NCBI GenBank assembly: GCA_947448885.1
Contig: CANFPJ010000003.1
Location: forward strand, 5,090 to 69,089
DNA length: 64,000 nt
Direction of reading: 5' to 3'
DNA from: Comamonadaceae bacterium
GTDB taxonomy: Bacteria; Pseudomonadota; Gammaproteobacteria; Burkholderiales; Burkholderiaceae_C
Shown here: positions 1 to 64,000 of the stretch, piece after piece
How the letters are laid out: every line of letters begins with the position of its first letter
How positions within the stretch are numbered: the stretch's first letter is position 1
The notes under the pieces: generated by a model
Database searches by the model: none
What the model saw: the letters and a program-made list of their open reading frames with translations, nothing else
Told to the model about the DNA's origin: nothing
Position numbers and translations under genes: made by a program

Positions 1-242
1 GTGGCACGGTAATCGGCTTCACTGCGCTGCTGGGGCATGTCGTGGATGTCCCCGCCGGCACAAAATACCCGGCCAGCCCCGCGCACCACCACCACCCGGG
101 CCTGATCATCGGTAGCGGCCCGCGCCAGCTGTTGGGCCACACCGTCCAACAAGGCATCGTCCATGGCATTGAGCTTTTCCGGCCGATTCAGGGTGATGTA
201 GGCCACATTCGACAACACCTCATACAACACAGATTCGTTCAT
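1..242 (-). CDS. Enoyl-CoA hydratase/isomerase (crotonase) family, 5' part; runs off the window edge
   Basis: Not in the ORF track. Manual translation: MNESVLYEVLSNVAYITLNRPEKLNAMDDALL...RVVVVRGAGRVFCAGGDI, with crotonase motifs LNRPxxxNA and FCAGxD. The ATG overlaps the upstream stop (ATGA). Confidence 0.9.
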   Translation of the reverse strand, partial: MNESVLYEVLSNVAYITLNRPEKLNAMDDALLDGVAQQLARAATDDQARVVVVRGAGRVFCAGGDIHDMPQQRSEADYRA

Positions 243-961
243 GTTGCATCCAAGCCCAGGTATGCATTGCGCACATGCACGCTTTGGGCGACGGTCTCGG
301 TCGGGCCGTGGGCCACGACGCACCCTTGCTCCATCACATAAACCTGTGTGGCCAGTTCAAAGGCCAATCGCGCATTTTGCTCAACCATCAACACGGTCAT
401 GCCTTGCGCCGACAAGCGTTTGAGTTGGCGGTAAACCTCTTGCACCACCACAGGCGCCAAACCTTGGGACACTTCATCGACCATGATCAGGCGCGGCGCC
501 GACATCAGGGCTCGACCAATCGCCAGCATTTGTTGCTCACCACCCGACATGGAACCGGCTCGCTGCCCCAAGCGCTCCTGCAACCTGGGAAAAGCCGCAT
601 AAACCGAATGCAGTGCTGGCGCCACATCTTTGCTTGGCCGCAAATAAGCACCCAACAACAAGTTATCAAGCACACTCATCTTGGCAAAAATACGTCGGCC
701 TTCCGGAACATGCGCAATGCCGGACAGGGCCATGTCCTTGGGGCGCAAACCCACAATGGATTGGCCACTGAACACCATCTGACCTTGTCGGATGGGAATC
801 AATCCAGAAATGGCTTTGAGCAAGGAAGACTTGCCAGCGCCGTTGGGGCCCACAATGGCCGTGACCTGTCCAGGGTGCACCTGAATGGTCACACCGTTGA
901 CCGCCAATGCCTGGCCATAACGCACATGGACGTCGGTCAAATGCAGCAGGGCTTGGCTCAT
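239..961 (-). CDS. LIV-family ABC transporter ATP-binding protein (LivF-like)
   Basis: Walker A GPNGAGKS, VPEGRRIF, signature MSGGEQQ, Walker B IMVDE, VEQNA. Confidence 0.93.
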   Translation of the reverse strand: MSQALLHLTDVHVRYGQALAVNGVTIQVHPGQVTAIVGPNGAGKSSLLKAISGLIPIRQGQMVFSGQSIVGLRPKDMALSGIAHVPEGRRIFAKMSVLDNLLLGAYLRPSKDVAPALHSVYAAFPRLQERLGQRAGSMSGGEQQMLAIGRALMSAPRLIMVDEVSQGLAPVVVQEVYRQLKRLSAQGMTVLMVEQNARLAFELATQVYVMEQGCVVAHGPTETVAQSVHVRNAYLGLDAT

Positions 962-1731
962 GCACCCATCCCAGCCGTACCCAAGTACGCATTCACCACT
1001 CTCGCATCGTGCACCAGATCGTTCGGTAGGCCATCAAATATTTTTTGGCCAAATTGCAACACCACAGCTCGGTCACAGTATCGGCCAACCAATCGCATAT
1101 TGTGTTCTACCAACACCACGGTGCAATGGGTTTTGACACGGCTGGCGACCAAATCCATCATGCGACTGGACTCCTCGTGCGACAAACCCGCTGCAGGTTC
1201 ATCGAGCAACAACAACTTGGGCTGGGTGGCCATGGCGATGGCAACGGTCAACAACTTGGCCTGCCCCAAAGGCAATGCTTGAGCTGGCACGTCGGCCATG
1301 GTGTGCAAGTCCAAGTTCCGCAACACCTCGATGGCCCGTGCTTGCCAATCGGCTTGCTGTTGACAATATGCCGCCGTTTGGAAAAGCCCCCCCCATAAGT
1401 CGGCTGGCATGTGGCGGTGAAAGCCCTGCATCACGTTTTCCAATGCCGTCAACTCAGGAAAGAGATTCACCATTTGAAAGGTGCGGGCCAAACCACGCCG
1501 AGCCAGTTCGTGGCTGGGCAATCCCGTGATGTCCTGGCCGTCCAACAAAATATGACCTTGTGTCGGCGCAAAAACACCTGCAATGGCGTTGAACAGCGTG
1601 GATTTTCCCGCCCCGTTCGGTCCAACCAAGGCCAACAATTCACCTTGCTGAACATCAAACGAGACATCGCTCAAGGCCGCCAGTCCATCGAACTGCTTGC
1701 TGACGTTTTGGATTTGCAAAATGGCCGTCAT
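958..1731 (-). CDS. LIV-family ABC transporter ATP-binding protein (LivG-like)
   Basis: GPNGAGKST, ARTFQ, LLLDEPAAG, VEHNM, AYLG end. Start set at MTAILQ; alternative GTG at 1746. Confidence 0.93.
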   Translation of the reverse strand: MTAILQIQNVSKQFDGLAALSDVSFDVQQGELLALVGPNGAGKSTLFNAIAGVFAPTQGHILLDGQDITGLPSHELARRGLARTFQMVNLFPELTALENVMQGFHRHMPADLWGGLFQTAAYCQQQADWQARAIEVLRNLDLHTMADVPAQALPLGQAKLLTVAIAMATQPKLLLLDEPAAGLSHEESSRMMDLVASRVKTHCTVVLVEHNMRLVGRYCDRAVVLQFGQKIFDGLPNDLVHDARVVNAYLGTAGMGA

Positions 1732-1738
1732 TTGCTGA

Positions 1739-2683
1739 TCATCCACCTGGCTTGGTCAACCACTTGTCCCGAACCCGATCAACCAAGCTCATCAGTCCGC
1801 CTGGCAGCGTCAAGATGACGGCCATCAACACCAGGGCATAAACCAATGTTTTCCAATAACCCACCGAGAACAACTGTTCCCCCAACAATGTGAGCAGGCC
1901 CGCCCCCAGCACAGGTCCCCAAAATTGCGTGATGCCGCCAACCATGGCGTAGATGAGCAAATCGGTAGACGTGAGAAAGCTGAACACTTGCGGGTTGATG
2001 AACATCAAGTACTGGGCATGGACCGCCCCCATGGTGCCCACCACCGCACACGACAGCGCAAAGGTGGCGGTCTTTAACTGGACAGAATCCATGCCCACGC
2101 TTTGGGCCAAGCGTTCACTGGCTTCGGTTTTCAAAGTGAGCAAAGCGGCACCATAACGGGTGAACTGCAATCGGTATAACAAGGCCATGAAAAACAAAGC
2201 CAAGACCAACACCAGCCAATAAAACGAAAAATGATCGTTCAATGCATGCCCGAAAAAAACCGGTCTGGGCACATTGGCGATGCCCGATGGGCCACCGAAC
2301 CAATCAAAAGCACGGAAAAAGGCCACCACAATTTCACCAAAAGCAAAAATGGACAACGAGAAATAAATACCCCGCAAGCGCATGGTCATGGCACCCAACC
2401 CCCAGGCCATGGCGCCTGAGACCAGGCCAGCGGCCACGATGCCCCACCACGGTGACATGTCCCAACGCACGGTCAACACCACACAGGTGTATGCCCCTAG
2501 TGCAATGAAGCCGGCATGGCCTAAAGACAAGTACCCCATTCGCAAAACACTGAACAATGCAACGGTGTAGGTGATGTTTAGCAAGACCACGATGGCAATG
2601 TGCATCCAATAGGTGCTGGCCACCGCTGGCATACCAACCAAGGCCAAGACTCCCAACAACACTGGCCAAACGGATCGACTCAC
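1739..2683 (-). CDS. LIV-family ABC transporter permease (LivM-like)
   Basis: Hydrophobic protein with GYLSLGHAGF, RLRGIYF and VGG...GPVLGA motifs. Confidence 0.92.
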   Translation of the reverse strand: MSRSVWPVLLGVLALVGMPAVASTYWMHIAIVVLLNITYTVALFSVLRMGYLSLGHAGFIALGAYTCVVLTVRWDMSPWWGIVAAGLVSGAMAWGLGAMTMRLRGIYFSLSIFAFGEIVVAFFRAFDWFGGPSGIANVPRPVFFGHALNDHFSFYWLVLVLALFFMALLYRLQFTRYGAALLTLKTEASERLAQSVGMDSVQLKTATFALSCAVVGTMGAVHAQYLMFINPQVFSFLTSTDLLIYAMVGGITQFWGPVLGAGLLTLLGEQLFSVGYWKTLVYALVLMAVILTLPGGLMSLVDRVRDKWLTKPGG

Positions 2684-3540
2684 AGCTTACCCATCAAGCC
2701 TTGAGGGCGAAAAATAAGCACCGCGATCATCACCACAAAAACCAACACATGGGCCGCTTCGGCCCCCAACAGCAAGGCACCCATGGACTGCACCACCCCA
2801 ATGAACAAGCCTGCCACCAAGGTGCCGGTGATATTGCCCAAGCCCCCAATGATGATGATGATGAACGACATCAAGATGGCTTCCAAACCCATGCCCGGGT
2901 TGATGGAGTAAATGGGGGCCACAAACACCCCGCCCATGGCCGCCAAAGCAAAGCCCAAGGCCACAGCCAAACCAGCCACTTTGTCGGTATCAATCCCCAT
3001 CATGCGGGCGGTTTCTTCGTCTTCCTCAATGGCGCGCATGGCCAAGCCCGATCGGGTTTTATAAACCACGGCATACAAAGCCGCCACCATGCACATGGCA
3101 ATCCCTGCAGCAGCCAAACGTTCATAGGGCATGCGAATGCCCCAAGCCATGAGCACACCTGGCAATATAGAAGGCACGTTCTTCTCTTGGGCGCCAAAGA
3201 CAATCCAGGACAAAGATTGAATGATCAAAGACACACCGACAGTGGCCACCAGCAATTGCAACCACTGGCCGCGAAGGCTTCGAAAAACACCCCGCTCCAC
3301 CAACCAACCCACCATGGCAGCAACCAAAGCAATCGCTGGCATGGCAGCGAGCAGCGGCCACTCCCACAGCACATAGACCACATACACCAACATGGCCCCC
3401 AACATGAACACTTCTCCATGGGCAAAGTTAACGATGTGCAAGATGCCGTAAATCAGCGTCAACCCCAGCGCTGTCAATATGTACAACGCACCATTGACCA
3501 AACCAATGGCCAGACCTTGCAATAAAAGGGTCAAGCTCAT
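2680..3540 (-). CDS. LIV-family ABC transporter permease (LivH-like)
   Basis: ALGLTLIYG...NFAHGE, TRSGLAMRA, IIGGLG motifs. Start set at MSLTLLL. Confidence 0.92.
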   Translation of the reverse strand: MSLTLLLQGLAIGLVNGALYILTALGLTLIYGILHIVNFAHGEVFMLGAMLVYVVYVLWEWPLLAAMPAIALVAAMVGWLVERGVFRSLRGQWLQLLVATVGVSLIIQSLSWIVFGAQEKNVPSILPGVLMAWGIRMPYERLAAAGIAMCMVAALYAVVYKTRSGLAMRAIEEDEETARMMGIDTDKVAGLAVALGFALAAMGGVFVAPIYSINPGMGLEAILMSFIIIIIGGLGNITGTLVAGLFIGVVQSMGALLLGAEAAHVLVFVVMIAVLIFRPQGLMGKL

Positions 3541-3641
3541 GAGGATGTGCGCAGGCATGTGGGTGCCACATCCATGCGCCTGCATGTTGGGATCACCATG
3601 TTCACCAGCACCCAAATTGCATCACATGCCACAGCCACGCT

Positions 3642-4808
3642 TTATTCCAATGTGCCCATGCGCACATCCAAAGGGGTCCAAGCCCCATCTTTGATGATCG
3701 ATGCTGGCAAGGGTGTTTGGATTTGGCGCTTGGCGCCATATGTCTTGTCCCCACCCCAACTGGCCGGACCATATGGGTGGAATTGGAATGTGGAGTTGGC
3801 CAACTGCTCGGCCACCTTTTTGGTGTCAAAGGTTCCGGCTTTTTGTACGGCCTCCACCACCCAACGGGTGGCCGCATATGCTTCCCAAACAGTGCCCAGG
3901 GTGGCCTCTTTGTATTTGGCCATGTGGCGCTCTGCGATTTGGTCATACAGCTTGGTCGGTGCCCCAGACCAAATGCGGTAGGCCACGATGTTGTCAGCGC
4001 CTTTGCCAGCCACGTTCACCAAGGCTTTGGCTTCAAGCACAGCCGTAGAGCTGATGAAATAGCCTTTGTAGCCCAGCTCACGGGCTTGCTTGGCGATCAA
4101 GCCCACTGTGCCGGTGGGTGAGGCGTTGGTATCGATCACGTCGGGGTTTTTGGCCAATAAACGCAGCAAGGAGGCTTGAAAATCTTTGGCGTTGAGTTCG
4201 ACAAGCTCTTCCCCAACAAACTCGACACCTTGCCCTTTCAAGCGAGCGGCAATCTCTTTGAGCACCTTGACATCCGAACGACCCAAATCATTGTTGGGGC
4301 CCATGAACGCGACCCGCTTGATGTTGAGCTTTTTGTAAATTTCAGGGGTGAAAGTGTAGTACAGCTGGTCAGAGGATGCCATGAACCGAAACACCGTGGG
4401 GTTTTCGGCATTGGTCACTTCTTTGCCCGCAGCGCCCATGAAGATATCGAAAAAACCGTTTTGTCGAATGATCGGTAAAACTGCGCCATGTACCGCAGCG
4501 CCCAATATAAAACCGTACTTGACGTTGTCATTGAGCACCGCACGATTGAGCGCGGCCACGGTTTTTCCGGGGTCTAGCGATGTGTCGTACGGAACCACCT
4601 CGAGTTTGTATGGTTTGCCTGCGACTTGAAAGGTGCCCACATCTTCGGCTGCCAACTCAATGCCCCGGTTGATGCCGATGCCAAAGGCGGCCGCCGGCCC
4701 TGACAGGGGTGACAGATTACCGATTTTGAAAGACTCCTGGGCCATGGTCGGCGTGGTCAATGCCATACAAGCGGCCATCAAGGCGGTGGCAAAGGATGCA
4801 ATTTTCAT
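3642..4808 (-). CDS. LIV-family ABC transporter periplasmic substrate-binding protein
   Basis: Signal peptide MKIASFATAL...TMA, KIGNLSPLSGPAAAFG motif, GGAG RBS upstream. Confidence 0.9.
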   Translation of the reverse strand: MKIASFATALMAACMALTTPTMAQESFKIGNLSPLSGPAAAFGIGINRGIELAAEDVGTFQVAGKPYKLEVVPYDTSLDPGKTVAALNRAVLNDNVKYGFILGAAVHGAVLPIIRQNGFFDIFMGAAGKEVTNAENPTVFRFMASSDQLYYTFTPEIYKKLNIKRVAFMGPNNDLGRSDVKVLKEIAARLKGQGVEFVGEELVELNAKDFQASLLRLLAKNPDVIDTNASPTGTVGLIAKQARELGYKGYFISSTAVLEAKALVNVAGKGADNIVAYRIWSGAPTKLYDQIAERHMAKYKEATLGTVWEAYAATRWVVEAVQKAGTFDTKKVAEQLANSTFQFHPYGPASWGGDKTYGAKRQIQTPLPASIIKDGAWTPLDVRMGTLE

Positions 4809-5029
4809 GTCAAAAACTCCTGCAGTATGGTGGTTAGGGAACACGTGAAATTCAGTTTATGGGCCCTGGGGTGCAGCGTCAAGCACGCTTTCCCAGGGGC
4901 TTGCATGCCACACCCACGACGGGGTGCGCGAACACGTCCGATTTCAGTCCTGCTCCCCAATGCATCTTCATCAGCGGCTAAGATGGTCTTGCGTTGCTGA
5001 TGCGCATTTCTTTTTGGAGAACCCCGGCC

Positions 5030-5599
5030 ATGAAACCCCAAACCGCTTTGAGCAAAGTTCCACGCGCGCAATTGGACGCCACCATGCAGGCCGCCTTCGA
5101 TCGGTCGCTGGCCATGCACCAGGACGCCACCTTTGTGGAGGTCATGGGCCACGCGCCGCATGTCTACCACTGGTATCAAAATGATTTTTACAAGAAGCTT
5201 TTTTATGGCAGCGCTCTGCCCGTGACCTTGCTGGAGTTGGTGCGCTTGCGCTTGGCCAATGTGCACGGCTGTGCCTTTTGCAACCGAAATGACACAGCGG
5301 CGGCGTTGCGTGCAGGCATCGGTCAAAACCAAATCGACGCCTTGGCCGATTACGAAAACGGTCCCTTCAGCAACCGAGAAAAAGCTGCGCTGGCTTTGGC
5401 CGACACCATGGCACTCACCCAACCCAAGGGGCAATTGGACGCCGCTTTGCATGCGCGATTGAAGCCCCATTTCACCGATGGTGAGTTGGTGGAGCTGGGC
5501 GTCATCATGGCGGTGCTGTGCGGAATGGCCAAAATGATTTTCGCTTTCGACCTGGTGGAAAAAGAGGACAGCTGCCCGTTCATTCCTGGATGTCACTGA
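5030..5599 (+). CDS. Carboxymuconolactone decarboxylase/AhpD-like family protein
   Basis: ELVRLRLANVHGCAFC (CxxC), EKAALALAD, HFTDGELVEL; GGAG RBS before ATG 5030. Confidence 0.85.
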   Translation: MKPQTALSKVPRAQLDATMQAAFDRSLAMHQDATFVEVMGHAPHVYHWYQNDFYKKLFYGSALPVTLLELVRLRLANVHGCAFCNRNDTAAALRAGIGQNQIDALADYENGPFSNREKAALALADTMALTQPKGQLDAALHARLKPHFTDGELVELGVIMAVLCGMAKMIFAFDLVEKEDSCPFIPGCH

Positions 5600-5637
5600 G
5601 TGGATCATGCTGGGCCAGTTCACGTGCATGGGTGGGA

Positions 5638-6039
5638 TCAAGCGGGCACAAAGATGGGGACATTCTGGCCTGAGGCGCTGGCCGAAAAACCCAGCTTGAC
5701 CCGCATCCCAATGTGCACGGCATCCCAATCGGGTGCCTGCAAATGCGTCAACACGGTGACCCCCTCATCCAGCCGCACATAAGCCATCAAATAGGGCGTT
5801 TCAACGCCGCGAACCATCCGGGTGAAGGTGTAAATTTCGCCTTCGCCCGCACTGGCCCGCCATTCGGTTTGATCACTGCCGCAGTGGGGGCAATACGGCC
5901 GCGGGTAATGGTGCGACACATCGCAAGCCAAGCAATGCTTGAGCATCCACCGGCCTTGCTGGGCCTGTTCCCAATAGGTGTGGTTTTCTGGGTTTTGCAG
6001 CGGGTCTTGAAAGACCAAAGGGGTGGCGGGTGTGTTCAT
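5638..6039 (-). CDS. Zn-ribbon/OB-fold (DUF35, ChsH2-like) acyl-CoA-binding protein
   Basis: CLAC...YPRPYCPHC zinc ribbon, GEGEIYTFT, VRLDEG, IGMRV; directly downstream of the thiolase. Confidence 0.92.
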   Translation of the reverse strand: MNTPATPLVFQDPLQNPENHTYWEQAQQGRWMLKHCLACDVSHHYPRPYCPHCGSDQTEWRASAGEGEIYTFTRMVRGVETPYLMAYVRLDEGVTVLTHLQAPDWDAVHIGMRVKLGFSASASGQNVPIFVPA

Positions 6040-6040
6040 G

Positions 6041-7210
6041 TCAAACCCTTTTCATGATCAAGGTGGCGGCGCCATGGCGCGAGCCCAAAAATCCACCGAT
6101 GCCATTGGCCAAAGCAAATTCCAAATTGGGCACCTGCACTTTGGGGTGGGCTTGACCGCGCAGTTGGCGCACCGCTTCAATGACCTTGGTCATGCCACCG
6201 CGGTTGGCCGGGTGGTTGTTGCACAGGCCACCCCCATCGGTGTTGACCGCGAGCTTTCCTTGCCCGGCAATCAACTGGCCATCGGCGACAAACCGCCCCC
6301 CCTCACCTTTGGCACAAAAGCCCAAGTCTTCGAGTTGCATCAGCACCGTGATGGTGAAACTGTCGTAAATGGAGGCGTATCGGATGTCGCGTGGGGTGAT
6401 GCCGGCTTGCGCAAATGCACGGGGTGCGGTCCATGCCGTGGCGGAGTGGGTCAAATCCACCTGCCCGCCCGATTGGCCCTTGACCGAGGCCGACATGCCC
6501 ACCACTTGCACCAGTGGTTGGTGCAATGATTTCGCCACATCGGGGTGAACCACCACCACCGCACCGCCGCCATCCGTCACAACACAGCAATCGGCGCGCC
6601 GCAATGGGTCGGCCACACGGGGTGAATCCAACACGTCCTGCACCGTCATCACCTGTCGCAGCAAGGCGTTCGGGTTGTGTTGCGCATGGTGTGACATGGC
6701 CACCTTGATCCAAGCCAATTGCTCAGAAGTGGTGCCAAATTCGTGCATATGCCGCATGGCACACATGGCATAGCTGTTGAGCGGCGTGGGCATGTAAGGG
6801 CGTTCAAACTCGGCATCCGGCGCGGTGTCGCCATAGTTGCGCGGCTTGGTCCCGCTGGAGCCCTCGGACTTGGGGCGCCCCGCCAAGGTGACCAAGGCCA
6901 CTTTGCAACGGCCCGCCGCAATCGCTGCGGCTGCTTCACCCACATGCGACAGGTAAGAGGCCCCGCCCAACTCGGTGGTCTGCACCACTTGAAGCCGCTT
7001 CAAGCCCAAATAGTCAACGATCGATGTCGGCCCCAAACCCGGTGCATCGCCCGCACAGAAATACGCATCCACATCCTTGAGGGTCAATCCGGCATCGCGC
7101 AAGGCGCCGTGGGCCACATCGGCATGCAAACGCGCCACCGAATGGTCTGGCGCCACCCGCAATGGGTGCTCGTAAATGCCGGCCATGCAGGCTTGAAAGG
7201 CTGCGCTCAT
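6041..7210 (-). CDS. SCP-x/Ltp2-type thiolase-domain protein
   Basis: HAQHNPNA, DCCVVTDGGGA, IYDSFTITV, EDLGFC.KGEGG, NTDGGGL. ELGGAS occupies the position where canonical thiolases have the catalytic Cys. Confidence 0.9.
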   Translation of the reverse strand: MSAAFQACMAGIYEHPLRVAPDHSVARLHADVAHGALRDAGLTLKDVDAYFCAGDAPGLGPTSIVDYLGLKRLQVVQTTELGGASYLSHVGEAAAAIAAGRCKVALVTLAGRPKSEGSSGTKPRNYGDTAPDAEFERPYMPTPLNSYAMCAMRHMHEFGTTSEQLAWIKVAMSHHAQHNPNALLRQVMTVQDVLDSPRVADPLRRADCCVVTDGGGAVVVVHPDVAKSLHQPLVQVVGMSASVKGQSGGQVDLTHSATAWTAPRAFAQAGITPRDIRYASIYDSFTITVLMQLEDLGFCAKGEGGRFVADGQLIAGQGKLAVNTDGGGLCNNHPANRGGMTKVIEAVRQLRGQAHPKVQVPNLEFALANGIGGFLGSRHGAATLIMKRV

Positions 7211-8025
7211 GGGTTCACCGCGGCATGGCCAGATGCCTGTGCGTCAGCGACCAAGCTTTGTGCGAGCAACCACACGGGGCGATCGACCAATTTGCCATCC
7301 ACCGCGATGGCGCCCAAGCCATGTTGCTCGACTGACTGCAACACACGCTGGGCCCATTCCAATTCACTGGCGCTGGGTGCGAATCCCTGGTTGACGCCAA
7401 CCACTTGCTTGGGGTGGATGCACAATTTCGCGCCCATGCCCATGCGCCGCGCGCGCGCCACATCGCTGGCCAAGGCTTGGTCATCGGCAAATGCCAAGGT
7501 GACACCGTCAACCGGCGAGCGCACACCGGCCAATCGAGAAACCAAAACCAAATGGGTGCGCACGGCATTGAGTTCTTCGCCGTCACTGCCCATGCCCGCG
7601 TCAGAAGCGAAATCCACCGAACCAAATATCAACCTGTCCACCGCGGGTGCGCTGGCCAGTTCCCGTGCGCGATCCCAACCAAACACACTTTCGACAATTG
7701 GCAACAGGCGTTGATCAGGGCGCAGGCTTTTGGCCAGTTGGATCAACAAATCAGGTTCCTGCGCTTTGGGCAATACCAAACCACGCACCGCTGGGTGGCT
7801 GAGCAAATCCAAATCGCCATCAAACCAAGGCGTTCCGTAGGCGTTACACCGCAGATAAATGGGTTTGTCAGGGTGCAGCCATTGGCCAATGGCTGCGCGG
7901 GCTGAAACTTTGGCCTCGGGTGCCACCGCATCCTCCAGGTCAATGATCACCGCATGGGCGCCTGTGGCCAGGGCCTTGTCAAAACGCTCGGCACGGTCGC
8001 CGGGGACAAATAAATAGCTTTTCAT
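7207..8025 (-). CDS. CitE/HpcH-family CoA-ester lyase (citryl/malyl/citramalyl-CoA lyase-like)
   Basis: SYLFVPGDR, DLEDAVAP, LPK, FGSVDF, KLCIHPKQV, VDGKLVDRP. Confidence 0.92.
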   Translation of the reverse strand: MKSYLFVPGDRAERFDKALATGAHAVIIDLEDAVAPEAKVSARAAIGQWLHPDKPIYLRCNAYGTPWFDGDLDLLSHPAVRGLVLPKAQEPDLLIQLAKSLRPDQRLLPIVESVFGWDRARELASAPAVDRLIFGSVDFASDAGMGSDGEELNAVRTHLVLVSRLAGVRSPVDGVTLAFADDQALASDVARARRMGMGAKLCIHPKQVVGVNQGFAPSASELEWAQRVLQSVEQHGLGAIAVDGKLVDRPVWLLAQSLVADAQASGHAAVNP

Positions 8026-8028
8026 GGG

Positions 8029-9237
8029 TCATATCACCGCGAGTTCGCGCAGTTTTTCAATTTGTTGATCGGTAAAACCCGCCTCTTGCAGCACTTGGGC
8101 CGTGTGCTGACCCAAGCTGGGTGCGGCCACGGCGGCCACCGGCCCGGCCGTGATGGGGCAAGCCATGGTGCGAATGGGGCCTTGCGGGTGGTCCACGTTG
8201 ACCACCATGCCCATCTCCTGTGCAAATTCGTTGTCCAAAGCTTGCGCCACATCATTCACCGCCGATGCGGGCACCTGACCCGCAAACACCTTCAACCAAT
8301 GGGCCGTGGTTTGTTGTTGAAGCACCTCGTCCAAGGCCACATTGAGTTCAAGGCGATTTTTCAAGCGGGCCGCAAAACTGCCAAACCGTTCATCGCTGGT
8401 CCACTGCGGGCGCTGGATCTTTTCACACAACACCGCCCAAAATTTTTCCTTGTTGCACATCACAAACATCCAACCATCTTGGGTGCGGTACAACTCGCTG
8501 GGCACCAGGGAAGGATGGCCAGACCTGGCTTGGCGTCCTGTGACCACGCCTTTGTTCAGGTACCAAGTGGCCAAGTAAGCCAAGTTGTACATGGCCACGC
8601 TGTAAAGGCTGACATCCACATCTCGGCCCAGTCCGGTTTGCCGAGCCGACAACACGCCCGCCAGCATGGCCAAGGCCGCCGTGGTGCCGGTCATGTAGTC
8701 CACGATGGACAGGCCTGCGCGCGAGGGCGGGCCGTCGGGCTCGCCGGTCAAGGACAAATAACCCGCTTCAGCTTGCATCAAATAGTCATAACCCGGCCAA
8801 TTGGCCCGCGAGCCATGGCGCCCATAAGCCGACAGGTGCGCACACACCAAAGCGGGTTTGATGCGCCCGAGTTGCTCGTAGGTCAGGCCCAGCTTGGGGG
8901 GCAAGTCGCCACGCAAATTGTTGAACACCACATCGGCTTCGCGCGCGAGTTGGTGCAGCACCGCTTGCCCCTCGGGGTGTTTGAGGTCCAGGGTCAGGCT
9001 CTTTTTGTTGCGGCTGAAGGATTGATAGAAGTGGCTGTCACCCGGCCCAAAGAAATGGGGGCCCACCATGCGGCCCACATCACCCCCATCTTTGCGGTTT
9101 TCAATTTTGATGACCTCTGCACCCAAGTCGGCCAGGTACTGGGTGCCAAAAGGCCCCGCGCCATATTGCTCGACCGACAGAATGCGCAAGCCTTGCAACA
9201 CGGGCGCTGCGGGCGGGTTGGTGGAAGATGTTGTCAT
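8029..9237 (-). CDS. Class III CoA-transferase (CaiB/BaiF)
   Basis: AGPFGTQYLADLGAEVIKIE, RNKKSLTLDLK, GYDYLMQA, catalytic Asp in SIVDY. Confidence 0.93.
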   Translation of the reverse strand: MTTSSTNPPAAPVLQGLRILSVEQYGAGPFGTQYLADLGAEVIKIENRKDGGDVGRMVGPHFFGPGDSHFYQSFSRNKKSLTLDLKHPEGQAVLHQLAREADVVFNNLRGDLPPKLGLTYEQLGRIKPALVCAHLSAYGRHGSRANWPGYDYLMQAEAGYLSLTGEPDGPPSRAGLSIVDYMTGTTAALAMLAGVLSARQTGLGRDVDVSLYSVAMYNLAYLATWYLNKGVVTGRQARSGHPSLVPSELYRTQDGWMFVMCNKEKFWAVLCEKIQRPQWTSDERFGSFAARLKNRLELNVALDEVLQQQTTAHWLKVFAGQVPASAVNDVAQALDNEFAQEMGMVVNVDHPQGPIRTMACPITAGPVAAVAAPSLGQHTAQVLQEAGFTDQQIEKLRELAVI

Positions 9238-9262
9238 GAAAATTTCCTTGTCGCCATGGATG

Positions 9263-10669
9263 TCAAGCCGCCAACCACTGGGCCAGCTCGCGGGTGCGGA
9301 TGTGGGGCAGGTTCAGCACGCCGTCGCGCAATGCGCTCGCAGCTGACACGGGCCAAGCCAGCGCCGCGTTGTCCATGAACTTGGCCACGATATCGGCATG
9401 GGCAATGGGCCGACCAGGCGCGCCGCGGTTGATGGGTTCTTGGTGCACGACCTGGCGGCCATCGGCGAAGTGCAACACCACCTCTCCCGGGAAGTATTTG
9501 GGGTAATCGGCATCGGGGTCGACTTCATAGCGCACTTTGTCGGCCAAGGCCTGGGTGAGCGGGTCTTGCATGGCCTCGGGCTCCAAGGCTTGCAGCCCGA
9601 ACTTGCCATGGCGCAAGGCCGTGGCGATGCCATATTGCACGCTGAACTGGGCTTCATAAGCATTCGACGGTCGGCGCTTTTGGGCCACTGGCTCGCACAC
9701 CACCGGCACGTAACCCTGGGCCACACGGGCCACGATGTGCGACAACTCCCCCCGCGCCAACTCGGGGCGCAAAGCGCTGGCCGCATCGATGCAGGCATGG
9801 ACAAAATGGCATGCGGGGATGGGCTTGACCGCCACGCGCATCAACTCCCAGGCCACGCCCAAACCCTGCGTGGCCAACTCCATGCGACAAGCGCCCAGGG
9901 CTGTCCCCAAATGGCTGGCGTACAAACCGTATTGGCCTTCGTAGGCGGTGGATGGCCCGCTCATGCCACGCCGCGCCAAGGCCACCGCCACGATGGCGCT
10001 GGAGGCCGCCCATCCTGGGTGGAAGCGTTTGGTGCCTGCGCCCTCTTTCAAAAACTCCAAGGTCCCGCCGGCCATCGACAGGGCGATGCCCTGGGCCTGC
10101 ACAGTTTGCGCCTCGTCCAACCCCCACAGACGAGCCACCGCGATCACGCAACCAAAAATACCGGCCACCGCTGTGGGGTGAAAGCCCGCTTTGTGAAACA
10201 CGCCACCGGCCACCATGCCGACGCGGGTGGCCACCTCCATGCCGGCCACATAGGCCAACAGCAAATCTTCACCGCTGCTGTCTTGTTGGCAGGCCACGCT
10301 GAAAGCGGCGGCCAACACCGAAGCGGTGGCATGGACCACGCTGCCGGGGTGGGTGTCGTCGTAATCCAAACCGTGGATCAACAAGCCGTTGATCAAGGCC
10401 GCATCGCGGGCTGGCAAATGGGCTTGCATGCCAAACACCGGAACGGGGCCTGTGCTGGGGCACAGGTCTTGCATCGCCAGCCATGTTTGTTGGGCAAAAG
10501 GGTAGCGCCCTGAAGCCAGCGCGATGCCCAGGGCATCCAAGATCAGGTGCTGGCTTTGGGCCACCACCTCGGCGGGAAGATCGCGCCATTGCAACGCATG
10601 CGCCCAATGGGCATAGCTTGCCGCAATAGGTCCAGCCACTGGGGGGGCATCGGCGTCAGGCTTTTGCAT
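9263..10669 (-). CDS. MmgE/PrpD family protein
   Basis: AALINGLLIHGLDYDDTH, GFHPT, KRFHPG, KPIPACH, AQFS. Start set at MQKPD. Confidence 0.9.
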   Translation of the reverse strand: MQKPDADAPPVAGPIAASYAHWAHALQWRDLPAEVVAQSQHLILDALGIALASGRYPFAQQTWLAMQDLCPSTGPVPVFGMQAHLPARDAALINGLLIHGLDYDDTHPGSVVHATASVLAAAFSVACQQDSSGEDLLLAYVAGMEVATRVGMVAGGVFHKAGFHPTAVAGIFGCVIAVARLWGLDEAQTVQAQGIALSMAGGTLEFLKEGAGTKRFHPGWAASSAIVAVALARRGMSGPSTAYEGQYGLYASHLGTALGACRMELATQGLGVAWELMRVAVKPIPACHFVHACIDAASALRPELARGELSHIVARVAQGYVPVVCEPVAQKRRPSNAYEAQFSVQYGIATALRHGKFGLQALEPEAMQDPLTQALADKVRYEVDPDADYPKYFPGEVVLHFADGRQVVHQEPINRGAPGRPIAHADIVAKFMDNAALAWPVSAASALRDGVLNLPHIRTRELAQWLAA

Positions 10670-10683
10670 ATGTTTGACCTGGC

Positions 10684-11187
10684 TCAATCGTCCACGGCAT
10701 GGCCACGGCATGCCACCAAAATGATGCGCTCAAAGGACATGATCTCGGCGCCATCCTGGTTGATGCCACGGGTGTGCACGGTCACGATGCCCTGGTGGGG
10801 GCGTGACTTGGACTCGCGTTTGTCCAATACCTTTGTTTCGGCATACAAGGTGTCGCCCGCGAACACCGGGCCGCTGAGTTTGATGTCTTTCCAACCCAAA
10901 TTCGCAATGGCTTTGGCACTGACGTCATTGACCGTCATGCCCACCACCACCGCCAACGACAAGGGGCTGTTGATGAGCAAGCGGCCAAATTCGCTTTTTT
11001 TGGCGAACTCCATGTCGCAATGCATGGGGTGCTGGTTCATGGTGAGCAGCGCAAAACTGATGTTGTCTTGGTCGGTCAAAGTGCGTCCTGGGCGGTGCTC
11101 ATACACATCGCCGACTTGAAAATCCTCAAAGTAACGGCCATAAGAGGTGCGGTAGCGCTGGGGTCCGATTTCGCGGGCTGTGATCAT
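10684..11187 (-). CDS. MaoC-family hotdog (de)hydratase (mesaconyl-CoA/beta-methylmalyl-CoA hydratase-like)
   Basis: GRYFEDFQVGDVYEHRPGRT, TMNQHPMH, PVFAGDTL, SRPHQGIV; AGGAG RBS before MITARE. Confidence 0.9.
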   Translation of the reverse strand: MITAREIGPQRYRTSYGRYFEDFQVGDVYEHRPGRTLTDQDNISFALLTMNQHPMHCDMEFAKKSEFGRLLINSPLSLAVVVGMTVNDVSAKAIANLGWKDIKLSGPVFAGDTLYAETKVLDKRESKSRPHQGIVTVHTRGINQDGAEIMSFERIILVACRGHAVDD

Positions 11188-11218
11188 GGGTTCTCCTGTT
11201 TGTGGTTTTAAAAATGTT

Positions 11219-12331
11219 TCATGCCAAACTTTTTTCTTCGGCCAACGTCGGGTAATCGTTGTAACCATCGGGCCCGCCACCGTAAAACCGTTTGGTGATG
11301 GCCTTTTGATAGGGCCCATCGGCACGGATGCGCTCGGGCAAATCCGGGTTGGCCATCCACAAGCGGCCAAACGAGACGGCATCAATGGACCCATTGGCAA
11401 TCAGGGTTTGGGCCGTTTGTGGGTCTATCCCCCCGTTGGCAATGATGGGCCCATCAAACACCGGTCGGGTGAGGGACAGCATTTGATCGCGGTCAAATTG
11501 GCCTGCCCAAAAGTTGGTGTCGGCCAACTCCAACCAGCCCATGCCATGGCGGGCGAGTTCATCGACCAAATAGCGGTAAGTGGGAACGGGGTCCGGGTCC
11601 AACGCGCCATTGAAGGTGGTGAAGGGGGAAATGCGCATGCCCACGCGCCCCGCAGGAAACTCGGCAATCATGGCGCGCATGGCTTGCAACGCGAATTGAG
11701 CGCGCCCCTGGGGTGAGCCCCCATAGGCATCGGTGCGGCGGTTCAGATAGGGTGACAAGAACTGATGTGGCAAATAGCCATTCGCTGCATGCAACTGAAC
11801 CCCATCAAAGCCCACTTCGCGCGCGGCACGGGCCGCACGGCCAAAGGCGGCAATGGTGTCTTCCACTTCAGCCAAAGTCATTTCACGTGAAGGACAGGCA
11901 GTTTTCTTGCGAAAAATGCCTTGCTCATCGCGGCCCCACACGGTGATGGTGTCGATGTTGTCATTCACCCCCGACGGTGACAGCGGGGGATCGGGTTGCT
12001 CCCGGTTGTCCGCGGCCACGCGGCCGCCGTGCCACAACTGCAGCGCGATCTTGCCGCCGGCTTGGTGCACGTGATCCACCAAAACCCGCCAAGCAGCGAT
12101 TTGCTCAGCCGTGAAGATCCCTGGCGTGCATTCCCAAGCGTTCGAGCGCAAAGCCACGTTGGTGGCCTCGGCAATGATCAGACCCGCTGAAGCCCGCTGC
12201 ACATAGTGCTCGAACATCATGGGGGTTGGCACGCGCTCGGGGGTGGCACGCGAGCGGGTCAATGGCGCCATCCAAATGCGGTTGGCGAGTTGAAGGTCGC
12301 CCAGTTGGATGGGGGAAAACAAGTCAGACAT
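11219..12331 (-). CDS. Old yellow enzyme family alkene reductase (NemA-like)
   Basis: NRIWMAPLTRSR, QRASAGLI, QLWHGGR, GFDGVQLHAANGYL, NPDLP, GYNDYP. Confidence 0.93.
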   Translation of the reverse strand: MSDLFSPIQLGDLQLANRIWMAPLTRSRATPERVPTPMMFEHYVQRASAGLIIAEATNVALRSNAWECTPGIFTAEQIAAWRVLVDHVHQAGGKIALQLWHGGRVAADNREQPDPPLSPSGVNDNIDTITVWGRDEQGIFRKKTACPSREMTLAEVEDTIAAFGRAARAAREVGFDGVQLHAANGYLPHQFLSPYLNRRTDAYGGSPQGRAQFALQAMRAMIAEFPAGRVGMRISPFTTFNGALDPDPVPTYRYLVDELARHGMGWLELADTNFWAGQFDRDQMLSLTRPVFDGPIIANGGIDPQTAQTLIANGSIDAVSFGRLWMANPDLPERIRADGPYQKAITKRFYGGGPDGYNDYPTLAEEKSLA

Positions 12332-12391
12332 GGTGTTCGGTCTCCTGGGTCGAAATAGAAATCAGCGTTCAGCGGGGCAGCAGCTTGGGGC

Positions 12392-12694
12392 TCAAGCCAT
12401 GGTGGGTACAGCCCAGGCCTGCACCTGGGCGCCGTTTTCGCGCAAGGGTTTGATCTGTGCGTATTCTTTGGAATGCCAAAAGGCCTTCAGATGGTCCATG
12501 CTGGGAAACTCCAACACGATCAGGCGTTGGCCATCGTGCTGGCCCTCCATGACCTCGAGGTCCTTGCCAATGGCCAGCACCTTGCCGCCATGCAGCGCCA
12601 TCAAGGGCTGGACTTGCGCTTGGTATTGCTTGTAGCGCGCCATGAACGCTGGGTCTGGGCTGAGTTGGGCTTGGATGATGAACAAAGCGGGCAT
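12392..12694 (-). CDS. DUF1330 domain protein
   Basis: HGGKVL...EVMEG...LIVLEFPSM...FWHSKEY pattern. Confidence 0.88.
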   Translation of the reverse strand: MPALFIIQAQLSPDPAFMARYKQYQAQVQPLMALHGGKVLAIGKDLEVMEGQHDGQRLIVLEFPSMDHLKAFWHSKEYAQIKPLRENGAQVQAWAVPTMA

Positions 12695-12697
12695 GGG

Positions 12698-14242
12698 TCA
12701 ATCCAATGGATGGGTCAGTTGTGCGATCAGCAGGTCTTTGAGCTTTCCGCGCTCGACTTTTCCCGTCGGGTTGGACGGAATCGCATCAATGAAGAAGTAA
12801 TGGCGCGGTCGCTTGAAGGCGGCCAAATCGGGGTTTTGCAAACAAAACGCGTCCATGGCCGCGGCATCCAAGGCGGGGTCTTTGCGCACGATGGCAGCGC
12901 ACACCACTTGGCCCCACTTGGTGCTGGGCAAACCCACGGCGGCTGCGTTGGCCACGCCTGGGTGTTGGAACAAAATGTTTTCAACCTCTGAAGGGTGGAT
13001 GTTTTCGCCACCGCTTTTGATGGTGTGGTCCATGCGCCCCATCACGGTGATGAAGCCCTCGCTGTCGGCCACCGCAGCGTCGCCAGAAAAATACCAGCCG
13101 TTGCGCAGCGTCTCCGCGGTTTTGTCGGGCAGACCCCAGTACTCGGTGAACAAGGTCGGGCCACGGGCGATCAGTTGACCAATTTCACCGGCGCTGCAAA
13201 CCTGATTCGGGTCCACGCTGTCGTTGCGAATCACCCGCACTTCCATGTTGACCGCCGCTTGGCCCACGCTGCCCAGTTTTTCTGGCCGCCGTCGGTAGTC
13301 ACACACGGTGACCGCCAGGGCTTCGGTGGAGCCGTAGATGTTGCCAAAGTAGTCTGGGAACAAAGCCATGCATTTGCGTGTCACGTCGTCGGCCAGGGTT
13401 TGTCCGCCATAAAAACCACAGCGCAAACTGCTCAGGTCGTATTGGCTCAAATCGGCGGCCACCAGCATCACCATTTGGGTGGGCACACCGTGCAACACGG
13501 TGATGCGCTCAGCTTCGACCAAAGACAAGGTTTCGTGCACATCAAATCCACGCGTCAGCACATTGGTGCCGCCGATCTGGATGAAGGGCATCAACTGCAA
13601 ATGGAATTGGGCAATGTGGAACAAGGGTTTGTTGTGCAGGATCACATCTTCGTGACGAAACCCCACTTCGACCGCCATGGTCATGCTGCCCACGATTTCG
13701 GCCAAATGGGATCGCACCACCCCTTTGGGTCGTCCCGTGGTGCCGGAGGTGTACATGATCAAGGCCGGGTCGTGCCAATCGACATGAACCTGTGGCTCCT
13801 GATGGCCCCCTGCGGACACAAAGTCGTCGAAGCGAATTTCGCCCGCTTGAACCTGGTCCCCGATGTAGATGAGCTTTTCCAACTTCAATTGGTCTTTGAT
13901 GGCCATGACCGGTGCGCGCAGGTTTTCCTCGAACACCAGCATCTTGGCGCCACAGTCTTCGATGATGTACTTCACCTCGTTGGGCGCCAACCGGTAATTG
14001 ATGGGCACGGGAATCGCGCCCAACTTCATCAAGGCGTAAAAGCCTGTGATCTGCTCTGGCAAGTTGTAGGTGAAAAAGGCCACCCGATCACCCTTGACCA
14101 CACCGCTGGCCGCAAACGCGCCCGCAGCGCGGTTGACCCAGTCATTCCACTGGCCGTAGGTCCAGCGTTGGCCTTCAAAGACCAAGGCGGTTTTGTGCGG
14201 CCATTTCAAGGCCGATTGGGTCATGGTGGCAGCGAGGTTCAT
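12698..14242 (-). CDS. Acyl-CoA synthetase (AMP-forming, class I adenylate-forming)
   Basis: YTSGTTGRPKG, YGSTE, SGD, IKSGGENIHP, LAAFKRP, NPTGK. Start set at MNLAA. Confidence 0.93.
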   Translation of the reverse strand: MNLAATMTQSALKWPHKTALVFEGQRWTYGQWNDWVNRAAGAFAASGVVKGDRVAFFTYNLPEQITGFYALMKLGAIPVPINYRLAPNEVKYIIEDCGAKMLVFEENLRAPVMAIKDQLKLEKLIYIGDQVQAGEIRFDDFVSAGGHQEPQVHVDWHDPALIMYTSGTTGRPKGVVRSHLAEIVGSMTMAVEVGFRHEDVILHNKPLFHIAQFHLQLMPFIQIGGTNVLTRGFDVHETLSLVEAERITVLHGVPTQMVMLVAADLSQYDLSSLRCGFYGGQTLADDVTRKCMALFPDYFGNIYGSTEALAVTVCDYRRRPEKLGSVGQAAVNMEVRVIRNDSVDPNQVCSAGEIGQLIARGPTLFTEYWGLPDKTAETLRNGWYFSGDAAVADSEGFITVMGRMDHTIKSGGENIHPSEVENILFQHPGVANAAAVGLPSTKWGQVVCAAIVRKDPALDAAAMDAFCLQNPDLAAFKRPRHYFFIDAIPSNPTGKVERGKLKDLLIAQLTHPLD

Positions 14243-14271
14243 GGCTGGGTTGTGCAAAGTGGTTTCAAAAA

Positions 14272-14892
14272 TCAAATCATGCGGGGCCAACGCGCCCAAT
14301 GGAATCCGAATGGCACGTCATCTGCGAGGGCCGGCTTGGCGTGCCCCCTGGGCGTTGGCAAATCGAAGGCATCCATCGCCACCCCGTGGGCTTGCAAAGC
14401 AGCCAAGGTCGAAGACGGCAGCACCCCGTGGGCCATGCCCTGCTGTTCAAAAGCCACTTGTGCAGACCCCAGGCCGAGCAGGTTGACCTCAGGCCATGTG
14501 GGCCACGCTGGTCTGTGTCGGCTGGCTTGCGTGGGCGCAGTCGCCGCTCGGCCTGCATGCCATTCGGGTCGGCCATGGAAGCGCGCACAGGCCACGCACC
14601 CATGGCGTGAGTAGGTTTGTCCGCGCCAAGCGTGGGCCGGCACAAACCCATGCTCGCGGGCCTGCCACCCTTGGTCGTTGATGGTCAAGTCGCCATGCAG
14701 CAGCAAAAAATCTTCATCCACACTGTAATGCCCGGGTCGAATTCGGCGCCAATTCGGGGGGAATTTCACCAAGGCCCAAAAGTGATCTGGCGCCAACGAC
14801 GGCAACCGCGCCAATTGAACCGCCCCACTGGCATCGGGCATGGCGTATTCCCGCCAGGTCAAGTCCAATGGGGGGTTGAGCGCCATGCCCAT
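14272..14892 (-). CDS. Hypothetical protein with a ChrR-like cupin N-terminal half
   Basis: In operon. LVKFPPNW.R..PGHYSVDEDFLLLHGDL resembles a cupin barrel. Confidence 0.6.
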   Translation of the reverse strand: MGMALNPPLDLTWREYAMPDASGAVQLARLPSLAPDHFWALVKFPPNWRRIRPGHYSVDEDFLLLHGDLTINDQGWQAREHGFVPAHAWRGQTYSRHGCVACARFHGRPEWHAGRAATAPTQASRHRPAWPTWPEVNLLGLGSAQVAFEQQGMAHGVLPSSTLAALQAHGVAMDAFDLPTPRGHAKPALADDVPFGFHWARWPRMI

Positions 14893-14895
14893 GGC

Positions 14896-15324
14896 TCAGG
14901 CCTTGCCCATGCGGATCTCGCTCATGGCTTGCGCCACCAAGCGCTCACCGCACATGAGTTGCTGATCGATGTGCACCACCCAATGGCCCGCGGGTGCATC
15001 GATGGCCATCACCTGGCCGCGTGCCACCAGGTGGTCGCCGGCGAAGGCCATGGATTTCATTTTCAAGGCCATGCGCTGGATGAACGCCTGGGGGCCAGCC
15101 CAACGCATGGCCTCCCGCGCAAACACAGCGCCAAAAGCTTGACCATCGATCAACACCCCCGGCAATTGCTTGGACTGGGCATGCGCTTTGTCATAGTGCA
15201 AACGGTGCCAGTCCCAGGTGGCCGCACCATAGGCCACCAAGTCGACTTCGGTGAAGGTGTGGGCCTGTTCTGGCAAGGCATCGCCAGGTCGCAGCTGGCT
15301 GGGGTCAAGGCTGGGTCTGAGCAT
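14896..15324 (-). CDS. MaoC-family dehydratase subunit
   Basis: YGAATWDWHRLHYD hydratase-2-like motif, AFAGD. Start set at MLRPS; overlaps the upstream gene. Confidence 0.85.
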   Translation of the reverse strand: MLRPSLDPSQLRPGDALPEQAHTFTEVDLVAYGAATWDWHRLHYDKAHAQSKQLPGVLIDGQAFGAVFAREAMRWAGPQAFIQRMALKMKSMAFAGDHLVARGQVMAIDAPAGHWVVHIDQQLMCGERLVAQAMSEIRMGKA

Positions 15325-15817
15325 GGGGCACCAAAGGTTGAAAGACCAAGGCTTCGCGGTTGGTCGCGACGATGTGGCCTTGCGCATCGGCATACGTCGC
15401 CACCGACATCACAAACAACTGCGTCCCGCCCCTGGAAGACGGCTTTTCCACCATGCTCTCCAAAGTCCAGGTCACAGATATGCGGTCGGTTGCCAAGATC
15501 GGGCGGTTGAAGGTGTAGTCGTTGCCGGCGCGGATCATGCGGCAGCCGGGCACAGGCAAATGCCACTCATGCCCGATATACCCATCGGCATCGGGTGCGC
15601 GGTGGGCGTATTGACAGGTCTCACAGACCAGCGTGGGTGGGGCAATCACACCTTCGTGGCCAGCGGCTTGGGCGTAGGCCTCGTCGACATACAAAGGGTT
15701 GTCGTCGTGCATGGCCAATGCGAAGTAGCGGATGGATGCATGACCCAAGGCTTCGCGCGCAGGGTAATGCACTTGACGACCCATCAGCGCTTGCAGTTCT
15801 GGGGTGAGCAAGGCCAT
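15305..15817 (-). CDS. MaoC dehydratase N-terminal (FAS1-like) domain subunit
   Basis: IRYFALAMHDDNPLYVD, IAPPT, YTFNRPI motifs; pairs with the downstream MaoC gene. Confidence 0.87.
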   Translation of the reverse strand: MALLTPELQALMGRQVHYPAREALGHASIRYFALAMHDDNPLYVDEAYAQAAGHEGVIAPPTLVCETCQYAHRAPDADGYIGHEWHLPVPGCRMIRAGNDYTFNRPILATDRISVTWTLESMVEKPSSRGGTQLFVMSVATYADAQGHIVATNREALVFQPLVPHAQTQP

Positions 15818-15820
15818 GGG

Positions 15821-16987
15821 TCAGTCCAATATCGCGAAAGGATCGACTTCGATCTTCATCTCGGGCCTGAGCAATGCCTCACAAATCAAACCGGTCGATG
15901 CTGGGTAAGGCGTGCGCAACAAAGCCGCGCGCACGCCAGCCACATTGCGGTAGTCGGCCAAGGCATTGGGCGTGACGTATTCAATGGTTTTGACCAAATT
16001 TTGCGGGCCAGCGCCAGCGGCCTCCAGCACCTTGAGAATATTGCGGTAGGTGTACTCGGCTTGTGCCACCACATCGTCTTCGTGCACCACCCGTTCTGTG
16101 GCCGGGTCCAAGGCCCCTTGGCCCGACATGAACAACAGCTTGCCTGCTTTGACCGCAGGGCTGTAGGTGAGTTTTTCATAGCGGGTCCAACCCGGGTTGA
16201 TGCACTCCAGCACATCGCGCGAGGCGATGAAGTCGTATTGGATCAAAGCCTCGGGGTGCACCAAGCGCGGCATCATCAAACCTGCGGCGCCAGGGTAGAT
16301 GGGCCCCAAATGCTGTTTTCGAATGCGCCCGGTCCCTTTGTACTGGGCCAAGCCTTGGGCCGTGAGGTAATCCACGGTTTTGACCACATTTTGAAAACCC
16401 AAACCCAGCGCAGCCAGCATCTTTCCCGCTTGCTCGAAGATATAGGCGGTTTGCGCCACGATGTCGCCCGCGCCCACGATGCGCCCCTGGGCATCGACCG
16501 GTTGAATGGTCGGCAAGTAAACCACCCCAGCCGAGTCGCGCGCGGGCGAAGCCCGGGAACCCACATCGGTGGCCGCACCCACCGGGCCGGCGGTGATTTC
16601 GATTTCAATGAAGGCCTCTGGCCGCAACAAACTTTTGACCGGCACGGTGTGCACCGTCGGCTGATGGGTGCCAAACACTTCGGCGCGCACCGCTGCGGCT
16701 TCGGCGTAACGCTCAATGCCCTCTGGCCGGACGTATTCAACCACCCGCACCACATCTTGAAAGCCCATGCCGGCCCCCTCCAAAATGGCACCGATCTTGG
16801 CGTAGGCCGTGCGCACCTGATCGGTCATGCTGCCGCGCACAACAATTTTTTTACCGATCGGGTCGTACTCGGACGCCGTGTGGCCAGACAAATAAGCGCC
16901 GCGTTCGGTTTTCAAGCCCAAGGAAAAGGAATAGCGCGCATAGTCGAACCAAGGGAAGTGGGCGGGCGTGATGGCTTGGAGTTTCAT
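15821..16987 (-). CDS. RidA/YjgF-family protein with three tandem Rid domains
   Basis: Three repeats of the pattern (SG)..D...Q....Y..I..L..AG....VV...EY...R...P......L..PE..IE; 388 aa is about three Rid domains. Confidence 0.88.
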   Translation of the reverse strand: MKLQAITPAHFPWFDYARYSFSLGLKTERGAYLSGHTASEYDPIGKKIVVRGSMTDQVRTAYAKIGAILEGAGMGFQDVVRVVEYVRPEGIERYAEAAAVRAEVFGTHQPTVHTVPVKSLLRPEAFIEIEITAGPVGAATDVGSRASPARDSAGVVYLPTIQPVDAQGRIVGAGDIVAQTAYIFEQAGKMLAALGLGFQNVVKTVDYLTAQGLAQYKGTGRIRKQHLGPIYPGAAGLMMPRLVHPEALIQYDFIASRDVLECINPGWTRYEKLTYSPAVKAGKLLFMSGQGALDPATERVVHEDDVVAQAEYTYRNILKVLEAAGAGPQNLVKTIEYVTPNALADYRNVAGVRAALLRTPYPASTGLICEALLRPEMKIEVDPFAILD

Positions 16988-17014
16988 GGTGATGATGGGT
17001 CGATAAAAAAGAAA

Positions 17015-18682
17015 TCAGGGTGCATTTTTTTGCCACCAGCCACTCAGCAATTGGAGGTGTTCCTCGCTGGGGTGAGAAACCGCGCTGGGCATGCCTTGCG
17101 GCGAATGAAGGCTCAAATGGGCATAGGTGTCGTTGTGGGCGGTGGTGCAGTGAAGCGGGGCTTTGATTTGCGGCCATTGACCTGCCCAATCAAATGACCA
17201 GTGCGTGCGCCAGGCACCGGCATAGCTGTCGGGCTGTTTCATGGCTTCCAACACCCAGGCGTTCAAGCGCACGGGGTCCATTTGAGAAGGCTGTGGCTTG
17301 CGCTGCGACATGCGGCGATCAAACCAGGGCCACCACAGTTCGGCATCGCGGGCGTGGTGCCAAGCGCGCAACCAATGGGCGCCCTCCCAACTGGGTTTCA
17401 CATCGGGGATGCCATCTGCCATCAGGCGGGCACGTGTGGCTGCATCTGCCCACAAGGGCGCATCCAAGACGACAGACGCCACCCTGTCCGGGTGCTGCAC
17501 AGCCAGGGCACAGGCCAAGGCCGCGCCACCCTGGTGGCCCCACACATGCACCCGCTTGACACCCATGTGGTCGAGCACATGGGCCACGGCACGAACCCAA
17601 GTGGCGTGGTCTTGCGGGTTGCCGGGCAGCGCATCCGATTCGCCATGGCCCGGCAAATCCAGCGCCAGGACCGGGTGCTTTTCACCGATGGTCAACAGGG
17701 CCGACTCATACAAACGCGATGAGCCCGGTGCGTGGTGCAGCAACAAAACCGGTGTGGCCTGACCCCAGTCCCCTTGGCTTCGCACCGCCAACTGCGCCCC
17801 TTCAAAGTCGACATAGGTCTCGGTCAAGCGCTGGGGCAGCGCCTGGCAAGGGGGCGCTGCGGGCACGGGTTGGCTGGCCGGGTGTTGGGCCAGCAAGCCC
17901 ATTTCATGCACAGATGCCGCGTCAAACTCACGCGGCACATCGGCCATCCACACGCCGTCTGGGTAAAGATGACGGGTCAGGTACATGCTGTCGCCCGGTC
18001 GGTTGCCAAAACACACCGGCACTTTCAAATCTGGCACCACGCCCAGGGCGCGGTGCCGAAACGGGGCCGCATAGCCCACCCGGTAGCCATCGCCCGCTTG
18101 CAACAGCTCGACCACGCCACGGTGCAAGAAATCCAAATCGGGCACATCGGTGTCGGAGCGGTTGGCATCCAACTGTTTGTTCCACGGCCAAAACACATGC
18201 TGGTCGCGGTAGCGAAACCACAACCGCAACATGTGCGCCGCATCCCACTGGGGAATGATGGGCTCCAAGTACGCCTCGAGTTCGCTGGGCGAATAGGCTT
18301 TGGCAAACACGGCAAAACCATCGGCCAAGGCCATGCTGCAGCGATCCGGGTGCCGGGCCGCAAACTCAACAGCGATGGATGCGCCGGTGTGCCGCCCATA
18401 GGTGGCCACTTGCCCAATGCCCAAGGCACTCAAGGTGTCGGCCAGGGCGTCCGCAAAATCTTCCACCGACGGCCCATCGATGGGCAAGGGGTCGGAAAGA
18501 CCAAAGCCCGGGGTATCGAACGCAAAACAGGTGTACCGCTGGGCGAAGATGTCCATCAAGGGCCGCATCACTTTGGATGAACAAGGTGACGCATGCAACA
18601 TGGCGACTGCCGGCCCTTGACCAGCGCGCAAATAATGCACGCGCCGCTGACCCACGGTGACGAAATGTTTGGTGATCTTCAT
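17015..18682 (-). CDS. Tandem two-domain alpha/beta-hydrolase-fold protein lacking the Ser nucleophile
   Basis: Domain 1: MLHASP, DTPGFGLSD, YGRHTGA. Domain 2: LLHHAP, DLPGHGESD, WGHQGGA. Start set at MKITKH. Confidence 0.85.
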   Translation of the reverse strand: MKITKHFVTVGQRRVHYLRAGQGPAVAMLHASPCSSKVMRPLMDIFAQRYTCFAFDTPGFGLSDPLPIDGPSVEDFADALADTLSALGIGQVATYGRHTGASIAVEFAARHPDRCSMALADGFAVFAKAYSPSELEAYLEPIIPQWDAAHMLRLWFRYRDQHVFWPWNKQLDANRSDTDVPDLDFLHRGVVELLQAGDGYRVGYAAPFRHRALGVVPDLKVPVCFGNRPGDSMYLTRHLYPDGVWMADVPREFDAASVHEMGLLAQHPASQPVPAAPPCQALPQRLTETYVDFEGAQLAVRSQGDWGQATPVLLLHHAPGSSRLYESALLTIGEKHPVLALDLPGHGESDALPGNPQDHATWVRAVAHVLDHMGVKRVHVWGHQGGAALACALAVQHPDRVASVVLDAPLWADAATRARLMADGIPDVKPSWEGAHWLRAWHHARDAELWWPWFDRRMSQRKPQPSQMDPVRLNAWVLEAMKQPDSYAGAWRTHWSFDWAGQWPQIKAPLHCTTAHNDTYAHLSLHSPQGMPSAVSHPSEEHLQLLSGWWQKNAP

Positions 18683-18693
18683 GGTCTGGCGCC

Positions 18694-19851
18694 TCAATAG
18701 CTCTTGGGCAAACCCATGCGTTCGCCCAAAAAGTTTTTCACCATCTCGTTGGATATGGGGCTGAAGGGGCCCAAGCGGGTGTCGCGAAACAAACGCTCCA
18801 TGGGGGTCTCTTCCACCAAGCCATAGCCACCCAAGATGCGCATGCATTTGTCGGTGGCCCGCACCGCGGTTTCGGTGGCCGCCAATTTGGCCATCGCGGC
18901 CTCGGTGGCGCACTCGCGCCCCTGGCTGAGCAACCAAGCCGCCTTGTAGGTGAGCAATCGAATTTGCTCCAACTCGGTGGCCACTTCCGCCAAGGGGTGC
19001 TGCACCGCTTGAAACTGCCCGATGGAGCGGCCAAAAGCTTGCCTGTCCAGGGCGTACTGCAAGGCCTGCTCCAATGCCGCACTGGTGATGCCGACATACA
19101 TGGCGGCACACAGAATGCGTTCCTCGTCCAGACTGGCCAGCAGGTGGTACCAACCGCGGCCGCGCTCGCCCAACACCGCCGCTTCCGGGGCTTTGGCATC
19201 GTCAAAAAAGACCTCGCAAGTACACGCGGCACGCATGCCCATCAACTCCAAACGGCGCACGGTAACCGCCGGCTGTTGGCGCGGTGTGAGCACCAGTGAC
19301 ATGCCACGGGCGCGTTTGCCTTCGGTCTCCGGTTCTGTTCGGCACAGCACCAAAATGGCATCGGCATCATCGGCCAGCGATGTGTACAGCTTTTGGCCCC
19401 GCACCGTCCACTCGCCATTGCTCAAGCTGGCGCGGGTTTTCAAGCTGAGCACATCGGTGCCCCCGCCGGGTTCGCTCATGCCAAAACCCATCAAAAACTC
19501 GCCTTTGGTCAACAGAGGCAAGTAATGGGCTTTTTGCTCGGGGGTGCCCACTTCCATGAAAACACGCGCGGTCATGGAGGTCAGCAACCAATCGGTGCCC
19601 AAGGAGGGGAACCGCCTCGACAACTCCTCACACAAGATGGTGCCTTGCATGATGTCACCGCCTGCACCGCCATATTCTTCGGGCAATGAAATTCCCATCC
19701 AGCCTTGCGCGGCCAATTTGGGCCAAATGCTGCGCGGGATTTTGCGCGCACGGTCGTATTCGCGAATGGTTTTTTCTGGCAGCTCGGCATCCAAAAAATG
19801 ACGCACACTGTCGCGCAACATTTGGTGCTCGGGGATGGTGTCGAAATTCAT
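18694..19851 (-). CDS. Acyl-CoA dehydrogenase
   Basis: PEEYGGAG, GMSEPGGGTD, GQKLYTS, LDEERI, RQAFGRSIGQFQAVQH, LGGYG; AAGGA RBS before MNFDT. Confidence 0.93.
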   Translation of the reverse strand: MNFDTIPEHQMLRDSVRHFLDAELPEKTIREYDRARKIPRSIWPKLAAQGWMGISLPEEYGGAGGDIMQGTILCEELSRRFPSLGTDWLLTSMTARVFMEVGTPEQKAHYLPLLTKGEFLMGFGMSEPGGGTDVLSLKTRASLSNGEWTVRGQKLYTSLADDADAILVLCRTEPETEGKRARGMSLVLTPRQQPAVTVRRLELMGMRAACTCEVFFDDAKAPEAAVLGERGRGWYHLLASLDEERILCAAMYVGITSAALEQALQYALDRQAFGRSIGQFQAVQHPLAEVATELEQIRLLTYKAAWLLSQGRECATEAAMAKLAATETAVRATDKCMRILGGYGLVEETPMERLFRDTRLGPFSPISNEMVKNFLGERMGLPKSY

Positions 19852-19882
19852 CTGCCTGTCCTTGTGATTCTGTCGATTGATG

Positions 19883-20758
19883 TCATGGCGCTGCAGGGGT
19901 GAAGTCCATCCATCCATCGATCTTGGCGTAGAGCAAGGCCCCTTGGGCACTGGCCATGGCCGCTTCCACCGCGCCGGCAGGTCGGTGCACAAAAACACCT
20001 TCGCCAAAGTGTTCACCACCCCACTGCACGCCACCCGTGAGCACAAACATTTGCCACCACACGGCATGAAAGCCAGCGGTGGCCTGTTGGTAGCCCGGCG
20101 CCAAACGCAGCAGCACGGTTTGCTGCCCGGTAGACGGATTGCGGCTGAGCACACGCACCGATAGATGCGCCAAGTCAAAACCTGCCAAAGCCCCTTCGCC
20201 GCGCGCATAGGCTTCGCCGGGTTGCCAGACCAATTGGGAAGCGGTCACTTGGCACAACCGTCCCCGACTGCCCAATGAGGCTTCATCGCTGGCGGCGATC
20301 AAATGATTGGCACCCGCCAAATGGGCTGAACAGACGTGGCGGCTGACCGGGCCGCTTTCGTTCGATTGCCCTTCGAAACCAAGCAACAACTCCACCCCAG
20401 GCTGGGTCTGGGCATGGTGAATCCACCCAGGGGGACGCCAAAAATAATCCCCGGTTTGCAGCGCACCCTCGCCATCCAAGGTCACGTTGCCAGCCAGCAA
20501 AAACCCTTCTTCGACGGAGTCATGACAACAATGCGTCAAGTCGCTGTAGCCCGCTTCGAGCTGAACCAAGTCCAGCCGCCGGGTGGTTTGGGGGTCGAGG
20601 TACAGGTTCTTTTGCCGGTACTTGGCAAAGTTCGCTTCGACCAGATCGGCCGGGCCGAGGTTGTCACGGAACGCTGGGGCCAAGGTGCGCAGGTAATCCA
20701 AGCCACTTTCCCACGGCATGCTGTGGGTGTTCAAAACGGTGGCGTGTTGCAAGCCCAT
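19883..20758 (-). CDS. Two-domain ChrR/DUF4437-like cupin protein
   Basis: HCCHDSVEEGFLL...GDYFWRPPGWIHH metal-site-like motif, followed by a second, degenerate cupin repeat. Confidence 0.7.
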   Translation of the reverse strand: MGLQHATVLNTHSMPWESGLDYLRTLAPAFRDNLGPADLVEANFAKYRQKNLYLDPQTTRRLDLVQLEAGYSDLTHCCHDSVEEGFLLAGNVTLDGEGALQTGDYFWRPPGWIHHAQTQPGVELLLGFEGQSNESGPVSRHVCSAHLAGANHLIAASDEASLGSRGRLCQVTASQLVWQPGEAYARGEGALAGFDLAHLSVRVLSRNPSTGQQTVLLRLAPGYQQATAGFHAVWWQMFVLTGGVQWGGEHFGEGVFVHRPAGAVEAAMASAQGALLYAKIDGWMDFTPAAP

Positions 20759-20769
20759 GGTGCTTAGTC

Positions 20770-21561
20770 TCAGCTTTTGAGGACGGGCTGACCATCCACC
20801 GCAACGGCTTCGCCCAAATAGACCTGCTGCACCAAGGCGCTGGCGCGCACCTCTTGCGGCAAACCCACGGCCAATACCTTGCCTTGGTGCAACACCGTGA
20901 TCCGACTGGCCACCGCAAACACCACGGCCATGTCATGCTCCGTGAAAACGCAAGAGACCCCCAACTGCACCGCCACCTTGTGCACCAACTGAATGGATTC
21001 CAAACGTTCTTGGGCAGCCATGCCCGCTGTGGGTTCATCGAGCAACAACAATTTGGGCTGGCTGGCCAAGGCAATGGCCAATTCCAAGCGCTTTTGATCG
21101 CCGTGGGCCAAGGTTCTGGCGGTGCGCGACACCTGGGATGCCAATCCCACCAAATCGAGCAACTCTTGGGCCCGTTGAACATGCAAACCCGCGGCCGCCG
21201 TCCAGCCTTGCCAACTTTGGCCGGCATGCGCTGACAGGGCCACTTGCACGTTTTCCAACACGGTCATGCCGTGAAATACCCGGGTGATTTGAAAGGTGCG
21301 GCCCATGCCCAGGCGGGTCAAGCGGTGCGGCGCAAAGCCAGTCACATTGCGCCCATCGAACCAAATGCTGCCCGCATCGGCTTTCAACAAGCCGGTCAAG
21401 GTGTTGAAAAAAGTGCTTTTGCCAGCGCCATTGGGTCCGATGATGGCGTGGAACTCCCCCGGCTTGACGTGCATGTCCACGTTTTGCAAGGCTTGCAATC
21501 CCCCAAAGCGTTTGGATATGCCTTGGACCTTCAGCACATATTCGCTGGGCGTGTTGCTCAT
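20770..21561 (-). CDS. LIV-family ABC ATP-binding protein (LivG-like)
   Basis: GPNGAGKST, GRTFQ, LAHGDQ, LLLDEPTAG, TEHDM. Start MSNTP overlaps the upstream stop. Confidence 0.92.
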   Translation of the reverse strand: MSNTPSEYVLKVQGISKRFGGLQALQNVDMHVKPGEFHAIIGPNGAGKSTFFNTLTGLLKADAGSIWFDGRNVTGFAPHRLTRLGMGRTFQITRVFHGMTVLENVQVALSAHAGQSWQGWTAAAGLHVQRAQELLDLVGLASQVSRTARTLAHGDQKRLELAIALASQPKLLLLDEPTAGMAAQERLESIQLVHKVAVQLGVSCVFTEHDMAVVFAVASRITVLHQGKVLAVGLPQEVRASALVQQVYLGEAVAVDGQPVLKS

Positions 21562-22478
21562 GCATCGCCCTTTTTGATGCGCCCCACCAAGCCAGTGGGC
21601 ATGAGCAGGACCAACAACACGATGATGATGCCCATCGCCAACGGCCAGTATTCGGTTTTGCCACTGATCATCACTTCCAGCACCACATAAACCGCAGCGC
21701 CCACAGCGGGCCCATAAAAAGACTGCACGCCGCCCAACACAGCCATCACCACCGGTGTCGCGCTGGCCGTCCAGTTGAGCCAAGATGGAAACACATTGCC
21801 GGTTGAAAAAGCAAACAAGGCACCGGCCAAACCGGCAAAAGCGGCGCTGATCACAAAAGCCACCCACTGGTGTTGGCGCACATGCACCCCCACATATTGC
21901 ACGCGCAACGGGTCGTCTTTGAGGGCGCGCAAGGTCAAGCCAAAAGGCGACTTCACCAAACGGTGCAGCACATAAACACTGGGCAAGCACCAGGCCAAGG
22001 CGTAAGCGTAGTAACCCATGGGCGTGCCCAACACACCCGGGGGCTTGAGGCCGGTGATGCCATCGTCACCGCCGGTCAATCCGGAGGCCTTCAAAGCCAC
22101 CGTGAACAGCAACATTTGAAAAGCAAAGGTGAGCATCGAAAAATAGATGCCAGATCGGCGCACCGAAAAATAACCAATCAAAGCCGCCATCGCCGCAGAT
22201 GCACACATGGCCACCAAGGGAGCGAGCATGAACATCCAAGCCACATCCAAACCGCTGCGCTTGAAAAAGATGGCTGCGCTGTAAGCGCCCACCCCAAAGA
22301 AGGCCGCATGCCCAAACGACAGCATCCCGCCAAAGCCCAGCAGCAAATTAAAACTCAAGGCGTACAGGGCAAATGCCAGCACCTCAATGGCAATGAAAAT
22401 CCAAAAATCGCTTAAAGCCCAGGGCAACAGCACCAGCAAGGTGCACACCAAGACAAGCCATTGGCGGTGCGCTGTCAT
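21558..22478 (-). CDS. LIV-family ABC permease (LivM-like)
   Basis: LLLGFGGMLSFGHAAFFG, GIYFSMLT, TGGDDG, VLGG...GPAVGA. Confidence 0.92.
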   Translation of the reverse strand: MTAHRQWLVLVCTLLVLLPWALSDFWIFIAIEVLAFALYALSFNLLLGFGGMLSFGHAAFFGVGAYSAAIFFKRSGLDVAWMFMLAPLVAMCASAAMAALIGYFSVRRSGIYFSMLTFAFQMLLFTVALKASGLTGGDDGITGLKPPGVLGTPMGYYAYALAWCLPSVYVLHRLVKSPFGLTLRALKDDPLRVQYVGVHVRQHQWVAFVISAAFAGLAGALFAFSTGNVFPSWLNWTASATPVVMAVLGGVQSFYGPAVGAAVYVVLEVMISGKTEYWPLAMGIIIVLLVLLMPTGLVGRIKKGDA

Positions 22479-23389
22479 TCGGGACTTCCAAACAAGCCCC
22501 AAGGCCGAACGATCAACACCACCGCCATGCACACAAAGGTCATGACCACGGACCAACCCGGAAATGCCAGCACCCCGTAAGCATTGATCACCCCCACCAG
22601 CAATGAAGCCACCAAAGCCCCCATCACACTGCCCATGCCACCGATCACCACCACCACAAAAGCGTCAATGATGATTTGCACATGCAAACCCGGTCCCACC
22701 GACACCACGGGCGCTGCCAAAGCACCGCCCAAACCGGACAAAGCAGCACCCAAGGCGAACACACTGGTGTAGAGCCATCGGGTGTTGACGCCCAAGGCGC
22801 CCAGTATGGCGCGATCGTTAGTGGCCGCCCGAATGAAAATACCCCAGCGGGTTTTGTGCAACAAAAACCAAAGGGCAACCGCCACCAGGACGCCCACACC
22901 AATCAGAAATAAGCGGTAATTGGGAAAGATGATGCCCAAGGTTTGGGCCGCACCTGACAAGGCTTGGGGCGCGGTCATGGAGCGGTCTTCATTGCCCCAA
23001 ATCAGCTTGACCACGTCGCCCATGATGAACACCAGCGCAAAGGTGATCAAAAGTTGAAACTCATGGGGTGCGTTGTAAATTCTGCGCAAAAGCCCCCACT
23101 CGATCAATCCACCGATCACCGCGAGGACCACCGTGGCGCCTAGCAAGACCATGGCAAACATGGCCCCACTCTCACCCCACTGGGCCGACAAACTGACCGC
23201 CACAAAGGCCCCCAGCATGAACAACACGCCGTGTGCGAAGTTGAGGATGCGCTGCACGCCGAAGATGAGCGACAGCCCTGCAGAGATCAAAAACAGCAGC
23301 ATGCCATTGGAAACCCCAGCCAGGGTTTGGCGCGCCAATACAGTGGGCTCGAGCATCCAAGCAAAGTGTTGCGAAAAAAACTCCATCAT
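22475..23389 (-). CDS. LIV-family ABC permease (LivH-like)
   Basis: AGLSLIFG...NFAHG, TRWGIFIRA, VIGGMGS, RPWGLFG. Confidence 0.92.
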   Translation of the reverse strand: MMEFFSQHFAWMLEPTVLARQTLAGVSNGMLLFLISAGLSLIFGVQRILNFAHGVLFMLGAFVAVSLSAQWGESGAMFAMVLLGATVVLAVIGGLIEWGLLRRIYNAPHEFQLLITFALVFIMGDVVKLIWGNEDRSMTAPQALSGAAQTLGIIFPNYRLFLIGVGVLVAVALWFLLHKTRWGIFIRAATNDRAILGALGVNTRWLYTSVFALGAALSGLGGALAAPVVSVGPGLHVQIIIDAFVVVVIGGMGSVMGALVASLLVGVINAYGVLAFPGWSVVMTFVCMAVVLIVRPWGLFGSPE

Positions 23390-23459
23390 GGCAGCAAAGG
23401 TATGGCGTGTCTGGGCATGGATTCAGTTTGCCAGAGCCGCCGACAAGTTGCAATCACTA

Positions 23460-23473
23460 TTTGTCCGGACAAA
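23460..23473. promoter_or_regulatory. Palindromic operator TTTGTCCGGACAAA (putative GntR/HutC-type site)
   Basis: Perfect 14-bp palindrome in a divergent intergenic region; near-identical copy at 26432-26445. Confidence 0.7.
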
Positions 23474-23618
23474 AGAAAACTGCCGCACCAAATTCGGGTT
23501 TACCCCAGCGCACCTCTTCGGTGCAGCACATTTCTTTCGTTCAGATCTGGTCATCAGCGATTGACAAGCACCCAGGCAACACCGCAGAATCCATCACGCA
23601 TCAACCGAGGAGAATTCT

Positions 23619-24860
23619 TTGTACACCTTGATCAGAAATCGTTTGTTACCTGCTGTGGCCTTGGCTGCGGCATTGATCTCACCTGCTGCGCATGCACAAG
23701 CGGCCAGCGGAAATGACCCCATCAAATTGGGTCTGATCGATATTTACAGCGGTGGCTTTGCTTTCATTGCAGATTCCATCCGCACAGGATTTCAAATTGC
23801 TGTGGATGAAGCCAACGCAGCAGGTGGTCTCAAAGGGCGACCCTTTCAATTGGTCAGTGCCGACATGGGCGGTCAAGTTGAAAAAGCGGTCACCGAAGGC
23901 CGGCGCATGATCTTGGAAGACAAAATCAAATTTGTCACCGTGGGCATCCACAGCGGTGCCGCCATCGCGGTCGGCAATTTGGGCAAAGAGCACAAAGTAT
24001 TGGTCACCGGTGGCTTTGCCACCACCAAGCGGCTCACCGGCGAATCGGGCCACCCCTATATTTCGCGCGCCAATTTATCGACGGTTGAAATTGGCAGCGT
24101 GATTGCCGAGTACATCAAGGCACGGCCCGACATCAAACGCATTTCCACCATTGCCCCCGATTACGAATACGGCCAGCAATTCATTGAAGACTTCATGCGC
24201 GCCCTCAAAGCCGTGCGCCCCGATGTGGTGGTGGTGCGCCAAGAATGGTCCAAGTTGGGCGCGACTGATTTTTCAGCCCACGTGACCGCCTTGCAGGCGC
24301 AACCGGTGGATTTGATCGTCAACGGCGGCTTTGGCGCCGACCTGGTGAACCTGCTCAAAGCCGCCAAGGACTTTGGCTTGTTCGCCGGCAAGACCCAATT
24401 CTTCACCCACGGTTTGGACCTGGTGAAAATGAGTTCGGTCAAAGATTTGCTCCCCGCCAATACGGCTGGCACCGTCTGGTATCCGTTTTATGCCCTCAAT
24501 TCCGCCAAATCGAAAAGCTTTGCCGCCGAAGTGGAAAAGCGCATGAAAACCTACCCCACAGGCCCCACCACGGTGGGCTATTCAGCGGGCAAGATGATTG
24601 TCGAATCGATTCGCAAAGCGGGCACGGCCACCGATGTGGAAAAAGTGATTCAAGCCATGTCCACCATCAGCTTCGAAGGCCCCACCGGCAAAACAAAGGT
24701 GCGGGGATGCGACAACATGGCCTTGTTTGACTTTTATGTCGGCACCGTCAAGCGTGACGCCAATTTGCCCGATGGCATTGGCGTGACCGATATCAAGACT
24801 TACCACACCGAAGACTACGCACGCCCCTGCCAAGAACTGCTGCGCTCACGGGGCAGCTGA
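23619..24860 (+). CDS. LIV-family ABC substrate-binding protein
   Basis: GAGGAG RBS before the TTG start, signal peptide ending AHA, NAAGGLKGR, PDYEYG, FEGPTG. Confidence 0.9.
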   Translation: MYTLIRNRLLPAVALAAALISPAAHAQAASGNDPIKLGLIDIYSGGFAFIADSIRTGFQIAVDEANAAGGLKGRPFQLVSADMGGQVEKAVTEGRRMILEDKIKFVTVGIHSGAAIAVGNLGKEHKVLVTGGFATTKRLTGESGHPYISRANLSTVEIGSVIAEYIKARPDIKRISTIAPDYEYGQQFIEDFMRALKAVRPDVVVVRQEWSKLGATDFSAHVTALQAQPVDLIVNGGFGADLVNLLKAAKDFGLFAGKTQFFTHGLDLVKMSSVKDLLPANTAGTVWYPFYALNSAKSKSFAAEVEKRMKTYPTGPTTVGYSAGKMIVESIRKAGTATDVEKVIQAMSTISFEGPTGKTKVRGCDNMALFDFYVGTVKRDANLPDGIGVTDIKTYHTEDYARPCQELLRSRGS

Positions 24861-24864
24861 ATCC

Positions 24865-25572
24865 ATGACCTTGTTACGGGTTGAGGGCCTGGAGACCGCC
24901 TACGGCGACAGCCAGGTTCTGTTTGGCATCTCTTTGGAAGTTCACAAAGGCGAGGTGGTGGCTTTGTTGGGCCGCAATGGTGCAGGCAAAACCACCACCT
25001 TGTCGTCCATCATGGGCTTGGTGCCCTCGCGCCAGGGCGAGGTGTTTTTCAAAGGCCAAGCGATTGCCAAGTTGGAGCCATTTCAAATCTGTCGTGCAGG
25101 TTTGGGCTATGTGGCAGAGGACTGCCGCTTGTTCACCTCTTTGACCGTGGCCGAAAACTTGGAAACGGCACGCATGGATGCGCGCGATGGTGGTGCCCCT
25201 TGGGGCTTGCCGGAGGTTTTGGATTTGTTCCCCGATATTCGGAACTTTTTAGATCGAAAAGCGGGCGCATTGTCGGGCGGTCAGCAGCGCATGGTGGCGA
25301 TTGCCCGCACCTTGATGGGCAACCCCGATCTGATTTTGCTGGATGAGCCTTCCGAGGGATTGGCGCCCTTGGTCATCGAAGCCATGTTGCAACGCTTGAA
25401 ACAGCTCAAGTCGGCCGGTCAAACGGTGCTGATCAGTGAGCAAAACTTGCGCTTTGCCAATGAGCTTGCCGATCGGGTCTACATCATTGAAAAAGGGCAA
25501 ATCCCTTATCAAGGCACCCCCGCCGAACTCAACAACCTGCCCGAAGTGCGGCAGCAATACCTGATGGTTTGA
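24865..25572 (+). CDS. LIV-family ABC ATP-binding protein (LivF-like)
   Basis: GRNGAGKTT, LSGGQQ, LLDEPSEGLAP, SEQN. Confidence 0.93.
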   Translation: MTLLRVEGLETAYGDSQVLFGISLEVHKGEVVALLGRNGAGKTTTLSSIMGLVPSRQGEVFFKGQAIAKLEPFQICRAGLGYVAEDCRLFTSLTVAENLETARMDARDGGAPWGLPEVLDLFPDIRNFLDRKAGALSGGQQRMVAIARTLMGNPDLILLDEPSEGLAPLVIEAMLQRLKQLKSAGQTVLISEQNLRFANELADRVYIIEKGQIPYQGTPAELNNLPEVRQQYLMV

Positions 25573-25581
25573 AGCGGGATT

Positions 25582-26382
25582 TCAAGGCTTGAAGTCTGAG
25601 CGCAGCAAACTCATGTGATAGCTGAAACGGCCACTGGGGTGCAAGCTGTCTGAAATTTCCAGCAACAAATTGTGGGCATCAAAATACAAGCGCTGCATGC
25701 GCAGCGCAGGGCTGCCCACAGGACACAACAACCAGGTGGCATCTGCGGCGCTGACCGAACAAGCATCGATGCGTTGCTCAATGCGTGCCACCTTGATGCC
25801 GTAAATCTCTTCAATCCAGCGATAGACCACGGCATTTTTGCGCCGCTTCATCGCCGGAATGATTTTTTGAAATGCGGGGTTCAAGTAAACCCGCGTCAAA
25901 CAAACTGGCAGGTTGTCCTCGCCCTTGCTGCGCCTGAGCCCCATGCCAAATATCCAGGTTTGGCCTGAGGTCAACTGCGTCTCGCCCATGCTCAGGGTTT
26001 GATCCAGCTTGAGTGTTTCCCAATGGGATATTTCAAACCGAGTGGACTCCGCGTATTGCAACAAGTCGTCCACCGTCTCCAAAGTTTGCACATAGGGTGT
26101 GCGCCTGTTTTGCGACGCCACCACGCTGCCCACCCGGGGGCGGCGGGTGACCAAGCCAGCGTCGGTCAGCATGCTCAAGGCATTGCGGGCCGTGAAGCGA
26201 CTCACGCCGAACAGTTCACACAGTTCATGCTCGGTGGGCAGCAATTCACCGACCTGGTACACCCCATCGGTGATGTCTTGGCACAGCTGGTTGAACACCG
26301 CCAAATAACGCGCCTCACCAGCCACAGTGGGCACCACTTTGGTCTTGGTTTTTTTTAGCTTGGGCGTCTTCTTGGTGACCAT
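25582..26382 (-). CDS. GntR-family transcriptional regulator (HutC subfamily, UTRA domain)
   Basis: LPTEHELCELFGVSRFTARNAL winged HTH; C-terminal UTRA-like region. Confidence 0.92.
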   Translation of the reverse strand: MVTKKTPKLKKTKTKVVPTVAGEARYLAVFNQLCQDITDGVYQVGELLPTEHELCELFGVSRFTARNALSMLTDAGLVTRRPRVGSVVASQNRRTPYVQTLETVDDLLQYAESTRFEISHWETLKLDQTLSMGETQLTSGQTWIFGMGLRRSKGEDNLPVCLTRVYLNPAFQKIIPAMKRRKNAVVYRWIEEIYGIKVARIEQRIDACSVSAADATWLLCPVGSPALRMQRLYFDAHNLLLEISDSLHPSGRFSYHMSLLRSDFKP

Positions 26383-26431
26383 GGATGAAATTTGACAGCG
26401 GTAGAGATTCCCAGTAAATTCAGCTGGTTAT

Positions 26432-26445
26432 TTTGTCTGGACAAA
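26432..26445. promoter_or_regulatory. Operator TTTGTCTGGACAAA (second copy)
   Basis: One mismatch to the 23460 palindrome; lies between the divergent GntR and ACAD genes. Confidence 0.7.
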
Positions 26446-26544
26446 TGATTTTTGGGTCTCAGGATTACCCTCAGGGTATGGCCGATGCCACACCGCACAC
26501 CCGCGATCATTTTTTCAACAATTCAGGCCATCATAAGGAACACC

Positions 26545-27705
26545 ATGTCAGACATCAACGCCGACAACGATCAAGAACAACAAATGCTGGACGCCATCGA
26601 AAAATGGCTGGAGCGCGACGTTCGCCCCCATGTTTTGCGTTTGGAGCATGCCGACGAGTACCCCATTGAGATGGTCGAACAAATGAAAGAGTTGGGCTTG
26701 TTTGGGGCCACCATTGGGGTGGAATACGGCGGTTTGGGTTTGAGCGCAACCACCTACGCCAAGATCGTTGAAAAAATCGCCGCGACCTGGATGTCGCTGT
26801 CTGGCATTTTCAACAGCCACTTGATCATGGCCGCTTGTGTGGAGCGCAACGGCACGGATGAGCAGAAAAACCATTACCTGCCCAAATTCGCCACCGGCGA
26901 AATTCGCGGTGGACTGGCGCTGACCGAACCCGATGCCGGCACCGATTTGCAAGGCATCAAAATGCGCGCCAAAAAAGATGGGGACCACTACATCATCAAT
27001 GGCACCAAAACTTGGATTTCCAATGGCATCCATGGCACCTGCTTTGCCCTGCTGGTCAAAACCGATGCATCTGCCGATCCCGCCCACAAAGGCATGTCTT
27101 GCTTCATCGCGGAAAAAGGCCCAGGGTTCACCGTCTCGAAGAAGCTGGAGAAGCTGGGCTACAAAGGCATAGACAGCGCTGAGTTGATTTTTCAAGATTA
27201 CAAAATTCACGCCAGCAAGTTGATCGGCGCCAAAGAAGGGCGCGGCATGCAAACTGCTTTGGGTGGCTTGGAGTTGGGCCGCATCAATGTCGCTGCCCGC
27301 GGATGTGGCATTGCTGGCGCGGCCTTGATGGACGCCGTGAAATACGCACAGGTGCGCCACACTTTTGGGAAGCCGATTGCAGAGCACCAGGCGATTCAAC
27401 TCAAATTGGGTGAAATGGCCACTCGGCTGCAAGCGGCGCGCCTGCTCACCTATGACGCGGCCCGCATTTACGACAAAGGCGAGCGCTGCGACATGGAAGC
27501 GGGCATGGCCAAGTATTTCGCTTCCGAAGCCGCACTGGAAAACGCCACCGAATGCTTGCGCATCCATGGCGGATACGGCTACTCCAAGGAATACCACGTT
27601 GAGCGTTACTACCGCGACGCCCCATTGATGTGCATTGGCGAAGGCACCAATGAGATGCAGCGCATCATCATTGCCCGCCAAATGATCGCCAGACATCCGG
27701 CTTGA
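26545..27705 (+). CDS. Acyl-CoA dehydrogenase
   Basis: LTEPDAGTD, GTKTWISNG, KLGYKG, RHTFGKPI, HGGYGY, IGEGTNE; AAGGA RBS. Confidence 0.94.
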   Translation: MSDINADNDQEQQMLDAIEKWLERDVRPHVLRLEHADEYPIEMVEQMKELGLFGATIGVEYGGLGLSATTYAKIVEKIAATWMSLSGIFNSHLIMAACVERNGTDEQKNHYLPKFATGEIRGGLALTEPDAGTDLQGIKMRAKKDGDHYIINGTKTWISNGIHGTCFALLVKTDASADPAHKGMSCFIAEKGPGFTVSKKLEKLGYKGIDSAELIFQDYKIHASKLIGAKEGRGMQTALGGLELGRINVAARGCGIAGAALMDAVKYAQVRHTFGKPIAEHQAIQLKLGEMATRLQAARLLTYDAARIYDKGERCDMEAGMAKYFASEAALENATECLRIHGGYGYSKEYHVERYYRDAPLMCIGEGTNEMQRIIIARQMIARHPA

Positions 27706-27767
27706 ACAAGCAACGGGCGGTGGTGCCCAAAGGACGGGGGCCCTGTTGTGACATCCGTTGTTTGTTT

Positions 27768-27796
27768 TTTTCATGATGTTGACACACGGCTGACTG
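27768..27796 (+). promoter_or_regulatory. Putative Pho box
   Basis: TTTTCAT / TTGACAC / CTGACTG heptamers at 11-bp spacing, upstream of a phosphoesterase-like gene. Confidence 0.55.
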
Positions 27797-27829
27797 AGCA
27801 TACGAAAACTTTCCAACCAGGAGTTTTCT

Positions 27830-29176
27830 ATGTGTCAAATTTCAAAGGTGTTATCAGCGTGCTTGGCCTTGGCCTTGCCCATGGCAATCCATGCACAAAC
27901 TGAATTCAAGGCTGAGCTGACGGCCCATGCCTTCCTGCCGGCTCAGACGATGATCCCAGCCCCCAAAGATGCACCCATCAACTTGCAAACCAGCGGCAAA
28001 TTCACCACCGGCATTCGGGTGGAAAAAATAGGCAGTGTTGAAGGCAAATCATTTGACCGCCCCACTGGCGTGTTTCTGCCGTTCAAAGGACAACCCATCC
28101 AAGGGCACTCGGGCATCAAGAAAATGCCCGACGGCAGCTTTTGGTTGCTGACCGATAACGGTGCCGGCTCCAAAGCCAATTCGCCGGACTTCATGTTGTA
28201 TTTGAACCGTTACAAAGTGGATTTCAAATCCAATAAATTCACCCGCTTGAACACCATTTTTTTGCATGACCCCGATAAAAAAGTACCGTTTCATATCGTG
28301 ACCGAAGGCAGCCAAAAACGCTATTTGACCGGCGCAGATTTTGATATTGAAAGCTTTCAGTTTGCCGATGGTGCTTTGTGGATCGCCGATGAGTTCGGAC
28401 CGTTCCTAATCAAGGCGGACTTGAACGGCAAGGTCATGGCCGTTTTTGAAACCCTGGTCGATGGCAAAGTGGTGCGTTCACCCGACCACCCCCAGGTCAC
28501 CATGCCGGGCGTGCCCACCGGCTCCACCCCCTTCCAAGTGCGCCGATCCAAAGGCTACGAAGGCATGGCCGCCTCCAAAGACGGCAGCAAACTCTATGCC
28601 TTGCTCGAAGGCGCCTTGTGGGATGAGGCCGTCAAAAACTACGAGATGATCGATGGCAAGCAGTACCTGCGGGTTTTGGAGTTTGATGTGAAATCCAGCC
28701 AGTGGACTGGGCGCCACTGGAAGTACGTGATGGAGGCCAATCACCATGCGATTGGTGACTTCAACATGGTGGACGAAACAACCGCGTTGATCATCGAGCG
28801 CGACAACGGCGAAGGCGTGCCCAGCCGTGCTTGCACCGACGGCAAAAAGCCCGACTGCTTTCACGATCTGCCCAAATTCAAACGGGTCTACAAAGTGGAA
28901 ATGACCGAAGCCAACGTCAATGCCGCGGTTCGCAAAGTGGCTTATGTGGACCTGCTCAATATTGCAGATCCAAACAAAATCTCACGCAAACCTTTGGAAA
29001 ATGGCGTTTTGACCTTTCCGTTTTTCACCATTGAAAACGTGGACGTGATGGATGCCCGACACATCATTGTGGGCAACGACAACAATTTACCGTTTTCCAC
29101 CAGCCGCGACCCCAACAAGGCCGACGACAATGAGTTGATCATTTTGAACGTGGGTGACTTTTTGACCGTTCGCTGA
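27830..29176 (+). CDS. Secreted esterase-like-activity-of-phytase family protein
   Basis: Signal peptide, QGHSGI, LTDNG.GSK.NS.D, DFDIES, DEFGP, SKGYEGMA, IERD, NDNN; AGGAG RBS. Confidence 0.88.
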   Translation: MCQISKVLSACLALALPMAIHAQTEFKAELTAHAFLPAQTMIPAPKDAPINLQTSGKFTTGIRVEKIGSVEGKSFDRPTGVFLPFKGQPIQGHSGIKKMPDGSFWLLTDNGAGSKANSPDFMLYLNRYKVDFKSNKFTRLNTIFLHDPDKKVPFHIVTEGSQKRYLTGADFDIESFQFADGALWIADEFGPFLIKADLNGKVMAVFETLVDGKVVRSPDHPQVTMPGVPTGSTPFQVRRSKGYEGMAASKDGSKLYALLEGALWDEAVKNYEMIDGKQYLRVLEFDVKSSQWTGRHWKYVMEANHHAIGDFNMVDETTALIIERDNGEGVPSRACTDGKKPDCFHDLPKFKRVYKVEMTEANVNAAVRKVAYVDLLNIADPNKISRKPLENGVLTFPFFTIENVDVMDARHIIVGNDNNLPFSTSRDPNKADDNELIILNVGDFLTVR

Positions 29177-29197
29177 GCGTTCGCCCCACCCAAGCCC

Positions 29198-29228
29198 AAG
29201 CCACTGTCGCTTCGACAGTGGCTTTTTT
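29198..29228 (+). terminator. Rho-independent terminator
   Basis: AAGCCACTGTCG-ctt-CGACAGTGGCTT hairpin followed by a T-run. Confidence 0.85.
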
Positions 29229-29233
29229 CTATG

Positions 29234-29273
29234 TTTTCACCATCATTTCACCGATGTGTCACATTGATGCCAT
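29234..29273 (+). promoter_or_regulatory. Pho box array (four heptamers)
   Basis: TTTTCAC, ATTTCAC, GTGTCAC and ATGCCAT at exact 11-bp spacing, resembling CTGTCAT, directly upstream of phoX. Confidence 0.75.
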
Positions 29274-29304
29274 ATAAAGACACCACTTAGCCAGGATCCA
29301 CGCC

Positions 29305-31527
29305 ATGTCCAACAAACACATTGACCCGATTTTCAACACCTCCACGGCACCCCACTTCCAAGATGTTTTGACGGCCTCATTGGCCAACCCCCAGCGACGC
29401 AGCATGCTGCTGGGTGGCTTGGGTTTGGCTGGCTTGGTCGCTTTGCCGGGTTGTGCCACTTTGGCGTCAGGCTTGGGCCCTGCCCCGAGTGACTTGGGCT
29501 TCCCAGCCGTCGCGAAAAGTTTGCTGGACAACGTGATCTTGCCGCCGGGCTACCAATACAGCGTTTTGCACGCCACCGGTGACGCCATGGACACCAGCAC
29601 ACCGGCTTACGCCAACAACGGCAGCGAAACCGATGATTGGTCGCGCCGCATTGGCGATCACCATGACGGCATGGACATCTACCACATCGATGACCAAGGC
29701 AAGTATTCTGAAAAAGAAACCCGACGCGCTGTTTTGTGCGTCAACCATGAAAGCTCTGCGGACGCCCACTTTTTGCACCCCAATGGACAAACGTCTCAGG
29801 GGGTGAGCGGCAAGAAGTTTTCGCAATTTGGCGAATGGGACTTGGGCAACCGACCTGAACTGGAAGTGCTCAAAGAGATCAACTTGCATGGCGTTTCTGT
29901 GGTCGAGATCAACAAAACACCGGCAGGCTGGCGCATCAATCCCAGCTCGGCGTTGAACCGCCGCATCACCCCACAAACACCGATGCGCATCAGCGGCCCC
30001 CGGGCTGCGATCGAAAACATTCGACAAAAAATGGTCACCCGCTGGGACACCTCTGGCAGCATGAGCCGGGGCACCCTGAACAACTGTGGCCACGGCAAAA
30101 CCCCCTGGGGCACGTACTTGGGCTGTGAAGAAAATTGGGCGTTTTATTTCCAAACCACGGCCGGTGGAAATTTGACCGGCCAAGAAACCGCCTCGCGCAA
30201 GCGTTACGGCTTGCCCGCAGCACATGTCGCCGCCAATGTGGCAAAAACCACCGGTCAGGGCTGGCACACGGTATCGACCACCGATGACCGATTTGCCCGC
30301 TGGAATCTGGCGGCCCTGGGTGCGAATGCCGAAAAAGACTTTCGCCAAGAGGCCAACACGTTTGGCTTTGTGGTGGAGATCGATCCACTCAACCCCAACG
30401 CCACCCCCGTCAAACGCACCGCCATGGGCAGATTCGCCCATGAGGCCGCCGTCTGCGGCCTTCCTGTGGCGGGTGAGCCCTTGGCCTTTTACATGGGCTG
30501 CGACTCACGCAACGAATACATCTACAAGTTTGTCAGCGCCGCCGTGTGGGACCCAAGAGATGTGGGCGCCGGACTGGTTGCTGGCGACAAATACTTGAGT
30601 GAAGGTCGTTTGTATGTGGCCAAATTCAATGCCGATGGAACCGGTGAATGGCTTGAACTGACGCTGTCGGATGCGCGGATCGCTCAATATGCGGCGTTTA
30701 AATTCACCTCGCCAGCGGACATTTATGTGAACACCCGACACGCTGCTGATGCGGTGGGTGCCACGCCCATGGACCGACCCGAATGGGGAGCGGTCAACCC
30801 CCGCAATGGGGACATTTATTTCAGCTTGACCAACAACAGCGCCGCCAACCGCACCCCCACCAAAGTGGATGCCGCCAATCCTCGGGCTTACACGGACATG
30901 GACGGTAAGAAAACCGCTGGCAACCCGAATGGGCACATCATCCGCTTCAAAGAAACCCAGCAACGGGCTGTGTCCAAAAGCTTTGCCTGGGACATCTTTT
31001 TGTTTGGTGCCGAAGAGGATTCGGGCGACGCCAACCTGTCGGGTTTGACAGCGAGCAATTCATTTTCTTCACCCGACGGCTTGTGGTTCAGCAAGGCGAC
31101 TGGCATTTGCTGGATTCAAACCGACGATGGCGCCTTCACCGATGAGACCAATTGCATGATGCTCGCTGCCATCCCCGGCCACGTGGGGGACGGGGGCAAA
31201 GTCACCGCCAAAAATAAAATGATCGTCAACGGTCAAGAGCAAACCGGTACCCAAGAAACATTCATCTCAGCGGCCCTGGGCGAGGCCAAGCTCAGACGCT
31301 TTTTGGTCGCACCCAAAGGTTCTGAGGTGACTGGCGTGACAGAAGCCGATGGCGGCCGCACCTTGTTTGTCAACATCCAACACCCCGGTGAGTTATCGGC
31401 TCCGCTGTCGGCTGGCAAGCCGCTGGAGAGCCTGTGGCCGGGCAATCAAGGGGTTGGCCCGCAGGGTCGGCCGCGTTCGGCCACCATCGTCATCACCCGC
31501 CAAGATGGGGGCGTGATCGGTCTTTGA
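29305..31527 (+). CDS. phoX: PhoX-family alkaline phosphatase (Tat-exported, possible lipoprotein)
   Basis: QRRSMLLG Tat motif, LPGC lipobox, GDHHDGM, VNHE, GTLNNC, TPWGTYLGCEEN, GRFAHE, MDRPE, SPDGL, QTD, VNIQHPG. Confidence 0.93.
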   Translation: MSNKHIDPIFNTSTAPHFQDVLTASLANPQRRSMLLGGLGLAGLVALPGCATLASGLGPAPSDLGFPAVAKSLLDNVILPPGYQYSVLHATGDAMDTSTPAYANNGSETDDWSRRIGDHHDGMDIYHIDDQGKYSEKETRRAVLCVNHESSADAHFLHPNGQTSQGVSGKKFSQFGEWDLGNRPELEVLKEINLHGVSVVEINKTPAGWRINPSSALNRRITPQTPMRISGPRAAIENIRQKMVTRWDTSGSMSRGTLNNCGHGKTPWGTYLGCEENWAFYFQTTAGGNLTGQETASRKRYGLPAAHVAANVAKTTGQGWHTVSTTDDRFARWNLAALGANAEKDFRQEANTFGFVVEIDPLNPNATPVKRTAMGRFAHEAAVCGLPVAGEPLAFYMGCDSRNEYIYKFVSAAVWDPRDVGAGLVAGDKYLSEGRLYVAKFNADGTGEWLELTLSDARIAQYAAFKFTSPADIYVNTRHAADAVGATPMDRPEWGAVNPRNGDIYFSLTNNSAANRTPTKVDAANPRAYTDMDGKKTAGNPNGHIIRFKETQQRAVSKSFAWDIFLFGAEEDSGDANLSGLTASNSFSSPDGLWFSKATGICWIQTDDGAFTDETNCMMLAAIPGHVGDGGKVTAKNKMIVNGQEQTGTQETFISAALGEAKLRRFLVAPKGSEVTGVTEADGGRTLFVNIQHPGELSAPLSAGKPLESLWPGNQGVGPQGRPRSATIVITRQDGGVIGL

Positions 31528-31534
31528 GGCGGGT

Positions 31535-32524
31535 TCACGAGTCGGGCTTGATGTTGGCGGCGCGAATCACCCGCGCCCATTTGGCCGCCTCGCTCTTCAT
31601 GAATTCACCGAACTCTTCAGGGGAATTGGCCGCTGGGTCAATCCCTTGCGACACCAATTTTTCTTTGATGTCGGGCAACTCCAAAACCTTGGTGATTTCG
31701 CGGTTCAATCGCTGAATGGCTTCGCGCGGTGTTCCTGCGGGCACCACCATGCCATACCAGTTGACCGCCTCTAAACCCGCAGCAAATTCGCTGGTGGAGG
31801 GCACATCCGGCAAGATGGCCAAACGCTTGGGGCCGGTGGTGGCCAAGGCGCGCAAGCGGCCCGTCTTGATGTGCTGCAGGCCAATGGCCACCGTGTCGTA
31901 ACCCAGTTGCACCTGGCCGCCGATCAAATCATTCATGCCCGGCGCGCTGCCTTTGTAGGCGATGTGCACGGTTTGAATGCCCGTCACATTGTTGAGCAAC
32001 TCACCGGTCAAGTGGGGCAGTCCGCCGTTGCCGCTGGAGTAAAAATTGACCTTTCCCGGATTGGCCTTGGCATAGGCCACTAACTCCGACAGGTTTTTGG
32101 CCGGCACGCTGGGGTGGGCATAAACCAAGAAAGGCAAAGAGGCCACCAACATCAATGGCGTGAAGTCCTTGTCCATGTTGTAGGGCAAGTTGGGCATGAA
32201 GGCCGGGTTGATGCTGATGTTGCCCGTGGTGCCAAAAAAGATGGTGTGCCCATCGGCTGGGGCCTTGGCCACCAGGTTGGTCCCCAGCACACCAGCCACA
32301 CCCGGCTTGTTGTCAATGATGACCGGTTGGCCCAGGGCCTCCGACAACTTGGGCGCAATGGTGCGGGCCACAATGTCGATCCCGCCACCTGGCGGAAAGC
32401 CAATCACAATGCGGATCGGTTTGGTGGGGAAAGACTGGGCCCAGGCGGGCACCAGGGGCCAAGTCAGACCCATGGCCACCATCAGGCTGGAGAGTAAAAA
32501 TCGACGAGACTTGAAGTCAGACAT
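31535..32524 (-). CDS. Bug/TctC tripartite tricarboxylate transporter substrate-binding protein
   Basis: PTKPIRIVIGFPPGG..D..AR, VAKAPADGHT, YKGSAP, W..VIRAANI. Start set at MSDFK. Confidence 0.93.
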   Translation of the reverse strand: MSDFKSRRFLLSSLMVAMGLTWPLVPAWAQSFPTKPIRIVIGFPPGGGIDIVARTIAPKLSEALGQPVIIDNKPGVAGVLGTNLVAKAPADGHTIFFGTTGNISINPAFMPNLPYNMDKDFTPLMLVASLPFLVYAHPSVPAKNLSELVAYAKANPGKVNFYSSGNGGLPHLTGELLNNVTGIQTVHIAYKGSAPGMNDLIGGQVQLGYDTVAIGLQHIKTGRLRALATTGPKRLAILPDVPSTSEFAAGLEAVNWYGMVVPAGTPREAIQRLNREITKVLELPDIKEKLVSQGIDPAANSPEEFGEFMKSEAAKWARVIRAANIKPDS

Positions 32525-32551
32525 GGTGATGATCCTGATGGATGAGAAGCG

Positions 32552-32581
32552 TTGACAGTAAATTCCAAATACTGGGATAAT
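32552..32581 (+). promoter_or_regulatory. Sigma70-like promoter TTGACA-N18-GATAAT with an imperfect palindrome (TTCCaaatactGGGA) in the spacer
   Basis: AT-rich divergent intergenic region; the palindrome could be the site for the nearby IclR (inference). Confidence 0.5.
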
Positions 32582-32615
32582 TTTACAAATTAAACCACAG
32601 CAAGGCAGACTGCTC

Positions 32616-33671
32616 ATGCGCTCCAACATCCATGTTTACGCGGGTACCGCCGGTCACTCGGCTTGGTTCAGCGAAGACGCCGGACAAACTTGGGTGCACC
32701 CCAACAGCCACAGTGGCATGTACTTGGAGGCCCGGGTATGGTGCTTCAGCAGTCACCCCGACATGCCCGCGCATGTGTTTGCTGGAACCGACATGGGTGT
32801 CTACCGCTGGGACGAGGCCCCGGCACGCTGGGTGGCCCTGCCCTCGCCCATGGCCGATGTCTGGGCCTTGGCCCAAGACCCCAGCGATGCACGCGTGTTG
32901 ATCGCCGGCACCAGGCCCGCCGGGTTTTTTCGTTCCACCGATGCGGGCCAACATTGGCAAGCCTTGCAAGCGCCCGGCATCAGCCAGTTTTCTGACATCA
33001 ACATGGGCCCCACCCGGGTGACGCAAATTTTGTTCGACCCGGTCGTCCCCGGTGTGGTGTGGGCCACGGTGGAAATTGGCGGCATCTACCGCAGTGCGGA
33101 CCATGGTCAAACTTGGCAACTGCTGGATCAAGGCCTGGTATCAGCTGATGTGCATGGCATCGCTGTGGTTGCCGCACCCGACGGGGGCAGTTGGGTCTAC
33201 GCCACCACCAACCGCGGCTTGCACCGCAGCACCGACCAAGGTCAAAGCTGGGTGTTTCAAGAATTGAAAACGCCTTGGCAATACACCCGCAGCGTGGTCC
33301 CGCGCTTGGACAACCCGGCCATCGTGTTTCTCACCAATGGCAATGGCCCACCGGGCAATGACGGCAAACTCTTGCGCAGCCACAACCATGGTCAAGATTG
33401 GGAAGAGGTGGGTTTGCCCGGGGAAATCAACAGCACCGTGTGGTGTGTCGCCATGAACCCCAGTGACCCGCAGTTGATTTTTTTGTGCACCAACCTCGGC
33501 CAAGTGTTTCGCAGCACCGACGGGGGTGCGCATTTTGAGCGCCTGCCCCACGAGTTTGGCGAACTGCGCGCCTTGCACTGGCGTGCCTTGCCCGAGGGTG
33601 CGCGCCAAGCCCCACATGCCATCACCCGGCCCCAAATCAAGGCGCGCGAGCTCGTGGCCATGGCGCAGTGA
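32616..33671 (+). CDS. BNR/Asp-box beta-propeller protein without a signal peptide
   Basis: Six Asp-box-like repeats: SEDAGQTW, STDAGQHW, SADHGQTW, STDQGQSW, SHNHGQDW, STDGGAHF. Confidence 0.88.
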   Translation: MRSNIHVYAGTAGHSAWFSEDAGQTWVHPNSHSGMYLEARVWCFSSHPDMPAHVFAGTDMGVYRWDEAPARWVALPSPMADVWALAQDPSDARVLIAGTRPAGFFRSTDAGQHWQALQAPGISQFSDINMGPTRVTQILFDPVVPGVVWATVEIGGIYRSADHGQTWQLLDQGLVSADVHGIAVVAAPDGGSWVYATTNRGLHRSTDQGQSWVFQELKTPWQYTRSVVPRLDNPAIVFLTNGNGPPGNDGKLLRSHNHGQDWEEVGLPGEINSTVWCVAMNPSDPQLIFLCTNLGQVFRSTDGGAHFERLPHEFGELRALHWRALPEGARQAPHAITRPQIKARELVAMAQ

Positions 33672-33698
33672 AACCTTCTTTTTTCAACCGAGACACCC

Positions 33699-34376
33699 AT
33701 GACCCAAGCCCTGCACATCGGACTGATGGTTCCCATCAACAACACCACCTACGCCCAAGAAGTCCTCCGTTGGATGCCACCTGGTTCGCGCGCCACCACC
33801 TTGCGCATCCCCCGGGGCAAAGGCATGTTGACCACCGAAACCTTGCCGGCCTACAAAGCCGCGGCCCTTGAACTGGCGACCCAGTTCAAGGACAGCGATG
33901 TCGATGTGGTGGCTTATGGGTGCACCGCCGCGGGCTTTATTTTTGGCCCCAAAGGTGACGCCGATTTGGCCCAAGAGTTGCACCAAGTCACGGGCAAACC
34001 CGTGGTGACCACGGCCCGCTCCATGGTGCTGACCCTGCAAGCGGCTGGTGTGAATGACATTGCCCTGATCACCCCGTATTTGGATGCCGTGAACACCCAA
34101 CTCAAGGCTTTTTTGGCCGATGGTGGCATCCGCGTGCGCCGCTTCAACAGCTTTTTCGCCAGCGACGTCGATGCCTTGGGCCGCATCACGGCCGAGCAAG
34201 TCAAAGACCTGGTGCTGCAGACCGACGACGATGGCTGCCAAGCGGTGTTCATCGCCTGCGCCCAATTGCCCACCGCCACCATCCTGGATGAGTTGCGGGG
34301 AATTTTGGGCAAGCCGGTTTATTCATCCAACTGGGGCACCACCCACCAAGCCCAATTGGCCATGGCCCTGGCCTGA
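33699..34376 (+). CDS. Maleate cis-trans isomerase/arylmalonate decarboxylase (Asp/Glu racemase superfamily) protein
   Basis: IGLMVP.NN.T, YGCT, LITPY, FIACAQL (two Cys), LGKPVYSSN. Confidence 0.85.
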   Translation: MTQALHIGLMVPINNTTYAQEVLRWMPPGSRATTLRIPRGKGMLTTETLPAYKAAALELATQFKDSDVDVVAYGCTAAGFIFGPKGDADLAQELHQVTGKPVVTTARSMVLTLQAAGVNDIALITPYLDAVNTQLKAFLADGGIRVRRFNSFFASDVDALGRITAEQVKDLVLQTDDDGCQAVFIACAQLPTATILDELRGILGKPVYSSNWGTTHQAQLAMALA

Positions 34377-34403
34377 TCCACCGCCATTTTTAAACCCATA
34401 CCC

Positions 34404-35384
34404 ATGATGTTCAAACCCACACACCTGCTGCGCCACCTGCTGGCCTTGATGCTGGCCGCCTCCGCCACTTGGGCCGGGGCGCAAGATTTTCCCAACCGCC
34501 CCATTCGCTTGGTTGTGCCCTACGGCCCCGGTGGTGTGACCGACATCAATGCCCGCACCTTGGCCACGCGCCTGGGTGAAATTTTGGGCCAGTCGGTGGT
34601 CGTGGACAACCGCGCCGGCGGGGCCTCTATCGTGGGCTCAGACGCAGTGGCCAAAGCCAAGCCCGATGGCTACACCTTGCTGTTGACTTCCACCGCTTTG
34701 GCCGCCAACCACATCTTGTTCAAAAAAATCCCCTACGACCCGGTCAAAGACCTGATGCCGGTGAGTTTTGTGTCGACCGTCCCCACGGTTTTGGTGGTGC
34801 ACAACAACGTGCCCGCGCAAAACCTCAAAGATCTGGTGCAACTCGCCCGCAGCAAACCTGAAACCATGAACTACGGCTCAGCCGGTAACGGCAGCGGCAA
34901 CCACCTCACCACCGAGGTGTTCCTCAACACCACGGGCTTGAAAGTTCAGCACATTCCGTACAAGGGTGGTGGCGCCGTGATGGCCGATTTGGTCGCCGGT
35001 CAAGTGACCTTTGTGTTTGCCGTTCTGCCCACCGCTCTGCCCTTCATCACCAGCGGCAAATTGCGCGCTTTGGGCGTGAGCAGTGCCCAACGCAACCCCG
35101 CCTTGCCCGATGTGGCCACGGTGGCTGAATCCGGCTACCCCGGCTTCAACGTGGCCGAGTGGGTGGGCGTCTTTGCCCCCGTGGGCACGCCCGCCCCCAT
35201 CATTGAAAAACTCAACACCGCGATCAACCAAACCCTCAAGCACCCCGATGTGGTGGCGCGCTTCAAATCACTGGGTGCGGAGATTGTGGGCGGTCCGCCC
35301 AGCGTTCTGGACACCTACTTCCGCTCTGAAGTCAGCAAGTGGACCCGCTTGGCCGAGCAGGTGAAATTCGAAGCCGCCGACTGA
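34404..35384 (+). CDS. Bug/TctC substrate-binding protein
   Basis: FPNRPIRLVVPYGPGG.TD, AKPDGYTLL, YGSAG.GS, HIPYKGG. Confidence 0.93.
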   Translation: MMFKPTHLLRHLLALMLAASATWAGAQDFPNRPIRLVVPYGPGGVTDINARTLATRLGEILGQSVVVDNRAGGASIVGSDAVAKAKPDGYTLLLTSTALAANHILFKKIPYDPVKDLMPVSFVSTVPTVLVVHNNVPAQNLKDLVQLARSKPETMNYGSAGNGSGNHLTTEVFLNTTGLKVQHIPYKGGGAVMADLVAGQVTFVFAVLPTALPFITSGKLRALGVSSAQRNPALPDVATVAESGYPGFNVAEWVGVFAPVGTPAPIIEKLNTAINQTLKHPDVVARFKSLGAEIVGGPPSVLDTYFRSEVSKWTRLAEQVKFEAAD

Positions 35385-35393
35385 GCACCGCCC

Positions 35394-35777
35394 ATGACCA
35401 CCACGCCACCCACACCCGCGCCCACATCGGTGCGCGAACTGGCCGAATTTTTATGGGAACAGTCGCCCGGCCATTTTGATGGCGCCCTGTCGAAAATTTT
35501 GGTCAGCGCCGCCACCACCCCTGGCGCACAGTTTTTGGATTTTCGCGTCTCCACTTACGCGCCCAAGGCTTATGTGCACACCCATGTGCACCCCAACAAA
35601 GAGCAAATTTATTTCTTTTTGGAAGGGGAAGGCGTGCTCGAATTGGGCGCTGAAAAAAAGGTGGTGAGGCCGAATCAATTTGCCTTCATCCCGCCGCATT
35701 TGCCGCATGGCTTGCACAACACCGGCAACGGGCAACTGGTGTTCATCGTCATCACCACCCTGACAGAGCGCGGCTGA
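35394..35777 (+). CDS. Cupin domain protein
   Basis: HVHPNKEQIYFFLEGEG...IPPHLPHGLHNTG. Confidence 0.88.
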   Translation: MTTTPPTPAPTSVRELAEFLWEQSPGHFDGALSKILVSAATTPGAQFLDFRVSTYAPKAYVHTHVHPNKEQIYFFLEGEGVLELGAEKKVVRPNQFAFIPPHLPHGLHNTGNGQLVFIVITTLTERG

Positions 35778-35787
35778 ACGCCCCCAT

Positions 35788-36582
35788 TCAGCCGATAGCG
35801 CGGGCGCGCAAGGACACGCCCGACTCATGCGCACCCATGCGCTCACTGGCCGCTTTGGCCGCCTTCATCACCAATTTGGCCATGGCGGGGATGTCGGCTG
35901 CGGGCAAATGCTTTTTTTGTGCGGCCAACCCCAGACTGCCCAGCACATGGCCCGATGGGTTGAACAAGGGCGCCGCCACCCCCACGATGCCTCGAGAAAA
36001 CTCGCCCATGGTCACACAGTGGCCTTGCAAGCGAATGCTGCGCATGGCTTGGCGAAAGCTGGGCCAGTCCTCACCCAATCCGGCTTGGGCCACCGTGGCG
36101 GCTTGTTTGGCGTACAGGTTGCGCAGCTGATGCGGTGGCAAATGCGCCATGATCACCTTGGACGCGGCGCCATGGAACAAGGGGCGCTTTTGGCCACGGC
36201 TGAACAGGCCTGCCGGGGCATTGGGGCTGATTTCTTCGCGCACACACATCACCGTGTCGCTGTAGAGCATGCACAGCAAGGTGCTGTGGCCGGTGCGGTT
36301 GGCCAGTTGCTTCATCGGCGGACCACCGGCCATGTAAATCGGGTCGCGCAAGCGTTGTTGGCGATCGAGTTCAATGATGCGCGGGCCCAAGATATAAGCA
36401 CCCTGTGCCACGGGCGTTAAAAACCCTGCGGCTTGCAGCACCTTGAGGTAGCGGTAACAAGTGGATCGGGTGCTGCCGGTGGCCTGCATCATCGCCTCGG
36501 TCGACCACACCGGTTTGTCCATGGAGAACAAGTCCAGCAAGCCGAGCATGCGCTCCAAACTGTTGCCCGCCGTTTCACTCAT
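35788..36582 (-). CDS. IclR-family transcriptional regulator
   Basis: SLERMLGLL, RSTCYRYL HTH, GAASK, GVAAPLF C-terminal motif. Confidence 0.92.
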   Translation of the reverse strand: MSETAGNSLERMLGLLDLFSMDKPVWSTEAMMQATGSTRSTCYRYLKVLQAAGFLTPVAQGAYILGPRIIELDRQQRLRDPIYMAGGPPMKQLANRTGHSTLLCMLYSDTVMCVREEISPNAPAGLFSRGQKRPLFHGAASKVIMAHLPPHQLRNLYAKQAATVAQAGLGEDWPSFRQAMRSIRLQGHCVTMGEFSRGIVGVAAPLFNPSGHVLGSLGLAAQKKHLPAADIPAMAKLVMKAAKAASERMGAHESGVSLRARAIG

Positions 36583-36606
36583 GGTCGCACCTGCGGTTTC
36601 ATGGCA

Positions 36607-37794
36607 TCACAAAGCAACAGCGTCAATGTCATATTTGAACAACCACTCGTAGCGCTCTTTCACCCGCGCCTCGTTCCACTCCCGCTCCACATATTCAGCC
36701 GCCCCCTGGGCATGGGCCAAAGCAGGGTTGTGAAAACGCTGGGTATTGGCGGCTGAGCCTTCCACCACGCGTGCCGTGCGCGCTTTGCGAACCGCCTCGT
36801 AACGCGCAAAGCCTTGTGCCGGATCGGTCGGGCACCGCGCCATGGCACGGGCCAGCATGTAGCCGTCTTCCATGGCCATGGCGGCCCCTTGGGCCAGAAA
36901 CGGCAAGGTCGGGTGACAGGCGTCCCCGAGCAGCGTGACCGGCCCATGGCTCCAGGTGTCCATCGGGTCGCGCACCTTGAGCACCCATTTATAGGGCACC
37001 TCAATGGCATGGATCATGGCCTGCACCTCTTCGTGCCAACCCACAAAGTCGGCTAAACATTCTTCGCGGGTGCCGCGCTCTGACCATGATTCGACTTCCC
37101 AGCGATTGCCCTCAATGGCCCCGACAAAATTCATCAACTCTCCTTGGCGCAAGGGGTACTGCACCACGTGGGCACCGGGGCCCACCCAGTTGGTGCCATA
37201 GGGCTCGCGCATGTGGGTGGGCAATTTGGAGGCATCAATCACACCGCGCCATGCCATGACACCCGAGTAGCGCGGCGCATCCTCACCGAACAAGGCCGCT
37301 CTGACCCTGGAGTGAACGCCATCTGCACCAATCACCGCGTCAGCCGCCCAGACACGGCCATCGGCCAAATGCAGTTGCACGCCATCGTTGTGCGCCTGCA
37401 GGCTTTGCAGCTTGGCGTTGAGCACCAGCGCGTCGGCCTGCAAGGCGCGCACGGCGTCGACCAAGACCCGGTGCAAATCGGCCCGGTGCACCGTCAGGTA
37501 GGGATAGCCATACATCTCACGCGCGACCGTGCCCAAATCAAACAGGGGCCAGGTTTGACCGGTATTCCACAAACGCACCCGCTTGCCCAAGGTCTCGCAA
37601 GTCACTTGCTCCAAAGGGGCTTGCAAGCCCATTCGGTACAAAACCCCGACCGCATTGGGCCCGAGTTGAACGCCCGCGCCAATTTCACCCAAGGCCGACG
37701 CTTGTTCCAGCACAGTGACGCGAAAGCCTTTTTGCAACAGGGCCAGGGCTGCGCTCAGTCCACCCAAGCCGGCACCCACGATGCAAATGTTCAT
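36607..37794 (-). CDS. Class A FAD-dependent aromatic/heteroaromatic monooxygenase (salicylate/3-hydroxybenzoate/NicC-like)
   Basis: GAGLGG, EIGAGVQ, HRADL, GADGVHS, LLGDACHPTLPFLAQGA. Start set at MNICI. Confidence 0.9.
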   Translation of the reverse strand: MNICIVGAGLGGLSAALALLQKGFRVTVLEQASALGEIGAGVQLGPNAVGVLYRMGLQAPLEQVTCETLGKRVRLWNTGQTWPLFDLGTVAREMYGYPYLTVHRADLHRVLVDAVRALQADALVLNAKLQSLQAHNDGVQLHLADGRVWAADAVIGADGVHSRVRAALFGEDAPRYSGVMAWRGVIDASKLPTHMREPYGTNWVGPGAHVVQYPLRQGELMNFVGAIEGNRWEVESWSERGTREECLADFVGWHEEVQAMIHAIEVPYKWVLKVRDPMDTWSHGPVTLLGDACHPTLPFLAQGAAMAMEDGYMLARAMARCPTDPAQGFARYEAVRKARTARVVEGSAANTQRFHNPALAHAQGAAEYVEREWNEARVKERYEWLFKYDIDAVAL

Positions 37795-37798
37795 GGCC

Positions 37799-38776
37799 TC
37801 ATTCCACTTTGATATTGGCTTTTTGAATCGTGGCCTTCCAAACGCGGATTTCATCGTCCACGCGGCGTGTTTGTTCAGCCGGCGTGGAGGTGACCGCCCT
37901 GGCCCCTTGGGCGATGAACGAGTCTCGCAAACGGGGTTTATCGGCGGCCTTGCCGATTTCTTGGTTCAGCCGTTGCACCACCGCAGCGGGGGTGCCCGCA
38001 GGCGCAGCCACGCCCCACCAATAAGACATGTTGTAGTCACCAAAACCTTGCTCGGCAAAGGTGGGGACCTGTGGCAGCAATGGGCTGCGCTCTTTGCCGG
38101 TCACACCAAAACCTTGCACACGGCCACTGCGCACATGCGGCATGCCGCTGGCCAAACTGGCGATGGTGATGTCGAGCCGCCCAGCGATCACCTCCGCAAT
38201 GGCCGCCGCCACGCCTTTGTAGGGCACATGGGTCATCTTGGTGCCCGTCACACTCAAAAACAATTCGGTGGCCAAATGCGCCGATGAGCCTTGGCCACCC
38301 GAACCGAACATGAAGTCCATGGGTTTGGCACGCGCCGCGTCCACCAATTGGGCCACCGATTTGGCGGGCAAATCCGCGCGGGCGATCATGATCGATGGGG
38401 ACTCGGCAATGGCGCTGATTTGGACAAAGTCTTTTTGCGGATCAAAGGGCAAGCGCGGGTACAAGCCCGCGGCCATGACAAACGAGTTATCGGTGAGCAA
38501 CAAGGCGTGGCCATCGGGGGCAGACTTGGCCACCGCATCGGCGCCAATGGTGCCGCCTGCACCGCCCTTGTTTTCCACCACCACCTGCTGACCCAATTGT
38601 TCGGACAACTCGACAGCCAAGGCCCGGGCGGACAAATCGGTGAACGATCCGGGCGCAAATGGCACCACGATGCGCAAGGGCTTGGTGGGCCAATTGGACT
38701 GGGCCTGGGCCACAGGTATCCACCCAAGGGCCAAAGCCCACAACGTCCATTGGAAAAAGTGGCGTTTGAAGTTCAT
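37799..38776 (-). CDS. Bug/TctC substrate-binding protein
   Basis: WPTKPLRIVVPFAPG..TD, SAPDG, FGSGG.GS, HVPYKG. Confidence 0.93.
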   Translation of the reverse strand: MNFKRHFFQWTLWALALGWIPVAQAQSNWPTKPLRIVVPFAPGSFTDLSARALAVELSEQLGQQVVVENKGGAGGTIGADAVAKSAPDGHALLLTDNSFVMAAGLYPRLPFDPQKDFVQISAIAESPSIMIARADLPAKSVAQLVDAARAKPMDFMFGSGGQGSSAHLATELFLSVTGTKMTHVPYKGVAAAIAEVIAGRLDITIASLASGMPHVRSGRVQGFGVTGKERSPLLPQVPTFAEQGFGDYNMSYWWGVAAPAGTPAAVVQRLNQEIGKAADKPRLRDSFIAQGARAVTSTPAEQTRRVDDEIRVWKATIQKANIKVE

Positions 38777-38818
38777 GCAGCGTCCTATCAAAAAACAAAA
38801 ACCTGGGTTGGCCGGGCA

Positions 38819-39796
38819 TCATGCCAGAAGCAGTCGGGCCCATTCTTGGCGCAAGGCCGCACGCGCTTGGGGGTCCAGCCACGGCCCAAAACCATCGTCG
38901 ATCGGCAGCGGTTGCACCACCAGGCTCGGCAACCCATCACTGTGGCCTTGGTCTTGCCAAGGGAACAACCCATCTTGGCGCATGTCATCTTGCCCCTGCG
39001 GCGAGAGCAAAAAATCCACAAAACAAGCCGCCAGGTCTGGGTGCGGGGCATCTTTGGGAATCAACGCCACCCGCGACACGCCCAAACGCGCGGCCGGGCT
39101 GGTGCAAACCGACAAGGCTGGGTGGGCCGCCACCGCGCGCGCTGCAAAAGCGCCCAACACCGGAAAGGCCAACACCGCGCGTTCGCTCACCAAGGCCTGC
39201 ACCAACGGGGGGTTGGCGCCATGCCCCTGCAAGCCCATGCCAGCCGCCAAGTCGATGAAACGTGCAAAGCCTGGGTCTTGGGCGCGGGCCACCAACATGG
39301 CCAAAAAACCCATGCCATTGGCTTCGATGTCCAAGCAAGCCATGCGCTGGCGCAGCACACCCGGACGCTGTGCCATCAAGTCGGCGATTTGCTGCAAAGT
39401 GCTGATCGCATCTGAAGGGCCCAAATACTGGTTGTGGCGCAAAGCCACCAAGGGCTCCAGCGTGGTGCAAAACGCCAAGTCTTGGTAGCGCGCCCAATGG
39501 GGCAAGGCCTGCGTGGCGGCACTGCGGTGGGGCCTGGCGTGCCCCAAGCGCACCAAGTCCATTTGCAAGTCCATGGCGGAGCTCCAAATCACGTCGGGCA
39601 GCCCTTCGCCGCGCTGGTGCAGGCCCCAATAGTGGGTGTGCAAGTCCGTGCTCACGCCATCCACAAATTGCAAGTTCACCCCAGGATAGGCCTTGGAAAA
39701 CCCGGCCAACAAGGCCTGACAAAAAGGTTTGAACGCCGCCGAATAAACCACCAAATCGGCTGCGGGGTCATGGGGAACGGGGCGGGGGGTTTGCAT
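38819..39796 (-). CDS. Fe(III)/anion ABC substrate-binding-like protein, apparently without a signal peptide
   Basis: LVVYSA, DVIWSSAMDLQ, TTLEP, SRVALIPKDAPHP..A..FVDFLLS..GQ. Confidence 0.7.
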   Translation of the reverse strand: MQTPRPVPHDPAADLVVYSAAFKPFCQALLAGFSKAYPGVNLQFVDGVSTDLHTHYWGLHQRGEGLPDVIWSSAMDLQMDLVRLGHARPHRSAATQALPHWARYQDLAFCTTLEPLVALRHNQYLGPSDAISTLQQIADLMAQRPGVLRQRMACLDIEANGMGFLAMLVARAQDPGFARFIDLAAGMGLQGHGANPPLVQALVSERAVLAFPVLGAFAARAVAAHPALSVCTSPAARLGVSRVALIPKDAPHPDLAACFVDFLLSPQGQDDMRQDGLFPWQDQGHSDGLPSLVVQPLPIDDGFGPWLDPQARAALRQEWARLLLA

Positions 39797-39911
39797 GGGC
39801 CAACGGATTTGAAACTGTCGCGCATCCTACCCTGGGCCCGGGTTTTGCTGCTTCAATGGACCCGCGAAATCTGCTATCTTGGCTGGTCTTGACCACCCCT
39901 TGGCCCAACGC

Positions 39912-41087
39912 ATGCAATCCGACACTTCAACCACCCCCCACCCTGGCCCACTGCGGGGTCTGCGGGTCCTCGAACTGGGGCAAATTTTGGCGGGACCTTT
40001 TGCGGGCGCCATCTTCGCCGACCTGGGCGCAGAAGTGCTCAAAATTGAGCGCGTGGATGGCGGCGATGACGGTCGGCGCATGGGCCCGGTGTTTCGCGGC
40101 GGGGACGCCCTGAACTTTCATTTGTTCAACCGGGGCAAAAAATCCTTGGCCCTGGACCTCAAAAGTGAAGCCGGTTTGGCGGCTTTTGAGCAACTGGTGG
40201 CCAGCGCCGACATCTTGATCCACAACTTGCGGCCTGGCGTCACCGAAGACATGGGCATCGATGGGCCCAGCCTGTGCCAGCGCCACCCCCGATTGATCTA
40301 CGGTGAAATATCGGCCTTTGGCCACACCGGCCCCATGAAATTGCGACCCGGCTATGAACCCCTGCTGCAAGCTTTCAGCGGCTTGTCCAGCACCAACGGC
40401 GGGCCCGACGATCCGCCCATGCGCTTGGGGGCCTCGGTGGTGGACCAAGGCACCGGCATGTGGGTGGTGATTGGCACCCTGGCCATGTTGCAGCAGCGTC
40501 AGCACACGGGGCGGGGCGGGGTGTTGCATTCTTCTCTGCTCGAAACCGCCTTGACCTGGAACGCGCAAAAGTCTGAGGCCTTGATCCACGAAGGCCGCGA
40601 ACCCATGCGCCATGCCTCTGGCCACAGTGGGTTTGTGCCCTATGAGGCCTTTGACACCCTGGATGGGCCCTTGCTGATTTGCTGCGGCAACGACCGCTTG
40701 TTTGCCAAACTCGCGCAAGTGGTGGGCCATGCCCATTGGGCGGAGGATGAGCGCTTTGCCACCAACCGCGCCCGCATCGCCCACAAAGAAACCCTGCTGC
40801 AAGAGCTGCGCGCCACCATGCGCACCCAAAGCCGAACGCACTGGCAGGACCGGTTCTTGGCGGTGGGCGTGCCGTGCTCACCGGTGCACACCGTGGCCGA
40901 GGCATTGGCGCAAGAGCAGGTGCAAGCCCTGGGCCTGCGGGTGCCCGTACCGGGCCAGGGCTACGACTTGCACGGCCTGCCCTTGCTGTTTGATGGCCAG
41001 CGCCTGCCCCTGGGCGGGCCAGTGCCCCAATTGGGCCAACACAACCCAGCATTCCAACTGCCCCCAACTGGGTCTGAACATGGCTGA
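39912..41087 (+). CDS. Class III CoA-transferase (CaiB/BaiF)
   Basis: GPLRGLRVLEL, AGPF...DLGAEVLKIE, NRGKKS, SVVD. Confidence 0.92.
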   Translation: MQSDTSTTPHPGPLRGLRVLELGQILAGPFAGAIFADLGAEVLKIERVDGGDDGRRMGPVFRGGDALNFHLFNRGKKSLALDLKSEAGLAAFEQLVASADILIHNLRPGVTEDMGIDGPSLCQRHPRLIYGEISAFGHTGPMKLRPGYEPLLQAFSGLSSTNGGPDDPPMRLGASVVDQGTGMWVVIGTLAMLQQRQHTGRGGVLHSSLLETALTWNAQKSEALIHEGREPMRHASGHSGFVPYEAFDTLDGPLLICCGNDRLFAKLAQVVGHAHWAEDERFATNRARIAHKETLLQELRATMRTQSRTHWQDRFLAVGVPCSPVHTVAEALAQEQVQALGLRVPVPGQGYDLHGLPLLFDGQRLPLGGPVPQLGQHNPAFQLPPTGSEHG

Positions 41088-42042
41088 TTTTCCGTCTCAC
41101 ATCCACATCCACGAAGAAGGGCCTCGAGAGGGCTTTCAAATCGAGCCGGGCCCCATTTCGACCGATGACAAGATTCGCTTCATCGAAGCCCTGGCCCAAA
41201 CCGGATTGCGCGAGGTGCAAGCGGTGTCCTTTGTCAACCCCCAACGGGTGCCCAGCATGGCCGATGCCGAAACCGTGGCCCATCGATTGCGCCCATTTGA
41301 GGGCGTTCAATACACCGCGGTGTGGCTCAATTTGCGTGGCTTGGAGCGCGCCTTGACCACCCCCTTGCACGTGCCAGGAAGGTTGCAAATCAGCGCCTCC
41401 GAGCCCTTTTCCATCAGCAACACCGGCAAAAACACCGAGCAAACCTTGGTCGAGCAACGCCAGGTCATTGCCTATTGCTTGGCGCACCACATTCCCATTG
41501 AGTCAGCGATCGTGATGACCGCTTTTGGCTGCAACCTGGCGGGTCACATCGCACCCGCGCTGGTGCTGCAACGCATCGAGCAGTTGATGGGCGTGTTGCA
41601 AGAACACGGCTTGACGCTGCCTTACTTGCGATTGGCCGACACCGTGGGCTGGGCCAACCCGAATGCCGTCACCCGGCTGATTGGGGCGGTGCGCGAACGC
41701 TGGCCCGATTTGCGATTGGGCTTGCACCTGCATGACACGCGGGGCACCGGCCTGGCCAACGCCTACGCGGGTCTGTCCATGGGCGTGGATCGGTTTGACA
41801 GCTCCTGTGCGGGCTTGGGCGGCTGCCCCTTTGCCGGGCACCAAGGCGCTGCGGGCAATATTTGCACCGAGGACTTGGTCTTCATGTGCGAAGAAATGGG
41901 CATCCACACCGGCGTGGATTTGGAGGCCTTGATCGCTTGCGCCCACATGGCCGAAGCCATCGTCGGTCACCCCCTGCCCGGCAAGCTCATGCGCGGGGGC
42001 AGCTTGTCGCGTTATCAACACCCAGGGGGAAGCCATGCTTGA
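41080..42042 (+). CDS. HMG-CoA lyase-like DRE-TIM metallolyase
   Basis: EEGPREGFQ, SFVNP, LADTVG, LHLHDTRG, GLGGCPF, GNICTEDL. Confidence 0.9.
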   Translation: MADFPSHIHIHEEGPREGFQIEPGPISTDDKIRFIEALAQTGLREVQAVSFVNPQRVPSMADAETVAHRLRPFEGVQYTAVWLNLRGLERALTTPLHVPGRLQISASEPFSISNTGKNTEQTLVEQRQVIAYCLAHHIPIESAIVMTAFGCNLAGHIAPALVLQRIEQLMGVLQEHGLTLPYLRLADTVGWANPNAVTRLIGAVRERWPDLRLGLHLHDTRGTGLANAYAGLSMGVDRFDSSCAGLGGCPFAGHQGAAGNICTEDLVFMCEEMGIHTGVDLEALIACAHMAEAIVGHPLPGKLMRGGSLSRYQHPGGSHA

Positions 42043-43042
42043 AACCACGCCCAAACCCAGCTCAACACCCATGAAACTGTGGCGCACGCTGTGCGCCGTC
42101 TTTTGCAGTTGGGGGGTGACGTTGGTGTCGACACCGGCAGGGGCCCAAGACTATCCCCACAAGACCATCACCATCGTGATCCCCTTTGCCTCAGGCAGCG
42201 GCACCGATCAAATCGCCCGCGCCTATGCCCAGGCCATCACCCAGTTGTACAAAGTGCCCGTGGTGGTGGATGCCAAACCGGGTGCGAGTGGATTCATCGC
42301 CGCGCAATACGTGGCCAAAGCCCCCAATGATGGCTACACGGTGCTCTACACCACCAACACCACGCACGCGGCGAATGAACACTTTTTCAAAAAAATACCC
42401 TACGACCCGGTGAAAGATTTCAGCCCCGTGGCCCTGCTGTCCAAAGGCCACATGGCCTTGGTGGTGCCACCCAACTCACCTTTCAAAACCGTGGCCGACA
42501 TCGTGGCCGAAGCCAAAAAACGCCCGGGCCAAATCAACTTTGGCAGTGGCAGTTCATCGAGCCGCATGGCCAGTGAAATGTTCAAACAACTGGCCGGGGT
42601 GCAAATGGTCAACGTGCCCTACAAAAGCAATCCCCTGGTGATCACCGACTTGATGGGTGGACAACTCGACTTCATGTTCACCGATGCCGCCACCGGTGTG
42701 CCGCAAATCACCGGGGGAAAATTGCGGGCTCTCGCCGTCAGTGGCACCCACCGTTTGGCGGCACTTTCGCAAGTGCCCACGATGGAAGAAGCTGGCATCA
42801 AAGGCTACGACATGTCTTATTGGAACGCGGTGTATTTGCCCGCAGGCGCGCCAACTGCGGTGGTCAAAAAACTCAATGACATGTTGTCCAAGTCCAACGC
42901 GCACCCCTCGGTGCAAGCCTTCATGGCGTCCACCAGCGGCGAGATGTCGTTCACCAACCCAGAGGGTTTGGCCGCTTTTCAAGCCACCGAATCCCAACGC
43001 TGGGGACGGGTGGTGCGCGCCGCGGGCATCGAGCCCGAATGA
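42035..43042 (+). CDS. Bug/TctC substrate-binding protein
   Basis: YPHKTITIVIPFASGSGTD, APNDGYT, VPYKSNP; alternative start at 42071. Confidence 0.92.
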   Translation: MLETTPKPSSTPMKLWRTLCAVFCSWGVTLVSTPAGAQDYPHKTITIVIPFASGSGTDQIARAYAQAITQLYKVPVVVDAKPGASGFIAAQYVAKAPNDGYTVLYTTNTTHAANEHFFKKIPYDPVKDFSPVALLSKGHMALVVPPNSPFKTVADIVAEAKKRPGQINFGSGSSSSRMASEMFKQLAGVQMVNVPYKSNPLVITDLMGGQLDFMFTDAATGVPQITGGKLRALAVSGTHRLAALSQVPTMEEAGIKGYDMSYWNAVYLPAGAPTAVVKKLNDMLSKSNAHPSVQAFMASTSGEMSFTNPEGLAAFQATESQRWGRVVRAAGIEPE

Positions 43043-43079
43043 ACACCGAGCCCCCATTGAATTTGCAAGGAGCGTCCAA

Positions 43080-43358
43080 ATGAGCGAATTGACCTTTGAT
43101 GCCTTCACCGCCCAATCGCTGGACGAAGGCTTTGATGAAGTGCTGGTGCGAGAGTGGGCCGCCGATGTGGTCCTGGACACCCATACGCACCCCTTTGACG
43201 CCAGCGTGCATGTGGTGCGCGGGAATTACAGCCTCACGGTGGGCGCCCAGGTGCGCCAATTGCAAGCGGGTGATAGCTTTCGGCTCGCGCGCAACGTCCC
43301 CCATGCGGAGCACTATGGGCCCGAAGGCGCCACCATTTGGGTGGCCCGCGCCAACTGA
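43080..43358 (+). CDS. Small cupin domain protein
   Basis: HTHPF...GDSF....VPHAEHYG; AAGGAG RBS before ATG 43080. Confidence 0.85.
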   Translation: MSELTFDAFTAQSLDEGFDEVLVREWAADVVLDTHTHPFDASVHVVRGNYSLTVGAQVRQLQAGDSFRLARNVPHAEHYGPEGATIWVARAN

Positions 43359-43393
43359 GCCTCAGCGCGCTGAGCCCAAGCGACCGAGGCCGC

Positions 43394-43567
43394 TCAGAAC
43401 AGAAAAATAAAGATCAGCACCAACTGGGTGGCATAGATGATGATCAAGCAGAGCTTGTACAAATCTTTGAGCGACCCGATGGTGAACACCATTTTTTTGT
43501 CCACGTACCAGTAGGCCACGCCGCACACCAAGGTGATGGCCACAAAAATCAGACCAATGATGGACAT
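43394..43567 (-). CDS. Small (57 aa) two-TM membrane protein
   Basis: Below the ORF-track cutoff. Manual translation MSIIGLIFVAITLVCGVAYWYVDKKMVFTIGSLKDLYKLCLIIIYATQLVLIFIFLF; codon usage resembles host genes. Confidence 0.7.
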   Translation of the reverse strand: MSIIGLIFVAITLVCGVAYWYVDKKMVFTIGSLKDLYKLCLIIIYATQLVLIFIFLF

Positions 43568-43670
43568 GTGGTCGATGGAAGGGTTTGCATCCTCGTCATT
43601 TTAGTCACCCAAGGTTTAGGTGCAATCACCCCAACCCAGGCAAGCATTGTTTTGGGTTAAATGTGAGCGA

Positions 43671-45857
43671 TCAAACCCATTCAATGCCTGCCTGAACAAA
43701 AGGAAGCGTCCTGATCCGCTTCTTTGTGACGGAATAAATAGCATTCGCAAGCGCAGGGGCAACGGTTGGAACGACAGGCTCACCAACGCCCGATGGTGGG
43801 GATTGGCTTTCAAGAATATGGATGTCCACACGTGGCATTTCCTTCATGCTGAGCATTCGATATTGGTGAAAATTATCCTGCTGAACCATGCCATCTTTAA
43901 AAGTGATTTGTTGATACATGGCAGCTGACAAGGCAAAAACAATGCCGCCTTCAACTTGCGCTTTAATGATGTCTGGATTCACTGCTATGCCACAGTCGAT
44001 CACACAGACAATTCTTGAAATTTTCAACTTCCCTGTCTGTGTCTTTAGCACTTCAACCACATGCGCAATATGACTTCCATAGCAACTATGTGCAGCAATG
44101 CCCCTTCCATGATGAAGAGGTAGTTTCTGAGCCCAGTTGGATTTTTTCTCTACTTCGTGGATGACGCGACTGAGCCTTTCATTTTGTTTCAGCCTATCCA
44201 ATCTCCAAACAATGGGGTCAGATTTTTCTCTTGCGGCGAGCTCATCAGCCATGGTTTCAGTGACATAAACGCCATGAGTATGACCGACTGATCGCCACCA
44301 TAAAACTGGCACTTTTTTGGGCGCGGTGCTCACCGTACATTTGAAATTTGGAAGCGAATATTTATTTTCATACGAACCCTCTTGTGAAGTGTGATCAATG
44401 CCATTCTTCACAAGAAATCTAGCAAAGCCTGTACCTTCGGCAATCGAATGACCAGCAACTTTGTGATCCCATGCGACGACTTCGCCATCGCTGTTGATGG
44501 CAGTTTTAACTTGATGAACAAACATTGATCGGTAGTAGCCGCCGTGTAAATCATCGTCCCTTGTCCACACCAATTTCACAGCCGCTTTTGAATAGGCTTT
44601 GGCGACCACCGCAGCTTCACGAACATAATCAGAAGCTGGATTGGCCCGTCTTCCAAAGGACCCCCCAGCCATCAGAGTGATCACTTTGATTTGAGCCGGT
44701 TGAAGACCCAACTCTTGTGCAACAGCCAATTGATCAACCGTTTGGAATTGACAACCTGTGTAAAGATTTGCACCAGTTTGCGTTATTTCAACTGTCGCAT
44801 TTAACGGCTCCATAGGAGCATGCGCTAAAAAAGGAAAGGAATACTCAGCAGACTGTGTAGAAAAAAGCTTTTCCAGTCCTTCAATCTCATTGCCATTTTG
44901 TTTCGCTACAGGGGCAGGCTGGTCTAAAAGAACTTTCAAATCTTTCAGCATTTGATCAGTACTTCTATTCTCGGCGTCCTTGGAGTCCCAAGTGAGGCTT
45001 AAGGCATCACGCCCCTTCATGGCTGCCCAGGTGTTGGTTGCAATGACTGCAACGCCGAATTTGGTTTGCAAAACCTCGAGCACAGCGGGCATCGATCGTG
45101 CCATGGATGCATCGAAAGACAGCAACTTTGCGCCAAACTTGGGTGGTCTTGCAAGCGTGGCATAAACCATACCTGGTAACTTGAGATCCAAACCAAATAT
45201 CTCACGCCCAGTCGTCTTATCTAAGCCGTCTAATTTCTTGATTGAATTTTGACCCATCAAACGATACGAATCTGGTTTTTTAAAAGCAACGACCTGTGGT
45301 ACAGGCATTTCGGCTGCCTTTTTTGCAACAAAACCAAACGGCATCGACTGCGAAGTGATCTTATGAAAAAGTTTGCATTTTTCTGTTGAAATTTCCTCCG
45401 ACGGAACACCCCAATGTTCCGCCGCTGCTTGAATAAGCATCAGTCGAGCTGCAGCCCCGGCTTTTCGCAGTTCAGACCAAGAATTGGCAATTGACGTAGA
45501 GACTCCCGTGCCCTGTACGCCAAGGAGTCCATTTCTGAATTTAGTGACATCAGCAGCTGCATATGCATACTTCACCAATTCCCAATCTGCATCTAATTCT
45601 TCTGCAACGATTGAAGCCAAACCAGTCACTGCACCTTGCCCCATATCCAAATGCTTGATTTGAATGACAATGGTGCTATTGGGGTTTATTGTTATGAATA
45701 CGTTTGGCTGTGGAGGGCTTTCAATTAAGCCTCTGTCTTGCCCCATACCGGGGAAACTTAGAAACAGCAGAAAACCACCGCTGGCAGTAACGCTGGCTTT
45801 GAGAAAACTTCTGCGTGAGCCGTTCATGGCGTCAAGATGGAAGTATTGAGAGTTCAT
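43671..45857 (-). CDS. Xanthine dehydrogenase-family molybdopterin subunit (IorB-like), Tat-exported
   Basis: SRRSFLK Tat motif, DMGQG...AEELD, TGVSTS, LAHAPMEP, GGSFGRR, WRSVG, QVEGG, GVGEP. Confidence 0.92.
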   Translation of the reverse strand: MNSQYFHLDAMNGSRRSFLKASVTASGGFLLFLSFPGMGQDRGLIESPPQPNVFITINPNSTIVIQIKHLDMGQGAVTGLASIVAEELDADWELVKYAYAAADVTKFRNGLLGVQGTGVSTSIANSWSELRKAGAAARLMLIQAAAEHWGVPSEEISTEKCKLFHKITSQSMPFGFVAKKAAEMPVPQVVAFKKPDSYRLMGQNSIKKLDGLDKTTGREIFGLDLKLPGMVYATLARPPKFGAKLLSFDASMARSMPAVLEVLQTKFGVAVIATNTWAAMKGRDALSLTWDSKDAENRSTDQMLKDLKVLLDQPAPVAKQNGNEIEGLEKLFSTQSAEYSFPFLAHAPMEPLNATVEITQTGANLYTGCQFQTVDQLAVAQELGLQPAQIKVITLMAGGSFGRRANPASDYVREAAVVAKAYSKAAVKLVWTRDDDLHGGYYRSMFVHQVKTAINSDGEVVAWDHKVAGHSIAEGTGFARFLVKNGIDHTSQEGSYENKYSLPNFKCTVSTAPKKVPVLWWRSVGHTHGVYVTETMADELAAREKSDPIVWRLDRLKQNERLSRVIHEVEKKSNWAQKLPLHHGRGIAAHSCYGSHIAHVVEVLKTQTGKLKISRIVCVIDCGIAVNPDIIKAQVEGGIVFALSAAMYQQITFKDGMVQQDNFHQYRMLSMKEMPRVDIHILESQSPPSGVGEPVVPTVAPALANAIYSVTKKRIRTLPFVQAGIEWV

Positions 45858-45858
45858 G

Positions 45859-46332
45859 TCATGACCCCATGTTTTTTAAATGACCAGCTGCCATATGTAT
45901 GGCTTTTTTTATTCTTGGATACGTACCACAGCGGCATAAATTGCCACTCATCGCCTGATCGATTTGTAAATCATTTGGCTTGGGAATCTTTTTTAGCAAT
46001 GCCGTGGCCGCAACAATTTGTCCCGATTGGCACCAACCACATTGCACAACATTTAATTCAGTCCATGCAGCTCGAATCACCTGAGCTTCTTTGCCATCAA
46101 GTCCTTCAATGGTGTTGATTTGCTGGTTTGATAGCGTTGAAATAGGTCGTTGGCAAGATCGGCTTGGATGGCCGTCAATTAGAACTGTGCACGCCCCGCA
46201 AAGCGATGCACCACATCCATATTTGGTGCCTGTGAGTTTCAATTCATCGCGCAGTGTCCACAGCAATGGTGTGTCAGGGGTACTTTCAATTTTTCGTTGA
46301 ATACCATTCACATTTAAAAAAATTTGCGACAT
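45859..46332 (-). CDS. (2Fe-2S) small subunit (IorA-like)
   Basis: GTKYGCGASLCGACTV, QCGWCQSG, NLCRCGTY. Confidence 0.94.
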   Translation of the reverse strand: MSQIFLNVNGIQRKIESTPDTPLLWTLRDELKLTGTKYGCGASLCGACTVLIDGHPSRSCQRPISTLSNQQINTIEGLDGKEAQVIRAAWTELNVVQCGWCQSGQIVAATALLKKIPKPNDLQIDQAMSGNLCRCGTYPRIKKAIHMAAGHLKNMGS

Positions 46333-46363
46333 GTTTGACTTTCATTTTTGAATGCACAGAAAT

Positions 46364-47338
46364 TTAATCAAGTTTGATGCCCAAGTCTTTCACGACAGGC
46401 GCCATTCGTTCGATATCACTTCGCATCAAAGCACGAAGTGTTTCCGAAGTACCACCAATGGCTTCCAAAGAAAATTTATCGAACAAAGACGTCTTCAAGG
46501 TGTCATCTTTTATGATTTTGTTCACAGAGGCATTCAACTTTTGAACCACTTCCTGGGGCGTACCCGCAGGCGCTAACAAAGCAAACCAAGACGATGGGTA
46601 AAAATTTGAAACCCCTATTTCCCTGAATGTGGGCACATCAGGCAGCAATGTTGATCGCTTGTTTCCCGCAGAGGCCAAGGCGCGCAAGCTGCCACTTTTG
46701 GCTTGAGCAGCGATAAGCCCCGTAGAGACAATCATGGCGTCCACATGCCCCCCAATCAAGTCATTGATGGCCACCGAAGCCCCTTTGAACGGGATATCGG
46801 TCATGGCCAAACCAACTGTGCGCTGAAACATTTCAAAATTGAGGTGTGCAGTCGAACCTACGCCCAACGTTGCGTATGAAACTTTCCCAGCGTTCTTTTT
46901 GGCGTGGGCAACGAAGTCCTGATAGTTAGAAATGCCCAGCTTAGAGCTGACGATGAGGCTTTGCGGAACTTGGGCAATGGCAACGATGGGTGAAAAATTT
47001 CTCTCAACATCGTAGGGAAGTTTTGCATAGATCAGCGGATTGATGGTCAAGGTGGCTTCCGCAGTTAGCAGCAATGTGTACCCATCTGGCGTGGATTTGG
47101 CGACATGTGTGGCACCTATCAAAGTGTTTCCACCGGCTTTGTTTTCAACAAGAACTTGCGCCTTCAAATCCTGCGACAGCTTCTGAGCAATACCCCTTCC
47201 CAATGCGTCAGAAACGCCGCCGGGTGAATAGGGAACAACGATGGTGATGGGCTTATTGGGAAAGTCTGCTTGGGCCAAGACGTTCACGGAATAGATCGAC
47301 AAGGCCAAGCAAATGAAATTTACAAATTGACGGTTCAT
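46364..47338 (-). CDS. Bug/TctC substrate-binding protein
   Basis: FPNKPITIVVPYSPGG.SD, STPDGYTLL, IPFKG. Confidence 0.92.
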   Translation of the reverse strand: MNRQFVNFICLALSIYSVNVLAQADFPNKPITIVVPYSPGGVSDALGRGIAQKLSQDLKAQVLVENKAGGNTLIGATHVAKSTPDGYTLLLTAEATLTINPLIYAKLPYDVERNFSPIVAIAQVPQSLIVSSKLGISNYQDFVAHAKKNAGKVSYATLGVGSTAHLNFEMFQRTVGLAMTDIPFKGASVAINDLIGGHVDAMIVSTGLIAAQAKSGSLRALASAGNKRSTLLPDVPTFREIGVSNFYPSSWFALLAPAGTPQEVVQKLNASVNKIIKDDTLKTSLFDKFSLEAIGGTSETLRALMRSDIERMAPVVKDLGIKLD

Positions 47339-47403
47339 GGACGCTCACTCTCAACAATGAAGGCTCGACTGTGACTTGCGTGACTGGCCATGTCAATCCA
47401 ATC

Positions 47404-47424
47404 GGTATTTTTAATGTAAATACC
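47404..47424. promoter_or_regulatory. LysR-type inverted repeat GGTATTT-N7-AAATACC
   Basis: Perfect 7-bp arms containing T-N11-A, in the island's divergent promoter region; a LysR gene lies in the same island. Confidence 0.6.
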
Positions 47425-47498
47425 AAGAATCACCCCAAATCAGTTGATTCAAGGTGCAATCATTCATAGCATTCGCTTTCTAACAACTCGGAGAACTC

Positions 47499-48227
47499 AT
47501 GAAAAATACACTTTGGAATGCATTGTCTAAAGCGATGATGAAATTGGCCCTGATTGGCGCCAGTTCATTGGCTTTGTCCCAGGTACAACCCCAGCCGGTT
47601 CCTCCGCTGCCAACCAGCATGAAGGCGTCAGAAACGGCCGTGATATTGGTGGATTTTCAGGGCAACTTTGTCAATCCAGATGGCGCGTGGTTTCAAAAGT
47701 TTAAGCCTGATTACGACAAAGGAATGCTTGATAAAACGGTCAAGATGGTCAACGAGGCCCGTGAAAAGGGAGCTTGGATCATCCATGTCACCGAAGGGTA
47801 TACACAAGACCATCGGGAATTGGACTGGACCAATCCAGGCGGTTTTCACCGCGGACAGATCATGCGCAAAGCATGGAAGGTTGGTAGCAAAGAGGCCGCG
47901 TACTATGAGCCATTGATGCCCAAGGCTGAATACAAGGATTTATTTTTAGCGCCTCGCATTCAAGTGAGCGCTTTTGGTGGAACTGGTTTGAATGAGATTT
48001 TGCGCTCCAAAGGCATTAAAAATGTGGCCGTTGCTGGTTTCACGACGGACGTCTGTGTCTATGCCACAGTGATTTCCGCATACGACCTTGGATACCATGT
48101 TTATGCACTCCGTGAATCCATGCTGGGCTTTTTCCCCGAACTTTCACAATCCATGTTGAACAGCATCTTTCCAATGTGGTCAACAGTCATTGACAACGAT
48201 AAGTTCGTCACCATGGTCCAAAAATAA
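47499..48227 (+). CDS. Isochorismatase-family cysteine hydrolase with an N-terminal signal peptide
   Basis: TAVILVDFQ, SAFGGT.L..IL, AGFTTDVCV, AYDLGY; hydrophobic leader ending ALS-Q; GGAG RBS. Confidence 0.88.
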   Translation: MKNTLWNALSKAMMKLALIGASSLALSQVQPQPVPPLPTSMKASETAVILVDFQGNFVNPDGAWFQKFKPDYDKGMLDKTVKMVNEAREKGAWIIHVTEGYTQDHRELDWTNPGGFHRGQIMRKAWKVGSKEAAYYEPLMPKAEYKDLFLAPRIQVSAFGGTGLNEILRSKGIKNVAVAGFTTDVCVYATVISAYDLGYHVYALRESMLGFFPELSQSMLNSIFPMWSTVIDNDKFVTMVQK

Positions 48228-48237
48228 CACGGCAATC

Positions 48238-49143
48238 ATGTCCATTTCCTCATCAAATATTGACCGATTGCGCGCGCTGACAATCACGGCGACGGACATA
48301 GATCGTTCATTGGATTTTTATACCAAGACTTGGGGTCTATCCAAGGTTGCGGATCGCAAGGGCTCTTTTTGGCTGCGTGCCAAAGGAATTGACCACCACG
48401 TTTTGGTGCTTGAACCCGGTCATCAAGCAGGCTTGGTGAGCATCACTTGGGGAACTGGTTCCTTAGAGACACTTCACCACTTGTATGAAAAATTGGTGGC
48501 AGCCTCCGTCAAGGTTGAACAAGCGCCAAGACAGTTGGGGAGTCCTGGCGGTGGGTGGGGATTTGCATTTGAAGATCCAGATGGCAACGTGCACAAGGTC
48601 GTGGCGCAACGAGAAGACCATTTGAGTGAAGAACCCAGCGATACGTGCCCAATCAGGCTATCCCATGTGGTTTTGAACTCTAAAAATGCCGACCGATTAA
48701 TCGGCTTTTTCACCGATGTATTGGGCTTCAAGATCAGTGATCAAACAAAGAAAATGACCTTTTTGCGATGCAATTCTGATCATCATTCCATTGCGGTGGC
48801 AGAAGAGGATATTTCTGGTTTGAATCACTTTGCTTTTGAAATGAAAAGCTGGAATGAGTTGATGTTCGGTGTTGGTCGCCTAAAGCTAGCTGGCCACAAA
48901 ATCCAATGGGGCATCGGACGGCACGGTCCTGGCGACAATGTTTTTGCCTATTTTTTGGATCCGGATGGCTACGCCACTGAATACACGGCCGAACTGCAAC
49001 GCATCACAGATCCCAATCACATCCCTGGAAGACCTGACCAATGGATCAGGCCTCCAGAAAGACTGGATCAATGGGCCTTTTCTGATCTACCCACGGCAGC
49101 AATGAAGAACGCCATGCACAGTCACTTTGTAAAACAAGTTTAA
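48238..49143 (+). CDS. VOC-family type I extradiol ring-cleavage dioxygenase
   Basis: LSHVVL, FLRCN.DHHS, LNHFAFE, GRHGPG.N.FAYF.DPDG...EY. Confidence 0.88.
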   Translation: MSISSSNIDRLRALTITATDIDRSLDFYTKTWGLSKVADRKGSFWLRAKGIDHHVLVLEPGHQAGLVSITWGTGSLETLHHLYEKLVAASVKVEQAPRQLGSPGGGWGFAFEDPDGNVHKVVAQREDHLSEEPSDTCPIRLSHVVLNSKNADRLIGFFTDVLGFKISDQTKKMTFLRCNSDHHSIAVAEEDISGLNHFAFEMKSWNELMFGVGRLKLAGHKIQWGIGRHGPGDNVFAYFLDPDGYATEYTAELQRITDPNHIPGRPDQWIRPPERLDQWAFSDLPTAAMKNAMHSHFVKQV

Positions 49144-49145
49144 AT

Positions 49146-49979
49146 ATGAAAATTGCCCGGTTTAATTTTTCGCAAGTCGGCATTGTGGTGGGCGACGACA
49201 TTTATGACGTGACTTCATTGGTGCCATCCAAAGATACGTTAGAGCTTTTATCGGCTTTAAAACACAAATCTTCGGCTCAGCTCGAGGAAATAAAGGCGAA
49301 CTCTGATTCATACAAGTTATCTGAAGTTCATCTCAACAGCCCCATTGACAATGCCAGCAAGGTGGTTGCCGCCCCCATCAACTACCAGGCCCACGTCGAT
49401 GAGATGCTGAGCAATGGTCAAGCATTCGGACACATCATCACTGACATCCGAAAAGCCGGTTTATTTTTAAAGGCGCCCTCATCTGTGGTTGGGCCGAGCG
49501 ATGGCATCAAACAACGCTTTTTGGACCGCCGAACTGACCATGAAATTGAGTTGTGTGCTGTGATTGGAAAAGCCGCGACAAGCGTCAGCAAAGACAAGGC
49601 ACTTGAGCACGTTGCGGGCTATTGCTTGGGTTTGGATATCACGGTGCGCGGATCAGAAGATCGAAGCTTTCGAAAGTCCATCGATACCTACACTGTTTTG
49701 GGCCCTTGGCTTGTATCCGCCGATGAGGGAATTGATCCGACCGATGTTGCATTGCAACTCAAAGTGAATGGCACCATTCAGCAAGATGCCAACACCTCCG
49801 ACATGGTCATGTCTGTGGCTGAGTTGATTGAATATGCATCTGGTTTTTACACACTGCTGCCTGGTGATGTCTTAATGACCGGCACTCCCCAAGGTGTTGG
49901 TCCCATCAGACCTGGTGATGTGCTCATTGCCTCAGCCCAGGGGTTGGGCTCTATGACTGTCAAAGTAAATGAAGCATGA
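49146..49979 (+). CDS. Fumarylacetoacetate hydrolase family protein
   Basis: NY..H, FLKAPSS, DHEIEL, DIT.R, KS.DT, TLLPGDV.MTGTP.GVG. Confidence 0.92.
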   Translation: MKIARFNFSQVGIVVGDDIYDVTSLVPSKDTLELLSALKHKSSAQLEEIKANSDSYKLSEVHLNSPIDNASKVVAAPINYQAHVDEMLSNGQAFGHIITDIRKAGLFLKAPSSVVGPSDGIKQRFLDRRTDHEIELCAVIGKAATSVSKDKALEHVAGYCLGLDITVRGSEDRSFRKSIDTYTVLGPWLVSADEGIDPTDVALQLKVNGTIQQDANTSDMVMSVAELIEYASGFYTLLPGDVLMTGTPQGVGPIRPGDVLIASAQGLGSMTVKVNEA

Positions 49980-50580
49980 CATGGACAACTTCCAAAGGCT
50001 CCAAATCGTTGGATTGACAAACTCTTGTCGTACCAACTCATACAACCACATGGTGTTGAACCATATCAAGTCAAAGTACGAAGACCGCATTGATCTTCAA
50101 CTATTTGATATTTCAAAAATTCCTTTTTATGAGGACCGAGCAGAAGTCTCACCTTTTTTCGTTGAGATCAGTGAACTTGCCCAACTCATCGGGCAAAGTC
50201 ATGGACTCGTCGTGGCATCGCCTGAATACAACCACTCTGTTCCAGCACGGCTCAAGAACACCATAGATTGGATGTCTCGCATGCCCAACAAGCCATTGTT
50301 AAAACTTCCCGTCATGCTGATTTCTGCTTCTTTGGGCCAACTCGGCGGGGTGAGAGTTCAATACGAACTTCGTCGTATTTTTGAAGCAACTGATTCCCGC
50401 GTCATGATCAAGCCCGAAGTTTTCATCGGGAAAGCTCATGAGAAGTTCTCTAACGCTGGCGTTTGTACCGACAACGAAACCATTGGCATGATTGATAATC
50501 AGCTTCAAAGTTTTTACGAATGGATGAAAAACCATTCTTTGAATCTGAACTGCCTTGAAGAAAACATCGCACACCAATAA
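49969..50580 (+). CDS. NADPH-dependent FMN reductase (ChrR/SsuE-like)
   Basis: SPEYNHSVPARLKNTIDWMSR, GG.R.Q..LR; start may be 49981. Confidence 0.88.
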   Translation: MKHDMDNFQRLQIVGLTNSCRTNSYNHMVLNHIKSKYEDRIDLQLFDISKIPFYEDRAEVSPFFVEISELAQLIGQSHGLVVASPEYNHSVPARLKNTIDWMSRMPNKPLLKLPVMLISASLGQLGGVRVQYELRRIFEATDSRVMIKPEVFIGKAHEKFSNAGVCTDNETIGMIDNQLQSFYEWMKNHSLNLNCLEENIAHQ

Positions 50581-51505
50581 TTTGGATCTGAATCTTCTGC
50601 ACGTTTTTTGTGCTGTCATGCGCAAGCGAAATGTGACGCTTGCGGGTGAAGAGTTGAATTTGTCACAATCTGCCATCTCAAACTGCCTAAAAAGATTGCG
50701 ACATCATTTTGACGATAAATTATTTGTCGCATCCCCCTCGGGAATGATGCCCACTGCACTTGCTGAACAGTTGGCAGGTCCGATTCAGGAATCATTGATG
50801 CAAATTCAATTTGCCATTGAATCCACCAAGGCATTCGATCCCGCCATCAGTGAGAGAAATTTCAAAATTTACATCAGTGATGTCGGCCAGTTGATCTTGA
50901 TGCCCAATTTGATGAAAACGCTGATGGAGGTGGCCCCCAAGGTCAGTATTTCATTGGTCAACCTATCGCCGCGGGTAGCTCAGTCAATGATGTCCGATGG
51001 AGATATTGATTTGGCCATTGGAACATTCGACAGGTTCCAAGCCGGGTTTCATCAGCAACGCTTATTCAGCAAAAGTTATGTCGTGCTCGCTAGAAAAGAC
51101 CACAGTCTGTTGAAAAAGGGACTGACTTTAAATAACTTTCTGATGGCCAGACATGCGGTCTATTTGCCTCCAGCCGCGAGCCATGACAGTTTCGATCTGT
51201 TTCTGGATGATCTTTTCAAGCAACACCATAAACGCCGGAAAGTGGTGGTCGAGTTGGCACATGGTTTAGGCATTGCTGAAATTGTGGCAGCGAGCGATTT
51301 GATTGCATGCGTTCCGAAGCGCTTGGCCGAAAGCCTGATGTCTACGGAATCCCTTGCATTTTTCCCATTGCCCTTTGAGGCACCCAGCGCGGATGTGTGT
51401 CAGTTTTGGCACGATCGGGTTCACTCAGAACCTGGGCACAGGTGGCTTAGAAATCTTGTCTATCAAAAGTATTCCAGGATCACTTTTAATCTGCCTGAAA
51501 AGTGA
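50555..51505 (+). CDS. LysR-family regulator (NahR/DntR-like)
   Basis: LDLNLL.VF, LSQSAIS..LKRLR..FDD.LF, WH.R...EPG.RWLR; TTG start. Confidence 0.92.
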   Translation: MKKTSHTNNLDLNLLHVFCAVMRKRNVTLAGEELNLSQSAISNCLKRLRHHFDDKLFVASPSGMMPTALAEQLAGPIQESLMQIQFAIESTKAFDPAISERNFKIYISDVGQLILMPNLMKTLMEVAPKVSISLVNLSPRVAQSMMSDGDIDLAIGTFDRFQAGFHQQRLFSKSYVVLARKDHSLLKKGLTLNNFLMARHAVYLPPAASHDSFDLFLDDLFKQHHKRRKVVVELAHGLGIAEIVAASDLIACVPKRLAESLMSTESLAFFPLPFEAPSADVCQFWHDRVHSEPGHRWLRNLVYQKYSRITFNLPEK

Positions 51506-51627
51506 GTCACTGACCCAGTGTTGCGGCCCTGCCATGGTCCATCCAAAGTCCGTCCATAAAAGCCAGCCCTCAGGCTTCAAATCATGGCAGCATAAAACCC
51601 GCAGGGGTTCGGCACTGCAATGCGGGC

Positions 51628-52605
51628 CTAATCCAAGATGTGAATCGGCATGGTGGGCACTTGCAGCACATGGGGGGCAACGATGGTGTTGGTCAACACG
51701 CCCAAGCCGCTGACCTCCAACTCCATCACATCCCCATGTTTGAGAAAGCGCCCGAGTTCGTTGCCACAGCCGCCGCCCACCGTGCCGGAGCCAATCACCT
51801 CGCCGGCATAAAAGGTCTCCGAGTCTGAGGCGTGGCTGATGATGGCGGCAAAACTGTGCTGCATGTCGGCACTGGTTCCCCGCGACCATTCCTGGCCGTT
51901 GACCCGGGCCAACATGGTCAAGGCTTGGGGGTCGGGCACCTCATCGGCGGTGACCAACCACGGGCCCATGGCGTTGCCGGTATCAAAATCTTTCCCTTTG
52001 GATGGACCCAGCCCGGTTTGCATTTCGATGTACTGGGCATCGCGGGCCGAAAAATCATTGAACACCATGTACCCAAAAACATAATTCAGGGCTTGGTCGA
52101 TGGGCACGTCCTTGCCGGATCGGCTGGTGACGATGGCGATCTCCAATTCGTAGTCAATCACCTGTGAATATGCCGGCCAATGCACGGGGGTCTGGGTGCC
52201 CACAATGCTGAACACATTGCCTTTGTAATAGACCGGTTTTTTGTACCAAGCGCTGGGCAACTGAATGTTGGCGGGGTCCACCCGTTCCTTGCCCTGACCA
52301 AACAAGTAACGATTGGCCCGCGATTGGCGCACGTGCTTTTCGAAAGCCAAGCAGTCGCGCAAACGGCGCGGTCGGGGCAAAGGGGCCAACAATTTCACGC
52401 TGGCCAAGGGATGCACATGGGCGGCCTTTTGGGCCAAGGCCCGGGCGGCATCCAAGCCTGCGGGGCCCGCATCGATCAGCGCCAGCATATCGCGGCACGC
52501 GCCAGTGGGATCGGCGGCGGTCAGATCGATCACCGAGCTCAGGTCAGCGCCCATGCAGCCCAGGTGTTCTGCCCCTTGGGGCGTGAGGAATGTCACCAAT
52601 TTCAT
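51628..52605 (-). CDS. Fumarylacetoacetate hydrolase family protein
   Basis: RDCLAFEKH, PVYYKGN, DYELE, NDFSARD, KGKDF, GSGTVG. Confidence 0.92.
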   Translation of the reverse strand: MKLVTFLTPQGAEHLGCMGADLSSVIDLTAADPTGACRDMLALIDAGPAGLDAARALAQKAAHVHPLASVKLLAPLPRPRRLRDCLAFEKHVRQSRANRYLFGQGKERVDPANIQLPSAWYKKPVYYKGNVFSIVGTQTPVHWPAYSQVIDYELEIAIVTSRSGKDVPIDQALNYVFGYMVFNDFSARDAQYIEMQTGLGPSKGKDFDTGNAMGPWLVTADEVPDPQALTMLARVNGQEWSRGTSADMQHSFAAIISHASDSETFYAGEVIGSGTVGGGCGNELGRFLKHGDVMELEVSGLGVLTNTIVAPHVLQVPTMPIHILD

Positions 52606-52644
52606 GTTCAGTCTTTCTACATCAACAAAAGAGATTCATCGTGC

Positions 52645-53604
52645 TCATTGCACATTGAGCACAATGGTTTCAGAGAGTTTTTGGTACTTGCGCTGATCGT
52701 CCACCACCATGGCGGCAAACTCTGCCGCGCTGCCGCCAATGGTTTCGTAGCCAATGTTTTCCAATGCGGCTTTGACATCGGGCAAGGCCAGGGTTTTGTT
52801 CATTTCGGCGTTGATGCGTTGGGCAATGGGCGCGGGCAAACCTGCGGGACCAAAAATGCCGATCCATTGGTCGGGGATGGCAAAGCCCGGCACACCCGCC
52901 TGGGCCACCGTGGGGATGTCGGAGGCGGCCTTGGAGCGCCGCCCCTCGACAATGCCCAGCGCGCGCAAGCGGCCCGTTTTGATGTGCTGCAAGGTATCGG
53001 CCAGCACAAAAATGCCCATCTGGATTTGCCCCCCGAGCAAGTCGTTCATGGCGGGGCCCCCACCTTTGTAGGGTACCGGCACCATGTCGATGCCGGTGGT
53101 GAACTTGAGCAAATCACCGGCCAATTCTTGCGCTGAACCCGAGGCCGCCACGCCATAGGACAGCTTGCCCGGGTTTTTCTTGGCATAGGCGATCAACTCA
53201 TTCAAGTTTTGCACCGGCAAGGACGGGTGCACCACGATGCATCGGTTGTTATAGGCCGCAGCGATGATGGGGGTGAAGTCTTTGACCGCGTCATACGGCA
53301 TTTTTTTATTGAAAAACGGCACGGTCAGATGCGAAGCCGGGTTGAGCAACAAGGTGTAGCCATCTGGTTGGGCCTTGGCCACAAAGTCGGTGCCAATCAC
53401 CGAGTTGCCGCCCGCGCGGTTGTCGATCACCACCGGCTGGCCCATGTAGCCTGAGAGCTTTTGCGCCACGATGCGGGCAAAGGCATCGGTGGCACCCCCC
53501 GCTTGATAGGCGACCACCAACTTGATGGGCCGTTGCGGATAATTTTGCGCCTGGGCCGCCAAGGGCCACATCAAGCACCACAAGCACCACTTGAAGACAT
53601 TCAT
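52645..53604 (-). CDS. Bug/TctC substrate-binding protein
   Basis: YPQRPIKLVV.YQAGG.TD, AQPDGYTLL, VPYKGGGP; ATGA overlap with the Rieske gene stop. Confidence 0.92.
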   Translation of the reverse strand: MNVFKWCLWCLMWPLAAQAQNYPQRPIKLVVAYQAGGATDAFARIVAQKLSGYMGQPVVIDNRAGGNSVIGTDFVAKAQPDGYTLLLNPASHLTVPFFNKKMPYDAVKDFTPIIAAAYNNRCIVVHPSLPVQNLNELIAYAKKNPGKLSYGVAASGSAQELAGDLLKFTTGIDMVPVPYKGGGPAMNDLLGGQIQMGIFVLADTLQHIKTGRLRALGIVEGRRSKAASDIPTVAQAGVPGFAIPDQWIGIFGPAGLPAPIAQRINAEMNKTLALPDVKAALENIGYETIGGSAAEFAAMVVDDQRKYQKLSETIVLNVQ

Positions 53605-54935
53605 TTGACCCATTCCTTTAACAGTTGCAGCACCTTTTGATGGGTCTGTTGCTCAATGTCATCGTGGCCCATTTGCAGGCTTTGCGCCGACACGACCGCT
53701 TGCGCAGCGGCCCGCCCAAAGTTTTGCAGGGCATCGTGTGATGCACCAGCGGCATCAGGGCCCACACTCAGCACGTATTCGTGGGCAAAAGTTCTGGTTT
53801 TGCCATCCCAAAGCATGGGCTGGGGCAAGGCCGGCGTATCACCTTCCAAATTGGCTTGAATGGCTTTGGCCAGCAAACGGCGAAACATCACCACCCCCCG
53901 ATCGGTGGTGCCCAAGTGCTCGGCGCGCCGATTGGCCACTTGGCCCTGGCTGGCCACGGCGTCGTAATCGCCGGGCTCGCGCTGCCTCTCTTTGTAGGGC
54001 CGCTCGTCGGTTTGTCCGATCAAACCCGCTTTGTCCACCCCCAAATCGTCGGGCGTGAGGTTGCCGTATGGTTTGTATTTGGGGCTGAAGTGCACATAGC
54101 CAATGTAGTGGCAGTTGACATCGTCGATCGGCGTGACCCAGCGCGTGCGGCCACAGCCGATGCGAAAGCTGTCTTCAGATGCCTTGTTGCTCGAACCGGT
54201 GAATTGCCCAATGTTGGGCATGATGATGTCGCTGGCGCGGACAAACACCCGGCCATTCACCAAACGCGTGGCCATGGACAAAAAGCCCATCGGTGTGTCG
54301 ACAAAATCCAGCGCAGGCAGCACCTTGAAAGCGTCTGAAAATTGGCTGCTGACGATGGCATGCAAGAACACATTGTGAATGGGGTCGCAAGCGTTTTCGA
54401 CCACTTGCAACCAGTTGCACGGCATGTGGAAACGAAACGGCACCGGTTGGTTGCCCTCGTCTTTGGCAAAGGTGTCGAGCACGGGCAACGCGGGCATGTG
54501 CTCGGGTGGGCCCATGTAGGCAAACAACAAGCCATGCAGTTCACGCACCGGGTAAGCGCCTTGCTTGAAGTTGTGTTTGATTTTGCTGTTGGCGGGCTCG
54601 GCGGGGGTCTCCAAAATTGTCCCGTCGATGTCAAACTTCCAACCGTGGTAACAGCACTGAATGCCTTGGTCAGCGGGGATGCCGAACTCCAAAGACGTGC
54701 CCCGGTGCAAGCAATGTTTGTGCAGCAAACCAATGCGCTGAGCGCGGTCGCGAAACACCACCAAGTCTTCGCCCATCAAACGCAAGGCCACGGGCAAGTC
54801 TTGCAACTCACTGGCCAGCATGAAAGGGTGCCAGTAGCGGCGCAGGTATTGGCCACCCGGTGTTTGGGGCCCCACAGCGGTTAGAAAATCATCGCCGATG
54901 ATGGGGGTCGCATGGGGCGGGGCGGATGGGGACAT
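53601..54935 (-). CDS. Rieske non-heme iron oxygenase alpha subunit (phthalate 4,5-dioxygenase/LigXa-like)
   Basis: VGPQTPGG.YLRRYW, CLHRG...CCYHGW Rieske motif, CNWLQ..EN..DP.H..FLH, EHLG.TD.GV. Start set at MSPSA. Confidence 0.9.
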   Translation of the reverse strand: MSPSAPPHATPIIGDDFLTAVGPQTPGGQYLRRYWHPFMLASELQDLPVALRLMGEDLVVFRDRAQRIGLLHKHCLHRGTSLEFGIPADQGIQCCYHGWKFDIDGTILETPAEPANSKIKHNFKQGAYPVRELHGLLFAYMGPPEHMPALPVLDTFAKDEGNQPVPFRFHMPCNWLQVVENACDPIHNVFLHAIVSSQFSDAFKVLPALDFVDTPMGFLSMATRLVNGRVFVRASDIIMPNIGQFTGSSNKASEDSFRIGCGRTRWVTPIDDVNCHYIGYVHFSPKYKPYGNLTPDDLGVDKAGLIGQTDERPYKERQREPGDYDAVASQGQVANRRAEHLGTTDRGVVMFRRLLAKAIQANLEGDTPALPQPMLWDGKTRTFAHEYVLSVGPDAAGASHDALQNFGRAAAQAVVSAQSLQMGHDDIEQQTHQKVLQLLKEWVK

Positions 54936-55184
54936 GGGGGCATTCAGAGGTCTGGCGAATTTGTGATCGATGTTGGTACAGGCAGCCACGGCTGTCAATG
55001 CCAAGAATCCCCGCCTTTTGAATGTCGGTTATAGAAGAGAGCAGTTTCTGCCAAAAGCCATGGCGTATATTTCACATGCGTTGGGGGATGTTCATCGTGA
55101 CAGGGCTGATCGCCACTGGCGCGGCCATGCCACTCGACCCCCACCATGCCCCGCTGATGTTCAAAAACCTATCGGAGACCGTTC

Positions 55185-55574
55185 ATGCAAGTTTTTCACG
55201 CACGCCAAGAAGGCGTTCCTTCTGAATCGCGCACAGGTTCTGCCACCTGCACCGGCACGGTGTGGGGCGACCCCATCATGCCCACCACCGACAACGTGAC
55301 CATCAACAATGTGTTTTTCGCACCGGGCGGACGCACCCACTGGCACCAGCATGAACAAGGCCAAATGCTCAACGTGATCGCCGGCAGCGGTTGGATTTGC
55401 TTGGACGGAAAACCACCCCAGCGCATCCGCACAGGGGACATGGTTTGGATAGCTCCCCATGAGCGCCACTGGCACGGGGCTGAACAAGGCAGCTACATGC
55501 TGCACACGGCCACCTCCATCGGTAAAACCGATTGGGGCAGCGCCGTCACCGACGACCAATACCCCAAAGCCTGA
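55185..55574 (+). CDS. Cupin domain protein
   Basis: FAPGGRTHWHQH..GQ.L.V..G.G...GD.VWI.P.ERHWHGA; GGAG RBS. Confidence 0.88.
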   Translation: MQVFHARQEGVPSESRTGSATCTGTVWGDPIMPTTDNVTINNVFFAPGGRTHWHQHEQGQMLNVIAGSGWICLDGKPPQRIRTGDMVWIAPHERHWHGAEQGSYMLHTATSIGKTDWGSAVTDDQYPKA

Positions 55575-55694
55575 GCGCTGGCATGGCCAAGCCGGTCAGT
55601 GCGCCTCGGTGATGGGCGGATGCGGAAAGCCCCACGTCACGGGGCATTGATGGGGCGCACAACCCGCGTCATGCCCATGGATTGACCCACCATG

Positions 55695-55723
55695 AAAAAA
55701 CCCCACGGGGTGAGCGTGGGGTT
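55695..55723 (-). terminator. Rho-independent terminator ending the Gly-rich cluster
   Basis: AACCCCACG...CGTGGGGTT hairpin with an A-run on the + strand (U-tail on the - strand). Confidence 0.75.
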
Positions 55724-55798
55724 GGCAGCGAAAGGTTTCGGTGAGGTTCTCAAACAGAGCCCTGCAGGCTCATTTGAGGCGACCCCCCTCAGGCGGTC

Positions 55799-56899
55799 TT
55801 AACGCTTGGTGGGCGACCTGGAGAGAAACGACACCGAGGCCACGCTCTGGGTGCTCAGGAATGAGCCACTGCTCACACCATAAGAACCCGATGCCGACGA
55901 CCTGGTTCTGGTCGTGACACCACCACGCATTTGCGAAGTGCCGCCAGCTGAGGCCACAGCCAATCCACCTGGGCCGCCTTGTCCGCCAGCACCGCCAGCA
56001 CCGCCAGGGCCACCGCCCTGAGGACCGCCGGGTCCTGCACCCTGTGGGCCAGGACCACCTGGGCCGCCTGCTTGTTGGGTACCACCCGGTCCACCAGGAC
56101 CCGGTGCTGGTCCGGGCGCAGGGCCGCCCTGCGGGCCACCCGCGCCGCCGGCTTGACCACCAGCTGTCGCACCGCCTTGACCACCGCCTGGACCCGCTTG
56201 TCCTCCCGGCGCGCCGCCGGGTTGTGCACCCGCCGGTGCGGGTTGACCACCACCCTGGGGGCCACCAGGAGCACCACCTGGCGCGCCCATGCCGCCCATG
56301 GGCGCTCCCATTCCGGCGACCATCTGGCCACCCGGCATGCCGCCGCCCATTGAAGCGCCAGGAGCACCCATGCCACCGCCCATGGGGCTGCCCGCCATCA
56401 TGCCCATGCCACCCATCGAGCCACCCTGTGCACCCATGGCACCCCCAGGGGCGCCCACGCCGCCACCCATGGGGCTACCAGCCATGCCCATGCCGCCACC
56501 TGGCATTTGCCCACCAGGTGCAGGCGGGGTTCCAGCCATGGGTTGCTGAGGCTGCCCGGGCTGACCGCCAGGTGCGCCATTGCCGGGCTGTCCCATTTGA
56601 CCAGCGCCCGCTCCACCAGGGCCCTGACCACCCGCCATGGGGGTTGGACCTGCACCCGGTGCTTTGCCCGGCGTCATGCCTGGGATCGAACCCGGTGCCG
56701 TGCCCGGTGGCGTGCCAGCAGGTGCGCCCGGAGTGGGACCACCGGGTTGGTTATTGCCCCCCTGAGGAGGCGGTCCACCAGGTTGTCCAGGCAAAGCGCA
56801 TGTCGGTGGGCAGGTTGAGACAGGGTCTGCAAAGGCCATCCACGGCATGGCAGAAAGCGCCAACGTCGCTGCCCACTTGGAAGTTTTATAAGGGTTCAT
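55799..56899 (-). CDS. Secreted Gly/Pro/Gln/Met-rich low-complexity protein (366 aa)
   Basis: Signal peptide ending AFA, CPPTC, GPGG and MGG repeats, basic Ser/Thr/Arg tail. Confidence 0.8.
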   Translation of the reverse strand: MNPYKTSKWAATLALSAMPWMAFADPVSTCPPTCALPGQPGGPPPQGGNNQPGGPTPGAPAGTPPGTAPGSIPGMTPGKAPGAGPTPMAGGQGPGGAGAGQMGQPGNGAPGGQPGQPQQPMAGTPPAPGGQMPGGGMGMAGSPMGGGVGAPGGAMGAQGGSMGGMGMMAGSPMGGGMGAPGASMGGGMPGGQMVAGMGAPMGGMGAPGGAPGGPQGGGQPAPAGAQPGGAPGGQAGPGGGQGGATAGGQAGGAGGPQGGPAPGPAPGPGGPGGTQQAGGPGGPGPQGAGPGGPQGGGPGGAGGAGGQGGPGGLAVASAGGTSQMRGGVTTRTRSSASGSYGVSSGSFLSTQSVASVSFLSRSPTKR

Positions 56900-56947
56900 C
56901 GTTTTGACTTTTCTTCAGTAACTTCAGATCAAGAATTCATCAACGGT

Positions 56948-57742
56948 TCATCGGGTACCAGGCGCTGTGGTGCTGCTGGAGGGGCCACCCATCGAGCCAC
57001 CGAGGCCACCCATGCCACCCATTTGGCCACTCGGCGGGCCGCTCATCTGAGACGCCCCCGAAGCACCAGGACCTCCCATGCCGCCACTGGGTGGGCCAGC
57101 CATCATCCCGCCAGGGGCACCCATGCCACCTGCGGCTGCACCGGTAGGTCCACCCATTGCCATGCCTGGGCCGCCCATGCCGCCACCTTGTCCACTGGGC
57201 GGGCCACCCATACCGGCACCGGGGGCACCCATGCCACCCATTTGTCCGCCGGGGGCGCCCATGCCGCCCGCTTGTCCGCTGGGAGGACCACCCATCCCAC
57301 TGACAGGACCGCCCATGCCGCCCATTTGGCCGCTGGGGGGGCCGCCCATGCCACCACCAGGGGCACCCATGCCACCCATTGGGCCTTGAGGAGGACCACC
57401 CATGGCGCCGGCTGGACCGCTCATGCCGCCCATTTGTCCACTGGGGGGGCCGCCCATGCCACCACCAGGGGCACCCATGCCACCCATTGGGCCTTGAGAA
57501 GATCCGCCCATCGCGCCGCCAGGGCCGCCGGGGGGGCCACCCATTTGTCCGTTGGGAGGGCCACCCATTTGCCCTTGCGCAGGGCCGCCAGTTTGTCCAC
57601 CCGCTTGCGCACCGCCACCACCACCTTGGTTGGGCATCTGACCACCGGGCGCAGCGGGCTGAGCGCTCACCAAACAGGTGGCCGCAGCCCACAACAAAGT
57701 CATGGCGGTGGCACTGCGTTTGAAGTTTTTGTAATGATTCAT
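56948..57742 (-). CDS. Secreted Gly/Met/Pro-repeat protein (264 aa)
   Basis: Signal peptide ending VSA-Q; tandem MGGPPSGQ/MGGMGAPGG units. Confidence 0.8.
   Translation of the reverse strand: MNHYKNFKRSATAMTLLWAAATCLVSAQPAAPGGQMPNQGGGGGAQAGGQTGGPAQGQMGGPPNGQMGGPPGGPGGAMGGSSQGPMGGMGAPGGGMGGPPSGQMGGMSGPAGAMGGPPQGPMGGMGAPGGGMGGPPSGQMGGMGGPVSGMGGPPSGQAGGMGAPGGQMGGMGAPGAGMGGPPSGQGGGMGGPGMAMGGPTGAAAGGMGAPGGMMAGPPSGGMGGPGASGASQMSGPPSGQMGGMGGLGGSMGGPSSSTTAPGTR
57314..57497. repeat. Intragenic near-identical direct repeat, 108-bp period
   Basis: catgccgcccattt...gccgcccatgccaccaccaggggcacccatgccacccattgggccttgag occurs from both 57314 and 57422. Confidence 0.8.
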
Positions 57743-57782
57743 TTTTGACTTCGTTGATGCGGAGGGGGTCGAGCGATGTCGA

Positions 57783-59012
57783 TCACATGGTCAAGACGTT
57801 TTTCAAGCCGCTGACTCGGCCCAAAAACAGCAAGGCCTTGGCATAGTTCACTTTGGCGTCAATGGCTTCCACTTCAGTCGCGTGCCAGTTGTTGACATCA
57901 TCCAAACTGGCCATTTTTTTGTCGGCCAGGTTTTTTTGGTTGTCCAGCGCGGTTTGCAATTTGAGCTTGGCACTGTTGAATTGCAGCAAGGCTTGGTTGA
58001 CTTCAAAGTAAACCCGGTTTTTGGCGTCTTCGAGCATGATTTCGGCTTGCAAGCGGGCGTTTTTCGCGGCCACCAAATCAGCGTCATACAACTGGCTGAT
58101 GGGGATGGGCACGCTGACCGAGAAGCCATAAGAGATTCCACGCTCATAGGTGGTCGAATATCCGCTGTACGTACCCACGTACCCTGGTGTGTCTGTGCCA
58201 TAGACACTCACGCTGTAATCCAGATTGCGGTTTTTTTGTGCCAGCACATCGGCGGCTTTGGACACGTTGAATGCCGCTTCCAGCGACAAAATATCGGGGC
58301 GTGAGCGGCGGGCGTTGTCGACCAGGCTTCTCACGTCAAAGTCCCTGGGGGCGACATTGAGTTCGGCCGTGGGGTCGGGCAGCACATTGCTGGGCTTGCC
58401 CAAGAAACTGGCCATGCCCAAAGAAAAGTATTTGAAGTCGTTGGCTTGGTCGGTCTTGAATTGCTTGTAATCGTCAATGGCCAGCTTCAGGTCTGGGTTG
58501 CCCATTTTTTCCAATTCTGTTTGGGCCTTGTCTTTGACCAGCCAAAGGTTTTTGACACGCAAGGCGTCCAAGAACAAAAAGGCGGAGTCAACTTCCACGC
58601 CATAAACCATGGCGCCCAAGTCCACCGATTGGCGGGCCAACTCAGTGCCCGAATACTCTTTGCGAGCGTCTTGCTTGCCGCGGCCTTCGATATTGCCCGA
58701 CAAGGTGTAGGTGCCTGATTGGGGTGAGCGACTTGCAAATGCGTCCGTCGGTGCCTGGGCGTAAAAGGTACCCCGGCTGTAGCTGAATGAGGGGTTGAGG
58801 TTGTAAGCCGACATGGACTGCTGCCATGAGGCGGTGGATTCATTGGCTAACTTTTTGGTCCGAATCCAGGTGTTGCTTTCCTTGACTTGCGCAATGAATT
58901 CACTGAGCTTGATGGGCTTCAAATTGACATCATCGAGTTTGAAAACCGCAGCATCTTGTGCAAAGGCTGGACACACAAAGGCCATGCCCAAGGAAACAAC
59001 TAACTTTTTCAT
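57783..59012 (-). CDS. TolC/outer-membrane efflux (OEP) family protein, orphan
   Basis: Signal peptide ending AFA-Q; two OEP-like repeats (NPSFS...RGK..AR; RPDI...GFSVSVPIP...A.N.R..A). Confidence 0.8.
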   Translation of the reverse strand: MKKLVVSLGMAFVCPAFAQDAAVFKLDDVNLKPIKLSEFIAQVKESNTWIRTKKLANESTASWQQSMSAYNLNPSFSYSRGTFYAQAPTDAFASRSPQSGTYTLSGNIEGRGKQDARKEYSGTELARQSVDLGAMVYGVEVDSAFLFLDALRVKNLWLVKDKAQTELEKMGNPDLKLAIDDYKQFKTDQANDFKYFSLGMASFLGKPSNVLPDPTAELNVAPRDFDVRSLVDNARRSRPDILSLEAAFNVSKAADVLAQKNRNLDYSVSVYGTDTPGYVGTYSGYSTTYERGISYGFSVSVPIPISQLYDADLVAAKNARLQAEIMLEDAKNRVYFEVNQALLQFNSAKLKLQTALDNQKNLADKKMASLDDVNNWHATEVEAIDAKVNYAKALLFLGRVSGLKNVLTM

Positions 59013-59033
59013 GTTCACACCACTATCAGAATA

Positions 59034-59076
59034 AAGAAAAAATGTCTCCCATACCTGTCGCAGATATGGGAGACAT
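59034..59076 (-). terminator. Rho-independent terminator after the small Gly/Ser/Gln gene
   Basis: ATGTCTCCCATA...TATGGGAGACAT 12-bp stem followed by a T-rich tail on the - strand. Confidence 0.8.
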
Positions 59077-59099
59077 GACTCACTTAAGCCATCAAAGGA

Positions 59100-59396
59100 T
59101 TACTTGGATTGGCCTTGACCACCCTGCTGGCCACCACCGCTTTGACCGCCAGACTGGCCACCGGTTGAGCCGCCGCCTTGGCTGCCACCAGCACTTTGGG
59201 TTTGTGAGCCGCCACCAGATTTCTGCTGGCCGCCACCGCTTTGACCGCCAGACTGACCACCGGTCGAGGAAGCGCCAGTTGAAGCGCCACCAGATTTCTG
59301 CTGACCGCCACCGCTGGCGCCACCGCTGGTTTGACTGATGGTGGCCATGCTGGTGGTGACCATGGCAACTGCCAAGAAGATTTTGGTTAATTTCAT
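59100..59396 (-). CDS. Small secreted Gly/Ser/Gln-rich low-complexity protein (98 aa)
   Basis: GGAG RBS, leader MKLTKIFLAVAMVTTSMA. The mature part is almost only G/S/Q/T/A/K, with STGGQSGGQSGGGQQ x2 and GGGQQKSGG x2. Confidence 0.8.
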   Translation of the reverse strand: MKLTKIFLAVAMVTTSMATISQTSGGASGGGQQKSGGASTGASSTGGQSGGQSGGGQQKSGGGSQTQSAGGSQGGGSTGGQSGGQSGGGQQGGQGQSK

Positions 59397-59714
59397 GTGA
59401 GACTCCAAAGTTGTGAGATGTGTTTTAGCCGTTATCCGGCACCCATAGGCCTGCGCATTCTTAGTCAGACAAAATGGGAAAACTCACAATAACACATCAA
59501 AATATCCTTTTATATTAAAAACGTCGATATTTATTTAAATATGAATTTGCGCCACATTGAATGGTGCGTCACATTTGAACGCCAACCCGAATGGCAATGG
59601 CAGCGGCAGCAGCCAGGACATATGAACATTTGATTTGTTTTGTTTTTCTTCACAAGAAAATCTGCCCTGCCCATTGGCGGTGAATGCCAGGTGCCGACAG
59701 GCTGTTTTCAGGAC

Positions 59715-59747
59715 AAAAAAGCCTGCCCAACGGGCTCTCGTTGGGCA
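59715..59747 (-). terminator. Rho-independent terminator
   Basis: TGCCCAACG...CGTTGGGCA hairpin with an A6 run on the + strand, just downstream of the 59775..61838 gene. Confidence 0.65.
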
Positions 59748-59774
59748 CAACGCCCTCCTTGGCACACAGGGTGC

Positions 59775-61838
59775 TCAAGGCTTTTTCTTCAGCACCGCCA
59801 ACAAGCTGCTGTAGTCGTCGCGCCAGGCGGCAAAACCTTCGGGTGCCCCGACCTCGCGCATGGCCTGCAGCGAAGCGTGGTCGAAAAAATCCTTGCGGTC
59901 CGTGATCACGACCCATCTGGAGGCAAACGCCAAATCCTGGTCGCCGGGGTGCTCGAGCAGGCGCATGTGTTTGCCATGGTGTTCGGCCGCGCGCTTGAGC
60001 ACGGGCACCAGGTCCAAAAAGGCATTGGTCACGTTCATCGCCAACACGCCATCCGGTTTGAGGTGTTTGAAATAAATTTGGAAGGCTTCGAGGGTGAGCA
60101 AATGCACGGGCACCGAGTCGCCCGAGAAAGCGTCCATCACCAACACATCAAATTGCTGCGAAGGCTCACGCTCGAGTTGCAAGCGGCCATCGCCCAAAAC
60201 AATCTCCAGATTGGCGGGGGTGTCGCTCAGGTAGGTGAATTTTTCCTGGGCCAGTTCGATCACCAAGGGGTCGATTTCATACAAGCGGTACACATCGCCC
60301 GCACGCCCATAGGCCACCAAGGTGCCCACGCCCAAGCCCAGCACACCCACGCGCAAGGGGCCTGTTTCGCCTTTGGCCAACATGGCCAAACCCACGCCCG
60401 AGGCGGGGGTGAAGTAGGTGGTGGGGCGCCTGCGCAAATCATCGCTCACATATTGTTGGCCGTGGATGATTTGGCCGTGCAGCATGCGTCGGTAGCCGCC
60501 GTATTCGTACATTTTGAGCGAGCCATAAAAATTGCGCGCCTTCCAAGTCACCCCCTCCGATTTGGCTTGGTGGTAGCTCACGCTGGCCCACACCAACGCC
60601 ATGGACATGGCCCCACCCAGCACACCCACCGATGTGCGCCAGTTTGGCGTCATCCCCAGCGCTGGGCCCAACAAAGCCGCCAGCACCACGACCGCCGACA
60701 GCACCAGACCCACCGAATATTCATAGTTGCTGTTGAAGAAATAAGGCGCGATCACGCCGACAAAAAAACCACCCAAAAAGCCACCCACCGACAGCATCAA
60801 GTAGTAGCCCGTCAGGTGGCGAGGGTTGGGCTTTTGCCCGGCCAACTCGCCGTGGCACACCATGCACACCCCAAAAAACGACAGCAGGTTCAGCCCCACG
60901 CTGAATGCCACCGGCCACTCGCCCATGCGCAAGTTGGGCAAATAGGCCAACAGGGCCAAAGACAGCACAAACAAAGGCAACCAGATCAACCGCTTGTACA
61001 AAAAAGGCATCTCGAAACAAATGATGAATGAGAGCAAATACAAGGCCAACGGCATGACCCACATCAAGGGAATGGGGGCGATGTTTTCGGTCATGAAGCT
61101 GGTGTCGGCCACCATCAGCATTGAGGGACAAGCGGCCAAGGCCACCCAGATGAGCTGCTGGACCAGGCGCGGTGCTGCTTCGGGCAACTCTGCGCTGTCC
61201 TGGGAGGCGCCACTGGGGGCCGTCTCAGCGCTGGCCAAAGCCAAACTGCGCCGCGACAAATAAACGCAGCACAGCACAAACACCACAAAGAACGCTGACC
61301 ACATCCACGACTGCATGCGGGTGGGCAAGGCCGACTCGATCACCAAGGGATAGGCCAGCAAAGCCAGCATCGAGCCCAAATTGGACAAGGCAAACAAGCG
61401 ATACGGCACCACGTCTGATCGCTCTTTGGCAAACCAAGCTTGAACCAAGGGGCCGGTGGTGGACAAGACCATGTAGGGCAGGCCAATCGTCACACCCAAC
61501 AAATACAAAATCAACCACGTTGGGTCTTCAGACCCCTGGGGCTTCAAGGCCTCCGAAGGGCTGATGGGCAAAAACAAAAGGCACAGCAGCAACAGCGCAA
61601 TGTGCAAAAAGCTCTGTCGAGACGGGCTCAGGAGGCGCATCACCCAGTGGGTGTACAAATAGCCCAGCAACAACAAAGATTGGAAAAACAACATGCACGC
61701 CGTCCACACCGAGGCGGCGCCGCCAAACCACGGCAAGATCATCTTGCCCATCATGGGCTGAACTTGAAATAATAAAAACGCGCTCAAAAAAATGGTGATG
61801 GCGTAGGCCAAAATCGGGGTTTGCTCGTGCTTTTTCAT
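59775..61838 (-). CDS. Fused multi-TM membrane/spermidine-synthase-like (SAM-fold) protein
   Basis: FLLFQVQP...LPWFGG...VW..C..FFQ, Y.LFA.SN.GS, CHGEL, VLGLGVG, YEIDP, GDGR, DAFS.D..P.HLLT, WRDD.S. Confidence 0.88.
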   Translation of the reverse strand: MKKHEQTPILAYAITIFLSAFLLFQVQPMMGKMILPWFGGAASVWTACMLFFQSLLLLGYLYTHWVMRLLSPSRQSFLHIALLLLCLLFLPISPSEALKPQGSEDPTWLILYLLGVTIGLPYMVLSTTGPLVQAWFAKERSDVVPYRLFALSNLGSMLALLAYPLVIESALPTRMQSWMWSAFFVVFVLCCVYLSRRSLALASAETAPSGASQDSAELPEAAPRLVQQLIWVALAACPSMLMVADTSFMTENIAPIPLMWVMPLALYLLSFIICFEMPFLYKRLIWLPLFVLSLALLAYLPNLRMGEWPVAFSVGLNLLSFFGVCMVCHGELAGQKPNPRHLTGYYLMLSVGGFLGGFFVGVIAPYFFNSNYEYSVGLVLSAVVVLAALLGPALGMTPNWRTSVGVLGGAMSMALVWASVSYHQAKSEGVTWKARNFYGSLKMYEYGGYRRMLHGQIIHGQQYVSDDLRRRPTTYFTPASGVGLAMLAKGETGPLRVGVLGLGVGTLVAYGRAGDVYRLYEIDPLVIELAQEKFTYLSDTPANLEIVLGDGRLQLEREPSQQFDVLVMDAFSGDSVPVHLLTLEAFQIYFKHLKPDGVLAMNVTNAFLDLVPVLKRAAEHHGKHMRLLEHPGDQDLAFASRWVVITDRKDFFDHASLQAMREVGAPEGFAAWRDDYSSLLAVLKKKP

Positions 61839-61927
61839 CTTGTATTTATTTAATTTATTGATTTAAATATAAAAATATTAACTTCATCGATTATTAGCCA
61901 AAAGCCCAACACCATCAGGAAACAGCC

Positions 61928-62701
61928 ATGAACGAACAGCCCAACATGCCCCGACCCACGTTGTCCCAAGCCCATGCCGTGGTCACAGGCGCGCAGCAAG
62001 GCATTGGTTTGGCCATTGCGGTGGCGCTGGCCCAAGCCGGCGCCCGCATCGTTGCCAATTACTTGGACGAGGCGGCAGCCGCCAGCGGCATGCAAACCCT
62101 GTCCGACATGGGCGCGAAGGTCACCTGGGTCAAAGCCGATTTGACGGACACCGCGCAAATCGCGCATTTATTTGCGCAAGCCGACGCCCAGGGCGGCGTG
62201 GATATCTTGGTCAACAACGCGGCCATATTTCCCCGCGCCGATTTCCTCGATCTCACCGAGGCCATGTGGGACCAAACCTTGGCGGTCAATCTCAAAGCGC
62301 CTTTTTTATGCACCCAACAAGCGGCGCGGCGCATGATCGCGCAGGGGCGTGGCGGCAGCATCATCAACATCACCTCTGGCGCGGCCTTTCGCAGCTCGCC
62401 CAAAGCCGCCCATTACGTCTCGAGCAAAGCCGGTTTGGTGGGTCTGACGCGCGCCAGCGCCATGGCCTTGTCGGCCCACCGCATCCGGGTGAATGCCGTC
62501 GCACCGGGCATCACCGACACCGCCCAACCGCGCCAAGGCATGAGCGAAGCGGAGATTCATGCAGCGGCCGATCAGGTGCCCTTGGGCCGCATTGCCAGCG
62601 CCAGCGACATCGCCCCCATCGTTCAGTTTTTGGCCTCAGAGGGCGCGGCCCATGTCACCGGTCAAACCTGGCATGTGAATGGCGGGCAGTACTTAGCTTG
62701 A
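61928..62701 (+). CDS. SDR-family oxidoreductase
   Basis: TGAQQGIG, NNAA, YVSSK, NAVAPG, VTGQ...VNGG. Confidence 0.93.
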   Translation: MNEQPNMPRPTLSQAHAVVTGAQQGIGLAIAVALAQAGARIVANYLDEAAAASGMQTLSDMGAKVTWVKADLTDTAQIAHLFAQADAQGGVDILVNNAAIFPRADFLDLTEAMWDQTLAVNLKAPFLCTQQAARRMIAQGRGGSIINITSGAAFRSSPKAAHYVSSKAGLVGLTRASAMALSAHRIRVNAVAPGITDTAQPRQGMSEAEIHAAADQVPLGRIASASDIAPIVQFLASEGAAHVTGQTWHVNGGQYLA

Positions 62702-62728
62702 ACCGATCATTATCGAATCAGGCCGACA

Positions 62729-63790
62729 CTATTTGGAGGGAAATCGGATGGTGGCCAAGTCTGTGCCCACCACCACATTGCCGTTGAAGCCCGACTCCGC
62801 CACCACCTTCAAATAATCTGCTTGGGTAAACGGGCCACCCGGCACTTTGTAAGGACCGTGCCGCAAGGCCCCCAAAGGTGGGGCCAGATGGGTCAGCATC
62901 AAATGCTTGGCACCGATGCGTTTGGCCAACGCACCCAAGTCGCCCACCAAACTTTGTCGGTGAAATACATCTGCGGGCATGCCGCTGTCGCGATCTGGCC
63001 CCATGGCCGGGTGCATGGTGGAGTGAACCACAATGTCCGCACCTTGGGCGAGACGCTCGACTTGCGCCGACGTTGAACTTGCGCGCGGGGGCGACGTGAC
63101 ATCGTTGCCCGCATCGCCCCCAATCACCACGCTGCCGGCAGGCGTGTCAACCCGATACGAGGCATGACCTGTGATGTGTGTCGAGCGAATGGCGCTCACT
63201 TTCACTTCCCCCAGCGACCATACGCCTTGTGCATCGTTGGTTGGCAAAAAGGTCTTGATGCTCAATACATCAGCCGGGCCACCTGGCAACCGGGACTTGT
63301 CTTCCGAGCGCCTTTGCGCAATCTCTCCAGATTTCAAATAAGCATCCCCAATGTGCGCCACCAGGTTGCGGCAACTCAGCGTGAACCCCAGGGCAGAGGT
63401 CATGTCATCGGCACAAACCACATCCAACTTCGGTCCATTGGAATTGAAATTCCAGCGCAATTGGGCCAAGTCGGCAAAGCCGTCGGCATGGTCCGAATGC
63501 ACATGGGTGAAAAAGATGGCGGTGACCTGTCCAGGCGACACACCCAGTTGTGACAAACGCATGGTGGTTCCACGGCCAGCGTCAAATTGCAACCTCACCG
63601 CGTTGCAATCGTTGTTGTCATCGCCGTAGCGCACCAAGGTCCCTGCCCCGGCCAGCCCATTGACCGCAGGTGGCCCACTTTGGGTGCCCGTCAAGCTGAC
63701 GATCATGCACGGCGCAGCCTGTGCGGGCATGAGCAGCAGGCCCAAACCCAATGTCAACAACATTCTGACAAAACCCGATAAAAAACCCAT
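62729..63790 (-). CDS. Secreted MBL-fold metallohydrolase (RNase Z/AtsA-like)
   Basis: Signal peptide ending AQA, LTGT, FDAGRG, THVHSDH, GD, LTHL; start uncertain. Confidence 0.85.
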   Translation of the reverse strand: MGFLSGFVRMLLTLGLGLLLMPAQAAPCMIVSLTGTQSGPPAVNGLAGAGTLVRYGDDNNDCNAVRLQFDAGRGTTMRLSQLGVSPGQVTAIFFTHVHSDHADGFADLAQLRWNFNSNGPKLDVVCADDMTSALGFTLSCRNLVAHIGDAYLKSGEIAQRRSEDKSRLPGGPADVLSIKTFLPTNDAQGVWSLGEVKVSAIRSTHITGHASYRVDTPAGSVVIGGDAGNDVTSPPRASSTSAQVERLAQGADIVVHSTMHPAMGPDRDSGMPADVFHRQSLVGDLGALAKRIGAKHLMLTHLAPPLGALRHGPYKVPGGPFTQADYLKVVAESGFNGNVVVGTDLATIRFPSK

Positions 63791-64000
63791 CTGTCGCTCT
63801 CCTGTATGTTGGCCTTCAGCCAATGCCATGGCTTCTCAGATTTAAGCACAGCACCGACACCAAACGCCATCAACCCAAGCCTGGAACCGCCATGAAAACC
63901 CTAAAACCACACCTGCGCCCAACCCCATCCAACGCCAGATATTCAATAGCGATAAATGCTCCACAAGCGCCCAAACAGATGAATATTGAACGTTAAGAAC

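What the first reader, a model, noticed from the sequence alone, without database searches (positions are those of the whole stretch)
55695..59580. Candidate new system: orphan TolC co-oriented with three secreted Gly-rich low-complexity proteins
Seen: four co-oriented genes bounded by terminators. They encode a 98-aa G/S/Q protein, a TolC-family protein, a 264-aa G/M/P repeat protein and a 366-aa G/P/Q/M protein. All four carry Sec-like signal peptides, and there is no ABC/RND pump or membrane-fusion protein nearby. Established: classical T1SS substrates lack signal peptides, and TolC normally needs inner-membrane partners. Curli and Fap export Sec-dependent repeat subunits through a dedicated OM channel (CsgG, FapF). 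Inference: this may be an analogous but different pathway in which a TolC-type channel handles periplasmic disordered proteins that form a surface gel, fibre or condensate. An alternative is a periplasmic metal/oxidant sponge linked to a CzcC/CusC-like channel.
Basis: partly seen in the sequence, partly recalled or inferred. Interest (0 to 1): 0.88.

Follow-up and report, generated by a model that had tools for sequence, protein, structure and literature searches.

The report
Tip-less TolC with disordered partner proteins
This TolC-family outer-membrane channel has lost the helix tips that pump adaptors normally engage and is encoded beside low-complexity proteins with predicted export signals instead of a pump, so it likely works pump-free, probably to export or anchor those proteins at the cell surface.

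Summary
The TolC belongs to a monophyletic subfamily derived from CzcC-like channels. Both periplasmic hairpins are about 15 residues shorter and lack the gate and adaptor-contact tips (40 of 40 copies against 0 of 9 canonical OEPs; 15 of 15 top clusters against 0 of 61 next relatives). No MFP or RND gene lies in 30 of 30 wide loci. The first downstream gene passes both a signal-peptide rule and a low-complexity rule in 40 of 44 loci (background 7%). Glycine richness is not the conserved trait; a short motif in one dedicated partner is (window protein C ends FLSRSPT). It or a linked variant occurs at 36 of 36 evaluable copies, once behind a stop codon. One cluster fuses the channel to a peptidoglycan-binding AMIN domain. 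A strong hairpin separates the first gene from tolC. Best reading: an adaptor-free, probably ungated channel with a docked disordered partner that exports or displays Sec-delivered polymers, curli-like in logic but not in parts (0.5). Binding, transport and location are untested. A periplasmic plug or filter is the main rival.

The parts
59724..59747 (-). Terminator-like hairpin after the upstream MFS/spermidine-synthase fusion gene
   Evidence: z -3.55
59455..59560 (-). AT-rich stretch conserved upstream of gene A; inferred promoter region, limits approximate
   Evidence: 5 loci aligned; no sigma-70 consensus site on this strand
59100..59396 (-). Gene A: 98-aa G/S/Q protein, Sec-like leader, GGGQQKSGG-type repeats, no partner motif; candidate cargo
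   Evidence: relatives are 252-351 aa; an A-like gene lies downstream of C in L070
59042..59076 (-). 16-bp hairpin plus U-run between A and tolC; likely attenuates read-through
   Evidence: z -6.59; the matching hairpins in L024 and L036 fold at z -3.3
57783..59012 (-). Tip-less TolC-family outer-membrane factor, 409 aa (411 from GTG at 59018), Sec-like leader, no lipobox seen
58464..58532 (-). Shortened H3/H4 hairpin turn (segment 64 aa against 80 in canonical OEPs)
57879..57956 (-). Shortened H7/H8 hairpin turn (segment 56 aa against 70-71)
56948..57742 (-). Gene B: 264-aa G/P/M repeat protein, Sec-like leader, one charged residue after position 30, no partner motif; missing in L021/L022, so accessory
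55799..56899 (-). Gene C: 366-aa G/P/A/Q/M protein, Sec-like leader; the dedicated partner
56798..56812 (-). CPPTC cysteine pair near the mature N-terminus of C (6 of 9 C rows; related Cys pairs in L067, L068, L092)
55808..55828 (-). C-terminal motif FLSRSPT of C, family pattern [FYL][ILVA]xx[SATPG]P
55699..55723 (-). Terminator-like hairpin closing the block
   Evidence: z -2.44, weaker

Best explanation
The TolC here has lost both periplasmic hairpin tips and is encoded beside low-complexity proteins rather than a pump, and it likely forms an adaptor-free, probably ungated outer-membrane channel that would bind protein C through C's short conserved motif and let Sec-delivered disordered chains pass to, or stay tethered at, the cell surface. 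Shown: the fold (by model), the deletions, the gene linkage, the motif, the absence of neighbouring MFP/RND genes, and an AMIN fusion in one cluster. Inferred: Sec export of A, B and C; an open periplasmic mouth; motif-to-channel binding; C as anchor or gatekeeper (CsgF-like role) with A and B as exchangeable cargo; passive, entropy-driven passage of small-residue, nearly uncharged chains; a hydrophilic surface coat as the product.
For: Deletions: hairpin 1 is 61-65 aa in 40 of 40 subfamily rows against 80 in 9 of 9 canonical OEPs; hairpin 2 is 55-57 in 39 of 40 (one row has an N run) against 70-71. 15 of 15 top clusters are short at both hairpins; 0 of 61 next relatives are, and 58 of 61 are full length at both. 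The remaining turns are the least conserved segments (1.7 bits against 2.1-3.2 for the 16 other segments), so no conserved docking surface is evident there. In canonical OMFs the gates sit at these helices and are opened by adaptor hairpins (PMC8277102, passages). One clade, SH-aLRT 100, stem 2.22, quick tree. No MFP/RND in 30 of 30 wide loci, 4 of 4 controls hit. All 6 other full-length OEP genes of G000 sit in MFP/ABC/RND neighbourhoods, judged from N-terminal sequences and MFP positions. First downstream gene: 40 of 44 pass both rules, background 211 of 3055. Motif: 29 of 42 copies, 6 cut by contig ends, 1 behind an in-frame stop; the other 6 carry [KE]SxxQGxxF[IL], which L057 joins to the SP form; background 132 of 10,732 ORFs. 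Among 211 genomes without this TolC, the motif profile gave one hit at E<0.005, a fragment at a contig end. AMIN fusion in P0148/P0286, E 8e-7; AMIN binds peptidoglycan in the secretin PilQ (PMC10653833, passages).
Against: No binding, transport or localisation result exists. The motif pattern and profile were derived from these same loci and widened after inspection, so the positive counts are partly circular, and the genomes are kin. The signal-peptide rule passes 46% of all ORFs. A and B have no motif, so what would route them to the channel is unknown. In L116 the motif is internal, about 300 residues before the end. A G-x5-D/E tip pattern separates hairpin 1 well (8 of 9 against 4 of 40), but my looser hairpin-2 pattern does not (8 of 9 against 16 of 40). 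MFP genes without an adjacent OEP exist in these genomes. The partners have no conserved composition or folded domain that would point to an extracellular job. A permanently open pore would be costly unless plugged. Four weak motif hits (E 0.011-0.039) in genomes without the TolC were not examined.
Confidence: 0.5

Rival explanations
1. Plug or filter, no export: C docks at the shortened periplasmic mouth and replaces the lost gate, and the disordered chains form a periplasmic selective filter for a diffusion or uptake pore.
For: One motif-bearing partner per channel at 36 of 36 evaluable copies, usually the next gene. The gate region is deleted. Polar residues on H3, H7 and H8 are invariant or nearly so. 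Peptides can bind TolC (PDB 7ng8 title, TolC with KlebC).
Against: Does not explain arrays of motif-less secreted paralogs (seven after the partner in L116), nor gene A with its own upstream element and hairpin. Partner length (about 120-480 aa) and composition vary widely.
Confidence: 0.22
2. Efflux or type I secretion with an inner-membrane pump encoded elsewhere, perhaps through an atypical adaptor; the neighbours are unrelated to transport.
For: Nearest relatives are CzcC-like OMFs; those seen in genomes sit with MFP and RND genes. Borrelia BesC works with a hairpin-less adaptor (PMC8277102, passage). G000 has MFP genes with no adjacent OEP. An MFS/spermidine-synthase fusion lies just upstream in the window's clade.
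Against: Tips deleted and unconstrained. Three complete g82 genomes with this TolC show 2-3 PF13437 genes, no more than G218, which lacks it (small sample). The MFS fusion was seen only in the window's close clade. It leaves the partner linkage across 28% identity unexplained.
Confidence: 0.12
3. Envelope scaffold: the channel is a non-transporting anchor tying the outer membrane to peptidoglycan or holding a periplasmic spacer gel.
For: AMIN fusion in a 23-member cluster; nearly uncharged polymers; CPPTC pair could cross-link.
Against: Barrel strands and two extracellular loops keep conserved Tyr/Pro/Gly positions. The module is patchy (6 of 139 and 30 of 241 genomes), unlike a core envelope part.
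Confidence: 0.1
4. Met-rich periplasmic metal or oxidant sponge tied to a CzcC/CusC-like channel.
For: B has 31 Met and C 22 Met after residue 30. CzcC-like ancestry. The ESM Atlas lists a CrdB-named cluster third, score 0.98.
Against: Met is 0-2% in 14 of 29 partner rows and His 0-1% in all. No CzcB/CzcA gene beside any copy.
Confidence: 0.06

Closest known systems
CzcC/CusC-type outer-membrane factors of heavy-metal RND pumps (PF02321)
   Same: Fold, two-repeat layout and EGxGKRxAR-type motif; nearest group in the tree and the profile search.
   Different: Both hairpin tips deleted; no MFP or RND neighbour; linked instead to secreted low-complexity proteins.
Aat system (AatPABCD with Aap/CexE) and MacAB-TolC export of STII
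   Same: Sec-delivered periplasmic cargo leaving through a TolC-family channel (PMC7943197 and PMC8277102, passages).
   Different: Both need an adaptor (AatB, MacA) and an ABC motor; Aat also needs the acyltransferase AatD. No MFP or MacB-like gene is linked here; the partners are disordered-looking, not small folded proteins.
Curli secretion (CsgG/CsgE/CsgF); Fap/FapF (recalled, not read)
   Same: Works-like model: an ungated, ATP-free outer-membrane channel, Sec-delivered unfolded subunits, and a dedicated channel-associated anchor (PMC4389571, passages).
   Different: The channel is TolC-fold, not CsgG. No curli Pfam hit on A, B or C. Gly/Pro-rich chains are poor amyloid formers (general knowledge). 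No CsgE-like cap was seen.
Borrelia BesABC
   Same: An OMF whose gate is predicted weak and whose adaptor lacks the hairpin.
   Different: BesC still has an adaptor and an RND pump; here the channel itself lost the tips and no adaptor is linked.
Helicobacter CrdAB-CzcBA
   Same: A small partner gene beside a TolC-like gene; Atlas look-alike. Papers seen as search listing and abstract start only.
   Different: CrdA is a copper-binding protein and the system includes CzcB/CzcA; hairpin lengths of CrdB were not tested.

Membership tests
TolC/OEP protein family | PF02321 match and alpha/beta-barrel protomer fold | tested here: met
TolC/OEP protein family | Full-length H3/H4 and H7/H8 hairpins carrying the periplasmic gate | tested here: not met
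   64 and 56 aa against 80 and 70-71
TolC/OEP protein family | Trimeric channel in the outer membrane | not tested
Tripartite RND/MFS/ABC efflux or type I secretion | Linked adaptor (MFP) and inner-membrane pump | tested here: not met
   0 of 30 wide loci and the 64-kb window; Pfam on 72 neighbours, no MFP
Tripartite RND/MFS/ABC efflux or type I secretion | Use of an adaptor encoded elsewhere | tested here: inconclusive
   Unpaired MFPs exist; no surplus in three complete TolC-bearing g82 genomes against one without
Type I secretion substrates | No Sec leader; RTX repeats or uncleaved C-terminal signal | tested here: not met
   Sec-like leaders by eye and crude rule; no Pfam hit. A short C-terminal motif exists but is unlike RTX.
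Aat / MacAB-TolC two-step export | Sec-dependent cargo | tested here: inconclusive
   Leaders predicted by a crude rule only; cargo status unshown
Aat / MacAB-TolC two-step export | Linked AatB/MacA adaptor, MacB-type ABC, AatD acyltransferase | tested here: not met
   No MFP in any locus; no FtsX/MacB or acyltransferase family among the 72 neighbours scanned (75 further ORFs judged by eye)
Curli (type VIII secretion) | CsgG-fold lipoprotein channel and curlin repeats | tested here: not met
   TolC fold; no curlin Pfam
Curli (type VIII secretion) | Works-like: ungated channel, passive export, channel-bound anchor | not testable with these tools
   Needs electrophysiology, fractionation and a complex structure
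Heavy-metal efflux (CzcCBA, CusCBA, CrdAB-CzcBA) | CzcA/CzcB neighbours and a metal-binding partner | tested here: not met

The most novel reading that the evidence does not exclude
A new minimal secretion and display system: a CzcC-derived TolC that shed its adaptor-docking tips and gate to become a stand-alone, energy-free exit pore, with a motif-bearing disordered partner as anchor and variable arrays of Sec-exported Gly/Pro/Ala/Ser polymers as cargo that build a protein coat on small Burkholderiales cells.
Probability: 0.45. Interest if true: 0.92.

Novelty: categorically new. Interest (0 to 1): 0.8.

Why it matters
In the export systems described in the papers read here, TolC-family channels work with an adaptor and an inner-membrane motor. 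A natural clade that deleted the gate and docking tips, and kept a short-motif disordered partner across 28% identity, would show that the channel can be repurposed without them. It makes the role of the tips directly testable with a natural open variant. It also offers a two-gene route to export or display unstructured polymers, and it points to an unrecognised envelope feature in Polynucleobacter and related Burkholderiales, with possible bearing on grazing and phage contact (inference). Even under the plug/filter rival it would be a new way to gate a TolC.

Tried and rejected
Complex prediction of a TolC trimer with the C-terminal peptide was not available, so binding is open. Sequence searches of PDB found nothing useful. 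NCBIfam had no model for the four proteins. The ESM Atlas gave no usable hit for C. No match in plasmids or phages. A search for longer fused forms (808-2305 aa) gave one unrelated RND-OEP protein; the 598-aa AMIN fusion came. RNA: three libraries of one study held 5-9% of the words. Laid contigs, mostly 85-99% alike and so from relatives, cover parts of all four genes and also the flanks; this shows neither transcription nor levels. The higher depth over A was not used. PF11846 (O-glycosylation ligase-type) hit 1 of 5 genomes, G000 only, so glycosylation was dropped as a general idea. The MFS/spermidine-synthase fusion was rejected as partner because it is clade-restricted. A frame artefact was rejected. 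The careful tree did not finish; the quick tree is cited. A pair count on the hairpin alignment was not obtained. Literature searches found no description of this subfamily; the library is open-access only, only the first 300,000 of 747,818 characters of PMC8277102 are held, and no supplements were read. Earlier scan notes: nothing.
Full report
Observation. The four minus-strand ORFs exist with the stated lengths and compositions. They are coding in this frame: changes against relatives fall mostly on third codon positions in all four. The TolC matches PF02321, folds as a TolC protomer (pLDDT 83.9) and matches solved TolC, CusC and OprM chains. Leaders look Sec-like (predicted cleavage after SMA, AFA, VSA, AFA), judged by eye and a crude rule. 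The window has no MFP or RND gene. Hairpins flank the block, but the best one lies between A and tolC (z -6.6) and is kept in relatives. Gene A is therefore probably transcribed more than the downstream genes (inference).

The channel has lost its tips. Aligned to six canonical OEPs of the same genome, eight subfamily members show gaps at both periplasmic hairpin turns. Between fixed anchors, hairpin 1 is 61-65 aa in 40 of 40 copies against 80 in 9 of 9 canonical proteins. Hairpin 2 is 55-57 aa in 39 of 40 (one has an N run) against 70-71. A profile search of 1.84 billion representatives gave 15 near-full-length clusters at 378 bits or more; the next full-length protein scored 166 bits. All 15 are short at both hairpins. 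Of the 61 next relatives of 390 aa or more that I aligned (from ranks P0156-P0225), none is short at both, 58 are full length at both, and 3 are partly shortened. The subfamily is one clade with a long stem beside CzcC-like proteins (quick tree, long outgroup branches). Its turns are its least conserved segments. A review places the primary and secondary gates on these helices and has adaptor hairpins disrupt them (PMC8277102, passages); tip-to-tip docking itself I recall rather than read. The likely result is a shorter, open mouth with no adaptor site (inference from sequence; no trimer model).

Neighbours. Profiles built from G000's own MFP, RND and type I ABC genes found no MFP or RND in 30 of 30 loci with flanks of up to about 9 kb (several are short on one side; some loci are close kin) and found them in 4 of 4 control loci. 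The one ABC hit is a gene among glycosyltransferases in L118. Pfam on 72 neighbours agreed: 62 of the 137 ORFs listed, one shorter ORF, and 9 from four other loci; the other 75 were judged by eye. The first downstream gene passes my signal-peptide rule in 41 of 44 loci, the low-complexity rule in 43 of 44, and both in 40 of 44, against 46%, 17% and 7% of 3055 genome ORFs. Flanking context changes from lineage to lineage while this pairing stays.

What is conserved in the partner. Composition is not: G/P/M in the window's clade, P/S/Q in L054, A/S/T in many g82 genomes. A short motif is. Of 42 TolC copies, 29 have a downstream low-complexity protein with [FYL][ILVA]xx[SATPG]P in its last 18 residues, 6 are cut by contig ends, and 1 has the motif behind an in-frame stop. 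The last 6 belong to a sub-branch whose partners share [KE]SxxQGxxF[IL], with S, Q, G and F invariant in 10 of 10 proteins; L057 carries both forms run together. Background is 132 of 10,732 ORFs. The pattern was drawn from these loci, so the positives are partly circular. The less circular part: a motif profile over 241 g82 genomes gave 19 hits at E<0.005, 18 beside the TolC and one a fragment at a contig end. It missed 12 TolC-bearing genomes and gave four weak hits elsewhere that I did not examine. In G000 the profile hits only C. A and B lack the motif; B is missing in L021/L022; L116 has seven further paralogs with near-identical leaders. So the core is two genes, channel plus motif-bearing partner, with variable secreted extras.

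Further hint. One cluster of 23 members includes about 598-aa proteins in which the tip-less channel is fused to an AMIN domain. AMIN domains bind peptidoglycan and position the secretin PilQ (PMC10653833, passages). This suits a channel held by the wall rather than by a pump, but it fits a scaffold role as well.

Distribution. 6 of 139 genomes of the window's genus, 30 of 241 of genus g82, 3 strong hits in 401 order-level genomes, 2 strong in 401 phylum-level, and only G000 in 400 scored class-level genomes. Named records of the clade are Polynucleobacter, Comamonadaceae and other Burkholderiales. Two bins with other labels (L053, L055) are short contigs and may be misbinned (inference).

Mechanism. 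Most likely (0.5): Sec delivers A, B and C to the periplasm; C binds the channel by its motif; chains of small, nearly uncharged residues pass passively and stay tethered or are released as a coat. This borrows curli logic, where CsgG is an ungated pore without ATP and CsgF anchors at the surface (PMC4389571, passages). Rivals: C as periplasmic plug or filter (0.22), a pump in trans (0.12; BesC precedent, unpaired MFPs exist), an envelope scaffold (0.10), a metal sponge (0.06). That the channel works without a canonical adaptor and with the partner is better supported, about 0.8, than the direction of transport.

Comparison and novelty. Sec-dependent cargo through TolC is known for Aat and MacAB-TolC (PMC7943197 and PMC8277102, passages), but with adaptor and ABC motor. 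The module fails the defining tests for tripartite efflux, type I, Aat and curli. Six searches found no description; PMC8407342 was read as passages and described only pump-linked OMFs; CrdAB papers were seen as listings and abstract starts. The protein is a new variant of a known family. The system, an adaptor-less TolC with a motif-bearing disordered partner, matches no kind I found. Interest 0.8.

Noticed in passing
window 59100-59396: Gene A is 98 aa here but 252-351 aa in four relatives; this may be a repeat collapse in assembly or a real deletion.
   Followed up: partly
P0148, P0286 (cluster of 23): Tip-less TolC fused to an N-terminal AMIN domain; neighbourhood unknown.
   Followed up: partly
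L116:9679-15350: Run of seven genes after tolC; six encode P/G/S/A-rich proteins with near-identical leaders (MK[TS]K[LI]LI.SL.LIA.S.YAQPS-like).
   Followed up: partly
L057:5607-5936 and 6562-6864: Two small secreted N/S/P-rich paralogs upstream of tolC share a different C-terminal motif, HxYxGxVTLxK.
   Followed up: no
L078-L096 (most g82 loci of one sub-branch): An alpha/beta hydrolase gene sits directly upstream of tolC with a divergent DUF4118 gene; tRNA-like sequence follows the partner.
   Followed up: no
window 59775-61838: Fused MFS/spermidine synthase (NF037959) upstream, kept only in the window's close clade.
   Followed up: partly
L118:8125-9347; L134:881-1366: tolC is frameshifted in G640 with partners intact; in G695 the partner has an in-frame stop before its motif.
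   Followed up: partly
G000:C78:13526-14101: Another signal-peptide G/A-rich protein elsewhere in the genome, without the motif.
   Followed up: no
window TolC residues 93-99: Extracellular loop 1 reads FASRSPQ, close to C's motif FLSRSPT; seen only in the closest relatives and possibly chance.
   Followed up: no
window 44000-51000: GC falls to 44-49% against 53-69% from 51000 on; possible acquired segment with aromatic-catabolism-type genes.
   Followed up: no
C-type partners (L024, L044, L049, L052, L075, L056, L054): A Gln/Leu/Met-rich segment (QQQ[LM]LLLQQ-like) near the N-terminal third may be a second docking element; the window's own C lacks it.
   Followed up: partly
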